A stretch of DNA of 63,669 nucleotides, filler included, from Pelomyxa schiedti (Eukaryota > Protista > Evosea): NCBI GenBank assembly GCA_020536535.1. It is 9 parts of 9 records of this genome, joined end to end, with 100 filler letters (N's around TTAATTAATTAA, not from the genome) between each part and the next. Parts side by side here need not be neighbours in the genome. Positions count along the whole stretch, not along the records: positions 27,618 to 39,460 come from JAHLWZ010000558.1; 8 more parts are not named here. The stretch is one strand, 5' to 3'. Positions 1 to 63,669 of this stretch are shown here, piece after piece. A program made the translations under genes and the position numbers. Position 1 is the first letter of the stretch; every line of letters begins with the position of its first letter. Below the pieces are notes generated by a model, which searched no databases, was not told where the DNA came from, and saw nothing but the letters and a program-made list of their open reading frames with translations.

Positions 1-1
1 T

Positions 2-322
2 GTGGAGTCAAATCACAAGACACTTTTTTTTCCGGATGGGCTCAACATCACACCAATCAGCCAACACCAGGTCGTTGGTATTCCAAGCTTTAGAGGAACT
101 CTCGTTCAGTTCAGTGTTTATAACACCAGGAACCTCTCCACACCTATGCTTTGTGTTCCTTGTGTGTGGGCATCGCCAGGCACTCAGTCATCATCAGCCA
201 TTGTTGTTTCGACAACCGAGAATTTTGATTCTGACACTCCACCTCACGTGTTCTCAGTGCACGATTGTGTGTCTTGTGTGCACCTTGGTTGTTTCTCTCT
301 GCCACGGCATCTCTTTTTCTAA
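2..322 (+). CDS. 3' end of 'SPTLGVV'-family paralog (copy 0, partial)
   Basis: ORF ends FSVYNTRNLSTPMLCVPCVWASP...VFSVHDCVSCVHLGCFSLPRHLFF, homologous to the C-termini of the downstream copies. Confidence 0.8.
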   Translation: MESNHKTLFFPDGLNITPISQHQVVGIPSFRGTLVQFSVYNTRNLSTPMLCVPCVWASPGTQSSSAIVVSTTENFDSDTPPHVFSVHDCVSCVHLGCFSLPRHLFF

Positions 323-407
323 ATAAAGAAGTAACTCTTAATTCCTACTTTTGTGCTCGTGGTGGCAGCGCAGTGCCCTTCTTGGAACCTACAGCCAGAT
401 CACAACT

Positions 408-1709
408 ATGGGACTGCAACAAACCAAACACGTGCGCCTTGCAGCAACAACGACGACGACGTCGGCCGAGTCACAAGTTGTCGCTGTGTGTTGCTGTCGC
501 ATCGCGAGGTGCTCCACAAACTGCAGTCCCACAATGCTGGAGTGGGCACGCTCACCATCCCACATCAGGCAGTGGGCTCACGACTGGGTGATGTGGCCCG
601 AGACCGACGCCGTGTTTTGGCTGCCAGACGGCCGGCACCTGGCCGTGACCGTGTCGCCGACCCTCGGCGTTGTCAGCTGGTCCCTGTTCAGGTCCCACTA
701 CGCCGTGATGGGGCTCGTTGGGACCGACGCCGTGCTGTGTGCCAACGTGATTCAGATACAAGAAGAAGGGAGCACCACGACAAGGATGACTGGGCACCTG
801 AGAGTGTTCAACGTTGCCGGCGAGAAGTCGGGGGCGAGGCCAGTGACCAGCAGCAGGGAAAGGTCCTGGGAACAGCCATCACTGTGCGACGACAGCAGGC
901 GGCTGCTGTGGTCGTGGGAGGCGGAGGTGACGACGAGTCTGAGAGAGGTGTGCAACAGGGGGTGGATTGTGGGATTTTTCCCGAACACTGAGGATCGGCT
1001 GTGGATTTGGAAGGTAAAAGGTGGTGACAGGAATGCAACTCCTCCCTCAGTTGAAAACCACCAGGTGGAAGTGAGTGGCTTTGGGTTTATCCCGTCGAGT
1101 GTGAGGTTCTCACCGCTCTGTGGTGATGTTCTCATGATGTTTCCTTTTGTACACCAAGGGGATTCACCAGGTTCTGATTTGGTCATTTTTGTTGATTTGG
1201 CTGCCAGCTTTGAATCAGGATTGCCTGTGGTCACTTCCAGGTTTTCCTGTGGTGAAGGTTTGCCTCTGAGCGTTGCGTGGATGCCTGATGGCTCCCTGTG
1301 CTCATTTCACCACACTTTCCCCCCTGATAGCATCCACCTTTCAAATGCAGCGCACCACCTCAGGCATCGGTTTCCAGATTATCAAGACGTTACACCAATC
1401 AGCAGAAACCACATCTTTGTTCTGCCATTTTCGTTGTCAGAGAAGAAATTCTCTGTTTATCACACTGGGGATCTGACATCACCAACACTTTGTGTTCCCT
1501 CCAGGTGGGCACAAACAAGAGAGTCACGGCTCATCCTTTCAACAACTCACGACTTGTATGGTGCAAATTCTGGAAATCCACCTTATGTGGAGTTCCTACT
1601 CCATGATGGTGTCACCGGCTCTCTCCTTGGTTCTTTCTCAGTGCCAAAACAATGGTTATTGGAAAAATACAAGGAGTCACACGAAGATCAACCATCCTCA
1701 CTAATTTGA
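408..1709 (+). CDS. 'SPTLGVV'-family protein copy 1 (myristoylation motif, Cys-rich helical N-motif, beta-rich C-domain)
   Basis: Intronless ORF from ATG 408 (MGLQQT); motifs SQVVAVCCC..RCS, WARSP..IRQWA.DWV, VSPTLGVV, CNRGWIV, LHDGVTG..LG.FS. Confidence 0.85.
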   Translation: MGLQQTKHVRLAATTTTTSAESQVVAVCCCRIARCSTNCSPTMLEWARSPSHIRQWAHDWVMWPETDAVFWLPDGRHLAVTVSPTLGVVSWSLFRSHYAVMGLVGTDAVLCANVIQIQEEGSTTTRMTGHLRVFNVAGEKSGARPVTSSRERSWEQPSLCDDSRRLLWSWEAEVTTSLREVCNRGWIVGFFPNTEDRLWIWKVKGGDRNATPPSVENHQVEVSGFGFIPSSVRFSPLCGDVLMMFPFVHQGDSPGSDLVIFVDLAASFESGLPVVTSRFSCGEGLPLSVAWMPDGSLCSFHHTFPPDSIHLSNAAHHLRHRFPDYQDVTPISRNHIFVLPFSLSEKKFSVYHTGDLTSPTLCVPSRWAQTRESRLILSTTHDLYGANSGNPPYVEFLLHDGVTGSLLGSFSVPKQWLLEKYKESHEDQPSSLI

Positions 1710-1868
1710 AGTGTGTGCCTCCTGCCTCCCTCTTTGCCTTTCATTCTGTGTCTCAACTTCGCGTGTTTTCAGTGTGTGTCTTGTGCGCACCTTGGTTGTT
1801 TCTCTCTGCCTCGAAAGAACAAAAAGTTCCTCTTTATACTTACTTTTGATGAAAGTGAGACCACAACT

Positions 1869-3137
1869 ATGGGATTGCCACAAACCAAACACGTGCGCCT
1901 TGCAGCAACGACGACGACGACGTCGGCCAAGTCACAAGTTGTCGCTGTGTGTTGCTGTCGCATCACGAGGTGCTCCACAAACTGCTGTCCCACAATGCTC
2001 GAGTGGGCACGCTCACCGTCCCACATCAGGCAGTGGGCCCACGACTGGGTGCTGTGGCCCGAGACCGACGCCGTGTTTTGGTTGCCAGACGGCCGGCACC
2101 TGGCCGTGACCGTGTCGCCGACCCTCGGCGTTGTCAGCTGGTCCCTGTTCAGGTCCCACTACGCCGTGATGGGGCTCGTTGGGACCGACGCCGTGCTGTG
2201 CGCCACCACCAACGTGACGATAAAACGAGAGAAAGGGAGCACAACATCAGGGGTGACTGCACACCTGGGAGTGTTCAATGTTGCCGGCGAGAAGTCGGGG
2301 GCGAGGCCAGTGACCAGCAGCAACACAAGGTCCTCGGAAGCGCCAGCACTGTTTGAGGATAGCAGGCGGCTGCTGTGGTCGTGGGAGGCGGAGGTTAAGA
2401 CACCTCTGAGAGAGGTGTGCAACAGGGAGTGGATTGTGGGATTTTTCCCGAACACTGAGGATTGGTTGTGGATTTGGAAGGTAAAAGGTGGTGACAGGAA
2501 TGCAACTCCTCCCTCAGTTGAAAACCACCAGGTGGAAGTGAGTGGCTTTGGGTTTATCCCGTCGAGTGTGAGGTTCTCACCGCTCTGTGGTGATGTTCTC
2601 ATGATGTTTCCTTTTGTACACCAAGGGGATTCACCAGGTTCTGATTTGGTCATTTTTGTTGATTTGGCTGCCAGCTTTGAATCAGGATTGCCTGTGGTCA
2701 CTTCCAGGTTTTCCTGTGGTGAAGGTTTGCCTCTGAGCGTTGCGTGGATGCCTGATGGCTCCCTGTGCTCATTTCACCACACTTTCCCCCCTGATAGCAT
2801 CCACCTTTCAAATGCAGCACACAACTTCAGGCATCTGTTTCCAGATTATCACGACGTTACACCAATCAGCAGAAACCACATCTTTGTTCTACCATTTAGG
2901 TTGTCAGAGAATATCTTCTCTGTTTATCACACTGGGGATCTGACATCACCAACACTTTGTGTTCCCTCCAGGTGGGCACAAACAAGGTCACGGCTCATCC
3001 TTTCAACAACTCACAATGTGTATGGTGCACATTCTGGAAATCCACCTTATGTGGAGTTCCTACTCCATGATGGTGTCACTGGCTCTCTCCTTGGTTCTTT
3101 CTCAGTGCCAAAACAGTGGTTATTGTTCCATCACTAA
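1869..3137 (+). CDS. 'SPTLGVV'-family protein copy 2
   Basis: ATG 1869 (MGLPQT); near-identical to copy 1 over long blocks. Confidence 0.85.
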   Translation: MGLPQTKHVRLAATTTTTSAKSQVVAVCCCRITRCSTNCCPTMLEWARSPSHIRQWAHDWVLWPETDAVFWLPDGRHLAVTVSPTLGVVSWSLFRSHYAVMGLVGTDAVLCATTNVTIKREKGSTTSGVTAHLGVFNVAGEKSGARPVTSSNTRSSEAPALFEDSRRLLWSWEAEVKTPLREVCNREWIVGFFPNTEDWLWIWKVKGGDRNATPPSVENHQVEVSGFGFIPSSVRFSPLCGDVLMMFPFVHQGDSPGSDLVIFVDLAASFESGLPVVTSRFSCGEGLPLSVAWMPDGSLCSFHHTFPPDSIHLSNAAHNFRHLFPDYHDVTPISRNHIFVLPFRLSENIFSVYHTGDLTSPTLCVPSRWAQTRSRLILSTTHNVYGAHSGNPPYVEFLLHDGVTGSLLGSFSVPKQWLLFHH

Positions 3138-3257
3138 TTTGAGTGTGAGGAGTGATGCCCGAAAGGTTGAAAAAAGGAATGAAATGATTAGTGTTTCTTT
3201 TCACAGAAAGTAGTCAAAGGTCGTCACAACAAACGCCAAGAGACACAACGGTGCAGG

Positions 3258-4484
3258 ATGGGACAGAAACAAGCCAAAGAGGCACAACAAATGATGACCA
3301 CTACAACAGCATCAACAACTAATACTACTACAACGCCGTCCGCAAAGTCACAAGTGATTGCGGTGTGCTGTTGCTGTGTCACAAGGTGCTCCAGAAACTG
3401 CAGTCCCACAATGCAGGAATGGGCACGCTCACGGTCCCTCATCAGGCAGTGGGCCTGCGACTGGGTCCTGTGGGCTCAGAGGGACGCTGTTTTCGAGCTG
3501 CCGGTTTGGCACCACAAGCTGTGCTTGACGGTGAGTGTGTCACCAACACTCGGTGTTGTCAGTTGGACAGTGTTCAGGTGCGATGACAGCATTGCAATGG
3601 GGTGTGTGGGAACCAACGCGATCTTGTGTGCAACCCCTGTGCCTCATGTCGGTGGATACAGTCCATGTTATTTCAGAGTGATGAGTGTCGCTGGTGAAGA
3701 GGGAACAGACAAGATCACCACGAACTGTCTGGAACCAAGAGAGGACAAGATGGTGATGTGGTCATTCAAGTCTGAGTTTGAGAGGTCGCCGATACCAAGG
3801 TGCAACAAGAGGTGGATTGTCTTTTGCCCCGATTATGCAGGGAAAGATGAACTGTGGATTTGGAAGGTGGTGGTTGCTGGTAATGGAACCCCATGGGAGA
3901 AGCAGCAGGTGATGGTGAATGAATTGGAATTTCGATTGTCACATGTGAGCTTCTCACCACTGTGTGATGATCATCTTGTGATATTTCCGTCTTATGGCTG
4001 TTCTGTGCTTGTTTCTGATTTGTCTGCCACCTTCAAATCAGGTTCACTTGTGATCACTTCCAGAGTTTCCTGTGGATATTTGCCTCTCAATGTGGTGTGG
4101 ATGCCTGATGGATCGCTGTGCTCATTGCATTGCACTTCCCCTGCATCTGTCCACCTTGTCAATGCAACACTCCACAAGAGGATGCATGAATTTCCAGAGG
4201 GCCACCAAGTGACCCCAATCAGCAGCACTCAGGTGGTTGTTGTACCTTCAAAAAGAGAGGTCCATACATTCTCTGTTTATCACACTGGGGATCTCTCATC
4301 GGCAACACTTTGTGTTCCCTGCACGTGGGCATCTCCAGAAGGCAGGTGTCAGTCAGGACTCATTCTTTCAACAACACAGGAGTTGCATTCCAGAAAACAT
4401 CCACCACATGTTTTCACACTCTATGATGGTGTCAGTGGTTGTCTCCTTGGTTCTTTCTCTGTTCCTCAACACTTGTTCTTCTGA
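3258..4484 (+). CDS. 'SPTLGVV'-family protein copy 3
   Basis: 408-aa ORF MGQKQA with the same motifs. Confidence 0.85.
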   Translation: MGQKQAKEAQQMMTTTTASTTNTTTTPSAKSQVIAVCCCCVTRCSRNCSPTMQEWARSRSLIRQWACDWVLWAQRDAVFELPVWHHKLCLTVSVSPTLGVVSWTVFRCDDSIAMGCVGTNAILCATPVPHVGGYSPCYFRVMSVAGEEGTDKITTNCLEPREDKMVMWSFKSEFERSPIPRCNKRWIVFCPDYAGKDELWIWKVVVAGNGTPWEKQQVMVNELEFRLSHVSFSPLCDDHLVIFPSYGCSVLVSDLSATFKSGSLVITSRVSCGYLPLNVVWMPDGSLCSLHCTSPASVHLVNATLHKRMHEFPEGHQVTPISSTQVVVVPSKREVHTFSVYHTGDLSSATLCVPCTWASPEGRCQSGLILSTTQELHSRKHPPHVFTLYDGVSGCLLGSFSVPQHLFF

Positions 4485-4927
4485 AAACGAAATGATAGAT
4501 TCTGTTGTTTTCTGATCACTTGCTATGGAGAAATAATAATCATGGGACAGTGACGCTGTGTCATGAGGTGTGAAAACAGCACAACACAAAGTCAATGTGC
4601 CTAAGGCAAAGCTGCCAAACACACTGCCATCATTTGTGACTTGTTAGTGGTTGTTGTTTGGACCTCACTTTGAGTGTTGTTGTCAACAGTGACAGTTTAT
4701 TCCGCAGCCCAACTGCAACATTGATTCACCACCACAATCAATCAGAGAAAAAGACCAGATAACAAGATTAGGTTGGTTCCGAACGCCGTCACCCAATTGA
4801 CAAAGACTGTTTATCAGGTCGGGTTGATTTAGGGTTATATCTGAACATAACCCTAACTGGGGTGGCCAAGTGCTTACCTTGGACGCTTTTTTCCAGAAAG
4901 AAATCAAAAAGTCTTCGACGGTGCTGG

Positions 4928-6196
4928 ATGGGACAGAACCAAAGCCAAACGACGACTACGGCAACAACAACTACGACTACTACGACTTCGGCCAAGTCAC
5001 AAGTGATCGCTGTGTGCTGTTGCTGTGGAACAAGGTGCTCCAAACACTGCAGTCCCACAATGCAGGAATGGGCACGCTCACCGTCCCTCATCAGGCAGTG
5101 GGCCCGCGACTGGGTCCTGTGGCCCCAGAGGGAGGCCGTGTTCGAGCTGCCGGTGTGGCACCACAACAGCCTGGCAACCAGGCTGTGCCTGGCCGTCAGT
5201 GTGTCGCCGACGCTCGGTGTTGTCACTTGGTCGGTGTTCAGGTGCGATTACTGCGTCGTGATGGGGTGCGTGGGGACCAGCGCGATCCTGTGTTCGAACT
5301 TGATGCGTGCTGCTCTGGCTCTGGGCTCATCTGCGTCGACTTGTCATTTCAGAGTGATGAGCGTTGCTGGCGAAGAGGGAAGAGGCGACATCATCACGAA
5401 CTGTCTGGAGCCAAGAGAGGACAAGATGGTGGCGTGGTCGTTCAAGTCTGAGTTCGAGAGGTTGCCTACGGCCAAGTGCAACAGGAGGTGGATCGTGGTG
5501 TTTTTCCCCTGTTATGATGAAATGATTTTCCCGGGGAATGATGAATTGTGGATCTGGAAAGTTGCGGCTGGTGGTGGTGCTGGGAATGGAACACAAGTTG
5601 AGAAGCAGCAGGTGAAGGTGCACGGCTTTGGATTTAAACTGTCACATGTGATCTTCTCACCACTCTGTGGTGATGTTCTCATGATGTTTCCGTCTTATGG
5701 GACTCCTGTGCTTTTTTCTGATTTGTCTGCCACCTTCAAATCAGGTTCACTTGTGGTCACTTCCAGGCTTTCCTGTGGCGAAGATTTGCCTCTCAATGTG
5801 GTGTGGATGCCCGATGGATCCATGTGCTCATTGCATTTCTCTTCCTCTGAATCATCCTTCCACCTTTTGGATGCATCACGCCACCACAACAGGCAGCATG
5901 TTTTTCCAGAAGGGCACCAAGTGACACCAATCAGCAGGCACCACGCCGTCGTGGTGCCTGCAAAGGGTGGTGCTCTCCTTCCATTCTCTGTTTTTCACAC
6001 TGGGAACCTTGCATCACCAACACTTTGTGTTCCCTGCACGTGGGCATCTCCGTGCATGTGTCGGTCAGGACTCATTCTTTCAACAACACATGACTTGTAT
6101 TCCAGAAAACATCCACCACATGTGTTCACACTCCACGATGGTGTCAGTGGTTGTCTCCTTGGTTCTTTCTCTGTCCCTCAACAGTTGTTCCTCTGA
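4928..6196 (+). CDS. 'SPTLGVV'-family protein copy 4
   Basis: ATG 4928 (MGQNQS); closest to copy 3. Confidence 0.85.
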   Translation: MGQNQSQTTTTATTTTTTTTSAKSQVIAVCCCCGTRCSKHCSPTMQEWARSPSLIRQWARDWVLWPQREAVFELPVWHHNSLATRLCLAVSVSPTLGVVTWSVFRCDYCVVMGCVGTSAILCSNLMRAALALGSSASTCHFRVMSVAGEEGRGDIITNCLEPREDKMVAWSFKSEFERLPTAKCNRRWIVVFFPCYDEMIFPGNDELWIWKVAAGGGAGNGTQVEKQQVKVHGFGFKLSHVIFSPLCGDVLMMFPSYGTPVLFSDLSATFKSGSLVVTSRLSCGEDLPLNVVWMPDGSMCSLHFSSSESSFHLLDASRHHNRQHVFPEGHQVTPISRHHAVVVPAKGGALLPFSVFHTGNLASPTLCVPCTWASPCMCRSGLILSTTHDLYSRKHPPHVFTLHDGVSGCLLGSFSVPQQLFL

Positions 6197-6247
6197 AAAT
6201 GAAAATAGGTTCCTGAAAGGTTGAAAAAAGAAATGAAATGATGATTG

Positions 6248-7543
6248 TCAGAGTTGTTTCTTTTCGAAAAAGAACTGATGAGGCACAGCAAAATCACCCA
6301 AGTGAAAAGTGTTGATGCCATCGTGAAGTGAGAACACAACACATGGTGATTTGCAGGATTTCAAGTCATGAGTGGTTGAAAGAATGAGCCCTGATCGATT
6401 GATTCCGCATGGAGATGCCCACGTGCAAGGACCAACGCAAAGTGTTGGTGCTGTGAGGTTCCCAGTGTGATACACCTTGAACTCCTGGAAAGATTCACTG
6501 CCCAATATCTGGGATAGTGTGAAGACATGAGTCTTGCTCATTGCCCACACTTGAGTGTCCTCTTCTTGGAACACATGCTTCTGGTGGTGATCTTCCGCAT
6601 TCACAAGGTGGTATGACGGGAGTTGGTAAACCAACGAACACAGGCCCCCATCAGGCATCCACACCACACTGCCCCTTGTGTATGAGTGGATGAAGACGAG
6701 GCCATCACCACGGAAAACCAATGATCCTGCAGCGAAGCTGGCAGCCAAATCAAAAATTCGCAGTGATATTTTCTCCCCCAGGGCTGAAAACACCAGGACA
6801 CAGTCATCACACGAGGGTGAGAACTCCACGTCAACAAGGGAGGGTCCCAAGCCAGATAGGATCACACCTGGAAACTCTAGTGTTCTCTGGCGTTCCAGGT
6901 CACCTTCAACCTTCCAAACTTGCATTTGGGTGAAGCCTGGAAGCAGCACCACGATCCACTTCCTGTTGGCCCACGCATGCGGCACAGTGCCGATTTCAAG
7001 GCCCGCCATCCACACAATCCTTTCCGACGTGGCAGAATCGCGGACACCGACATCATCCACTTTAGACACATCCACCACCCACAGGTCAGAATTTGAGGAG
7101 CAGAAATCGTGGGAAATGAGCACCCTGTTTGTTGCCACGCACCCAAACGCCATGGAGTGATCGAATTGGAACACAGACCACCCAACAACGCCCAGTGTTG
7201 GTGACACGCTCACGCTCAGAAACAGCTGCCATCGCCTCGGCGTCGGGGCAGCCACACCTTGGGAGAGGCTGGAGCGCCAGGGTCCCACAATCCTGCCTTG
7301 CCACTTGGGCAGCGCGAACACGGCGTCCCTCTCGGTGCTCAGAACCCAGTCGCAGGCAAACTGCCTCACGAGGCTCGGCGATTGCGCCCACAATCGAAGT
7401 GACGGACAGCTTTTTTTGGAGCACCTCGCCAGGCAACAACAACACATTGCGAGAATTTGTGACTTGGCCGGGGTCATAGTTGTTGTCGTTGTTGTTGTTT
7501 GGATCTCATCTGCTGTGTCTATGCGCGACAGCTGTTGCCCCAT
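6248..7543 (-). CDS. 'SPTLGVV'-family protein copy 5 (inverted)
   Basis: 431-aa ORF MGQQLS with the same motifs. Confidence 0.85.
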   Translation of the reverse strand: MGQQLSRIDTADEIQTTTTTTTMTPAKSQILAMCCCCLARCSKKSCPSLRLWAQSPSLVRQFACDWVLSTERDAVFALPKWQGRIVGPWRSSLSQGVAAPTPRRWQLFLSVSVSPTLGVVGWSVFQFDHSMAFGCVATNRVLISHDFCSSNSDLWVVDVSKVDDVGVRDSATSERIVWMAGLEIGTVPHAWANRKWIVVLLPGFTQMQVWKVEGDLERQRTLEFPGVILSGLGPSLVDVEFSPSCDDCVLVFSALGEKISLRIFDLAASFAAGSLVFRGDGLVFIHSYTRGSVVWMPDGGLCSLVYQLPSYHLVNAEDHHQKHVFQEEDTQVWAMSKTHVFTLSQILGSESFQEFKVYHTGNLTAPTLCVGPCTWASPCGINRSGLILSTTHDLKSCKSPCVVFSLHDGINTFHLGDFAVPHQFFFEKKQL

Positions 7544-7610
7544 GGCAATGTCTCTGATTTCGGGGAACTTGATTTCAGCAGGCTAAATCTGTAACAGCGA
7601 AAAAGTGATC

Positions 7611-8019
7611 ATGGGACAGCGACAAAGCCAAGAAACAACGACCACGACGACGTCGGCCAAGTCACAACTGATTGCAGTGTGTTGTAGTTGCATCACGAGG
7701 TGCTCCAAAAACTGCAGTCCCACAATGCGTGGCTGGGCACGCTCACCGTCCCTCATCAGGCAGTGGGCCGAGTGCTGGGTGCTGAGGCCCGTCACGGACG
7801 CAATCTTCGAGCTTCCAGCGTGGCGCGGAGGTGGCAGGGGCGACAGCACCCCACGGTCCCGCGGGGGGAGGCTGTACCTGGCCCTGAGTGTGTCGCCAAC
7901 CCTCGGTGTTGTCAGCTGGTCCCTGTTCAAGTCCGACATGTGCACAGTTTACGGCTGCGTGGGACCCAACTCGGTGCTGTGTTCCCACATCCGGGCCGGT
8001 GTGAGATGGACCGGAGATT
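7611..8019 (+). CDS. 'SPTLGVV'-family protein copy 6 (5' part, cut by contig end)
   Basis: MGQRQS...SQLIAVCCSC...VSPTLGVV runs into the N linker. Confidence 0.8.
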
Positions 8020-8119
8020 NNNNNNNNNNNNNNNNNNNNNNNNNNNNNNNNNNNNNNNNNNNNTTAATTAATTAANNNNNNNNNNNNNNNNNNNNNNNNN
8101 NNNNNNNNNNNNNNNNNNN
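8020..8119. other. Artificial contig linker N44-TTAATTAATTAA-N44 (also at 22448-22547, 27518-27617, 39461-39560, 57525-57624, 59229-59328, 60465-60564, 62562-62661)
   Basis: Identical 100-nt spacer with stops in all six frames, present eight times. Confidence 0.97.
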
Positions 8120-8938
8120 TGAACTACTATGTTCAGCTTTTGATGAGCTCAATCAAAAGCTATTGGATCCCACAAACCCCCAGGTAGCCCCATTCTTGTG
8201 ATCTCGGCCATTCACTCCAAATAAAGGCTCTTCTCACTCTGGTAGCAGCTCCGGAGGTAGTCACTCTGCTTGGAACACTGCTTCAAACATGTACTCTCCG
8301 TTTTGCATCTTCACCTAGCTAATCCCTCCCTCTCCGAAGATCATTCACGAGAAACAATTTTCCAGTTACGTTCAGGCGAGGGGAGTGCGTTTTGGTGCGT
8401 GGGTGGTCTGGGTGTTATTTTTGGGGGCTGAGTGATTGGTGAGGGATATTGATGGTAAAGAGGGGCTGAAGGAGTTGGCGGTGTGACGGGTGCGGGAGGT
8501 GCGGGAGGAAGTTCGGGGTCACTGCTCGGTGTCTCGTCTGTGAGGATATCAACTGCACTTTGTAGGTTATTGCGGGCCTTTTTAAGTCAGTAAAAAAAGG
8601 TAAATAACCAAAGTAATCAACGTGTTGAAGAGCAGCAAGAGATTTCTCCCCAGAAAAGCCCATAGCAGTTAGCTGTTGGAAATTGTGCAATCCCGATTCC
8701 TACTGGTGTAAGTTCAGGGCAAGGTTTCAGTGGAGTACCAATAAAAAGTTTCTCTCAGGGGGAGCAAGAGCAGCTGGCGGCGGTGTTGGTAGAACAGGGG
8801 CGTTCATCAAGGCTTATGTTGATCAGATGGAAATGAGTCAAAAGAGGGTGAGTTACCAAGAATCTTTTTTGCTTTTCTTTGAGCCATAGGACTGGCTTCT
8901 GAGGCACTTGTCGCATTCAAGATTGTGTGGAGCTTAGC
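8120..8938. repeat. Rearranged partial duplicate of the kinase gene
   Basis: 8120-8378 is the reverse complement of about 13223-13481; 8375-8938 is a direct copy of about 10572-11136; scattered substitutions. Confidence 0.85.
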
Positions 8939-9038
8939 NNNNNNNNNNNNNNNNNNNNNNNNNNNNNNNNNNNNNNNNNNNNNNNNNNNNNNNNNNNNNN
9001 NNNNNNNNNNNNNNNNNNNNNNNNNNNNNNNNNNNNNN

Positions 9039-9836
9039 AGAAGCGGCATATCGGAAACGACATCACAGTCATCATCTTCAGGGATAATCAACCTTACCTC
9101 GACCCGCCGTCGCGCCCACCTCCACGGCCTTCAACACAAACAACTACCCAATCTTCATCGTCCGAGGAATCCATGTCCCCTTCTCCCATCCCACTCGTTC
9201 AGCCAACTTCAAACGCAACTACAACTACAACTACATCCGCGACTACAGCAACAACTAGAACCACAACAGAAACTTCGACTTCGCAAACAGGAACTCCTCC
9301 GTCAACAAAACCGCGATCGAGATCGTCACCACCCCGGCCATCACTTTCATGGTCAGGAAGCGCTCCACCATTTGATCCAACAGTGATGCTTTCCGAATTT
9401 AATCGTATGCATTCTTTACTCTTTGAGAGTACAATCCCTTTTTTTAACCTCTTTTCAAGACATATTTTACGTGGTGGAGCGGGTCAACCTCGGTAAATAC
9501 GCCTTTGGCTACAGGTAACCACCAGCCAATATTATAGTATTTGCTGTTTCAATGTGCAATTCTTAAAGTCACTAGGTTCGAAACAATTGTTAAGCATGAC
9601 GTACCGGACTTTGAACCGGCAGTTCCACGAAAAGGAGTATTCACCGACCTCCCTGCTTTCCGGGAAACTCTTCTCACCAAAAGTACCTTGCTGCTACTCT
9701 TTTCCCTATTCCAGATACTAATAAACTGATAGTAATAAATGGCGAGAAGGCTGCGTGTGATGCTGCTCAATTCCGGCTGAGAATGTTAAGAACAAGGCAG
9801 GATCATTTATCTAATATGATAAACGATCATTACTAA
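9039..9836 (+). CDS. Rap/Ran-GAP domain protein, C-terminal exons (partial)
   Basis: KRHIGNDITVIIF signature, PFDPTVMLSEFN, FRETLLTK/INGEKAA...RTRQDHL; Ser/Thr-rich insert; short introns; stop TAA 9834-9836. Confidence 0.85.
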
Positions 9837-9892
9837 CGTTATCAGAAGCCTAATATGTAAAAAAATACAAAAACATGGTATTATTACTGTTT

Positions 9893-12800
9893 TCAGAACA
9901 GTGTAGGGATTTGTGCATAGACACAGTCTCCTTGTTTAAGTGACTTCACGTGTACATCACTTTGAATGAGGACTCGGGATTGGCCAGGCACGGGACTTGC
10001 TTTTTCCAACTGTTTGAATGTAAGTGAGGTTTAATGTGGATAGTTTTACCTTGGTTATCTGATGGGTAGTAGCACCCAATTCCTGCAGAATAGTGTTCTT
10101 GAGGGAAATAACTGTTGCCCAGTTGGGATTTATACTACACCGCATTTCTCCGGAGTTTGTTGTTCTGCCTTCAACAATAAAAGTAAGGCCAATTTCTCTA
10201 TCCACTGTGGTAATGTTAGAAAGAGGAGCGGTAAAGATAGAGAAGAAATACCGTAGGGTGTGGTTGGAGTGACTGCTTTCATAACTAAGGGGGAGTCTAT
10301 GACCCGGCCCGAAATAGATACGGGTACTGTCATTGGGGGTAGAACAAACGAACCTGGTGAGGGTAGAGGGTTTCCTTGTTGTTGTTGTAGGACCTGTGGT
10401 GGTGGGAAGAAATTAGCAGGTAGTGGCTGTGTGGTTTTTGATGGGGGACTTCTGGGTCTGGCTTGTGTGGGTGGATTGAAGGGAGGGGTTGGAGTATTAT
10501 TGAAGGGAGAGGGAGTTGGAGTATTATTGAAGGCAGTGGGGGCCGGGGTATTATTGAAGGAAACGGGGGGTGGCGAGGGGAGTGGGTTTTGGTGCGTGGG
10601 TGGTCTGGGTGTTATTTTTGGGGGCTGAGTGATTGGTGAGGGATATTGATGATAAAGAGGGGCTGAAGGAGTTGGCGGGGTGACGGGTGCTGGAGGTGCG
10701 GGAGGAAGTTCGGGGTCACTGCTCGGTGTCTCGTCTGTGAGGATATCAACTGCACTTTGTAGGTTATTGCGGGCCTTTTTAAGTCAGTAAAAAAAGGTAA
10801 ATAACCCAAAGTAATCTACGTGTTGAAGAGCAGCAAGAGATTTCTCCCCAGAAAAGCCCATAGCAGTTAGCTGTTGGAAATTGTGCAATCCCGATTCCTA
10901 CAGGTGTAAGTTCAGGGCAAGGTTTCAGTGGAGTACCAATAAAAAGTTTCTCTCAGGGGGAGCAAGAGCAGCTGGCGGCGGTGTTGGAAGAACAGGGGCG
11001 TTCATCAAGGCTTAAGTTGATCAGATGGAAATGAGTCAAAAGAGGGTGAGTTACCAAGAATCTTTTTTGCTTTTCTTTGAGCCATAGGACTGGCTTCTGA
11101 GGCACTTGTCGCATTCAAGATTGTGTGGAGCTTAGCTGTAAGGGTTGGCTCGATTTGTGTGGCCAAGGAAACGTCTGATAGCTGTGTTACAACACACGAA
11201 AAAAGCACAGTATCAACCTTCAGTGAGTATTGGGAGCAAGAGTGACATTGCTACATCAATCTTAGAGGCATAAGAGAGTACATATCGCAAGAAATTTGCA
11301 TTGGAAATGCAACGTAAAGCGGTTTTATCTGATAAATGATGAATGAAAGGAGTGCAATTAGACAAGGAAGTCAGATACTGATTCTAGGGCTAAGTGATGC
11401 AGCAACTTGTTTCATCTAAATTGAATAAGGGTTAACCTAACTAGGTGAAAGGGGAACCTCTTCGTGATTAAACAAAAACGGTGGCTGGAATCGGTATTTT
11501 ACTCTTAGGCCAGGTTGGCATGATCCAATGCATAAGTTTTGTAGCGAATTTGGACTTAATGTTCCTGGTTCAAACATCTCCCCAAGGTAATAGCCATCAA
11601 CTGTGAAATATATAGCCCCATTGCCAACAACACCAACTCCAATAGTGTGAGATACTCCAAGTTGTGGTGCGCATGCTTTCTTTAAAACGCCTTTGCCTAT
11701 TTTGTTGGTGTACACCTAGGTTGGTGGGTTAGATCGTTATTTCTTCTTTGGAGACCATGCCTTCCCATTGAGGCTATGAAGAGCATAGGACCTAGTGCAG
11801 TGTGAGATGCTGTTCATTATAAGTAAACTTACTCTGGGAATAGTCCAGGAAGAAAATTTTTTGGCTCTTTGGCCTGTGGTTTGCATACACCCACAGCAAA
11901 AGGTGTCCTGCACATGCTTAGAAGAGTAGGTTAATGTGGACAAACCTTGATATTTCGTCAAGGATAGTAACTTCGGCATAGAATTGTGTTGCCAGGTTCC
12001 TCTTGCTTTCAGAGAGAGTGAAAGAGCAAATCATCGCAGTGGCCATTGTATTTGCGGGTTGCTGTAGAGCCAATAAATGAGGTTGAAGTGAGACTGAGGC
12101 ATACACAAAACGTGATCTCCCGTAAAATCAAGGAATGGAAAAATGTCTGCATCACCTAAATAGAAATTAAAATGAAAGGCAAAAAACCACAAGAAAGTAC
12201 TTGGTTCATTGAAAGTTTGGGGGGAACAAAATCTACAGTCAGATATTCTAAAATTGAGGTAGGATGGGGTGATTGGGAATTAGAGAAGTATGTACCAAGA
12301 TTTGAAGGATTTGCGATGGCTGAACATTTTCTACGTTCGAAGCAATCACAATAACTTTGATGAATTTGTGGTTCATTCTTGACATGTGAATGTCCTTTAT
12401 GGCACCTGCGCGATATCAAAATTCAGTGAAAGCAACGTTCCTTACTGTCTTGAGCAAGCCAGGCAGACACATAAGTTGTCTGCTTTGAAGCATTGACGAC
12501 AACAATAGGAAAACTTTGCGTTAAACATCTTTCCAGTAACAAAAAATGAGCACAAATTTCCAGCGGACGCCGCTTTTTCCAGTTGTTCAGCTAACACTAA
12601 GTTAGTCTGTGTTCGGGAAAATCGAGAACGTACTGGACTCAACCAAGCCGTATACACAAGATAGAAATTCATTACTTTTCTCCGGTGCATTCTTCAAAGT
12701 ATCCATCAACATTAAACGGTTGATGATGCCAGAGAAGAGATTAGCATTAGATTCGTTAACAAGAAGACTGCCATCTATGTTACTTTAGAAGGTCCCCAGA

Positions 12801-15092
12801 TGTAAGTTGAAACTTACCGATTTTTGAGCAGCAAAAAGAACGGAAGTTGTCATATATCACTCCTGGATCAAGTTTTTGGATTGTAGTCAAGAAATTCGCC
12901 AGAATATAATCATCTAGAGAAATGAGTGCTGGTATTGTATTTGATAGATACCATGAACTATGGGTAAATGTGCATAAATAGTAACAGCTGACTGAAGATC
13001 GGAAGGTGAATTCATTTCAAACCAGCTTCCAAGTAGTGGTTCCAATCCTTGCTCCTCCACATATCTGTATCCAACGGAGTCTAAATGAAAAATAAGTTCT
13101 GGAAACTAATGTACCAAACGTACCAAGGACCAAGACGGAGAAAAAGCCGGCAATTAAATCCGCCATAGCTTGCACTACGATGGAGGACTCCCGAAAGCAG
13201 GTCATTAGCTTCTTGATTCCACCGCCTGAACGTAACTGGAAAATTGTTTCTCGTGAATGATCTTCGGAGAGGGAGGGATTAGCTAGGTGAAGATGCAAAA
13301 CGGAGAGTACATGTTTGAAGCAGTGTTCCAAGCAGAGTAACTACCTCCGGAGCTGCTACAAGAGTGAGAAGAGCCTTTATTTGGAGTGAATGGCCGAGAT
13401 CACAAGAATGGGGCTACCTGGGGGTTTGTGGGATCCAATAGCTTTTGATTGAGCTCATCAAAAGCTGAACATAGTAGTTCAACGCCCGATACACTCAATA
13501 TACACTTCCTCACATCTAAATAAGTGAGCCATTATTCGAAAAGGAATCTCGGTACCTGAAATTTTGCTGTGTCTCCGTAGGTATTGTATGCCTCGACTCC
13601 GGAAAAGTGGGTTTTCACTTTGTAGAGAAGATATGAAAGCTAGCAGGAAGCTTCTGGTTGGAGGGATGGGTACTAAAGTGGGGTGAGTGAAGGTAACTGA
13701 AGACTTGTTATAGACTTACCATCGTCCACATTGAATTTGTCTGCTGTAATAGCAGCCCATCCCTTTACAATATCTTCTTGCTGAAGTTTTGCTGCTGTTG
13801 GTCGATTTGCTGGGTCTATCTGCAGCATCATAGAAACAATCACTTGAACAGATTTATCCTGCAGTGGTTAACAAGCCTGAAAGGAGGTTCAAAAATCACT
13901 TTAATTGTCTGGAAGAAATCAGTAGAAGCCCTGAGATTCAAAAAAATGTCCTTTGGGAAGTAAGAATCGGGTTTGGAAAGAAGCAGGTGTGAACCTTTGT
14001 CGGAATGCCTGTTGCCACTTCATACAAAATGCAACCAAGAGACCAAATGTCACATTTTGCGTCATACCTTGTTGGGGATGTCAATTACACCTAAATTGCA
14101 CAAGTGGAAAGTACATCTTCCCAGACAACACCTCTGGGGCCATGTAGCAGATAGTTCCGCAGATGGTTCGCCCCATTTGGCCCTCAGCAACAATTTTGGA
14201 TACACCAAAATCAGCTAGAGAAAAGAGTTCAGATATTACAAAACAAAAAAACTAAGTTACAAATTTTGACAAATCCTTGCTTGCTAATTAAGATGTTCGC
14301 AGGTTTGAGATCCCTATGCAAAAGGTTTTGTTTCTTTGTGAATGTGAGATTGAAAACTGAAACATTGCGGGAAACCTGAAAATAAACCAGTGCATCCAGA
14401 AGGCAAATAAACCACTCCATCACAATCTAGCCAACGTTAGGTTTCAAAAAATAGTTTATGAAGACAAAGAACTATACCTCAAGTTTGGGTTTTTCCCCAA
14501 CAGAACGTTGGAGATACGTTTCCAAGTCTGTTCCCTCGACCAATTCCATAACAATACATAGTGCATAACTGCCAGTTGTTGGATCGTGCAGTGTGAAACA
14601 GTCATTCAGTTGGACAACGTTAGGGTGACGAAGGGCCTTCATTGTCTGAGTCTGAAATGATAAAACAGATATGGCATTAGTGAGAATAGTAACAGCCAGG
14701 GAGCTCGAAACCTCAACCAAGCTTCTGTCATGGACCGCTTTGGACTCACAGTAAATTTGTTTCAATGCCCATTTCTTTCCTGCTGGGTCCGTGACCTTAA
14801 AAACTTCCCCAAAAGCACCTGGAAGAAAATAAGCAACTCAAAAAAAAAAAAAAACTAAACTCCACAAATTGTCCAAGCATCTCTCTTCTTTATTCAACAA
14901 AACAAAAAAAAAAACAAGGAAAATGTGGCACAATAATCAAGTCAAACGAATACCTTTGCCCAGTGACGATTGGACCTTATACACCACCGGTGGGTCAACG
15001 CTCGTATTTTTGATTTCCTTGATTGGCGAATTGAACGCCGGCCTCTCAACTGCCACAACCGGCGCCGCAGCTTTCCCCTGCCCTCCTCCCAT
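9893..15092 (-). CDS. Multi-exon Ser/Thr kinase (NEK-like) with UBR-type Zn finger, SPRY, UBA, Pro-rich and C-terminal ubiquitin-like regions
   Basis: ATG 15092 MGGGQGK; LGKG/AFGEV, ALKQI, HPNVVQL, HRDLKPANILI, DFG, YMAPEV, DIWSLGCILYE; CSF..TG..F....YCCRQC...CVCLAC..CHKGH..SYCDC; FYAEVTI..TIGVGV..IYFTVDG; QLTAMGFSGEKSLAALQ. Exon boundaries inferred. Confidence 0.75.
10485..10562. repeat. 27-bp coding tandem repeat (3 copies, FNNTP-type peptide on the minus strand)
   Basis: GTATTATTGAAGG recurs at about 27-nt spacing. Confidence 0.7.
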
Positions 15093-15302
15093 TATTGTTG
15101 GTTATGTACCGGCTTTTCCTCAACACGCTCTGCGGTTTTGGTTTTTTTTTTCCTTGGCGGTGGTACACGGTATCGTACTCTTTTTGCGTGCAAACGCTTT
15201 TTTTTTTGGTTTTTTTTTGGTTTCAACAACCACTTTTTTTTGAAGTCGTTAATGTCCAAGTTGGGGTGATACCAACGTGATGGTGATCAATCTTAGATCG
15301 GA

Positions 15303-16963
15303 TTAGAACCACCCATGTTCGCGAACCAGCCTGTGGGTTTTGGTTAGATTAGTGAGATAGTTTGTATTTTTAGTTAGTATGGAGTGAGTGTGAGTGGTTT
15401 CGTTTGTCTTAGTGGTGGCGATTGGCTGTACCTGTCAAATGCATCCTTTGCCTCGCGTTCGGTGTAGTCGGTGCGGTTGTGTGTATCAAGGCGGGCTCCG
15501 CCCTCAAGGAAAGAGCTGCGGATGGACATACATACTGCCTCGATAGTGTTCTCTGGGGTACCGGAGGTACAATACAGAGAGAGTGATTTAGAAGCGGAGT
15601 TAGTAGTAGTTTGATGGAGTTAGGGGTCAAACCTGGGGACCAGCCTTTGTTAGTAAGAAGCTCCATGCAAATGCTGCCGCCGACAGTCACGTGTCCCGTT
15701 CGGAATTGAAATCCTGTGTAATGTTTTTGTTTGTAACCACTTTGGAAGGGGAACACACTTGGACGGATGATTCTGCAAAATGGTGGGGTCATGGGGTATG
15801 TTGAAGGAAAAGCAACGTGCATTGTGATGTGTTTCTAATAGGGTTGTTCTGAGTAAATCCAAATTTGGGAATAGGAAATACCACACGCATGGTAGCCATG
15901 TCCCGAGCTATTGGTTCTGTCTTGTCAAAATTGAAGAATTTGATCTCCCACAAATACAAGTTATCATCCACTACTTCTGCACTGTATCCCTAGAGCCAGT
16001 GTTTCCAAAAGGAATAATAGTTTTACGTACACACATTTTTTTCCGGATTACTGGCCATGATATATCGCAATTCATCCATTATCCGTTGAGAGGCACGCTT
16101 TGATGACTGGGTTGGTCTAGCGTTTGCAGCGCGTTTTGGCATCAAGTCCTAAGACTTTTTTAAATTTCTACAACATGGGATAAATAATAACCACCTTCAT
16201 ATCTCGAACGGAGAGTTGCTTGTTGCAGCTCGGTAATGGGCACACATACTGAACACTAGTCATCAATTTGTCTTCCACGTAACGTAGAATGCAAGCTTTA
16301 CAGAAACGGTGAGAGCACTCCTGTAATGATGTTAGAATAAGATTGGAACATCATTAAATGATTTAAATCACGCACGTACATCAAGGATGTAAATGTCATC
16401 AAAAGGTTTCGAGGTGTTACATAGTGGGCACAAAGATCCAGAACCGCGCCCACTGCCTCCAGTGCCGCTGCTCCTGTGACTTTCTTCTTCTTGCTCTTGC
16501 AGCAGTCTCGCCAGGGCCTCATCCTCTGATATCTGACTAGGAACCTGCGACTTTTAAGTATCACCGCACCGCAGCCGCGCACAAATATCCAAAGTGTGTG
16601 GGCATAAAGTCATACACACCCCTGTCGGAGGAGGAGTGTTGTAATGACTGCGTTTCGGCGAAGGAGGAACAACAGCAGTAACAGCCGGGGGAGTCGTGTT
16701 GACGGTGCCGCCACCAGACCCTCCTGCATCCCCTCCCACTCCCCCGCCTCCACTCATTGCATCCAAGCATATATTCACGTGCCTCTCTTTAAAGAAAAAA
16801 AAAAAACCGTGGTCGCGTTAGAACTACTAAAAACCAACAAACGCAAATCGATTTGCGATGACAACAAGAGACAGAAAAGTACAGGAAAACCACACATACC
16901 GAGAGCATCTCCGCCACCGGGTACCGTCGCTCCGCACACTGGACACGTAGATGCCGCACTCAT
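15303..16963 (-). CDS. UBE2Q-like ubiquitin-conjugating enzyme with N-terminal UBZ, UIM-like and RING-HC domains (multi-exon)
   Basis: CPVC..RHVNICLD; DEALARLLQEQE; CPLC..ECSHRFCKAC..VCPLPSC; RIMDELR, NLYLWEIKF, YPMTPPFCRII, GHVTVGGSICMELLTNKGWSP, EAKDAFDRLVREHGWF*. Confidence 0.85.
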
Positions 16964-18769
16964 CAATACAATCTTGTTAACTGTTCAAAGAAAAAGACAG
17001 TTTGATTGCTGTTGAGTTGGGGTAGACAACTCCCAACAACACTCGAATAGAACCCACTCTTGATTCTCATGAATTCCGAGCATTCGGTGTCAAGGTACAA
17101 CTCAAAAAGATGAGAATAAGTTTGATCAGGTGGCTTTTCTCTTCTTGTGGAAACTGAGAAAAGCAAGCAGAGTGTCAGTCACTGCATCAGTGATTGCATA
17201 CTTCGTAAAACCCTCTCCACATATCCACACGAAAAACCCGCCAGAAGTGGCCTGCATGATATTCATCAAACTGCCGTCTTGCACTCCTGGGACTCCCTTC
17301 CTGTAAGGAACCACTATGCAGGGCCTTTTGAGCCGGCTTATCCGGAATACGTTGAACTCAATCCCGTTTTGTTAACTCGCTAAAGAACGTATGATAGTGT
17401 CCTTAAGGGGTTCTGTTATTCTCCTAACTTTACATTATTCCTTGGTTCCTGAGCCTGGGTGATGGTGACGTAACATCTACTGTGGCTTGGTAGATATCCT
17501 CCCCAGGATCTCTCTCACAGCTCTTGAGGGATATAACACACTCCCGCCTCATCTTACATGCTTGGTGGTATGCTCTCCTAGGCACTTGCGTTCAATCGGG
17601 ATGATATTCCCATTGGGGCCTTCCCTGCATGATGCACCATCGTCGGCATCAAGCCTTGTGTTCTCTGACGCCAGACATCTGGTGCAGTAGTTCTCCTCCT
17701 ACTGCCATGTGCCTCATCCCTTCTCCTCCACCTCTTTCCCAGTGGGGCCTGGTCCAGTCGGTCTTTGTACTCCACCCTTTCCCTTCCACTTAATCAGGTA
17801 CAATCTTTTCCACCCTACTCACATGTGCGCGGTATGTCCTTGGTACTCAGTTGTGCTGACTGCTAGCATGGGGCTCTTCCCCATTGTTTCTGTGGTTCTG
17901 GTTGTTGTAACTACATGCTCAGAATTGCAATCCCGCAAGTAACAGTATGTAACCTGATGTATTCTTTCCTGTCATTGTAGGTCGCCTCGTTACTGTATCA
18001 GTGCGATGCCAGCAGTCAATTGCCACTGTTCACAGACTCAGCCGGCGAACGTAACCCCATAGAGGCCCAGTGTTGGTCGCGCTATCACCTCGTGCAGGCC
18101 CTTGTGCCAGTCGGTGAGACATCTGACCCTTAGGCGTCGTCATTGTGCTTTCCACTTCCCCCACCAGTTTACAGGTCCCTGATCCTCCACTTCCCAGCAC
18201 TGGCCCCCACTCCCAATTCAGAAATGTATTTCACCATAGCTGCACTTCATTCTGTCTGCCACTGCAGGTGGCCTTCTACACCTCGCAGTCTCTGCCTGGT
18301 TGGAATCTTGCTGGATCCTCAAATCAGGCCTTCCTCCCCTTTGGAGCTCCTCATGATGCACCCTGATCCCCCCCACTGCCCTTCGTTGCACTTGTGATCC
18401 CACAGCAACCTTCAGGATCTTCAAGCCAGTCGGCCAGAGTCAGTACAACCGGGACGGAGCGGAACGGGCCGGCATGGATCGGCATAGCCGAGTGGTGTAC
18501 TGGTGCTGGTCGGCCTCGGGGGTGAATCGGAATGGAGTGGTGCAAGTCCGGTGTGAATCGGTGGTGAATCGGCATGAGCGGAATCGGTGTGTTGCATGAT
18601 TTTCGGTATCAGCCAAGTCAAGGGTGCCTGCCCATTCTTTTCAGGTCTGCCCGATTATCCTTGTGTTGGTGGGCATCTTCCTCACTGCTGTGCATATTGT
18701 TGCCCCTGTGGTAGTTCACTGTCTGCTGCATGCTGTCGTCCTGCAGTGCCTCCCCTTTCTGTTACGGCA

Positions 18770-19400
18770 ATTTCCTGCCTCCTGCTATTGAGGCACTTTT
18801 CCTTCTGCCTCCTCCTTCTATCGAGGGGCAGTGTCCTCATCCTGCCATCTCCTCCTTCTGCTTTCCCCTTCTTTCGAGAAGCAGTGTCCTCATCCTGCCA
18901 TCTCCTCCTTCTTTCGAGGGGCTGTCAAGGAGCAGATTCCTTCCTCCCACCTCTCCAGCTGTGCCTCCTCCTTATATCAAGGAGTGATGTGTGTGTCCAC
19001 CTCCTTCTATCAATCAAGGAGCCACATTCCATCCCCCTTCTATCGAGGATCAGCTTCCTCCTACTTCCTCTTTCAACAAAGAGCAATGTCCTTATCCTGG
19101 TTCCTCCTTCTATCAAGGATCAGTTTTCTCCTCCCACCTCCCCCTTCTATCAGGGAGTACTATCCTTGTCCTCCTCCTCCTTCTTCGATAATCAATGTCT
19201 GAATCCCCCTCCTCCTTCTATCGAGGAGCCGCCTTCCATCCTCCTTCTATCGAGGATTGGTTTCTTCAATCAGTTCCCTCCTGCTTCCTCCTTCTATCGA
19301 GGGCAGTATCCTCCTCCACTTCTGTCAAGGAGCAAAACCCTTGTCTGGCCTCCTCCTTCTTTCAAGGAGCCAGCACCTCCTGCAATCATCGTTTTTCCAT
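18770..19400. repeat. Degenerate pyrimidine-rich minisatellite (core CCTCCTTCTATCGAGG)
   Basis: About 15-20 diverged recurrences of CTTCT(A/T)TC(G/A)AGG; further copies near 19780-19835. Confidence 0.7.
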
Positions 19401-20889
19401 CGGCCACAGGCCTGGCCCCTTCTCTCCTGGTGCGGTCATGTCCGGAAGACCAATCCATCTTCCGCCTGGGCTACCACACATTGCCCAGGTTGTACGGTGT
19501 GGTGTTGAGGCAAATCCTCTTGTGTTTGTGTGTTTTCGGCGTTAAAAGGCAGGGGCCATTTTTCATCCCCTGTGCACGTATTCTAAGGTGGGAACAATCC
19601 TTCCCAAGGGTTAAAACTGGCGAACTTATTCCAGCCAGGTATTAGACAGAGAGATTATTATTAGTGACATCACACAATGTATACCTCTGGCAGGTTCCAA
19701 GCAAAAACCCCCAGGTTTGCAGTTCAAACAGGTGTATATTGACTCATTTCACTCGTTCTTGTGGATTACTTTTCTGCCAATCCTCCTTCTATCGAGGAGC
19801 AGTTTTCTCATCTAGCCTCCTACTTCTATCAAGGGCCTGGACTCTCCTTTGGGTGATGCCAAATAGTCTATGGTGCCACACTTGCCATCCCACCATCACC
19901 TCACTCCATAAGCAGCATCTTCTCCGCTCCTTTGGTATTTGCTTCCCATGGTGCTGTGCCTACTGCTCTTGGTTCCTGTGCTGTTGAACAGGTTTATATC
20001 AGCACCCTTACTCATCAGTTGCACCTCAGGTGTTCCTGTGGCCGCTGTTTGTATCCTTACCAACCTGTCACCCTCACTTCTGCTCTCCCCGTGGTGTTCC
20101 CATTGCACCGCTGCTCACCCGCTGCTCACACCTCCAGTCCACCCTCCTGGCTGCTAGCCAAGTGCTGTAGTACACTGGTTGAAAATCAGTGGTCCTCAGT
20201 GTTGTACTTCTTTGTTCACAGTTGCTCAGTGTTTGTATGCCATGTCCTGCAGAGTTGCCAACTTCTCCTTGTACCTCTCACCTTATGTGTGTGATATGGT
20301 GATGTCCAGTTCTATCCCAACACTCTCCTGAGAGTTCCTCGTCACCTCCTTCCCTCCTTCTGAACCAGCCCAGAGTGCTGTTCATTGGCCAAACTTTGGC
20401 TGTGTTCTCCTCTCATTCCTTGTCCATTCCACTGGGCCCGCCAACACTGGTGTGCTTCAGTTTCAGTGAATGTGGTACCAACAATTTCTGACTCGACCCA
20501 TCTCCATTGGTGAGACACTTCCGATTTTTACTGGCCCATGATTCCGATTGCTTACTGAACTGTCCCCAGCTGAGTAGAGACACCATTGTCATATCACCTC
20601 CTTATCGCCTTCTCAGGTTCCAGCCATCTCTGGTTGCCTTGTGTCCTGCTTGGCGGAATCTAAGTCTGTCGATCGGAGCAGACCTCCTGTTGCCAGTGAG
20701 CTACCTGGCCCTGCCTTGCTGTCTAGGTCAACAGTCTCTGGAGTCTTCTGGCGGCTGCCATCTTCAAATGTGCTCCCTTGAGAGCCACTCAGTTGATCCT
20801 GCTGTGCTGTGTCCACTATAGTATTTGCTGGCACTGCACCACTCGAGGACAACATCGCTACGTGTTTGTCCATACTGACGAGGGGATGA

Positions 20890-21896
20890 TCATACGTTCT
20901 TTAGCAACTCCCCTTTGACGTGGCAAGTTTGGTTCGTAGTGGTGTTGTGGATGTCGATTGAGGTGCCTGGCAATACTGAAACAACGCAGATGGGATCACC
21001 ACCAAACACTTCACTGTAGTGTTTCAGGTGACGTGGGAGACGAACGGGAGGCTTCTTGAACACAACAGCTCTGTGGTTGAAGCTCTCTTTCAGGTCAACT
21101 TGCCACAGGAAGTACCTTCGGTGTTGGCAATCCTGGTTCGGTTGGTTTGATTTCCCTACAACCAGGAGCATTACATCTGGATCATTGCCGTGGAATTTAC
21201 AGGCAACTGGGGACCTGTCCAGCCTGGTCTCTTCCCGGCACTCCTCAGTGAACAAATTTCCGCAGTCAGCATCATTATTGCCACCCCAGAGCCTCCACAT
21301 GATGAGGGAAACCGAATCAACCACCACAAGCCACCTGCTGTTGCACTTCACCCACGGACGCACCGACCTTGACACGCGAGTGCCATCACCAGGGATCAAG
21401 TTCCTGACCACCGATCCTTGCCGTCCATGATGTCCAGCAGTGTCATTCCATGTTCATCCGACCTCATCAGAAGCCCAACGTCGCAGCACCCTCTTCTCCC
21501 GCCGCCATCTCCACCACTGCACGCCGCCGCTCCTTCTTCTGGTTGTATCCTCCTCGCCGTCTCTCGTGACCCAATGCAACCATCCACATTGAAGGGGCCG
21601 CGGAAAGTGGCGAACTGCACCGACCTCACAACGCCGAGCGTCGGCGAAACGCACATCCACATGTGCATGAACACCCCAGTCTTCAAGAAGGCGCTGAACA
21701 CTACTTCCCTGCAGCCGCACACGACCCACTCCCTGCCAAACCGCGCGACCATCGATGGCGACGCGGCGAGTATCGCGGCTTGCGACGAGGCGCGGGTCCT
21801 GCGGACAACAGATCCACATGCAAACGCAACGAACTGGTCCACGGCCGACAGGACGACGACGAGTGTCACGCCTGGAATAATCGATAACGGTGGCGG

Positions 21897-21930
<34 letters not shown>

Positions 21931-22016
21931 GGGGGTGGTTGTTGTTGCTGTTGTGCGTTGGGAGAGGAGGGAGCTTTGTGATTGGCCGCTGCCTTTTCGC
22001 TCTGACCGTTGCCCAT
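20890..22016 (-). pseudogene. Dispersed 'SPTLGVV'-family member, frameshifted
   Basis: MGNGQS, polyQ, AVDQFVAFACG..SPSMVARFGREWV, CVSPTLGVV; homology continues in another frame at about 21400-21411 (KCNSRWLVV); 3' end uncertain. Confidence 0.65.
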
Positions 22017-22042
22017 GAAATGTTGGTTGAAGCAAAGTTCCG

Positions 22043-22263
22043 TATTAGCGAGGTTACCTAAATTTCCGATAGAAAAGCTAATCCCTGTCCCCCGTTTGGC
22101 ACCACTCCCCTGCTCCGTTCCTTTTTAAACCCCTGTTTCCCCAGATCTATGTTGCGCTTTAACGTTAAATAAAACTCGTGTCTACGAAGGCACGCAAATC
22201 TCTTTACTCTATTAGACAGCGGCTCTGGCATTGCTAAATTCTATTCAATGCCGGAGTGTCACA
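22043..22263 (+). mobile_element. Solo LTR-like element related to the LTR at 23921-24163
   Basis: Collinear shared blocks GAGGT.A.CTAAAT, GATAGAAA, CACCA.TCCCCTGC, TAAACCCC, AGATCTATGT, TCGTGTCT, AGGCACG, GGAGTG.CACA; ends in CA; no gag follows. Confidence 0.6.
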
Positions 22264-22607
22264 TCTTTTTTTTTTTTTTGGTTAAACTGGTGAGTTACAA
22301 TAATCTAAGGGATGATGCCTGAATCCATCATCCCCTAGGAAAAGAAAAAAGTTGATGCCACCACTTGTTCCAGACATTTCATCCAAAAATTGATCATTCA
22401 GAGTGACGAGGTGTTGACACCACATGGTGCAGCCAGTCCACAATTTCNNNNNNNNNNNNNNNNNNNNNNNNNNNNNNNNNNNNNNNNNNNNTTAATTAAT
22501 TAANNNNNNNNNNNNNNNNNNNNNNNNNNNNNNNNNNNNNNNNNNNNATGTCCAACGTTCAAAGAATAAAGAGCTCCTTACTGTAGAAAGAATTCTGTTA
22601 ATTCCTC

Positions 22608-23854
22608 TTAGCAACCTGTGGCGGTGGAGCCCTGAGGGGCCGTCACAGGTGTGGTGTTTAAAGACGGGATTTGTGCTTGTTGGTCAGCCTGATACTTGTG
22701 TAGTGGGCAGCAGAAACGATAATGCTTTCCAGGTGGTTGGGGTACGGTATTGGTACATCCCTTCAGTGCACAAGTAATCACAGCGGCACTAGAGATTGGG
22801 GTTGTATTGGCTTGCTGACGGTACTTAGGACAGTCCCGTACTACATGCCCAGTCTGCCCACACCCAAAGCATGCTCGCTCGCGATCAGGTCGGCTTGACC
22901 GTTTTGGGGGATGCCTAGTTTGAGGTGGTGCAGTAGCCGGTTTGGGTCGCACCTCATCCAACCGCCTGCACAGCTCTAAGGCATCATCCATATCTTTCAC
23001 TGAAATTGCCTTGATCAGATCACATCGATACTCCTCACGCGCGCCGCGGCGGAACACATTCAGCTGAAATCTCGCCAGGTCAGGGTTATGTGAGGCTTCC
23101 GCCTGCACTCGCTTCCACCACCTCTCCACCGGCTCGTCACCCCCTTGTGTCAATGCAAGGAAGCGGTCGGTTTCTGACTCGTCACTCAACACGCCAAATC
23201 GCTTCAAGAACCTTCTCTTAACTCTTCCAAACTCGTGATATCCCTTGCCAGTACTGCAAAACCAACAGCTGAGCCTAGCATGGCCAGCCTCGCCTTACTC
23301 AAAGTAGTTCCCTCGATCCAGTGTGTCTCATTTCATATTACTTCCAGTCGTTGCCACCATTGCATTGCATCAGCAGAGCCATCAAAGTACTGCAACTTGA
23401 GGTGCTTATCTTCAGAATTAGGGGCGTTAACTTGATTGGCCGATTGGGGAGGAGCAAGATACATAACCCCAGGATTGACCGTATTGGGCATAACATAAGG
23501 GTGAACAGGAATTTGTTGGGAAGGTAAAGCCGTTGTGATGGGTGCGTGATTGGGGAGAGGTGCCGTGGTAATAGGTTGTTGAGGAACAAATACGTCCTGC
23601 GTGATTGCCGTGGCGGGCGCGTTCGTAGTCATCTGCGGCGCATCGGTAGCAGCGGCAGATCCAAGAGCGTCGGTAGGATCCGCCTGGGCATGGGTCGCAC
23701 TGCCCGTAGTCGGTTGGACGTCGTTCGTAGGTGCCAGACTCTCCTCATCAGAGGGTGGGACAAATGCGCTAGGATCTAGGCCATAGGCCGTAGTGGTGGT
23801 AGAGAGGATCGCGGTACGTTCATCGTGATTAGGGAATTGATTTTGATGATACAT
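22608..23854 (-). pseudogene. gag: Degenerate retrotransposon gag with CCHC zinc knuckle
   Basis: YFDGSADAMQWWQRLE, KARLAMLGSA, SLEEL/RRFLKRFG, CFGCGQTGHVVRDC; in-frame TGA at 23333-23335 and a frameshift near 23220. Confidence 0.75.
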
Positions 23855-23920
23855 GGGCGGAGGGTTGAAGCGTGGTAGTGTGTCCGATAGGATTCCGGGC
23901 GAGAGCCCCCACTCGACGCC

Positions 23921-24163
23921 TGTGGCACTCCAGAATCATTTTGGTGGGCCATAGACTCTTAGAAAAGAACGTAGGAATTGGAATTGACTTTACGTGCCTA
24001 GTTTCAGACACGATTTAATTAACATTTATACGCCACATAGATCTTGGGAAAAAAAGGGGTTTATAAGGAATGGACGCAGGGGAATGGTGTCAAGGGCTGA
24101 CGTAATGACAGGTGACAAACGGGTTTAGATTTTCTATCCAAATATTTAGTTCACCTCACCACA
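23921..24163 (-). mobile_element. 5' LTR of the gag-containing retrotransposon
   Basis: 243 bp bounded by TGTGG...CCACA inverted termini; contains TATAAA on the minus strand; lies just upstream of gag; related copy at 22043-22263. Confidence 0.65.
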
Positions 24164-24167
24164 AGAA

Positions 24168-25523
24168 CTATCTGTGGTGAAGGAGGTACAACAAAGACAC
24201 AAGGGAAATGGCTCCAATGGTAATTAGAGCAGCTGCACCTTGTGATTGGGGAGCATATGCAATTTTTGGGGGAACTCCAAAGCAAGTCTCTGGAGTGATT
24301 TCTGTTTGATCGCTGGTGGAGTGTGAGACTGGGCATACTTCTATCTGTTATTGGGTTGGGGAGAATGTAAAAGAAGGCCATCATACCTGAAATAGAGTGG
24401 GCCAGAATTTTCCAGTGACCCACAATCTTTGCTGCACTTCATCATAGGCAATTCCATTCATAACTTCAGGCTGGGGTTGTATTATTCCCGTGCAATTAAC
24501 TTGCCCCACAACATAGCCTGTGTAGAAATGTTGGCACAAAAGATCAACAAAAAATGACGGCACCATTATCAGGGTTAATAATTAGAATGGTATTCGAAAA
24601 CCAAACATTTGCCCAGATAAATCCTTTTATAAATTCTAGTCTTTTTTACAGATATTAGATAGCAGTTTTAAAAATTGGAAAAAGGCTTACTCATTCAACT
24701 TCGAAACGTGACTTCTGGAGGATTGGACAGTGAGTGCCCAGACGACACTGAGTGATACAGGGTCAATAAAGTACAACTTGTTGCTTCCGTCAGATTGAAT
24801 CAGATGAGTTCCTTGTGGAATGTTAAGTCTGCATGCTCAAAGAAGAACTGCAGAGTACCATTTGTTGTAAGACCCCAACCTTCGGGAGGGTGGTGTTGGG
24901 GCACAGACTTTACAAATTCCAGGGTATCCTTATTCCAAACCTTGAATGTAAAGGAAAACCACATTAAAACCCATCATTGGAAAAATGAAAAAGTGACGTG
25001 ACGGGTAATAATACAAGTATCTGGTGGTTCCTCCACGTTAGTTGGTAGGCAAATTGGCCCAGAACGGCAAGTCCCTCTCCAAACAAATTGTAGTTGAGCA
25101 GGCTCCTCTCCAGTACCTTACCAGTGGTTAAATCCACCTTCCTCAGTGATGACCTGCCCTCCAGCCCTGTGCTCTCGAGCACAACATCACCAGAGTGATG
25201 CAAAAGCCCTTGTGTGAATGCTTCACCATCATGTGGGTGATGTGATACAACCTGTACATTGTTAGTTGAAGCAAGAAACTTTCTATGTCTATGCAACCAC
25301 ATTACAAACAAACAACAACAACACCCACACAAGAGTGCCAAGTTGGTTTTGTTTTCATTGTATTTGGGTGTTGTTGGGTTAGCTTTGGCATCTCTATCGC
25401 GATCTGATACCTTCAGTACCACACCTTACAAGTGTAGTCGGTGACACTTGGAGTAGATGCACTCGTCTCAGAAGAAACACCAAACACGACAGCCAGCACC
25501 AGGGCTGCGACAAACCACGACAT
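24168..25523 (-). CDS. Glutaminyl-peptide cyclotransferase (plant/bacterial type II QC) with signal peptide and hydrophobic C-tail (multi-exon)
   Basis: HPHDGEAFTQGL, ESTGLEGRSSLR, FGEGLA, YQLTW, EGWGLT, SDGS, LNE/LEF, IWANVW, VMNGIAYD, WVTGKFWP; MSWFVAALVLAVVFGVSS start; last exon ends AALITIGAISLVSLLYLLHHR*. Confidence 0.9.
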
Positions 25524-25702
25524 TTTTGTCTGATCAGCTCTGGAACCCAGTGCTGATTCAACCAGTCATGTCCGTAAGGGGGTGTAGTACATAGCCGTGT
25601 GGGGTCTCCCTTGGCAGTAAGAGTTCTTGACCTTACTCAGTTGAAAGATTTCCTCTATCACAGGTTCTTTCGGAGAAAAACGAACAAGCTTGTTTTTTTT
25701 CC

Positions 25703-27161
25703 ATGAGCGCCCACAACGAAAGCGACGAGAGGAGGGCGCGTCTGTTGGATTTGTTCTGCGGGTGCGTGGTGGGGACCGCGCTGGGGGACTGCGTGGGGGG
25801 CAACTTCGAGGGCGGGTCGGCCCCCAAGCTCAAGAAGTCCCGGCAGATCTCCGAGATGCTCTCGATGTGCTGCGTAGGCTGCTGCGACGCGCACTCCGCC
25901 GCGGCTCTGCGGAGCCTACGGGGCGAGCTCGGGGAGCGGCTGCGGGCACTGCGGCAGACAATTACCCAGCTGGACGAAGCAATTGCTGCCGCCAAGAGGG
26001 GCGACGAGGGGTCGTCTCCGGTTGCCCAATTGGGGGAGAGGCTAAAGTCTGCGCACGAAGAAAGACTCGAGGTGGAGGCTCGGCTGGGGATTATGGGAGG
26101 AGCTTCCGGGGATTCCGGGACGAGTTCGTCAGGGAGTTCGGAATTGATTCAATTGGACACCCCCGATAGGTTCGGGCTTGTGATGAGGTACAGCGATGAC
26201 ACTGAGCTATCAAGGGAGCTATTGCTAAGCACCGCGGAAGTATTTGGAGCTATGGACGTTCGAAAGTGCATCGCGGAATCTCAGGGAAATGTGGTTGGGG
26301 AGCACATCGCCGAGAAATTCGCTAAGAGAATACTGGATTTGCATTCACAGGGCAACTTTCACGGAGGAGGTCGCACTTCCCTTTCTGCTCTGACACAGTA
26401 ATCTCCACTTTACTGCATGCTTCTCACCAGTTTTACTTACCGAAAAAAAAAGGTTGAGGATGGGAATTTCGTGGAGGGATTCAGGAGGCTCCTTTGTTCG
26501 GGCAAGTAACGGCAGTGCCATGCGCGCATCACCAGTAGGGCTGATGTTCTACTCCTCTCCTCCGAGTGTTGTTGCCCAAATTGCCGCTCTGCAGTCCCAC
26601 GTGACCCACCAAGACCCGCAGAGCAAGAGCGGAGCCGCCGCCATCGCGCTCGCCGTCTCGCAGTGCATCCAGTGCGCACTTAGCAACGCGGAGATAGACC
26701 CCCAGGCATTCATGCGGAACATCCAGGCCGAGTGTGTTGGCATAGACCCCGGCTGCCGATTCGCGGAAGCCGTGAGTTCCATGCTGAACGCCAAGACCGT
26801 GGACCAAGCGCACTCGATGCTGCCGCCGACGCCGCCGACGTACATATCCAGCTCCGTCAACTGGCCCATAAGTACGTTTGTCACGCCGACTGTGTTGTGG
26901 GCTCTCTACTCGTTCCTGCGCACCCCCCACTGCTTCGCTCAGACCCTGGCCGCGTCGATTCGCCCCGGGGGCGACGCCGATACCGTTGCTGCTATTGCTT
27001 GCGCTATTAGCGGGGCGTATAACGGGTACCGTAGGATTTTTGATTGTGGGTCACTGCAATCTTGGATATCACGCGTTGCCGACAGGGCTAACACCCAGCG
27101 GAATTTATCAGAACTCATCACCCTGGCCCAGTCCTCAGCCAATGCCGCCTACATAAGCTAA
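25703..27161 (+). CDS. ADP-ribosylglycohydrolase (ARH/DraG family), one intron at 26398-26452
   Basis: GTALGDCVG, YSDDTE, NGSAMRASPVG, SHVTH, GGDADTVAAIACAISGA; a 55-nt GT-AG intron joins the two ORFs in frame. Confidence 0.9.
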
Positions 27162-27286
27162 ATCCCATCCCATTCCTGAATAAGGGAGGCCAGTCTTCTG
27201 CCACCATCGATCGTGCAACATACTTGAACGGAATGTAAACAAATAAATAAAAACACCAGTCAATATCCGCAATTGCTACAAATTGA

Positions 27287-27517
27287 TTAATTGAGGGACA
27301 TGTCGGAGGAGGGTGTGGCACCAGGTTGCATGGCCGGGATGAAGAGGCCGAGGGGGACCGGCAGGCCCGTCATCGTCGTCATCATCATCGTCATCTTCTT
27401 CTTCTTTACCTTCATCAGCACCAGTGTCTTCTTCTTTTTCCACTGCTTCTTCATTGTCGTCGTCGTCCTCCTCATCGTCATTGCCATCGCCATCACTGTC
27501 AGCGTCCTCCTCCTCCT
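27287..27517 (-). CDS. Acidic C-terminal fragment of an unidentified protein
   Basis: Asp/Glu-rich triplet repeats on the minus strand at the contig end; frame and stop uncertain. Confidence 0.35.
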   Translation of the reverse strand, partial: RRRRTLTVMAMAMTMRRTTTTMKKQWKKKKTLVLMKVKKKKMTMMMTTMTGLPVPLGLFIPAMQPGATPSSDMSLN

Positions 27518-27617
27518 NNNNNNNNNNNNNNNNNNNNNNNNNNNNNNNNNNNNNNNNNNNNTTAATTAATTAANNNNNNNNNNNNNNNNNNNNNNNNNNN
27601 NNNNNNNNNNNNNNNNN

Positions 27618-29957
27618 GCACCAGAGAAAAGGGCGGAGGCCACCAAGGTCCTCCTCATATCGAGCGTGGTGTGGCGCAACATCGTGCCCTACCTCCTGAG
27701 GATGCACCGCAGGGACGCCAAGATGGGCTGGGCCGACTTCTACAGGTACGGCGACGGCTCCTACTACCTCGACGACGACCCTGCAGCCGACAACGCCCCG
27801 ACGGGCTCGGACGCCGCCGTCGCCTCGGCCGACTCGCTCGACGGCTGCGGCGGGCCCAAGGGCCCGGCGTCGGCGTCGGCGCCTTCCCCGCGCGTCACCA
27901 AGGACGCGCCCCGCAACGTCGAGAAGGACATCGACATCGACGACCAGGTGGAGTACGCGGGGCAGCAGCGGCGCGCGCACGACCTCGCCGCGCTCGGCGA
28001 CGCGCTGTTCCCCCTCGCCGTGCTGTGCGCCGACGCCGTGGTGGCGTCGTGCCTCGGCGACCCCGCGCGCGCCCTCGCGGCCTGCGCGCACTCCGGCGCC
28101 CTCGGCGTCGCCGCGAGGGTCGCGGCGCGCTGGCGCCTCGCGCCCGACGACGTGTGGACCGACGGCGAGGGCGACGCCTACGAGGCCATGAGGGTCGCCA
28201 TCGGCGCCGGCGACGCGGCCTTCGTCGAACTCCTCAAGTCCAAGTTTGGCAGCCCGCGGCCCTGCGCCATCAGGGAGCTCGAGCTCCCGTTCGCCAACTC
28301 GTTCCTGAGGGCCGCCGTGACTTCCAAGAAGCGGGAGCTCGTGGACTACGTTTTGTCAGTTTACCCGGTCCTGGGCGAGTTCCGGCGAATCGCGGTCCAG
28401 GCTTTCTTTGGGGCCTGCGGTACTAAGGACTGCGGGATGATGAAGTACCTGTGCTCCAGGTTCAATCTCACGGTGGAGGATGTACAATCCTGCTCCAATT
28501 ACGCGCTAAGGGCGTGTTGTGCTACGGGCTCTCTGGAGGTCGTACAGTGGCTCACCACAAGTTATCCTCTTACTCCGAGTGATGCTCGCACCTTTAACAA
28601 TGAAGCACTGAGGATGTGTTGTAAGGCAGGCCACTTGGAGATTGCCGAGTGGCTTTGTATCACTTACGGTCTCACAAAAGCCGATGTGATGGATGTGAAC
28701 TTCGAAATTCTATGCCACTGCTGCCATAATGCCTCCCTCGGCCTTCTCCAGTGGTTGGTAAACAAATTTTCCATTTCTCATGATGATGTCACAGTACAAG
28801 ATAACCGACCTCTTCATGATGCTTGTTCAAGTGGGGACTTGTCTTTTGTCCAACTATTTGCACGGCAGTTCTCACTTACTTCTTCTGATATCCGCTCTAA
28901 GGCAAACTATGCACTCTGGAGTTGCTGCGTTTCCGGTCACCTGGATATTGCTATATGGTTGACAAAGGAATACTCTTTGACAGCCGATGACTTGCGCGCA
29001 ACGACTTTTCCCCTAACATGTTGCAATGGCCATAAGGATTGTGTGCAATGGCTGACAAAAACCTTTGGGCCTTTCCCGTTGGAAGCAATTCAGAACGCAC
29101 TTAATATGAGTACAGAGCACGGAAACGGGGATGTTGTGGAATTCATTTTAAACGAGTATCCAAGTCAAAACATTCTAACACCAAAAGCACTGCGTAGCAT
29201 GTGCGAATCTGGGTTGCTCGATACTTTTCAGCGGCTTGTATCCCGATATAGCCTTACACCAGATTCTCCTCTTGTTTCTGAATGGATCCACAATGTTTTT
29301 AGTCAGTGCTGTAGCAAGGGGAGAATTGAGACAGTGAGGTGGCTGGTTGACGAATTTGGAGCTAGGGAACCGGAGTCAGATGGAACTCTTCTATATTGCA
29401 TGCGTAACGCAGCCACAGCCGGGAACATTGACCTTGCAAAGTGGTTTGCGGGGCACTTCCCCAAATTTCTGGCACAATGCACTAATCCCCAAGAAATTGT
29501 GGCAACGTGCAGAGAATGCTGCCGGACAGGCCAATCACAGGTTGTTGAGTGGCTACTGAGTGGAACACAAGAACTCCAACCCAATGAAGTGGAGAACCTC
29601 ATATTTACTGCCCTGTACGGCGGCCACATTGGGCTAGCTTCCTGGCTGATTGATAAATACCACATAAAAGTGTTTACAAAATTAACAACCACGGTCCTAC
29701 CCGCATTGTGCCAACAAAGCCGGCTGAGAACAGCAAAATGGTACTGCCAGAAGTTTGGTGTGTATTCATCACGCCCCCACTTTGACTGGGATTCAATGTA
29801 TATGTCTTATGATAAGAACAAGTACATGGTGTTCTGGCTGAAGCAGAAGTTTGGAGCCATCCCAGTATCTGTTCAGAGGTACTTGGCCACCTGTCAAGCC
29901 ACTGAAAAGGCGGAGAGAAAACCTCCACCACCCCCCAATAAGTGCAATGTGATGTAA
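27618..29957 (+). CDS. Ankyrin-like repeat protein with 'S.VVW...A(L/M)FPL' N-motif and C-terminal CaaX (5' truncated)
   Basis: Open from the contig start; repeats NYALRACCATGSLEVVQWL, NEALRMCCKAGHLEIAEWL; ends PPPPNKCNVM*. Confidence 0.85.
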   Translation, partial: APEKRAEATKVLLISSVVWRNIVPYLLRMHRRDAKMGWADFYRYGDGSYYLDDDPAADNAPTGSDAAVASADSLDGCGGPKGPASASAPSPRVTKDAPRNVEKDIDIDDQVEYAGQQRRAHDLAALGDALFPLAVLCADAVVASCLGDPARALAACAHSGALGVAARVAARWRLAPDDVWTDGEGDAYEAMRVAIGAGDAAFVELLKSKFGSPRPCAIRELELPFANSFLRAAVTSKKRELVDYVLSVYPVLGEFRRIAVQAFFGACGTKDCGMMKYLCSRFNLTVEDVQSCSNYALRACCATGSLEVVQWLTTSYPLTPSDARTFNNEALRMCCKAGHLEIAEWLCITYGLTKADVMDVNFEILCHCCHNASLGLLQWLVNKFSISHDDVTVQDNRPLHDACSSGDLSFVQLFARQFSLTSSDIRSKANYALWSCCVSGHLDIAIWLTKEYSLTADDLRATTFPLTCCNGHKDCVQWLTKTFGPFPLEAIQNALNMSTEHGNGDVVEFILNEYPSQNILTPKALRSMCESGLLDTFQRLVSRYSLTPDSPLVSEWIHNVFSQCCSKGRIETVRWLVDEFGAREPESDGTLLYCMRNAATAGNIDLAKWFAGHFPKFLAQCTNPQEIVATCRECCRTGQSQVVEWLLSGTQELQPNEVENLIFTALYGGHIGLASWLIDKYHIKVFTKLTTTVLPALCQQSRLRTAKWYCQKFGVYSSRPHFDWDSMYMSYDKNKYMVFWLKQKFGAIPVSVQRYLATCQATEKAERKPPPPPNKCNVM

Positions 29958-30087
29958 ATAGTAATAACAATAAACTGCCGCGTTATAAAACAAGCACCCA
30001 ACTGGCATGTGTTGTCTCACCACCATTTCGGCACCCTCCGAAAATGAAAACAGGTTTTTCGCTGAAAATCCAAAAACCCAACCAATA

Positions 30088-33000
30088 ATGCACGGCAGTA
30101 CTACGGCCGCCCGACGTTCCAAGACACCAACGCCCGGAATGGCATCATCCCCCGGTCGTGTGGCTGTTTCGGGGCACGACGAGGCAGCCTACTACGACGA
30201 TTCGGGTGCACGCCACGGTCGTCAGGCACACCAACCTCGTATGCAGCAGCAGCAGCAACAACAACCCATAAGTGAGTTCTGTGACACACGAGCCCGGCAA
30301 CAGCCGCCAAGGCAGACACCACCGCATCAACACCAGCAGCGGATGTCGTCGTCAATGGGGACGGCGACGTCGGTGTCGCCTACAGTGGCAACGAAGGACC
30401 CAAGACGATCCGGGCACGGGCGTGCCAGGGACGACTACGAAGACGAGGACGGCGGNNNNNNNNNNNNNNNNNNNNNNNNNNNNNNNNNNNNNNNNNNNNN
30501 NNNNNNNNNNNNNNNNNNNNNNNNNNNNNNNNNNNNNNNNNNNNNNNNNNNNNNNAGCAGCGGATGTCGTCGTCAATGGGGACGGCGACGTCGGTGTCGC
30601 CTACAGTGGCAACGAAGGACCCAAGACGATCCGGGCACGGGCGTGCCAGGGACGACTACGAAGACGAGGACGGCGGCGGAGGGGGCGGCGGCGGAGGCGA
30701 CGAGGACGAGGAGCAGCCGCAGTACGGAAGCGAGAGGTCTGGGGATCCCCGCCAGGTCCCAGGGGCGGCCGCAAGGCAGCAGCAGCAGCAGCACCGCCAC
30801 GCCCTGGCGTCGTCGGCCTCCACGGCGGCCGCGCCGGCGATGTCTACCACGAGCCAAGGGGGAGGAGGCGGGGGAGACATCAGGCGCCAGCACCAGCATG
30901 CGCACTCGCAGTCCCAGGCCCAGTTGGCGCAGCCTCAGCAGGGCGGCGGTGGTGGTGGTGGCGACAGAGAAAGAGACAGGGAGGGGGGGCACAGGCATGC
31001 CCAGCACGACGTGGGGAGCCCGCAGGCCCAGCCGCACAGGCAGGTGCCAGACTCCCAGCACGGCGGGCGGGGGGAGCCGCCGGCCCAAGCCCATGGGGGG
31101 CGGGCGGACCGCCAGGCACACGCCTCGGCGGCCGCGGCCCCCCCGAGCCAGCAGCAGGCCCGGCCACAGGCGGCAGCGCAGGCAGCGGCCGCCGCCAGTG
31201 ATGGGGGGTCAGGGGGGGCCGCAACTGGGGAGGCTCCTGTGAGGGGGTTGTTTGGGGCGCCGCTGGACGTCGTGGTTTCGCGGGAGAAGGGCACCGGGGG
31301 TGTGCCTGCTGTTGTGAGGGCGATCACGGCGTTCCTTATGTCGGAGGATTCTGAGCCGGGCTGGTCACTGGCTGCTGCGATGAGGGATCCAGCAAAGACG
31401 CAAGAGCTGGCAAAGCACATGGATATGTGTAAGCAAAGCAATAATCCCCTTCTGGGTTGATGGAATATTTTCTGGAATCGGTAATTAACCCTTTTGTTTT
31501 TTCAAATAAGGTTGGAAGAAAGGCAAGGCTATAGATAGTTCAGTTTTGCTCAACTATGGAAGTACTGTTGTATATAGTGTTCTCAAGGTGTATCTTCATC
31601 GTATCCCAAGCTGTGTATACTGTACACCTGAAACACACAACCAGTTGCTAAAGTGCTCATGTTTGTTACTGTGGTTGTCTTATTGATTTTTGTATAACTA
31701 TTCCATCAGGTGTTGAATCTGACGATGAGTGTAGAGAACTCGCACTACAATCTTTCTCACAGCTGCCCTATGACAATATTGCCTTGATACACCACCTCGT
31801 TTCTTTCCTGCGATCTCTGGTTACACAAAAAAAGGAGAATGCCACGGTATTTTTCATGCAGTTCTACTGGTTTTTAAAGCTTCTACAGCTGAAATTGGCA
31901 AGTGAGATTATGACCCTGCTTTTATGTACTACAAAAGAGGATGCCATACCCCTGACAAAGATATTTCGAGCTGTAATAAAGAGAGGAATGCCACCGTATG
32001 TAAAATTACTTGCATCCAAATTATTGAACTAGACACATACACAACAAGTCCTCAGCAGCCTGCAAATAAGATAAGGTTTGCCATTGCATCAACTGTTTTT
32101 CTTTCCCCTTTAAAAAAACAAAAAAAAAAAAGCAACTCAGAAACTCCAAGTTCCAACAAATTAGTTTCGAGGTAGGTAAAAGTATCACTATTTTTTTTCC
32201 TTATCAGTAATAGGCCAACTCATGATAACACTGCCATGTCAGCCGAAACATCTCCAGACCAACCTCAGGTAGAACTCTATTGCATGATCAGACTAGAGCT
32301 AAATATGTACACCAGGAAGCGAGTTCTGCAGATGAATTGCAAAAACTGAGATCAGCCTATGCACTTTTGGAGCAGAAGTATCTCAATCAGCAGAAGACTC
32401 TACAAATGTATGAGAGCAGGAGTCCAGATTTAAGTGGGAAGCCATGTGTGTTCTGCTTTTGGTGAGTTGCATTTGAAATAATATCCTGCCCCACTAACAG
32501 AAATTAAAATTACCTAAAAAGAGCAGTGTTTCTGATGTGGACGACCCAGCACTTGAATTTGCAGATGACCAGAGTTTGTATTGCGCAAGGAAAAAATTCT
32601 CGTTTGACCGAGTCTTTTCTGGGAATACATCACAAGAAACCCTCTTTCAGCATACAACTGTAATTAGTTTGAGTAAAACTACACTAATTGCCTTTCCAGA
32701 ACCACTTGGAGGCGGCCGTAGATGGTTATAATACATTCATTTTGGCATATGGGCCCTCAGGGAGTGGCAAGGTAATTAATACTTATAAAGTACTTTAAAC
32801 TTAACTCCTTTATGTTAGACTCAAACATTGATGGGAGATCACGGCAATCCAGGAGTCCTTACCAGAGCTGCCAAACATCTCTTCGAGGTTCTGGCTAAAG
32901 TTTCGGACTCAGATTGTATAGTCACAGTATGTATGTTGGAGCTGTACAGGGAAGTTGTATGTCTCTTCCTTTTTTTTCATAATGGCTTACTAAAATCTTA

Positions 33001-36000
33001 CTAAGTTTGTTGACCTTTTATCAAATGGGCAGTCCAGGCAACCCACAATCAAGAGGACTCCTATTGTATTGCCTTCTCTTCACTCGACTTTTTCTAATAT
33101 TCTGAAAGGGAGTAGACATTCTCAATACCAATCAAGTTCAAGTAAGCTCGTCACGAGAGCTTCTTAGCATTATTGACAAAGGGACACAGAGCCGCAACTC
33201 CCTCGTTTCCAGTGTGTAAGCTACATCGGCAACACAAAAAGATGACACTTTTTAGCCTCCAAGGACCGTTCTCTAAATTCACATTCTATTGTCACAGTGA
33301 AGGTAGAAGTGACGCAAAGGGAAACAAAAAGAGTAACAGCAGGAAAGGTACAAGACACATCCAGTCATTCAGTTTTAATCTGATTAACATAAAAGCTCAA
33401 CTTCATTGCTTTTGCTAATGCTGAGAGTTCTCTGAACCAAGAAACAGTATTTTCCTAGCTCGCATTTTCCTTTGTAACACTCTTTCCTTGGAAAAAGGAC
33501 ACTACAGGGCTAGTGACACTAAATGACGCAATTGTGGCAGTTGGGAGGTATCCTCATGCTCCCTATAAAATGTCTCAGATTACCGAGTTTTTGTCTGATA
33601 TATTGGGTTTTTTTTTACTTATACTTTAACTTTTCTTATGGGACTTCAGGGGGTAATAGCAAAGCACTACTGATAACTTTTCTGAGCAGTAATACAACCC
33701 ACAATCAAGCATCACTCAAGTAATTCTTTTTAATTGCTTTTTTTTTTTTTTCATCAACCCAAGATTCTCAACGAACTTCCGGAATTTGACCAGCAAACCA
33801 ACTCCTAACGTGTTCATTTATGTATCAGATGACAATGCTCTGCTTCAGCAGAAGCTAGCCAAACTCCAGAAGGAAAATTCTGAATTAAAAGCACAAGTCA
33901 CACAATTAACTGCTCCTCGTAAAGTAACTGAACCCAATGGTGGAAAGGTAAGACATGCCAAAATGCCTTCCAATTTCTAACCTACAGTGCAAAGGCACCT
34001 TCAGTTGAACCAATAACTTCTCACAACGACCAAAACTCAACAGTGGTTATAATTTTCGTTCCCTCCCTTTCCATTAACTGTAGACAGATTCCTAACATCG
34101 ACAATAAAACGCACCTTCTTCATAATGTGAGGACTTATTACAGATATCCACTTTCTAACTACCCTGACTATTAAGGTGAAAAGAGCTAAACCAGCTAATC
34201 GACATTTACCAACCAAGAATTCCCGTGAGGTTCCCAGAATTTTCACCCTCGAGTTTTCTTATTCCTCGAAGATCATGCAATCCCTGGTTCAGAAGGCAGT
34301 TCTTGAGAACGAAAAACCAGAAAATAAAGCCAAGGCGTCAGGCACACCCAAAGACATGCTTGCCTCAATCGCCAAAGTAAATAATTATGTACCTATTACT
34401 CTTAACATCGATGTAGGCTGCTTCTGAAACACACTTGCGAAAACGCAGTCTTACAGGCCCTGTGCTTCCCCACCTCCCAAGTCCAGATGCTGTACCCACT
34501 CCAAAGCCTTCTAGTGACAAAAATACTTCCAGCAATAGCACCCCAAATGACCCTAACGTGGGAAAAAGTAAAGGACTCACGCGTTCTGCAGCAATGTCAT
34601 CTAGTGGTGGCACTTCATCAGCACCGAGTTCAGGAAATGGTGATTTACGGCAACATTTTACTCGGTCACTAAGCTCTGGATCACTTACAAATCCAGTAAG
34701 TCTTAGTGAGTATTCCACATTACTTATTGTGTCTAGTTGATTGAACCTGATCCATCACCAACTAAACTCATTGAAGTCAAAGGACGCCTACACTGTAAAG
34801 CAAGACAAGTTTTAATGTCTTATCGATCTTTAAATCAGAACAGTTGCTTTGTGCTAGATTGCATCAGCAGAATATTTGTGATTTCCTTGTTAGGTGCCTT
34901 TTACTCCCTTATACATACACAGGTGTGGAAAGGCTCTAAGGCCAATCGAATGGAAATAAGTTGGGCCATTGGCCTGGCCAACCGAATAAAAGACAAAGAC
35001 AGAATTTCGCGATCCAAAGTAGATGAGCTAGGTAGGAGACTATCCCCTTCTGTGAGGGTACACTAAATATTAAAGAGGAAAATACTTTTGAGAGAGAGTT
35101 TTGGAACCCACTTGGGGGAAAGCACCCAATTGACGAATCTGAACCCACAGGCCAGGAAGAAGACACCGGCGTTGACATATTATATAGGTTTACATTACTC
35201 CCTAGCTTTATGCCTGGGAACCAAAATACAGGGTGCAAGAAAGAGATACGGGAGAATACTGTGCCTTAGAAATTGCACGCAATAACTTACATTTCTCTGC
35301 ACTTGAGAGGTTTATTCTTTACATAGAAGGTTATGCTAATGGCATGCAGTCAGGGCTGTTTTATTGTTGATGGGATCACAGAATTATATCTATGGATTGG
35401 AAAACAGTCTCCTATTCCAATTCGCAGAGGTGCTACTGGTGTTGCTCTGGTACTTGTACACATCGTTTTTTTTGATTACTATCTAAATCATTGGTGTGGG
35501 GAAATAGCAACTTCTTGCTAAGCCCAACCACCCTGGATGGTTGAAATTGATCAAAATAAGTGATGGGAGTGAAGTTGTAATGTTCCGAGAGCGCTTTGTC
35601 GACACTGCCGGACAACTCCCAATCAAAGCAACTGAAGTGCAGTCAGCATGTACTCCAGGTAACAAGACCCAAAGGTTCCCAACTGTTCTCAATATTTCAA
35701 GTTGACATGACCACGTTCGATGTTTCCCTGATGTGGGAACCCGGCAAGCCACCAGTAGAACAACAGCCAGATGATGGCACAGGGCAGTGTGATGTATATT
35801 AGTAAATTCATATCTCATGGTAATTGTTTGTACTAGATCTGGAAGGTTGTAAAATCGGAAAAGGAGCCTCTTGATGTGAGCACTTATGGACATTTCTACT
35901 CCTCAGAGAGCTATTTGTTACTTTATAAATATAAAATTCGATACAGAGACTGCTTTTTGATGTTTTTCTGGTGAACTCCTATCCATAAAATTGTTGTTTA

Positions 36001-37435
36001 TACTCACTTACAATAAAGGCAAGGACGAAATAGTACAACGGTTCCATTATTCCCCAAATTTCATATCTAACAATCAAAAAGCTTGATAAGGGAACCTCAG
36101 CCGCCCTCACAAAAGATTTGGTTGAAAAATACCAAATTGATGCCAAACATGTATTCCTTTTTTACATGTAAGCGCACTAATGTGCTCTCAAAGATTCGTA
36201 TTGTACAAAATCAAGAAACACAGCACTTCCTTAAAATTTTCCAAAACAAATATATTGTTCACCGGGTATGACTGTGTGCACTATTTACCATGACTTACGA
36301 GCTCCAAAGGGTTCTTCCTCGGGGCACGTTCACCTTTACCACGTTTCTGGTTTCTGTTCATATGGAATTCCCTACGCTATTGAGATTGAAGTGGCAAGTT
36401 CATATGGGCAACAAATTCCTTGTTTAATCTCCAACAGGCCGCCTCAGCTTTGAGCACTAACGATTGTTTCCTGCTCGTCACACCTAGAACGGTGTTTATT
36501 TGGATAGGAAATAATTCCGATGAAACGTGCCGCGATTCTTGTGTAAAACTATGTGCACTAATAACGGTATGGTTGGCAATCATGGAACTTTTCCTCACCA
36601 AACAATAAAGGAGTCACGAAAAACTTTTACTGTCCAAGAAAAATCAGAACCCAAAGAGTTTTGGAGTGCCATTGGAGAGACTGCACCTTATGATATCTGC
36701 CGGCGCGCGTCTGTGAGGTTATTTCAGTGCGGGAAAGCCTCGGGGAAATATCTGGTATCAATTAAAAAAAGAAAAAGAGATCTAACCAGTAACACAAGGC
36801 CAAAGAGCTATTTAATTGGTGCCAAGATACTTTACTCGAGAGTCATCTTGTCATTGTGGATGGGTATTATGTAATTTATGTATGGATAGGAAAAGATTCG
36901 TCAGAAGATGAAAAGAAGAGAACTTTCGAAATTGCAATGGTATGAGGTCAGGTAGCACCAAGATGTCTAACGAACCGTAGGAATATAGTGCAGAAATGGT
37001 TACCCGTAGAGAAGACTTAAAGGGCCACCTTGATGCACTAGTTGTTACAAATTTACTGGAACCCCCTGCTTTCCGATACTTCTTCCATGGGTGGGACCCG
37101 GCTGCAAGTAAGGTACACAATTTCAACCATCCTTTTCTGTGCCACTGACACCTTCTTCAGTGGGAACCAACATTTACTCCCATGAGCGTTGATGAAGTTC
37201 TAAAGAGCTATATGCGGACCTATTCCCTGGAAGAACTTCAGGAGCACCCACCTCATCTGGACCAGTCATGTCTGGAGGCAAGCAGTCTCCCTCGCTAAAC
37301 CGTCTTAATTTCGTTCGATAGAACTATTTATCTGATGAAGACTTCCAATTACACTTTGGAAAGACCAAAGCGGAATTTGCCGCCTCCACAAAATGGCAAC
37401 AAGAGCAAAAAAAGAGGGACCTCCAACTGTTTTAG
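30088..37435 (+). CDS. Large multi-exon protein: low-complexity N-terminus, RhoGAP-like, kinesin motor-like, coiled coil, CPI-like, WH2-like, gelsolin repeats, villin headpiece
   Basis: GLFGAPL..VPAVVRAI, VLKVYLHRIP, LPYDNIALIHHLVSFL; FSFDRVF, DGYNTFILAYGPSGSGKT; KLIEVKGR..SLNQNSCFVLD, YGHFYSSESYL, EPPAFRYFFHGW; LENYLSDEDFQLHFG..KWQQEQKKRDLQLF*. Single-gene continuity inferred. Confidence 0.7.
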
Positions 37436-37603
37436 GGAAACGAAACAAATAAAAAGTGTTATGTTACCCACCGGCACATTTGCTTGTGTTATTCCGAAAT
37501 AAAAAAAACCCAAATTTTACAAGAAAAGCCAGAAAGAACACAACTGGTGTAGGAGGAGAAATAACTTACTATTATTAAAAATACATTTGTGAGTGAATCC
37601 CCA

Positions 37604-39315
37604 CTATGAGTGGCATATAAAGAGCTCAATAGTGTCACCCTGTATAAGTCCCATATCAGAAACCAAGCAGTTTCCCCTGAGCTGCTGCCCAGACTGCACA
37701 AAGTGCTTAGTGCAAGGAGTAGAAAACACCGGGCAGCTGGCGAACGGCTGGTCCCTAATCAAGCAAGGCGAGGGCGTAGCAGGCCTGGTCAGCTCAGCCA
37801 GCAACATAAGGCCCCCCTGCGTGCTCCCATTGATATTACTGTGAGAGTGCAAGTGCGAGTATGACGAGGGCCCGCTGGGTGACGGCGCATGAGGGGGAAC
37901 GAACGAGGGAGAGGGCGAGGGGCAGGAACAGCAGGGGGAAGGGGAGGGGCAGGGGCAGGGAGAGGGAGTGGCCGGCTGGACGAGGAGGTCGTAGGGGGGG
38001 CAGCGGCTGATGTGCATGTGGAGGTTGCCGTCGGTGAGGGCGCATTCTTGCAGCAGGGCGTCGTCTATGAACGCGGTCTTGAACAGGTGGAAGACGTGGT
38101 GGAGGGTGTCTGTTGGGTGGAGTAGGACTTCTCTGGGCTGTGACAGTGCTGCTAGGCCGAAGCAGGCATGGCATACATTCAGGGATACCTGGGGTGAGGG
38201 AATGTGTTAGAAAGAACTTTTCTTCAAACTACATTTGTAGAAATATCAGGTGAGTGATTTGTGTTTCGTACCTCCACAACGGACTTGTAGAAGGATATCC
38301 AGTCACAATAGGTTCCTTCTATGTTGGATACCATACCCCAGTTGGCACAATAAGAATACTGTAATAAGACAATCTGCTGCCACACAGGATCCTGCCTGGC
38401 AATTTGATTCCATCTATGTGAGACCTACATCACCGAATGAATAACCAAAAAGGCATGTTACTTTGCTTTATATTAGTTTAGTAAGGCATAACGGCTTGGG
38501 TGCATTTTATTCCAACATGAATTTGAATTCTAAACAAGTCACTCATCCACTTACCAGTCTAGCTACAGAACAATCCCTCGCTGTCAAGAATCCAAATACA
38601 TGAACAAGTACGAAATCCGGTAATTCCGCGATTCCANNNNNNNNNNNNNNNNNNNNNNNNNNNNNNNNNNNNNNNNNNNNNNNNNNNNNNNNNNNNNNNN
38701 NNNNNNNNNNNNNNNNNNNNNNNNNNNNNNNNNNNNCATGAATTTGAATTCTAAACAAGTCACTCATCCACTTACCAGTCTAGCTACAGAACAATCCCTC
38801 GCTGTCAAGAATCCAAATACATGAACAAGTACGAAATCCGGTAATTCCGCGATTCCAACTCCTTCAATTCTGTGTCCGCGTCGACCGCTAGATGACGTCC
38901 CACAATTCCCCTGGTGCCGCCGGTAGTGAGAGTGGTGCCCGTGCTTGCGCCCACTGTCATCGCGGCGATCATCCTGCCGCCGCTTTTTGTCATTATGGGA
39001 TCGCTTGTGGTGCCGCCGGCTCTCGTCCACGGCGACGGCGCCGATCTCGTTGGTCGAGTTGAAATTAGGATTTACGACGACGATGGGAACCACCGACGCG
39101 TTGTCGGGCTGCGGCTGTTGTTTAGGTGGGTTTGTCTTCGTGTCTGGGTTGGGCTTGGTCGCGGGACTTATGGGTTTGTTGTGGAGGTTTTTCTTGTGCT
39201 TGTTGTCGAAGTACTCCATGATTAATTTAAGTGGCGACGGGGGATGTTGACGCCGAATAACTGCACCACCATTCGCGGCGATTGCACTACCAATACTACT
39301 GGGGGTGTGTATCAT
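37604..39315 (-). CDS. F-box protein with C-terminal ubiquitin-like region (multi-exon; F-box exon duplicated across the gap)
   Basis: IAELPDFVLVHVFGFLTARDCSVARLVS; EVLLHPTDTLHHV...FVQSGQQLRGNCLVSDMGLIQGDTIELF. Confidence 0.65.
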
Positions 39316-39560
39316 TGAATGGGGGAAATCGTGGGAGCTGAAGGGATGGGGGGTATTGGTATGTTGGTAGTGTACCAGTACACTAGGGGCGAAAAAAGGA
39401 ATGAAAATGGAAAGAGCGGAAAAACGAAAGCAATGTTTTGGGAAATCGCTACAACAATGGNNNNNNNNNNNNNNNNNNNNNNNNNNNNNNNNNNNNNNNN
39501 NNNNTTAATTAATTAANNNNNNNNNNNNNNNNNNNNNNNNNNNNNNNNNNNNNNNNNNNN

Positions 39561-39874
39561 GTGGCGGTGGTGGCGGTGGTGGAGGGGGTGGGGGGGGTGG
39601 GATCAGCAAGGGCGGTGGCCCCAGGGGTTATTGTTGTGGCCGCTGCCGCCGCGTCAGTGGTGTGGTTGTCGTTGTTGTTGTTGTGGTGCGACTGCTGTTC
39701 CACAGCAGCAACAACAACACACGTGGTGGTGGTGGTGGGATCCGTGTTGGGGCTGGTTGTTGTTGAGTTGGTGGTGGTGGTTGTTGTCGGTGTAGTGTTG
39801 GTGGTAGGGGCAGCACCGCTGGATGTCGATGGTGATGTTGTTGCTGTTGCTGTTGCTGGTGTTAGCCGACCCAT
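39561..39874 (-). CDS. N-terminal Thr-rich fragment of an unknown protein
   Basis: ATG 39874 after an A-rich leader, open into the linker. Confidence 0.4.
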
Positions 39875-40082
39875 TTCGTTCTCGATTTTTTGCTTTTTTA
39901 AAAAGGCAACGACGTTTGTGTTTGGGACGAATTACAAAGTGATGATTATCCCTTTTAGAAATGAATGAACAAGTCTCTTGAACGGGGTTGAGGCTCAGTG
40001 ACAACAACGGGCCTTTCGGGCTTCATGTACAAGGGTAGTGCTCTAGAGGGAGACATGTCGGTGGTTAATTAGTGCAGCCTGG

Positions 40083-41054
40083 TCATGTGGACATGTAGTT
40101 TCTGATCCACTCGGCGATAGTGGCCACATTGTGGTCATGGTCTTCCGGCGTGTTGCTTTGTAATGTTGTTACCTTGAAGGGGGTAAGTAGGGTGATACAC
40201 TCACTAAATTATGCGTATGATTGTGCCGGTGTTCGGTGCACTTGAGGATGTTGAAAAATGGAAGTTGAGATAAACCTCGTCGTAACTCTCTTGAGCCTCG
40301 TCGAGGCATACTTGCATAATTTCACTTTCCATGTTTTCATCAATTTTTTTCTTGCCGTACCCCCTTTTTTGGAATCATTGTTAGGGTTTTCGTTGATGCT
40401 TGTTGTTGGTACCTTTGTTGTAGTCTGTCGTAGAGTACTTCCGTTGAGGCCTGTAGACAAACCACAAGCTGAAACCACCTCTTGGGGAAATAGTCGCAGG
40501 AATGGGCTTCTAGTAGCACACCCCCCCTTGCCATAATAGGTTCCAATTCGTCACAAACCTATCTTTGTTTGGTAATAATAACCCCCGCGATTATAAAGTA
40601 ACAGTGTTCTCCATATTTTACACAAGGCGGATATATTCTTTGTACAACACTCAATTATTGTTAACCTCAACACCAAACACCACCACCAACAACAACATCA
40701 TCATCAGCATCAGCAACAGCAACATACCTTGTCCTCATCCAAGGTGTAGGCATCAAACTCAGCATCGTATCCATCATGGAGCCCCTTCTCTTTCACCAGT
40801 GTGCTCACACACACGTGCCTCACCGTAACTGTCACAGCACCACCCTCCGCCCCCGACAGCGCGGTTACCAGCGCCTCCCCTAATCGCGTCTTGCCAGTAC
40901 CTGGCCGCATGTTAGTTAGTTGGTGGGGGCATAAATTGTATTATGGGGGCTGATCCACGCACGCACCAGGAGTGCCAGTGATTAACACGTTGGGGGGTGC
41001 ACGCGCCCCGCCCTTGCGGCGTCCCCCCTTGCTTGCCGATGATGACGCCGACAT
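40083..41054 (-). CDS. AK6: Adenylate kinase isoenzyme 6 (Fap7/hCINAP)
   Basis: PNVLITGTP/GTGKT, LDEDK/VCDELE, GGVLLEAHSCDYFPKRWFQLVV, LYDRLQQR, KIDENMESEI. Confidence 0.92.
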
Positions 41055-41340
41055 CTATTTCTGTGGTGTAAACACTTGATCGGGGTCATTACATGTGATG
41101 AATCGGAGCCGGAACTGAAGGCGAGTGGCTTGTGTGTGCCATGCGCATTCAGCAAAGGTCCAACCCAACACACCCAATGACAACGGGGAAGATCAGCTGG
41201 AATGGCCATTTCTGGCTCTTCTGTTCAGCGCAGAGAGGGTTAGTCCTCCTCTTGGGAGTGTCGTTGTGCTGAGTAATCCACAACTCCTGTTGGAACCATC
41301 AAGGGCTGTTCCCAGAAATCAATCACCCTCTTTGATTGTA

Positions 41341-42764
41341 ATGTCGCGAGTATCGGCACCAGCGTCGTCGTCCGCGGGAGTGTCGACAAACGAGGTAAAG
41401 TTATGGTTGATGTGTTGGCAACAATTGTGGGATTCCCAACTTTTTTTTTTGCAGTTGGCAACATTGACGCGTAAGTACGAGGAAACACACGGGCAACTGC
41501 GGCGAGTTTCTGCAAGGCATGTGCGTTCCCTGCCTCCAGTTACATATATTTATGTTTTTAATATGACTTAGGTTGGCTGCCGTGTCGAATGAAAAGGTTA
41601 GAATCACGGCAACACAAGGTGAATTGAATTCATGCACAGCCTCAACTCCTACGTTTAAGTCCGTAGGCAAAATGTGTGCATAATATTATATAATATATAA
41701 TCCTAACTATGTACTTAATTTTGGCAGGTTCTTGCGGACAGAACTGGCCCCACTTAAGCATGAGCTATCGACTGTCACTCTCGGGCTGGAATCCGAAATG
41801 CAATCCCTCACTGTGTGCTCCCATTCCCTGTTCCTTTTTTCGCACCTCTTTAACATTACTTCTTCAAGTTACACTAACTCTCCAAACAAAAAGAAACAAC
41901 AGCAGTACCTGCAGCAATCACTCAGCACAATGCAAAGAGAACTACTACAAATGGCACAGCACTGATTCACTCTTATGCAGCCGCAACACACAAAAAACAA
42001 AAATAGTTTGGCTTACTCTCCATTCCCGTAAATCAACAAACAAGCAGTTTTCCCTCGTTTCGTTGCCGTGAGGGTGACGTCGAAGTACACAGGTACTGCC
42101 ACACGACGATGACGTCAACAACGACCACAACAACAACAACCGCTACTGGTGGTAGTCGTGGTGGTGCCAACAACAAGGACACGAGTACATCACCATCACC
42201 ACCACAATCGAACCCAACGCAATCATCACCATCATCATCATCATCGCCGACAGCATCAACAACCACAGTGACCATGTCCACGGCGAGGCGGCGCGTGGTG
42301 GGCGTCGGCGTCGGTGGTGTAAACTCATCCACATCGACATCACCAACAAAAGCTGCTGTGACAACACAATCATCAACAACAACGAGGGAGGATGAAGAAG
42401 AGAGGGAGAATAGCCAGAGGCAGAACCAATACACACAGGACCTCGTGGCTCTCGCTGCTTCACTCAGGAATTCAAGTGAGAGGATATCTGATGTCCTGGC
42501 AAATGACAGACAGGTGTGCGGACCTTATTGTTACTACCTGGTACTTGTTGAATAATGTATGGAAAACAGCAACTGGCACAGTTGGAAACGGCAGTAGACA
42601 AAAATGCAGATGGAATGACAAAAGAAAACAACAACTTGGCTGGTGTTGTGCAGTCAAGTGCGTCATTTTGGCACATGCTTAGACTCATGGGCACAATGAT
42701 CCTTGTGTTCATTGCTTTTCTCTTGGTGTACATGTTTATGAAAGTGTTTCATAAACGGCATTAA
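41341..42764 (+). CDS. USE1: USE1-like Qc-SNARE (multi-exon)
   Basis: QDLVALAASLRNSSERISDVLANDRQ/QLAQLETAVDKNADGMTKEN followed by a C-terminal TM segment and FMKVFHK. Confidence 0.7.
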
Positions 42765-43116
42765 GTCACAAAAGATTGTCTAAACTACAAACTCCCCTGC
42801 ATCAAGCTTACGAGGACCCCAGAGTCTCACAACCCCAAATACGGATTGTGCTTTTTTGCAGAAACGCGAAAAGCGAACTGTGAAGCCATCAAAAAGAAAA
42901 GCAACAAAGGAAAAAAAAAAATACAAAGGGGAGTGTTGTGGACGTGCCAACAAAAGTAATAATTTCTCATTTTTTTGTATCCACCACACACATTTTAAAA
43001 AATTATTGGAACAGTGTGCAAAATTTCGTTAAAACGACAATTGTGAGGTTTGGTGGCATAAGTTACATATTACTTGTAGCTACAAGAGTTTTACAGTGCT
43101 ATTGACACAAACACAG

Positions 43117-46100
43117 ATGAGCTCGTTGAGCCCAAGTACACCTCCGACACACAGGCATCACCGTCACAAGCTCTCATCAGGCTCCAGAAAGGTGGTTTTT
43201 TTGTTGTTGGTGCTGATGTTGTATAGTTAGTGCATTGTGGCTTTTCTGTAATGATGTTTTTGCCCTAATCATATTGTATAGTCGTCTGGTGATTTTGAGT
43301 CTCCAGGACCTCAGGGAAGACCAAATGTGTCTGAGGCGGCACTACAGCTGGTTACTCAGTTTTGGTCTCTCATTCCGTTAATTTGTAATGCAGATGCAAG
43401 CTGACATAAATCCGCTTGAGCTTGCAAGACTGGCACAATCACTGACCTCCACCGGGCCAGAGCTTGATTTTGTTGCCACCATGATGGAATTGAGGTCTGT
43501 ATTGTTGCATGAGATTCGGAAAGCCAGGGAGATGGAACTGAACGTGCAGTTACTTGACAAGCGCATATCTCTTATTTTAACAGTTCGTTTTCAAGGCTTT
43601 GTATTCGTTTCACGTTTTATAGAATTTCAACCAAGCCACTGCATACAGCCTTAAAAAAGACCGAAAGAAGAGGTCATCAGAGACTATCAAATCTGTCACA
43701 CTCTCCACACAGAAAGTAGAGGTAGTGTTTTAAGTGTTTCAGTCGGTTTTACTCACCAATTTAAAGGGATATGCACACCTTTTTTATTTACTTCAAACTG
43801 AACCGTCCTATCTTGCACGGTTATTGGATAACTTGGAGGTACTGCTGAAATCTCCTCGCTTTTTTTTTACAGGAACCCCAAGGAACCAGATGAAGTGAAA
43901 CCTGTTCTTGAGACAGTTATTCTCTCAATTTATGGTGAAGCTTTTGCTCCAAGGGAGGAAGCACTTCTTCTTCAATTCTTTGATGTATCTAAACTTGTCA
44001 CATTTATTTAGCAATAACACGAAAACAAGGCAGCTATTTGTAAGATTATGTCTCAGGCAAAACGAGTGATGGACTTCGTAAAAACGGGGTTTCTTCCGGA
44101 AATGGTATTTGTTCCTTTCATTACCATTGACTAGTATAACATTTTTCCAGGTTCTTACATACAATAAGTGTGTCATCATAACAGTTCCTTGACTTAACAA
44201 CACTTAGGCGAAAGCAAGGTATAGAGTACTTACAAATGACATTGGGACCCATCATTAAGCAATTCCTAAGTGCACCGTTTAGTGTTGACATTAGTGCAAG
44301 AGCTGTATGTAAATGGCTTATACCTGAGAAATTGATTGAATAGAAATAGATTTATGAAGCCATGGCAGCAGATGACGAAACCAGTGGAAGGACACCTCCC
44401 AACCCAAGCATTACTGATGAGGAATGCGCCGCATTACCACGAGTAATGGCTGAAATTACTAAAAGTACTATTGTAACTCTTTTTGTTGCAACTCTAACCA
44501 CAGTAGATACTGAAAACCTGAAAAGAATCTCGCTTACGATCTATGAAGCCATTGTCAACAGTATGAACAATCTACCATATGGGCTGAGGTGGATTTGCAG
44601 AAAAATTCATGATGCAGCAATTGTAAAACAACTNNNNNNNNNNNNNNNNNNNNNNNNNNNNNNNNNNNNNNNNNNNNNNNNNNNNNNNNNNNNNNNNNNN
44701 NNNNNNNNNNNNNNNNNNNNNNNNNNNNNNNNNAAAACCTGAAAAGAATCTCGCTTACGATCTATGAAGCCATTGTCAACAGTATGAACAATCTACCATA
44801 TGGGCTGAGGTGGATTTGCAGAAAAATTCATGATGCAGCAATTGTAAAACAACTTTTTTCTTTTGTTGCCTAAACGTTCATCAGGAAGCTTTTCCCACGG
44901 CTCCTCCTGATGACATCAACAGGCTCACAGTCCACTTTGTTTACTTCCGGTTTGTGAATTTGGGGATTGTGACCCCTGAGACCTTTAAGATTGTAGACAC
45001 CCCTGTCAAACCAAGTTCAGTTTTCAGTCTACTGCAGGTAAAACCACAAGTCTGACGCCGCTTAATAATTCCTTCAAGATTTCCAAAGTTGTCTACAACC
45101 TTCTCAACATAACGCCCTTCAATTGTACTACGGAGAAGTGGCTGGCAACTTTGAATCCGTGGGTTGCAACATATGCACCCACTTCCCGCAACTATCTCCA
45201 GCAAGTATTGATGGTCGATAGCCCCCAACAACACCTGGAAGTGGATCAATATAACGAACTCACACAACTTGTTAAACCAATCATTTTAGTCAAACCGAAT
45301 GAATTGTCAAATATGCACTCATTATTGCAGGTACCTCTTTACCATCTCGTTTCTTCTAACTGGGCACAGCAAAATATAGAAAATGTGATCCTCAAACCAG
45401 ATGATCCTCTTGTGGAACTCTTAAACGATTTGGGGGCACCCGAAAATTATGATAATGACGACCACGATGTTAGGCTTACTCTTGTCAATAAATTCCTCCC
45501 CACTGAGACAGGTTTATCCCCACTACTTCACACTTTTTTCTTAAATGAAAAGGGAGAGTGGAGCCGCAGCAACTTTACCTGAACACAAAATCAAAAATAC
45601 TCAATATTTTGCGGCAGAGCCACCCCTCTGCTTCCTGTGATGCAAGTCTGAAAGGGATACTTGCGGTATTGCCCATTCTTACAAAAAGAAACACCAACTC
45701 CTATAGGAGGCATTGACAGCTGATAATGCCGCTCTTCAAAGCCAAGTAACGGAGGTAACTGTAAATATGGAAGTACTTGAAACACTTGGGAAAATAAGTC
45801 ATGTATGCCTATCTCTAAAATGCCTCTAATACACCGCTTAGAGTGATGGCTACAAAGTCCTCCTTAAAGATCTAGCTGTTGATATTTCCAATTGGGAGCG
45901 CACGAAGGAAAAAGAATCAAAAGAAACTCAGAGAATTCAAACCTCAATTGACAAAGTGCTTGCTCAACAGAAGTACATGGCGGAACAGATTGATAGGTGC
46001 GTTCAAAAACCAGCAACTTGAACTCTAACTCTCATATATATAGATATAAACAATACGTCGAATCCTGCCTTGCAAACTATTACACACAACAATCCGGCCG

Positions 46101-46500
46101 ATCTACAACCACATTACTTGGACCCTTCAAAGTATGATACCACGTATTGGCACCTCACACTCACTTTCCCTCTTTAGTACAATTACTTGGCACTCGTTAA
46201 AAAAGGGGTTATCATTGAATCCGAAATCCCGAAATCGGCGTATCACACCCAAACTTCTCCCCGCAAATTAATCTATAACATAGGCAAAAATCCACCAAAA
46301 TATTTATAACCTCACCGGAACCTGGCACATTTGAAGTTGAAGTCCGGCTTCCCAACGCATCAGACAAACTGGAAGTTCACATAGCCGATTTGCTGGATAA
46401 GAAGGACCGGAACATACAAAAGTATGAGTACAATCACGTTACACTGGATGTCAATTTGACCTTGTCATTGTTCACCACCTTGTGCACAAAAAGGAGGTGA
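43117..46500 (+). CDS. IQGAP-related RasGAP-like protein (Dictyostelium GAPA/DGAP1 type)
   Basis: LDKRISLIL, YAHLFYLLQTEPSYLARL, IYGEAFAPREEALLL, LPYGLRWICRKI, FVYFRFVNLGIVTP, LVKKGVII, PGTFEVEV; start uncertain. Confidence 0.85.
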
Positions 46501-46696
46501 TACTTACGCTACCTGCACCAAACCACTGTACACACCCACACCACATCACCAGAAGCAAATTAACACAATTTCCTCTCTGTATTTGTTCTTCCTGCAAGTT
46601 TTTGTAGCGAAAAAACTTTTAGGAAAATCTAAGACGCGAAAAAACATAACATAAGCAACAAACACGTGGAAACAAGCAAAAAAGTACTAAGCATTG

Positions 46697-48258
46697 ATGA
46701 ACCAACAACGGGTAGCCATATTGGGACCTTCCACTTCGTTGACCACTGAACACGAAACAATAAGGCTGGTGCAGCAGCTATTGGGTAAGTTTAAAATACT
46801 CTCCCCTGTCACATTTTTTTTTTCAGATTAAAAACTCATGAAGTAATGAAAACACCAGCCGCTCGTTTTTAATTACACATTATAGCACCGCAATGGAACG
46901 TTGTTATTGTACAGGCGGCTGATGTTGTGAATGGAATACTGACAAGGGGTGGATTTGCGGCATTACTCGTGTGTGGGGGTGTTGGCCCTGAGCATGCAAA
47001 GGCCTTGCAGTTTGACCAAGGCCGCAATAAGGTTCCTTGATACTCACTTTATCATTATGTAGTGTTTCATAAAATAGGGAGTGTAGTGCATGCATTACAC
47101 TTTGATTTCGTGCAGCGCGTTTGTTTTTGGGGGATTTATTCATGTACTTTTCTAGGTTTTGGAGTTCATTTCACAAGGAGGAGCTTACATCGGAATATGT
47201 GGAGGTGCATACCTGGCAACTAAACTAATATGGGGTCTTGTGGACTATACCAGCGCCGATTTTGATAATTGGGATAGAGGCTGTGGTCCCGTTCTTGTAT
47301 GCGCCTGTCTCGGATTTTATTATTTAGTACTTTTCATTTTATTACCTTTTTCATTTTGCATTTTGCATTTTGCATTTTGCATTTTGCATTTTGCATTTTG
47401 CATTTTGCATTTTGCATTTTGCATTTTGCATTTTGCATTTTGCATTTTGCATTTTGTATTTTGTATTTTGTATNNNNNNNNNNNNNNNNNNNNNNNNNNN
47501 NNNNNNNNNNNNNNNNNNNNNNNNNNNNNNNNNNNNNNNNNNNNNNNNNNNNNNNNNNNNNNNNNNNNNNNNNATTTTGCATTTTGCATTTTGCATTTTG
47601 CATTTTGCATTTTGCATTTTGCATTTTGCATTTTGCATTTTGCATTTTGCATTTTGCATTTTGCATTTTGCATTTTGTATTTTGTATTTTGTATAACCCC
47701 GCATCTCAGGTGAAGATAAGCCCCATTGGCTGCAAGATACTACTAGACGAGGACATTCCAGAAGGAGTTGAAGTAGAAATGGATTATGCCAACGGCCCCC
47801 TGTTTATATCAACAGCCACACCCACAAACACCGGAACCATCAGCCCACAACAACAGCAACAACTAGGCCGGTTCACCCTCCCCGTATCCCACCAAATGAC
47901 CTCATCATCCCCACCCGCAGTATCTTCCACAATCTCGCTCCCAACAACAGCAGCAGCAGCACCAACCAACACAATCACACCCACGCCGATGCCCACCACG
48001 ATGACACCAGACACCATGGCCAGCATGATCGACCGGGGGGCGGTGGTGACGCAGGGGATCGGCGGGGGCAGGGTGGTGCTGTTCGCGACGCACCCAGAGA
48101 GGGGCCGGGGCAGGGTGGCGCAGACCCTGCACCACGCCCTGGTGTGGGCCCTGGGCCTGCACGCCGACGTGGCCGCTGGGCAGATGGAGCTGGTGGGCCA
48201 GCCTCCCCCTCGCCCGTCTTCCGCGATGGACGGCTCGGACCTATTCATGGGTTTCTAG
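46697..48258 (+). CDS. Class I glutamine amidotransferase-like / BPL_N domain protein
   Basis: LLVCGG, EFISQGGAYIGICGGAYLA, YANGPLF, GGGRVVLFATHPE. Confidence 0.75.
47352..47691. repeat. Intronic heptamer microsatellite (TTTTGCA)n with TTTTGTA variants
   Basis: Direct reading; spans the gap at 47474-47573. Confidence 0.95.
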
Positions 48259-48402
48259 AAAAGAAAGGTCGTCACGAAACAAGCAAGAGACTCGACACAT
48301 TTGGGAGAATAGAATAAACAAATTTCGTTCCCATACAGCGCTCGTTGTTTTAGGAAACAAGACTTTTGGTCACAATGAAGGCACCACAGGTTTTTTTTAT
48401 TC

Positions 48403-49833
48403 CTAAGACTGAAAGAAAGTGCTCACAGCAAACAGAGAACAAAGGTGGGGGATTGGAACACAAAGGCAGCACAGTCCAGATAAGGCGTCAACAACACAGA
48501 GCTTCTCGTTGTGACTCTGGAAGAGGAATCCTGAATGTGCCACAAATGTTCCCCCACTTTGTCTAAGGGTCGATTCCACGCAACTGTTGAGGGTGATTAC
48601 ACTGAGTGGTGTTGTGGCATTGCTGCAGTCCCATATTTCTGCAGAATCACTCGGGGAGGTGCTGGAAATGCAGACAAGTGACTTTGTCAGCTGTGATACT
48701 TGCAGCTGGTTGTCCACTTTTGTCATCACCTGCTCCATTGCTGCCTCTGATACAAAATACGCGGAGTCATGCCTCAGGTCAGTGCTGATCTTCACAAGGA
48801 AGCAAGGAATCCCACTCGTCATCACAAGCACAAAAACGTCAGCAACACAGATGACTTCTGGACACTCACTTCTGATGTGGCATTTTACTGAAGACACCAC
48901 AGCCAGGTTCCCTGTTGCAACCGAATCTGGGAGGTTGGCAACAATCAACAGCAAGGAGCAGCAGTCAGTGACCCATTCGCCTCTCAGAACAACAACAGCT
49001 TCATCAGTAGCAGCGCACCCAAGCCTCACTAGTTCAACAGAATCGAAGTGAGGGTCCTCAGGAACGTGATTGAAGCTATAAGGCGCCACACCGCCGCTCT
49101 TGTTGTTGCCGTCTGCACCAAAGTCCAAAGAGTTCAATTTTGGGATTCTCACCACTGTGATCGATACTTCACAGTTGGCACCATCGGGAGTATGCTGGTC
49201 GCCGTTCTTTTGTCTGCACACCACAAGCCACTTGTGATTGGCCCGATATCTGCACCGAACCGGCACCCTCAGCAAAACACACACCGGATCTGAATCGGAA
49301 TCGGGATTGGCACGGCCGCAGCCCCTCCCCCGCGGCGCCGCGAGCAGTGCCTCGTGGCGCACGATGGTCAGTTCAATACCGGTGCCGCTTGGACATATCC
49401 GCGACCCGAACGAGTGCGCGTAGTCCAGCCATGTGCAGCAGTCGCTGTGCTCGCGGCTGGGCCTGACACTCCCAACGACCCCCATCACAAGGGGCGAGAC
49501 GCCAAGGCGCACGGAGAGGGAGCCGGCGACGCCGCGCGGGTCGCGGTCCGAGCCGACCCACATGCCCACCACAAAGTGCACCGCGGCGCCAACCACGAAG
49601 TCCTCCCAGAGCACCCTCAGGAACGACAGCCACTGCGACGACGACCACGACCACGTGGACCCTGTCGCGCGATCATTGTGGACCACCAACAACGAGCGGG
49701 CGCCGCAGCGTGGGTGGGAAGCCATGGCCAGCGCCAACACCTGCCTCGACGCACGCAGGCCATCGCACTCGAGCACCGTCGCGCTGCTGGGTGTGTGTAG
49801 TGTTGTGTTTCTACCTGTGTGCGTGTTGCCCAT
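48403..49833 (-). CDS. Dispersed divergent 'SPTLGVV'-family member
   Basis: MGNTHT, ASRQVLALAMASHPRCGARS, LWEDFVV, GVSPLVMGVV, ANHKWLVV, VVDALSG. Confidence 0.75.
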   Translation of the reverse strand: MGNTHTGRNTTLHTPSSATVLECDGLRASRQVLALAMASHPRCGARSLLVVHNDRATGSTWSWSSSQWLSFLRVLWEDFVVGAAVHFVVGMWVGSDRDPRGVAGSLSVRLGVSPLVMGVVGSVRPSREHSDCCTWLDYAHSFGSRICPSGTGIELTIVRHEALLAAPRGRGCGRANPDSDSDPVCVLLRVPVRCRYRANHKWLVVCRQKNGDQHTPDGANCEVSITVVRIPKLNSLDFGADGNNKSGGVAPYSFNHVPEDPHFDSVELVRLGCAATDEAVVVLRGEWVTDCCSLLLIVANLPDSVATGNLAVVSSVKCHIRSECPEVICVADVFVLVMTSGIPCFLVKISTDLRHDSAYFVSEAAMEQVMTKVDNQLQVSQLTKSLVCISSTSPSDSAEIWDCSNATTPLSVITLNSCVESTLRQSGGTFVAHSGFLFQSHNEKLCVVDALSGLCCLCVPIPHLCSLFAVSTFFQS

Positions 49834-50177
49834 CCCACACGTTTTTCTGCGAATCAATCCCAGAGACTCAAGTAAGTCTCTCAGCCACGTCGTGAGCACT
49901 CCGTTCCGTTCGTGTGCACGAGAGAGTGTGTCTTATTCAACTTGGGAATGAAGTATGACCCGAAAATGAAACCCCGCTGAAAAGCGAATAGTTCGTTTTA
50001 ACGCGGGCTATTGGACGTTTCAGTCAAAAAACGGCATAATGAATGAAAAATAAAAACAACCAACAAGAAACAAGTTTATCCACTGGGCGCACCCAGTGCA
50101 TTTCGTTTGATTTTGATGATAGTTCTCGTTTTTTGTTTGTGTGGCTGGTTTTTGACTGAAACGTCCAATACTGTGCT

Positions 50178-51301
50178 ATGACACACAGCATTACTGACAA
50201 CAATGAGTTGGCCCTCCTCCAGCAACGCGCAGTTTCTACGTCGATGGTTGTGTGGGAGTGGGTGCTCCCCTGGCTGCTCCCCGAGTCGCTCGACGTGTCG
50301 CCCGATCCCAGCGACGACACGCGCGTGGTACCCGAGCACTGCGTGGAACTGTGCAGAATCGCAGAGGCCATGTTCCCCCTCGTCGGGCGCGCGTGCTCGT
50401 CGATGCTGCACCAAACTCCAACAGCGTCGACCTCATTACGATCTCCTGTTCCATTTTCGTCAAGTTGTGCAAGAAGGTTCCAAGAATTGGGGGCATGAAA
50501 TGGTTCCTGAACCACACCTCAATGAAAGGTGTGGATGAATCGGTGATTGCGGATTGCATTGAAGCCTTGGTGAACGCTCCATCATCTCGCAATGCAACCT
50601 TCCTCATTGAACACTTCCACGTCTCTGAACCAAAGAGGTCTCAACTTCTTGTACGCATTATGCAGCAGGGTGGGGAACGTTACACCCTCTCACAAATCAA
50701 AAAGTTTGTGTCCATGGGTGAGTTCTCCAAAGAGTCTGTTGCAAAGTGCCTACTCAAGTCAGTTGCTGCAGTCAAAATTGAATCCACCAAAACGGCCAAG
50801 TGGCTCATCAGCCACTTCCAGCTTGAACGCCAACACATCACACTCGACAACAACAGAATTGTGTTGAAACTCATTTTGGAGGATAAATGGAGCTGTGCAG
50901 AGTGGCTCATCAACAAGTTCCACATCACACTTGATGAGGTACAACAACTCCCTTCAATCCTTTCTAGAAATGAAAATCTCACTCTTTTGTATCAGTTCTT
51001 GCGCCTCAAGTGGGAAAAGTGTGAATCACATGGAGAGTGGATTGATTTGTTCACATGGAAAATGATACTACAGGTGTTCCCAGGGCTCACAGCAGACGTG
51101 ATCAAAGAGAGTTTCCTTCCACTTGTGTGCCAGTCACCAGTGATTGCACAGATTGCCATGAAGAGGTTCCCACAACTGACCATGGGTGACATCCTGGCAT
51201 TCTGTTCCAGTGCACCATTCTACCAATTCCCTCTTGCCACTCGTTTGTGGTTGAGGGCCCATGATCCCCTCATTTGGACCTACCACCACAAACTCACCTG
51301 A
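50178..51301 (+). pseudogene. Ankyrin-like array copy A, internally deleted and frameshifted
   Basis: The 5' motif joins directly to the CACCAAACTCCAAC block at about 50408, skipping about 1.1 kb present in copies B and C. Confidence 0.8.
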
Positions 51302-51352
51302 TAATAATTTTTGTTGAAACCCTGGCAGCGGAACGCAAGATCTGACTGGAAC

Positions 51353-53645
51353 ATGACGCATAGCGGCACCGACGACGCGAGCGAGTTGGCCCTCCTCCAG
51401 CAGCGCCGAGCGGCGTCTGTCTCGCGAGCCGTTTCTACGTCGACGATCGTGTGGGAGTGGGTGCTCCCCTGGATGCTCCCCGAGTCGCTCGTCGTGTCGC
51501 CCGACCCCAGCGACGACACGCACGTGGGACCCGCGCACTGCGTGGAGCTGTGCGGGATCGCGGAGGCCATGTTCCCCCTCGTCGGGCGCGCGTGCTCGTC
51601 GATGCTGGCCTGGTTGGAGCACTGGGGCATGGCCGCCAGATGCGCGGCCGAGGCCGGGAGCAGGCTGTGCGTGGGCTGGCTGATGAGGAACAGGAGGAGA
51701 GACCCACCACAAGTGTGTGCTGCTGCTGCTGCTGCTGATGGTGTTGGTGATGAGGGTAACGGCGTCGTGGTGGTGGAGGAGAGTGTTGGTGGTTGTGAGG
51801 GTGGTGTAGAGACCAGGAGGAGACTGAGGAGGAGGGGGAACAAGGCGTTTATGCGGGTGCTGGAGGGGCTGTGTGTTGGTGGTCACTTGGGGATGGCTCA
51901 GTGCCTCGTGGATCCTGATGGCGGTGACCATGGTGATGGTGGTTGTTGTGGCTGGGCAGCGGGTCTTGGGTTGGTGTGGTGGGATGACGATGATGAATGC
52001 GTGGTGGACGACAGTCTGGTTGACCACGTGAGGGATTCTGACCTGCTCAAGGGAGTGTGTGAGAAGGGCCACGTGGAAGTGGCAAAGTGGGTGGTGGAGA
52101 GGTTCATGGTGAGGGAGACTTGGGAGTTTGCTGAGCCACTTTCAGCTGCTGTTTCAGGGGGTCACTTGGAGTTGGCTCAGTGGTTGGTGAACACCTTTGA
52201 TTTGGTTCCAAAGTTCAGTGGTTGTTCTTGGATTGATCTGCACACTGGTGCATGCAAGAGTGATAACGTGGAAGTTGTGAAGTGGTTCCTGGAAACATTT
52301 CCTGTGAAGGATGAAAAGAGGTCTTACAAAATACTTGGGTGTTGCTTGGGTGGAAAATCAAGCAAGAGTGTGGAGGTGTGCCAGTTTATCAAAAATCGAA
52401 TTTCTTTTCCTCCTGAACTCATCCCTCCATTCATCTGTATCTGCAATCTTGCTGTTCTGAAGTGGGCAATGTCTGCATTCCCTTCAACCACCGCTCCAAC
52501 AAAAGAAAACCTGGAGAGGCTTTGTTCAGGACCAGAAGGTGTTCAGTTTTGTCAGTGGCTCGTTGAGGAGCGCTCTTGGACACCAACACCATGGATGTTT
52601 CAATCAGCCTGCCTAAATTCAACAGACAACGTGCAGACTGCCAAGTGGTTGTCAACAAGGGTGCCACTTTCACCAGAGGTTATCACAGATTCGTTCATCA
52701 TTTCGTTGGCCAACAACAACACATCAATTGCATCGTGGTTGGATGAGACCTTTCACATTTTGAATCCACCAAACTCCAACGGCATCGACCTTTTCACAAT
52801 CTCCTGTTCCATTTTCCTCAAGTTGTGCAATAAGCTTAAGCCTTATTGCACAAGAGTTGGGGGCATGAAATGGTTCCTGAACCACTCCTTGATGAAAGGT
52901 GTGGATGAATCGGTGATTGCGGATTGCATTGAAGCCTTGGTGAACAAGCCATCATCTTGCACTGCAATCCTCCTGATGGAACACTTCCACATCTCTGAAC
53001 CAAAGAGGTCTCAACTTCTTGTCCGCATTCTGAAGCAAGGTGTGCAACGTGGTACCCTCTCACAAATCAAAAAGATCATCTCCATGGGTGAGTTCTCCAA
53101 AGAGTCTGTTGCCAACTGCCTGGTCAATTCATTCAGAATTGAATCCACCAAAACGGCCAAGTGGCTCATCAACCACTTCCAGCTTGAACACCAGCACATC
53201 ACAATCGACAACAACAGAATGTTGTTGCAATTGATTTCAGGGGGTCAAGGGAGTTGTGCAGAGTGGCTCATCAACAAGTTCCACATCACACTTGATGAGG
53301 TACTCAACGCCCTCTCTCACTTGCCGTTTCCCCCTGCTCACACATACAAAATTGTTGCAGATTTTTCACTTCAAGTGGGAAAACTACTCCTTCATGTGTC
53401 TCGATTTGTTCACATGGAAAATGATACAACAAGTGTTCCCAGTGCTCACAGCAGGCATGGTCAAAGAAAGTTTCCTTCCACATGTGTGCCGGTCTCCAGT
53501 CATTGCACAGGTTGTGATGAAGAAGTTCCCACAACTGACCATGGATGACATCCTGGCATTCTGTTCCAGTGCACCATTCTACCAATTCCCTCTTGCCACT
53601 CGTTTGTGGTTGAGGGTCCATGATCCCCTCATTTGGAGGAACTGA
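51353..53645 (+). CDS. Ankyrin-like array copy B (one intron at about 53300-53360)
   Basis: STIVWEWVLPW, IAEAMFPLVGRAC, repeats GHLGMAQCL/GHVEVAKWVV/GHLELAQWLV; GAG|GTA...CAG intron restores IFHFKW...LIWRN*. Confidence 0.8.
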
Positions 53646-53775
53646 AGTCTCCCGTGCCTGACAGATCAATCTTGGATTTATGCGACCTTGATTTCCACTC
53701 CGAGTTTCCTTCCATTTTCCTTCTCTCTCCCGTAACATACCCCTTCGTATTATTATTGCAGCAGTTCTACTGTTC

Positions 53776-56038
53776 ATGACACAAACCAGTACCGACTCGA
53801 GCGAGTTGGCCCTCCTCCAGCAACGCGAAAGGGCCGCTTCGGTTTCGCGAGCCGTTTCTACGTCGACGATTGTGTGGGAGTGGGTGCTCCCCTGGCTGCT
53901 CCCCGAGTCGCTCGTCGTATCGCCCGATCCCAGCGACGACACGCACGTGGGACTCGCGCACTGCGTGGAGCTGTGCGGGATCGCGGAGGCCATGTTCCCC
54001 CTCGTCGGGCGCGCGTGCTCGTCGATGCTGGCCTGGTTGGAGCACTGGGGCATGGCCGCCAGATGCGCGGCCGAGGCCGGGAGCAGGCTGTGCGTGGGCT
54101 GGCTGCTGAGGAACAGGAGGACAGTGGGCCCACCACAAGTGTGTGCCGCCGCTGCTGATGGTGTTGGTGGCGATGAGGGTGGTGAAGAGACCAGGAGGAG
54201 ACTGAGGAGGAGGGGGAACAAGGCGTTTATGCGGGTGCTGGAGGGGCTGTGTGTTGGTGGTCACTTGGGGATGGCTCAGTGCCTCGTGGATCCTGATGGC
54301 GGTGACCATGGTGATGGTGGTTGTTGTGAGTGGGCAGCGGGTATTGGGTTGGTGTGGTGGGATGACGATGATGAGTGTGTGGTGGACAACAGTCTGGTTG
54401 ACCACGTGAGGGATTCTGACCTGCTCAAGGGAGTGTGTGAGAAGGGCCACGTGGAGGTGGCAAAGTGGGTTGTTGAGAGGTTCATGGTGAGGGAGACTTG
54501 GGAGTTTGTTGAGCCACTTTCAGCTGCTGTTTCGGAGGGTCACTTGGAGTTGGCTCAGTGGTTGGTGAACACTTTTGATTTGGTTCCAAAGTTCAGTGGT
54601 TGTTCTTGGATTGATCTGCAAACTGGTGCATGCAAGAGTGGGAACGTCGAAGTTGTGAAGTGGTGCCTGGAAACATTTCCTGTGAAGGATAAAATGAGGT
54701 CTTACAAAATACTTGGGTATTGCTTGGGTGGAAAATCAAGCAAGAGTGTGGAAGTGTGCCAGCTCATCAAAAATCGAATTTCTTTTCCTCCTGAACTCAT
54801 CCCTCCATTCATCTGTATCTGGAATCTTGCTGTTCTGAAGTGGGCAATGTCTGCATTCCCTTCAACCACCGCTCCCACAAAAGAAAACCTGGAGAGGCTT
54901 TGTTCAGGACCAGAAGGTGTTCAGTTTTGCCAGTGGCTCGTTGAGGAGCTTTCTTTCACACCAACACCATCAATGTTTCCATCAGCCTGCCGAAATTCAA
55001 CAGACAACGTGCAGACTGCCAAGTGGCTGTCAACAAGGGTGCCACTTTCACCAGAGGTTATCTGCGATTCGTTCATCAGTTCGTTGGCCAACAACAACAC
55101 CTCAATTGCATCGTGGTTGAATGAGGCCTTTCACATTTTGAATCCACCAAACTCCAACAGCGTTGACCTTTGCACGATCTCCTGTTCCATTTTCGTCAAG
55201 CTGTGCAAGAAGCTTAAGCCTTATTGCACAAGAGTTGGGGGCATGAAATGGTTCCTGAACCACGCCTCAATGAAAGGTGTGGATGAATCGGTGATTGTGG
55301 ATTGCATTGAAGCCTGGGGGAACAAGCCATCATCTTGCACTGCAATCCTCCTGATGGAACACTTCCACATCTCTGAACCAAAGAGGTCTCAACTTCTTGT
55401 TCACATTCTGAAGCAAGGTGTGCGACATGGCACCCTCTCACAAATCAAAAAGATAGTTTTCATGGGTGAGTTCTCCAAAGAGGCTGTTGCCAAGTGCCTG
55501 GCCAATTCATTCGGAATTGAATCCACCAAAACGGCCAAGTGGCTCATCAACCACTTCCAGCTTGAACGCCAACACATCACACTCGACAACAACAGAATGT
55601 TGTTGAAACTTATTTCAGGGGGTAAATGGAGCTGTGCAGAGTGGCTCATCAACAAGTTCCACATCACACTTGATGAGGTAATCAACACAATGCCCTCTCT
55701 CACTTGCCGTTTCCCCCTGCACCACATACAAAATAGCTCACCCTTTTGTGCAGTTTTTTCACTTCAAGTGGGAAAAGGACTCCTTCATGTGGATTGATTT
55801 GTTCACATGGAAAATGATACAACAAGTGTTCCCAGGGTTAACAGGAGGCATGGTCAAAGAGAGTTTCCTTCCACTTGTGTGCCAGTCACCAGTGATTGCA
55901 CAGATTGCCATGAAGAGGTTCCCACAACTGACCATGGACGACATCCTGGCAATTTGTTCCAGTGCAGCATTCTACCAATTCCCTCTTGCCACTCGTTTGT
56001 GGTTGAGGGTCCATGATCCCCTCATTTGGAGGAACTGA
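53776..56038 (+). CDS. Ankyrin-like array copy C (one intron at about 55678-55753)
   Basis: Highly similar to copy B with the same intron position. Confidence 0.8.
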
Positions 56039-56168
56039 AGATAAATCCTACCTTGATTTCCATCACGCGTACTCCGAGAAACTACGTTAACACGCGCACC
56101 TTCTCTGTAACATACCCCTTAGTGCAATTATTTTTCCTAAAACGCGGTGGCAGCAGTTCTACTGTGTC

Positions 56169-57294
56169 ATGACACATACACATACCAGTACCGACTCGAC
56201 CGTGTTGGCCCTCCTCCAGCAACACGAAAGGGCCGCTTCGGTTTCGCGAGCCGTTTCTACGTCGACGATTGTCTGGGAGTGGGTGCTCCCCTGGCTGCTC
56301 CCCGAGTCGCTCGTCGTCGTAGCTCCCCACCCCAGCGACGACACGCAAGTGAAACTCGAGCACTGCGTGGAACTGTGCCGGATCGCAGAGGCCATGTTCC
56401 CCCTCGTCGGGCGCGCGTGCTCGTCGATACTGGCACGCTGGGAGCGCTGGGGCATGGCCGCGAGATGCGCGGCGGAGGCGGGGAGCAGGCTGTGCGTGGG
56501 CTGGCTGCTGAGGAACAGGAGGAGCCAACCACCGTGTGGTGGTGCCGATGGTGTCGGTGCTGCCGGCGCCGATGAAGATGAGGAGACTAGGAGAAGGGGA
56601 ATGAGGAGGAGGAGGGGGAACAAGGCGTTCATGCGGGTGCTGGAGGGGCTGTGTGTTGGTGGTCACTTGGGGATGGCTCAGTCCCTCGTGGATCCTGGTG
56701 GTCATGGTGGTGATGGTTGTTGTGGCTGGGCAGCGGGTCTTGGGTTGGTGTGGCTGGATGGTGGTGAGTGTGTGGTAGACGACAGTCTGGTTGACCATGT
56801 GAGGGCTTCTGACCTGCTCAAGGGAGTGTGTGAGAAGGGCCACGTGGAGGTGGCAAAGTGGGTTGTTGAGAGGTTCATGGTGAGGGAGACTTGGGAGTTT
56901 GCTGAGCCACTTTCAGCTGCTGTTTCAGGGGGTCACTTGGAGTTGGCTCAGTGGTTGGTGAACACCTTTGATTTGGTTTCAAAGTTCAGTGGTTGTTCTT
57001 GGATTGCTAGCCCCACTGATTCATGCGAGAGTGAGAACGTGGAAGTTGTGAAGTGGTTCCTGGAAAGTGATACAACAAGTGTTCCCAGGGCTCACAGCAG
57101 ACATGATCAAAGAGAGGTTCCTTCCACTCGTGTGCCAGTCACCAGTGATTGCACAGATTGCCATGAAGAGGTTCCCACAACTGACCATGGATGACATCCT
57201 GGCATTCTGTTCCAGTGCACCACGGTGCCAGTTCCCTCTTTCCACTCATTTGTGGTTGAGGGTCCATGATCCCCTCATTTGGAGGAACTCCTAA
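56169..57294 (+). pseudogene. Ankyrin-like array copy D, internally deleted and frameshifted
   Basis: TTCCTGGAAA joins TGATACAACAAG at about 57067, removing about 1.1 kb including the intron. Confidence 0.8.
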
Positions 57295-57451
57295 ACATGT
57301 TGTTGGTCCTGCACATATCACTCCTAAACATGTTGTTGGTCCAGGGAAGAAACAACAGTCGCAAGAGAAACAGAATGGTTATCAACAGCACCTTGGAGCA
57401 AAAAAAAAAAAAAAACCGGCAACAGCTTTCGCAGAAGGAGCGGAGACCGTG

Positions 57452-57524
57452 ATGATGGCATCATCCCTGCCGTTGATGTTGTGTGCGCACGACCAATTAA
57501 CCGCGCTGATGACGTCATCGCACG
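57452..57524 (+). CDS. Start of a probable further family member, truncated
   Basis: MMASSLPLMLCAHDQLTALMTSSH matches the A..Q..AL...SH motif. Confidence 0.45.
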
Positions 57525-57624
57525 NNNNNNNNNNNNNNNNNNNNNNNNNNNNNNNNNNNNNNNNNNNNTTAATTAATTAANNNNNNNNNNNNNNNNNNNN
57601 NNNNNNNNNNNNNNNNNNNNNNNN

Positions 57625-57887
57625 GAAAAACCACAGGGGGGGGGGTGGCCACGCGCATACCCGCCGCCGCAGGATATCCCCGTGATCCTGCGTGTTGCCC
57701 CAGAGATGCCATCCACGACCACCGGCTCGCTCCGGCCCGCGCCCCGTGCCGTGGCCGCAGGGGCCGCCGACGCCGTGGACGACGACGAGCCCAGCTGCCC
57801 GTGGCTCCCGCACCCCCACGTGTACACGTTGCTCGTGCATGCCCTACTAGTAGTACTACTCCCACGCGCAGGTGCTTGCTGGCTCAT
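57625..57887 (-). CDS. RCC1-repeat protein, 5' part
   Basis: VYTWGCGSHGQLG...EPVVVDGI...ITGISCGG. Confidence 0.75.
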
Positions 57888-58117
57888 GGAAATTTTTCGG
57901 TTTTCCTGAAACGAGGAATGATGGGGGAATCTGTTTTGTTCAGATTCGATGAGGAAAACCCGCTCTCATTTTCCCACCCCAATCGCATTCCCCTGGACGC
58001 AATGGCGGAATAAAAAAAAACCAAGCCAAAACCAGGCCTGGTCGACGATAACGGAAATGGCAGCGTTCGTAGTTATCGATAACGAGCAATTTTCTCCGAA
58101 TCAACAACTTGGAAACC

Positions 58118-58561
58118 ATGTTTTCGTGGTTCAAGTCACTCATGGGGCCACGTGTGGGACCCGATGAGTGGTTCCGTGCCGCGTTTGTTGGTGACACCGA
58201 CGCACTGCGGCGTATGCTGGCCGGCGACCCCGACCTACTAAACTCTGTATCCGACGAACGACAACGAGTGGTGTGAATGCGTGACAACTCTTTTTTTTTG
58301 TTCACACGATAGTAATCGTTTTGCGCGGGCACACACACACACACGCAGACAGCGTTACATGCAGCCACGTGGGCAGGTCAACCACAGTGCGTTGAGTTCC
58401 TGTTGTCACTGAATATCGATGTCAATTCTCAGGTTTAAGGGCCCTTACTTTGAGGCACTCACTCACAAACTTGTATCTCTCACTTCACAGACTGTGTGTA
58501 ATACTATCCTGATCATGCTTTCACTTCCTTTCCTCTAAAAACGTAAATCCAGGGGGAGCCT
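58118..58561 (+). CDS. Ankyrin repeat protein, 5' exons including candidate 7- and 9-nt microexons
   Basis: MFSWFKSLMG..WFRAAFVGDTDALRRML; exon 58349-58432 TALHAATWAGQPQCVEFLLSLNIDVNSQ; ag|ACTGTGT|gt and ag|GGGGAGCCT|gt together give TVWGA. Confidence 0.7.
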
Positions 58562-58565
58562 GTAC

Positions 58566-59228
58566 GTTTTTATTGCGTTTATTCATCAATTTCTGACTTG
58601 CTTCAATTTGTCTCTCTTTGCTTCTCTCTGTGCAATGTTTAGTTTGTGTGTAACTTCTCCCAACCCTTTTTCATTGCGTTTATTCATCAATTTCTGACTT
58701 GCCTCTCTTTGCTTCTCTCTGTGGAATGTTTAGTATGTGTGTAACTGCTCCCAACCCTTTTTCATTGCGTTTATTCATCAATTTCTGACTTGCCTCAATT
58801 TCTCTCTCTTTGCTTCTCTCTGTGGAATGTTTAGGATGTGTGTAACTGCTCCCAACCCTTTTTTATTGCGTTTATTCATCAAATTCTGACTTACCTCAAT
58901 TTCTCTCTCTTTGCTTCTCTCTGTGGAATGTTTAGGATGTGTGTAACTGCTCCCAACCCTTTTTCATTGCGTTTATTCATCAAATTCTGACTTGCCTCAA
59001 TTTCTCTCTCTTTGCTTTGCTCTGTGATAAACTCAGGGAGTGTGTAACTGCTCCCAACCCTTTTTTATTGCGTTTATTCATCAATTTCTGACTTGCTTCA
59101 ATTTCTCTCTCTTTGCTTCTCTCTGTGGAATGTTTAGTTTGTGTGTAACCACTTCCAACCCTTTTTATTGCGTTTATTCATCAATTTCTGACTTGCTTCA
59201 ATTTCTCTCTCTTTGCTTCTCTCTGTGG
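58566..59228. repeat. About 101-bp tandem repeat, about 6.5 units, running to the contig end
   Basis: ATTGCGTTTATTCATCAA starts at 58572, 58673, 58764, 58865, 58966, 59067 and 59167. Confidence 0.95.
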
Positions 59229-59739
59229 NNNNNNNNNNNNNNNNNNNNNNNNNNNNNNNNNNNNNNNNNNNNTTAATTAATTAANNNNNNNNNNNNNNNN
59301 NNNNNNNNNNNNNNNNNNNNNNNNNNNNGAGGATGCAGCACAAGCTAAACTACAAAAATCTTTTACTCGGCATTTCATCCCTAAGTGAGTCCACTGCTTT
59401 TTTACTTTATTTTCACAGATTATTTAGCTCAAAGAATAAAGCTGTGTGCGATTTTATGAAAACATACAGGTATTCATTTGTTAAATTCCTTGACTTTTTC
59501 TCATTTCCGATAAGCACCAAGGTATTAGGCGGACCTGCAGCACTATCATGTCTGGCAACTATCAAACTTGGCCAACCTATCCAGCCAAAAGATGTGTCTA
59601 AAGTATATTAGTCTCACCAATATAATCTCATCTTTCTAAAAGGCCATCTCAATACTGAAATTGTCAAAGAAAAAAAAGAGTACAACCCCTGGATTATCTG
59701 TACAATCAGAGAGATTGGTGTTTCACTCTCAATTACAAG

Positions 59740-60420
59740 TATTTATATGGAAGGCTGAACAGATTGTGTTTACAGATGAAAAGTACTGGAAGATAACTGA
59801 TATTTCCAAACGGCACTACTACTCCCTTTTTTTTTTTCCTCCTTAATTAACATGGTTACAGCTTTGGAAACTATGGATATGCTCCTAGAGGACAACGAAT
59901 CCCTAATACAGCTAGATTAGTGAGTTTGCCAAAGCCAGACTTTAAAGAGGTTTTAATTGCCCTGTGTTTCTTTTTTTTTTTTCATCTTAGATTCTCTCAC
60001 ATTGCTTTGTAAGGTGGAAGTAATTGCTGCTATTGGGGTTACTTCCCCAAAACCCCTGGCAGATGGAACCTCAGGGGATATTGGGGCTCTTTCCTTCTTT
60101 TTCCATGAAGGCCGATTGGAAAAAAGTGACAAGATCAACTTTTACACACATATGTTACCTGTACAGCTTTCTGCACACCCAGGTTATTTGAACCTTTTCC
60201 GATTTTTATCGGAAGTGCTCTTAAGCAAACTTTAGGACCTCATAGTGTGGTAGTACTGGATAATATGCCACAACACTGAGAACAAGCAACTGAAATTTCA
60301 GCAGCATTTGCCTCTTCTGGTGCTTACATAGCATGGAACCCTCCACAATCCCCTGACCTAAATTTGATTGAAAAATTTTGGGATGTTGTAGCTGCTAAGG
60401 CAGCCCATCTTCACTTAGAG
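59740..60420 (+). mobile_element. Degenerate IS630/Tc1/mariner-superfamily transposase (DD36E)
   Basis: IVFTDEK; VVVLDNMPQH*...WNPPQSPDLNLIEKFW; stop codons present. Confidence 0.8.
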
Positions 60421-60564
60421 CTCTTATCAGGTTTGCCACTTTCTTTCAATTTTTTGTATTTATTNNNNNNNNNNNNNNNNNNNNNNNNNNNNNNNNNNNN
60501 NNNNNNNNTTAATTAATTAANNNNNNNNNNNNNNNNNNNNNNNNNNNNNNNNNNNNNNNNNNNN

Positions 60565-62561
60565 GAAAGTCCATCTTGGGGGTCTGTCCTTGTTCCATTC
60601 GGTCTTGATTCTTGTGGTGATTGTCAGCAAGATTGGGAAGTGATCTGAGGCATTTGATTCCCAGGTAGTAACCTGGGAAATAAGGTTTTTGGCTTAGATC
60701 ATGCCACATGCACCAAAGGTATAGCAAGTGCCGTTTTGGATGAATGTAGGAGACTTGGTTTCAACTGGGTAAACATCCCAGTTTTCCATGGTTGACATTG
60801 CTGCTTGTCTCAGGTTTGCTGACCTTTCAAAAGAAGGGTGTTGGTGTTTGAAAAGCGGGATATTGAAATCCCCTACCAGGATGGTTGCCGATGTGTTACT
60901 TGGGGTGTATCTTTTGTTAGTGTGTTCCCAGAAGTCCGCCGCTTCTGGGTGGGCTAAGTATGGTGCATATACGCCGAGGATGTCTAAGGCTTGATTCTCC
61001 CAGAGAATTTGAACCTTGGACATTCGGCCTTCCATCAGGACTTTGGGTTGTGTGGGGTTGAGGGATTTGAGAATCCCTATTGCCACACCATCTGAGTTTN
61101 NNNNNNNNNNNNNNNNNNNNNNNNNNNNNNNNNNNNNNNNNNNNNNNNNNNNNNNNNNNNNNNNNNNNNNNNNNNNNNNNNNNNNNNNNNNNNNNNNNNT
61201 GAGGGATTTGAGAATCCCTATTGCCACACCATCTGAGTTTTGGCGTCCATGAACCACCAGTATTTTGGGTTCAGGTTGCAGGTGTTGTAGTGTGCTTGTT
61301 CTGTGGAGTGTGTTTCTGTATTTACAAGGATATGTGCGTTGATTGCGTTGATTGTGTCTTTGATTTGTTTGAGTTTGGGTGTTGGTGCTGTGGCTAGCCC
61401 CCATGCGTTCCACGATAATACTCTTAAGCTGGTCATTGCTTATTAGGTGGTTTTATCGGGGGCCGTGGGGGGCCTGATCCCTGTAAATTGACTCAGGTCC
61501 TGGCGTTGGGTTAGGAGTTACTGGGCGGAAGTTAAGGGAGCCAAAGGAGGTTGAGGAGGAATGTTGGGGGCTGGGGGTGTAAAGTCAAAGGGCTTTGGGG
61601 GTTGTAATTCAGTGGGGGCTGGAGGAGTGGTCGTTGATTGTTGGGCTGGTTGAGGGGTGTTGGCGCTAGTGGGGATTGTATGGGTGGGTTGGTGGGTTGG
61701 TCTGTTGTAATATATGACTGGGGGGCTGGGGCCTTTATTCTTAGGATAGAGCTGTAGGTGTGTCTTGCGGTGTTCTTCTGACTCAAAGGGACACCTAGTG
61801 GCATCGTGATTAGTGCCTGCGCACTTGGTGCACTTCATCTTGGGTAGGTGTCAGTATATGGTTTTGCCAGAGTTGAAAGTAAATTCATCTGTCAGTAGAA
61901 GGTACTCTTCCATTGTATAGAAGTTAGCTACCCATTCACCAGTACTTGATAGGCTATGTTGGCGCCAAGTACTGGTGAATGGGTAGCTAACTTCTATACA
62001 ATGGATAGGCTGAGCGGTTCCAGGTGGTAAAAGAGCTGCTGCGGTTTGTATCTGGGGTTGAGGTTGAGCTTGAGGTGGAGGTAAGTTCTTGCGTTTCCAT
62101 GACTTGAGTTTGAACCTGTCATATGTACCCAGAATAATGGGGCATACCTCCTGCAGGAGGTTAATGTCCCCATGATCTGGGGGGTTTATAATAAACGAGA
62201 CAGGAATTGGTTCTGGCAGTGTGTTCATAATAATTCTGATCCCGTCGGTTCAATGGCAAGTTAGAAGAACTTCTTTTTGGTCACATAGTGGCAGAAATAG
62301 ACACGAAGGTGGAGTTCTGCTTCCAGCAGTGTGTCCATGATATTGTGGGCTGCATCCAGGTTTAGCCTTGTGTCTTGTCCTGATGGAGCCCTCGCAAAAA
62401 GATAACTGGTTGGAAGCAGAGGGTTGACTGGGGTGTTCCGAGGGAATGCCTTGTTGAGAGTTGGGGGCAGTCTGAATACAGATCTCCCCCTGCTTGGTAG
62501 ATCTTGGCTAGGTGGGGTTCAAGTGGTGATGGCTGGGTGACTTCAGGTGCTGGGGTTTGGA
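60565..62561 (-). mobile_element. Degenerate non-LTR (L1/Tx1-like) retrotransposon: ORF1 zinc knuckle and ORF2 APE endonuclease
   Basis: CTKCAGTNHDATRC in ORF1 (in-frame TGA at 61851); ORF2 from 61436 RVLSWNAWGL, TETH, GVAI, GVYAP, LVGDFN, PTF; frameshifts. Confidence 0.85.
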
Positions 62562-62661
62562 NNNNNNNNNNNNNNNNNNNNNNNNNNNNNNNNNNNNNNN
62601 NNNNNTTAATTAATTAANNNNNNNNNNNNNNNNNNNNNNNNNNNNNNNNNNNNNNNNNNNN

Positions 62662-63116
62662 TATTCAACATGCATGCCTGTAACTGTTGTTCTCAGGAAG
62701 GAGTTGGGGCAGCCTCATCACTGAGAGAACTTGGGAACCTGGGTGCATATGAAGACACTGGTGGATTCTACCCAGTCACATGTGAAACACTCCACCTACA
62801 AGCCAATCTCATTTCATTTGGTTTGTCAACATCATCCATCGAACCCAGGGTCAATGGCCTCAACCCTGATGATGGGAATTCCAACGCAGCAAAGAGCCAT
62901 CCTGTCTCAGAGTCAGATGAGATATCATTCCTGCTCGAACTCACACCAGACAAAAGACGCGGGTTTGTGAGAGTGTTCAGGAACCTTGAGCTTCTTTCCA
63001 CATTCACTGATGTTGACACATCGGTTCCCATTTTCCCAACAGTGAACATGTGTTGCCATGATGCACAGTTCAAGTTTGTGAGGAACCCCAAGCTCCCACG
63101 TGTTCTCATATCCTGA
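62662..63116 (+). CDS. C-terminal SPRY/B30.2-like fragment
   Basis: DEISFLLEL..GFVRVFRN..PIFPTVNMC pattern. Confidence 0.5.
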
Positions 63117-63200
63117 TTCCAACTCTCACTCCCTGTTGTGTTTAGTATAGAAACCAGTCTGTTGGTTTGTTCACAAATTTGATCGGATTTTTCAATCATG

Positions 63201-63434
63201 ATGGGTGCAAGGGCGTCAGCAACAGAACAACAAGAGGGGCAACCACAAAACCAAACACCGCAACAACAAACTGCACAAACAACAACAACAGGGATTATGG
63301 GAGAGTGGGACCGTGAGAGGAAGGGAATCGTTTCGTTCTTGTGTGGCTGGCGCGAGAGGACGGGATCAAGGACTCTGATGTATCGATTGTGTGTCCCATT
63401 TCCCGTCGCAAGGATCATCGTGGAGTTGGTTATG
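63201..63434 (+). CDS. First exon of a myristoylated protein with a related N-terminal helical motif
   Basis: MGARAS, Q/T tract, GIVSFLCGWRERTGSRTLMYRL..PVARIIVELV, then a probable GT donor. Confidence 0.45.
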
Positions 63435-63669
63435 GGTGTGTGTGTGTGGCTCATTTGCACCCTCAAGTCAAATGGGGTCCAGTTTGGCAATTGGCATATC
63501 ATTATGTAATTTAGGGCGGTCACCTATCATTTCCTGTGTAAAATGACAGCCCCGGGGCGGTCATTTTACACTTTGTATCCTGCAGTCAAAAACTCCAACC
63601 AGAGGTCCCACAGAGTGTTGAACAGGTTAAAAAAGTGTTTCCCCCCATTTTCCAGCCGTCGGTGCCCAT

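What the first reader, a model, noticed from the sequence alone, without database searches (positions are those of the whole stretch)
30088..37435. RhoGAP-kinesin-CPI-WH2-villin fusion: candidate actin-microtubule integrator
Seen: on one strand, with only intron-sized gaps, a RhoGAP-like fold (about 31240-31990), a kinesin motor (about 32440-33800) with neck coil, LLHN/VKRAKPANRHLPT (capping-protein-interaction-like), DMLASIAK/AASETHLRK (WH2-like), several gelsolin repeats and a headpiece. Known: these modules bind Rho GTPases, microtubules, capping protein, G-actin and F-actin respectively. I know no described protein that combines them.
Basis: partly seen in the sequence, partly recalled or inferred. 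Interest (0 to 1): 0.8.

Follow-up and report, generated by a model that had tools for sequence, protein, structure and literature searches.

The report
Probable kinesin-villin fusion gene
In a compact, intron-rich protist genome, a degenerate kinesin motor domain appears to be spliced in frame to a villin-type actin-binding core, which would tie microtubules to actin filaments in one protein; a Rho-GAP-like domain just upstream may belong to the same gene, but no RNA yet spans the joins.

Summary
The gap at 30456-30555 is an un-merged 121-nt contig overlap; collapsing it keeps the frame.

An open 40-exon, 1,793-aa model runs from ATG 30088 to stop 37435. Eight of its introns are RNA-verified.

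- **Kinesin-to-villin join:** well supported by sequence. The two bridging introns score 20.4 and 16.0, and only 1 of 2,000 shuffles gives as good an in-frame path. There is no AATAAA after the read-through stop, and the linker SNP at 34206 is synonymous.
- **No RNA crosses the join:** the one cDNA 5' end lies exactly on the in-frame ATG at 34356, so a villin-only transcript remains possible.
- **RhoGAP-to-kinesin join:** undecided (p 0.03, against 0.06 for a true intergenic control).
- **Kinesin chemistry:** the P-loop is kept but switch I, switch II and RxRP are lost. It is still under purifying selection (5 of 5 SNPs synonymous), so it is probably a static microtubule binder.
- **Short motifs:** the CPI-like motif is not supported and the WH2-like motif is only a resemblance.
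- **Relatives:** none of 108 villin-core relatives carries a kinesin.

The parts
30088..31428 (+). Exon 1 of the maximal model. It starts at ATG 30088, codes a GC-rich (0.63-0.73) Q/G/A-rich disordered N-terminus, and ends with the start of the RhoGAP-like domain from about 31245 (GLFGAPLDVVV...).
   Evidence: One open frame once the false gap is collapsed. The tail 31230-31428 goes to RhoGAP clusters, 30 of 30 best hits, top score 0.96.
30335..30676 (.). False assembly gap: 100 N (30456-30555) flanked by an identical 121-nt duplication (30335-30455 = 30556-30676).
   Evidence: Alignment identical over 121 nt. The same peptide is read on both sides. Gap 2 shows the same 121-nt pattern. X3's 13,302-nt Logan contig reaches upstream across this position.
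31511..31995 (+). RhoGAP-like domain, exons 2-4: 31511-31660, 31710-31846 and 31889-31995. If the donor at 31996 is not used, the frame runs on to stop TAG 32030-32032.
   Evidence: Pfam RhoGAP 13.8 bits, profile 86-128. Language-model search: 28 of 30 best hits are RhoGAP, score 0.92. An indel at 31875 falls in predicted intron 31847-31888.
31996..32315 (+). Undecided RhoGAP-to-kinesin bridge. Candidate introns are 31996-32048 (score 9.5), 32172-32213 (17.8) and 32269-32315 (12.5). Candidate exons are 32049-32171 (contains an A12 run) and 32214-32268. ATG 32236 is the alternative start of a separate kinesin-villin gene.
   Evidence: Intron scores. Path test p = 0.03, against 0.064 for the control. 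No path exists under the strict criteria. AATAAG lies 35 nt after stop 32030.
32316..33947 (+). Short N-terminal coil, divergent kinesin motor domain (about 32443-33790) and C-terminal heptad coil (about 33828-33911). Eleven exons: 32316-32461, 32524-32659, 32700-32771, 32819-32956, 33006-33065, 33109-33211, 33256-33347, 33396-33446, 33498-33606, 33650-33719, 33764-33947.
   Evidence: Colinear Pfam Kinesin pieces. PDB kinesin hits. Coil hits. All 5 SNPs here are synonymous, and the indel at 33354 lies in an intron.
32751..32821 (+). P-loop GPSGSGK|T, split by intron 32772-32818. The GxxxxGK(S/T) pattern is kept.
   Evidence: Read from the sequence. Pfam profile 66-88 and 89-139 abut here. Consensus GQTXXGK(S/T) from PMC5076506.
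33270..33284 (+). Switch I position reads SLNSH where SSRSH is expected. The arginine is replaced by asparagine.
   Evidence: Manual splicing and colinearity. No canonical switch I is found in any frame of the piece. The exon has no Pfam hit even at E 1.
33408..33425 (+). Switch II position reads AFANAE where DLAGSE (DxxGxE) is expected. Both the aspartate and the glycine are lost.
   Evidence: No canonical switch II is found in any frame. Consensus DXXGXE from PMC5076506.
33948..34376 (+). Kinesin-to-villin bridge. Intron 33948-33994, exon 33995-34126 (possible in-frame intron 34046-34087), intron 34127-34175, exon 34176-34376 (possible in-frame intron 34230-34271). If the first intron is unspliced, the frame stops at 33978.
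   Evidence: Intron scores 20.4 and 16.0, against a decoy 99th percentile of 17.1 and 95th of 14.1. Only 1 of 2,000 shuffles gives an equally good path. The SNP at 34206 is synonymous, and the SNP at 33989 is intronic. The proposed frame has the best codon score of the three.
34356..34356 (+). 5' end of the only cDNA-end contig. The template-switch-oligo tail GTACATGGG directly abuts the A of an in-frame ATG (the M of DMLASIAK).
   Evidence: read-laying table 7 and record 1. Sequence context.
34353..34446 (+). WH2/beta-thymosin-like stretch DMLASIAK|AASETHLRKR, spanning RNA-verified intron 34377-34416.
   Evidence: Splice seen in RNA contig X1 record 1. The motif likeness rests on reading only; neither exon alone has a Pfam WH2 hit.
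34417..34695 (+). Serine/proline-rich disordered linker exon (93 aa). Both flanking introns are RNA-verified.
   Evidence: No Pfam family.
34737..37277 (+). G1-less villin core. G2-type 34737-35187, G3-type 35232-35658, G4-type 35702-36265, G5-type 36310-36754, G6-type 36799-37112, then the spacer exon 37161-37277.
   Evidence: Pfam Gelsolin on five pieces. Colinear with P0001 residues 988-1674. Aligns with villin-5 residues 132-682, with nothing matching residues 1-130. RNA-verified introns: 34696-34736, 35971-36018, 36041-36081, 36151-36193, 36940-36980, 37113-37160.
37322..37435 (+). Villin headpiece and stop codon. It is preceded by the RNA-verified GC-AG intron 37278-37321. AATAAA lies at 37448-37453.
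   Evidence: VHP E 3.2e-13, 49.8 bits, above the 27-bit cut-off. Intron. Poly(A) signal.

Best explanation
**What it is.** The stretch belongs to a compact protist genome with many 38-56-nt introns. Judging by its nearest villin relatives, the organism is probably an amoebozoan. Positions 32236-37435 most likely form one gene of about 1,240 aa. Its parts, in order:
- a short coil;
- a divergent kinesin motor domain;
- a heptad coiled coil;
- a disordered linker of about 230 aa;
- a villin core without G1 (G2 to G6);
- a headpiece.

The upstream disordered and RhoGAP-like part (30088-31995) may be spliced on as well, giving 1,793 aa. I put that at about even odds.

**How it probably works (inferred).** The kinesin domain keeps its fold, its P-loop and part of the alpha4/L12/alpha5 microtubule face. 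It has lost switch I (SLNSH), switch II (AFANAE) and RxRP. It therefore cannot run the normal ATPase cycle and would act as a static, possibly nucleotide-insensitive, microtubule-binding head. The coil would pair two chains. The G2-G6 core and headpiece would bind and bundle F-actin. Lacking G1, it is not expected to sever or cap filaments. Together this makes a dimeric microtubule-to-actin crosslinker. If the RhoGAP-like domain is attached, it would place Rho-family regulation at the same sites.

**Shown versus inferred.** Shown: domain identities, the frame, eight introns, and purifying selection. Inferred: both joins as transcripts, the loss of ATPase activity, and all binding activities.
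For: **Domains.** Colinear kinesin hits. VHP at 49.8 bits and five gelsolin repeats colinear with G2-G6. RhoGAP from two independent pieces, plus a sub-threshold Pfam hit.

**One frame.** The 40-exon model is open for 1,793 aa. Eight of its introns are seen in single-cell RNA contigs.

**Kinesin-to-villin join.**
- Intron 33948-33994 scores 20.4, higher than all 32 trusted introns and above the 99th percentile of decoys. Intron 34127-34175 scores 16.0.
- Only 1 of 2,000 dinucleotide shuffles gives an ORF-preserving path of that quality; 31 of 3,000 pass the simpler criteria.
- Frame 2 is open for 75 codons upstream of the RNA-covered start.
- AATAAA lies 14-15 nt after both genuine stops but is absent for 120 nt after the kinesin read-through stop.
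- There is no GC-rich 5' region at 32236 or 34275 (0.40-0.43), against 0.53-0.75 at the three other gene starts.

**The model as a whole, from the second haplotype (X4).** All 6 indels fall in predicted introns (p 6e-4). Of 16 exonic SNPs, 11 are synonymous against 4.75 expected (p 0.0014). Kinesin SNPs are 5 of 5 synonymous (p 0.005).

**Not a chimera.** An independent X4 contig spans 32141-37399.

**Degenerate motifs are real.** No canonical switch I, switch II or RxRP exists in any frame.
Against: - No RNA covers the kinesin, the RhoGAP part or either join. RNA coverage starts at 34356.
- That start is a template-switch cDNA end lying exactly on an in-frame ATG with a CA initiator-like context. 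It could be a real start for a villin-only transcript.
- The genome is very compact: 130 nt separate the stop of gene 1 from the ATG of gene 2. Spacers of 200-380 nt could therefore be intergenic.
- A proximal acceptor at 33987 would end the kinesin after six more codons.
- No protein with kinesin plus gelsolin/VHP was found among the 23 nearest G2 relatives or 85 long villin-core proteins.
- RhoGAP-to-kinesin: no path under strict criteria. Its bottleneck score is 9.5 (p 0.03), against 8.0 (p 0.064) for a true intergenic control. A12 and T8 runs and an available ATG at 32236 fit a separate gene.
- The activity claims rest on motif reading alone.
Confidence: 0.68

Rival explanations
1. Separate genes. 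A kinesin-like gene ends just after the coil, either at stop 33978 if unspliced or at CKGTFS* through the proximal acceptor at 33987. An independent G1-less villin gene then starts at ATG 34356 or 34275. The RhoGAP-like gene ends at TAG 32030. The domains would be neighbours, not a fusion.
For: The cDNA 5' end with the template-switch tail sits exactly on in-frame ATG 34356. No RNA lies upstream of it. Intergenic spacers in this piece can be as short as 130 nt. No homologue with the fused architecture was found. The proximal-AG intron scores 18.6.
Against: Frame 2 stays open for 75 codons upstream of 34356. Two top-scoring introns join the frames, with p about 0.0005. No AATAAA follows within 120 nt of the kinesin stop, while both genuine 3' ends have one at +14 or +15. 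The SNP at 34206 is synonymous in the fused frame. Neither putative start has the GC-rich 5' signature. A leaderless mRNA starting on the A of the ATG would be unusual. Single-cell cDNA of a long mRNA is often truncated.
Confidence: 0.25
2. The full triple fusion. RhoGAP-like domain, kinesin and villin are one 1,793-aa protein translated from ATG 30088.
For: An open path exists. Intron 32172-32213, inside the putative spacer, scores 17.8, above the 99th percentile of decoys. The path test gives p 0.03. Only AATAAG at +35 follows stop 32030. The only GC-rich 5' region of the whole stretch is at 30088-31428.
Against: The first bridging intron (31996-32048) is weak at 9.5, has no branch consensus and is 53 nt long. 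The strict path test fails. The true intergenic control reaches a similar p of 0.064. The candidate exon 32049-32171 has a neutral codon score and holds an A12 run. ATG 32236 is available. Both SNPs in the RhoGAP part are non-synonymous.
Confidence: 0.38
3. The kinesin domain is still an active motor that uses non-canonical chemistry. The protein would then carry or slide actin filaments along microtubules, as plant KCH kinesins do, rather than tethering them statically.
For: The P-loop GxxxxGKT is kept. A neck-linker-like KPTPNV and a coil follow the motor. Purifying selection is strong.
Against: The switch I arginine and the switch II aspartate and glycine are all replaced, and RxRP is lost. 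These residues are the strictly conserved catalytic positions of the family (PMC5076506). The L11/alpha4 region is about 10 residues shorter than in kinesin-1, by my reading from memory.
Confidence: 0.15
4. Artefact: a chimeric single-cell assembly, or a decaying pseudogene array.
For: The source is a single-cell assembly with un-merged overlaps. The catalytic motifs are degenerate.
Against: Two assemblies (X3 and X4) are colinear over 32141-37399. The frame is open for 1,793 aa. Synonymous SNPs are in excess and every indel lies in an intron. The 3' half is transcribed and spliced.
Confidence: 0.03

Closest known systems
Plant KCH kinesins (kinesin-14 with a calponin-homology domain), e.g. 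OsKCH2, KCH3 and KCH7 (PMC5852081, PMC12772168)
   Same: One polypeptide combines a kinesin motor domain flanked by coils with an actin-binding module, linking actin filaments to microtubules.
   Different: KCH uses an N-terminal CH domain and an active minus-end motor. Here the actin module is a C-terminal G2-G6 villin core with a headpiece, no CH domain was detected, and the motor's switch motifs are lost.
Amoebozoan villin-core fusion proteins: LRR-villin of dictyostelids and Physarum (P0001, P0027, P0033), PH-villin (P0002), RING-LRR-villin of Pelomyxa (P0004)
   Same: They share the same G1-less core (G2-G6 plus headpiece), preceded by a long low-complexity linker and a swapped-in N-terminal module. 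They are the best sequence matches to the core, at 40-50% identity in G2.
   Different: Their N-terminal modules are LRR, PH, RING or WD40. None of the 108 proteins examined has a kinesin or RhoGAP domain.
Catalytically inactive kinesin-like proteins (KIF26A/B, Costal2, VAB-8; fungal 'pseudoKinesin-21' named in PMC5076506)
   Same: Kinesin fold with degenerate nucleotide-switch motifs, retained under selection and used for binding or scaffolding rather than stepping.
   Different: I recall these from memory, apart from the PMC5076506 mention, and did not compare them here. None is known to me to carry gelsolin repeats.
Motor-plus-RhoGAP systems: myosin IX (motor and RhoGAP in one chain) and centralspindlin (kinesin-6 MKLP1 bound to the RhoGAP CYK-4/MgcRacGAP)
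   Same: If the upstream part is joined, a cytoskeletal motor fold and a RhoGAP fold would act together.
   Different: The join is unproven here. The kinesin shows no kinesin-6 affinity; its exon-wise best PDB hits scatter over kinesin-1, -5, -7 and -14. The state of the GAP's catalytic arginine could not be settled.
Spectraplakins and GAS2-like crosslinkers (MACF1/ACF7, Shot)
   Same: Same proposed job: static linkage of actin to microtubules.
   Different: The domains are unrelated (CH plus GAR/EB-binding motifs). This is an analogy only.

Membership tests
Kinesin superfamily (PF00225) | Motor-domain sequence homology, colinear over the domain | tested here: met
   Exon pieces hit profile positions 30-63, 66-88, 89-139 and 257-293 in genomic order (15.1, 22.2, 26.3 and 13.6 bits). 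Each is below the 29.3-bit whole-protein cut-off because exons were searched singly. PDB kinesins are the best hits for three exons.
Kinesin superfamily (PF00225) | P-loop GQTxxGK(S/T) | tested here: met
   GPSGSGK|T across intron 32772-32818. The GxxxxGKT pattern is kept, with Q changed to P and T to S (consensus from PMC5076506).
Kinesin superfamily (PF00225) | Switch I SSRSH | tested here: not met
   SLNSH at 33270-33284. No S[ST][RK]SH in any frame of the piece.
Kinesin superfamily (PF00225) | Switch II DxxGxE (DLAGSE) | tested here: not met
   AFANAE at 33408-33425. No canonical motif in any frame (consensus from PMC5076506).
Kinesin superfamily (PF00225) | Microtubule binding and microtubule-stimulated ATPase | not testable with these tools
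   L12/alpha5 reads APYKMSQITEFLSDILGG, partly conserved, by reading only.
Villin (gelsolin repeats plus headpiece) | C-terminal villin headpiece | tested here: met
   PF02209, E 3.2e-13, 49.8 bits against a 27-bit cut-off, full length 1-36.
Villin (gelsolin repeats plus headpiece) | Six gelsolin repeats G1-G6 | tested here: not met
   Five repeats. They align with villin-5 residues 132-682 (G2-G6), and nothing aligns with residues 1-130 (G1). The nearest amoebozoan relatives have the same G1-less core.
RhoGAP (PF00620) | Domain homology at the family threshold | tested here: inconclusive
   Pfam gives 13.8 bits against a 24.5-bit cut-off on one exon piece. No PDB hit by sequence. Two non-overlapping pieces both go to RhoGAP clusters by language-model features, at 0.92 and 0.96. 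The joined domain was not searched or folded, by rule.
RhoGAP (PF00620) | Catalytic arginine finger | tested here: inconclusive
   At canonical spacing from the VPAVV helix, the position reads GWSLAAA. Four residues later, AAMRDPAKTQEL resembles the GIFRxSxxTQxV finger as I recall it. No tool alignment was available.
WH2 / beta-thymosin motif | Amphipathic helix followed by LKKV-type motif | not testable with these tools
   DMLASIAK|AASETHLRKR spans a splice, so it has no single reference. Neither half has a Pfam WH2 hit. The I-to-L spacing is 9 and the last residue is R instead of V or T.
Capping-protein-interaction (CPI) motif | LxHxTxxRPK(6x)P consensus (recalled from the literature) | tested here: not met
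   LLHNVKRAKPANRHLPT matches only L and H of the seven fixed positions (T becomes V, R becomes A, P becomes K, K becomes P, and the final P is one residue early). The motif also depends on an unverified splice at 34126|34176.
KCH-type actin-binding kinesins | Calponin-homology domain | tested here: not met
   No CH domain hit in any exon piece scanned. This is a functional analogue only.

The most novel reading that the evidence does not exclude
One locus makes a 1,793-aa protein that unites a RhoGAP-like domain, a catalytically silent kinesin head and a G1-less villin core with a WH2-like element standing where G1 would be. Alternative use of the proximal acceptor at 33987 and of an internal start at 34356 would also release kinesin-only and villin-only products. 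The result would be a switchable tether between microtubules, actin and Rho signalling, with no described counterpart.
Probability: 0.3. Interest if true: 0.72.

Novelty: new variant of a known kind. Interest (0 to 1): 0.55.

Why it matters
Known crosstalk between microtubules and actin runs through a few protein designs: spectraplakins, GAS2-like proteins and plant KCH kinesins. A kinesin-fold head fused to a villin core would be an independently evolved solution in a poorly sampled protist lineage. It would also be a natural example of a kinesin domain kept under selection after losing its switch chemistry. It extends the pattern in Amoebozoa where the G2-G6 and headpiece core is a portable actin-binding cassette behind changing N-terminal modules. 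If the RhoGAP part is attached, the gene would be a fusion-type hint of functional coupling between a kinesin fold and a RhoGAP, as in centralspindlin. The claim can be tested directly with one RT-PCR and two co-sedimentation assays.

Tried and rejected
- **Automatic gene models.** A dynamic-programming model that maximised exon length kept in-frame introns. A retrained log-odds version over-spliced. I replaced both with a hybrid model built by hand, using homology and the RNA joints.
- **Codon-usage scoring.** It separates exons from introns only weakly, so I used it only as a frame check.
- **Path tests.** A loose ORF-path test (36-80-nt introns, no branch requirement) is uninformative: 51-61% of shuffles pass. 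I replaced it with a scored bottleneck test and a control.
- **RhoGAP pieces against PDB sequences.** No relevant hit.
- **Switch I exon against the PDB.** No hit.
- **Word search with the linker piece 34131-34424**, to catch RNA-derived fragments from other runs. No candidate at all.
- **Literature.** No paper holds kinesin motor domain, villin headpiece and gelsolin as an architecture.
- **Kinesin family assignment from single exons.** The best PDB hits scatter over kinesin-1, -5, -7 and -14, so I assign none.
- **My first reading that the RhoGAP arginine finger is missing.** Withdrawn as undecidable.
- **Strand invasion as the cause of the 34356 cDNA end.** Rejected: the 9 nt upstream match the template-switch oligo at only 2 of 9 positions.
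- The joined, spliced protein was never sent to any search, family scan or folding tool. It was used only inside scripts for translation, SNP classification and shuffle tests. Every search was exon by exon, by reference.

Full report
**Scope and rules.** I worked only on positions 27618-39460. The joined protein was used only inside scripts, for translation, SNP classification and shuffle tests. It was never sent to a search, family scan or folding tool. Those joined steps are therefore missing and are listed under next steps.

**The gap.** The 121 nt before the N run (30335-30455) are identical to the 121 nt after it (30556-30676). Both copies encode the same peptide, in different nominal frames. 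If the duplicate is collapsed, the ORF from ATG 30088 runs on without interruption to the donor at 31429. The piece's second gap (38637-38736) has the same 121-nt duplication. Both are therefore un-merged contig overlaps, not missing sequence. The Logan contig of run X3 (13,302 nt, no N) extends from the laid stretch upstream across the gap position.

**What the sequence encodes.** I translated stop-to-stop pieces of the + strand and scanned them against Pfam.
- **Kinesin.** Pieces match PF00225 in genomic order, at profile positions 30-63, 66-88, 89-139 and 257-293.
- **Gelsolin and headpiece.** There are five Gelsolin hits. The last exon is a full villin headpiece (E 3.2e-13, 49.8 bits).
- **PDB.** Single kinesin exons find kinesin chains: KIFC3 and CENP-E, kinesin-1, and KIF11. 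The scatter means I cannot assign a kinesin family.
- **RhoGAP-like part.** This is weaker. One piece gives 13.8 bits against profile 86-128, where the cut-off is 24.5. PDB sequence searches find nothing. Two non-overlapping pieces both go to RhoGAP clusters in the language-model search: 28 of 30 best hits at 0.92, and 30 of 30 with a top score of 0.96, a level that shuffled sequences reach about once in 100. I accept a RhoGAP-like domain. I cannot settle its catalytic arginine: GWSLAAA stands at the canonical spacing, and an MRDPAKTQEL four residues later resembles the finger as I recall it.

**RNA and a second haplotype.** Four runs of one study hold the stretch. X3 is near-identical and probably the source. 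X4 is a second DNA assembly that differs by 22 SNPs and 5 indels. X1 and X2 are low-depth single-cell RNA-seq runs. The RNA contigs cover only parts of 34356-37399.

They show seven GT-AG or GC-AG joints: 34377-34416, 34696-34736, 35971-36018, 36041-36081, 36940-36980, 37113-37160 and 37278-37321. An eighth (36151-36193) is supported by 8 nt read across the junction before the adaptor. Introns are tiny, 40-48 nt, with a CTAAC-like branch 8-22 nt before the AG.

X4 spans 32141-37399 in one contig, so the kinesin and villin parts are adjacent in two assemblies. That rules out an amplification chimera.

**Gene model.** I combined the RNA joints, tblastn of the retrieved villin relatives against the window and manual splicing of the kinesin. 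The result is a 40-exon model, open for 1,793 aa.

The X4 differences test it independently.
- All 6 indels fall in predicted introns, which make up 29% of the stretch (p = 6e-4).
- Of 16 exonic SNPs, 11 are synonymous against 4.75 expected (p = 0.0014).
- In the kinesin part, 5 of 5 are synonymous (p = 0.005).

The kinesin-like domain is therefore a selected coding sequence, not a relic.

**State of the kinesin.** The P-loop is kept (GPSGSGK|T). At the colinear positions, switch I reads SLNSH, switch II reads AFANAE, and the N-terminal RxRP position reads FCSV. No canonical switch I, switch II or RxRP motif occurs in any frame of the kinesin region, so mis-splicing is not the cause. The exons holding the switch regions are also the ones Pfam fails to recognise. 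The consensus P-loop GQTXXGK(S/T) and switch II DXXGXE are the strictly conserved active-site motifs (PMC5076506). The L12/alpha5 stretch (APYKMSQITEFLSDILGG) is still recognisable. I infer a head that binds microtubules but does not cycle. This is inference, not a test.

**State of the villin core.** The first gelsolin repeat is of the G2 type. It aligns with residues 132-201 of Arabidopsis lyrata villin-5 and with the second repeat of other villins. The next four repeats align with G3 to G6. Nothing aligns with G1. The core is colinear with residues 988-1674 of the dictyostelid LRR-villin P0001, which has the same G1-less layout.

**Is it one gene? Kinesin to villin.** Right after the coil, intron 33948-33994 has a GTAAGA donor and a TTCTAAC branch 14 nt before the AG. 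It scores 20.4 on a donor, branch and acceptor model trained on 32 other introns (mean 12.6, minimum 5.7). That is the best score in the locus and is above the 99th percentile (17.1) of 355 decoys. Intron 34127-34175 scores 16.0. Together they carry the kinesin frame into frame 2, which then runs open into the RNA-verified exon.

In a dinucleotide-shuffle test of 33948-34355, only 1 of 2,000 shuffles allowed an ORF-preserving path whose weakest intron scored as well. With simple yes-or-no criteria, 31 of 3,000 passed.

Further support:
- There are 75 stop-free codons upstream of the RNA start.
- The proposed frame has the best codon score of the three.
- A first-position SNP at 34206 is synonymous only in this frame.
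- AATAAA lies 14-15 nt after the stops of the two genes with clear 3' ends, but is absent for 120 nt after the kinesin read-through stop.
- There is no GC-rich 5' segment (0.40-0.43, against 0.53-0.75 at three other gene starts).

Against the fusion:
- No RNA crosses the join.
- The only cDNA-end contig begins, after the template-switch tail GTACATGGG, exactly on the in-frame ATG at 34356. Strand invasion does not explain this, because the upstream 9 nt match the oligo at only 2 of 9 positions. It may be a truncated cDNA of a long mRNA, or a true internal start giving a 752-aa villin-only product.
- A proximal AG at 33987, 7 nt after the branch A, would instead terminate a kinesin-only product.

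I put the fused transcript at about 0.7-0.75.

**Is it one gene? RhoGAP to kinesin.** A path exists through introns 31996-32048, 32172-32213 and 32269-32315. The middle intron is excellent (17.8). The first is weak (9.5, no branch consensus, 53 nt). Under the strict criteria there is no path at all. The scored test gives p = 0.03, but the same test across the genuine spacer between the ankyrin gene and ATG 30088 gives p = 0.064. The evidence is therefore thin.
- **For a separate gene:** the spacer holds A12 and T8 runs, and ATG 32236 is available in frame.
- **For a join:** only an AATAAG at +35 follows stop 32030, and the only GC-rich 5' region lies upstream, at 30088-31428.

I leave this near even odds.

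**Short motifs.** The CPI-like string LLHN|VKRAKPANRHLPT matches the recalled LxHxTxxRPK(6x)P consensus only at L and H. It also depends on an unverified splice. I do not support it. The WH2-like string has the helix-then-LRK layout of WH2 and beta-thymosin motifs, but with longer spacing and an atypical last residue. Because it spans a splice, it could not be scanned. It remains a resemblance. It is notable only because it sits where G1, which binds the same actin cleft, is missing.

**Comparison with what is known.** An exhaustive HMMER search of 1.84 billion representatives with the G2 piece gave 23 hits, the best at 40-50% identity. Hits with long N-terminal extensions carry LRR, PH or RING-LRR modules. 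A word search with the P0001 core found 85 long villin-core proteins, mostly Amoebozoa (Dictyostelia, Physarum, Pelomyxa). Their partners are LRR, PH, RING, WD40 or RRM. None has PF00225 or PF00620.

The core is thus a portable cassette in this group, and kinesin would be a new partner. Two literature searches found no paper describing the combination. The nearest functional analogues are the plant KCH kinesins, which join an actin-binding CH domain to a kinesin-14 motor (PMC5852081, PMC12772168). The survey covered only the villin side.

**Verdict.** It is a new variant of a known kind (a domain-fusion cytoskeletal crosslinker). It is of moderate to good interest and needs one RT-PCR to become solid.

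Noticed in passing
38516-38857: The second assembly gap (38637-38736) is flanked by an identical 121-nt duplication (38516-38636 = 38737-38857), the same size as at the first gap. It is probably an un-merged contig overlap. It interrupts a minus-strand ORF.
   Followed up: yes
38764-39315 (- strand): An ORF of 183 aa from ATG 39315, with an F-box-like motif at its end (Pfam F-box-like E 0.003, below the cut-off). Its 5' part is GC-richer (0.53) than what follows.
   Followed up: partly
27666-29957 (+ strand): A single-exon ankyrin-repeat protein (Ank_2 E 1e-26) whose start is cut by the piece's edge. Its stop lies only 130 nt before ATG 30088, showing how compact the genome is.
   Followed up: partly
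27618-28400, 30600-31400, 37618-38300, 38868-39367: GC falls steeply within genes: 0.73-0.75 in the first 600-800 nt and 0.40-0.46 further on. The GC-rich patch at 37618-38300 has no assigned gene. It could be the 5' end of a small + strand gene starting near 37889.
   Followed up: no
29969-29974 and 37448-37453: AATAAA lies 14-15 nt after the first base of the stop codon in both genes with a clear 3' end. This is a possible fixed-distance poly(A) signal.
   Followed up: partly
37278-37321: An RNA-verified GC-AG intron (GCAAGC...GATAG, 44 nt) among otherwise GT-AG introns of 38-56 nt.
   Followed up: yes
33948-33994: Two acceptor AGs lie 7 nt apart (33987 and 33994). The distal one keeps the frame into the villin part. 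The proximal one would end the protein after six more codons. This could act as an alternative-splicing switch.
   Followed up: partly
31653 and 31772: Both X4 SNPs in the RhoGAP-like exons are non-synonymous (K to N, D to Y), while all five in the kinesin are synonymous. The numbers are too small to claim relaxed constraint.
   Followed up: partly
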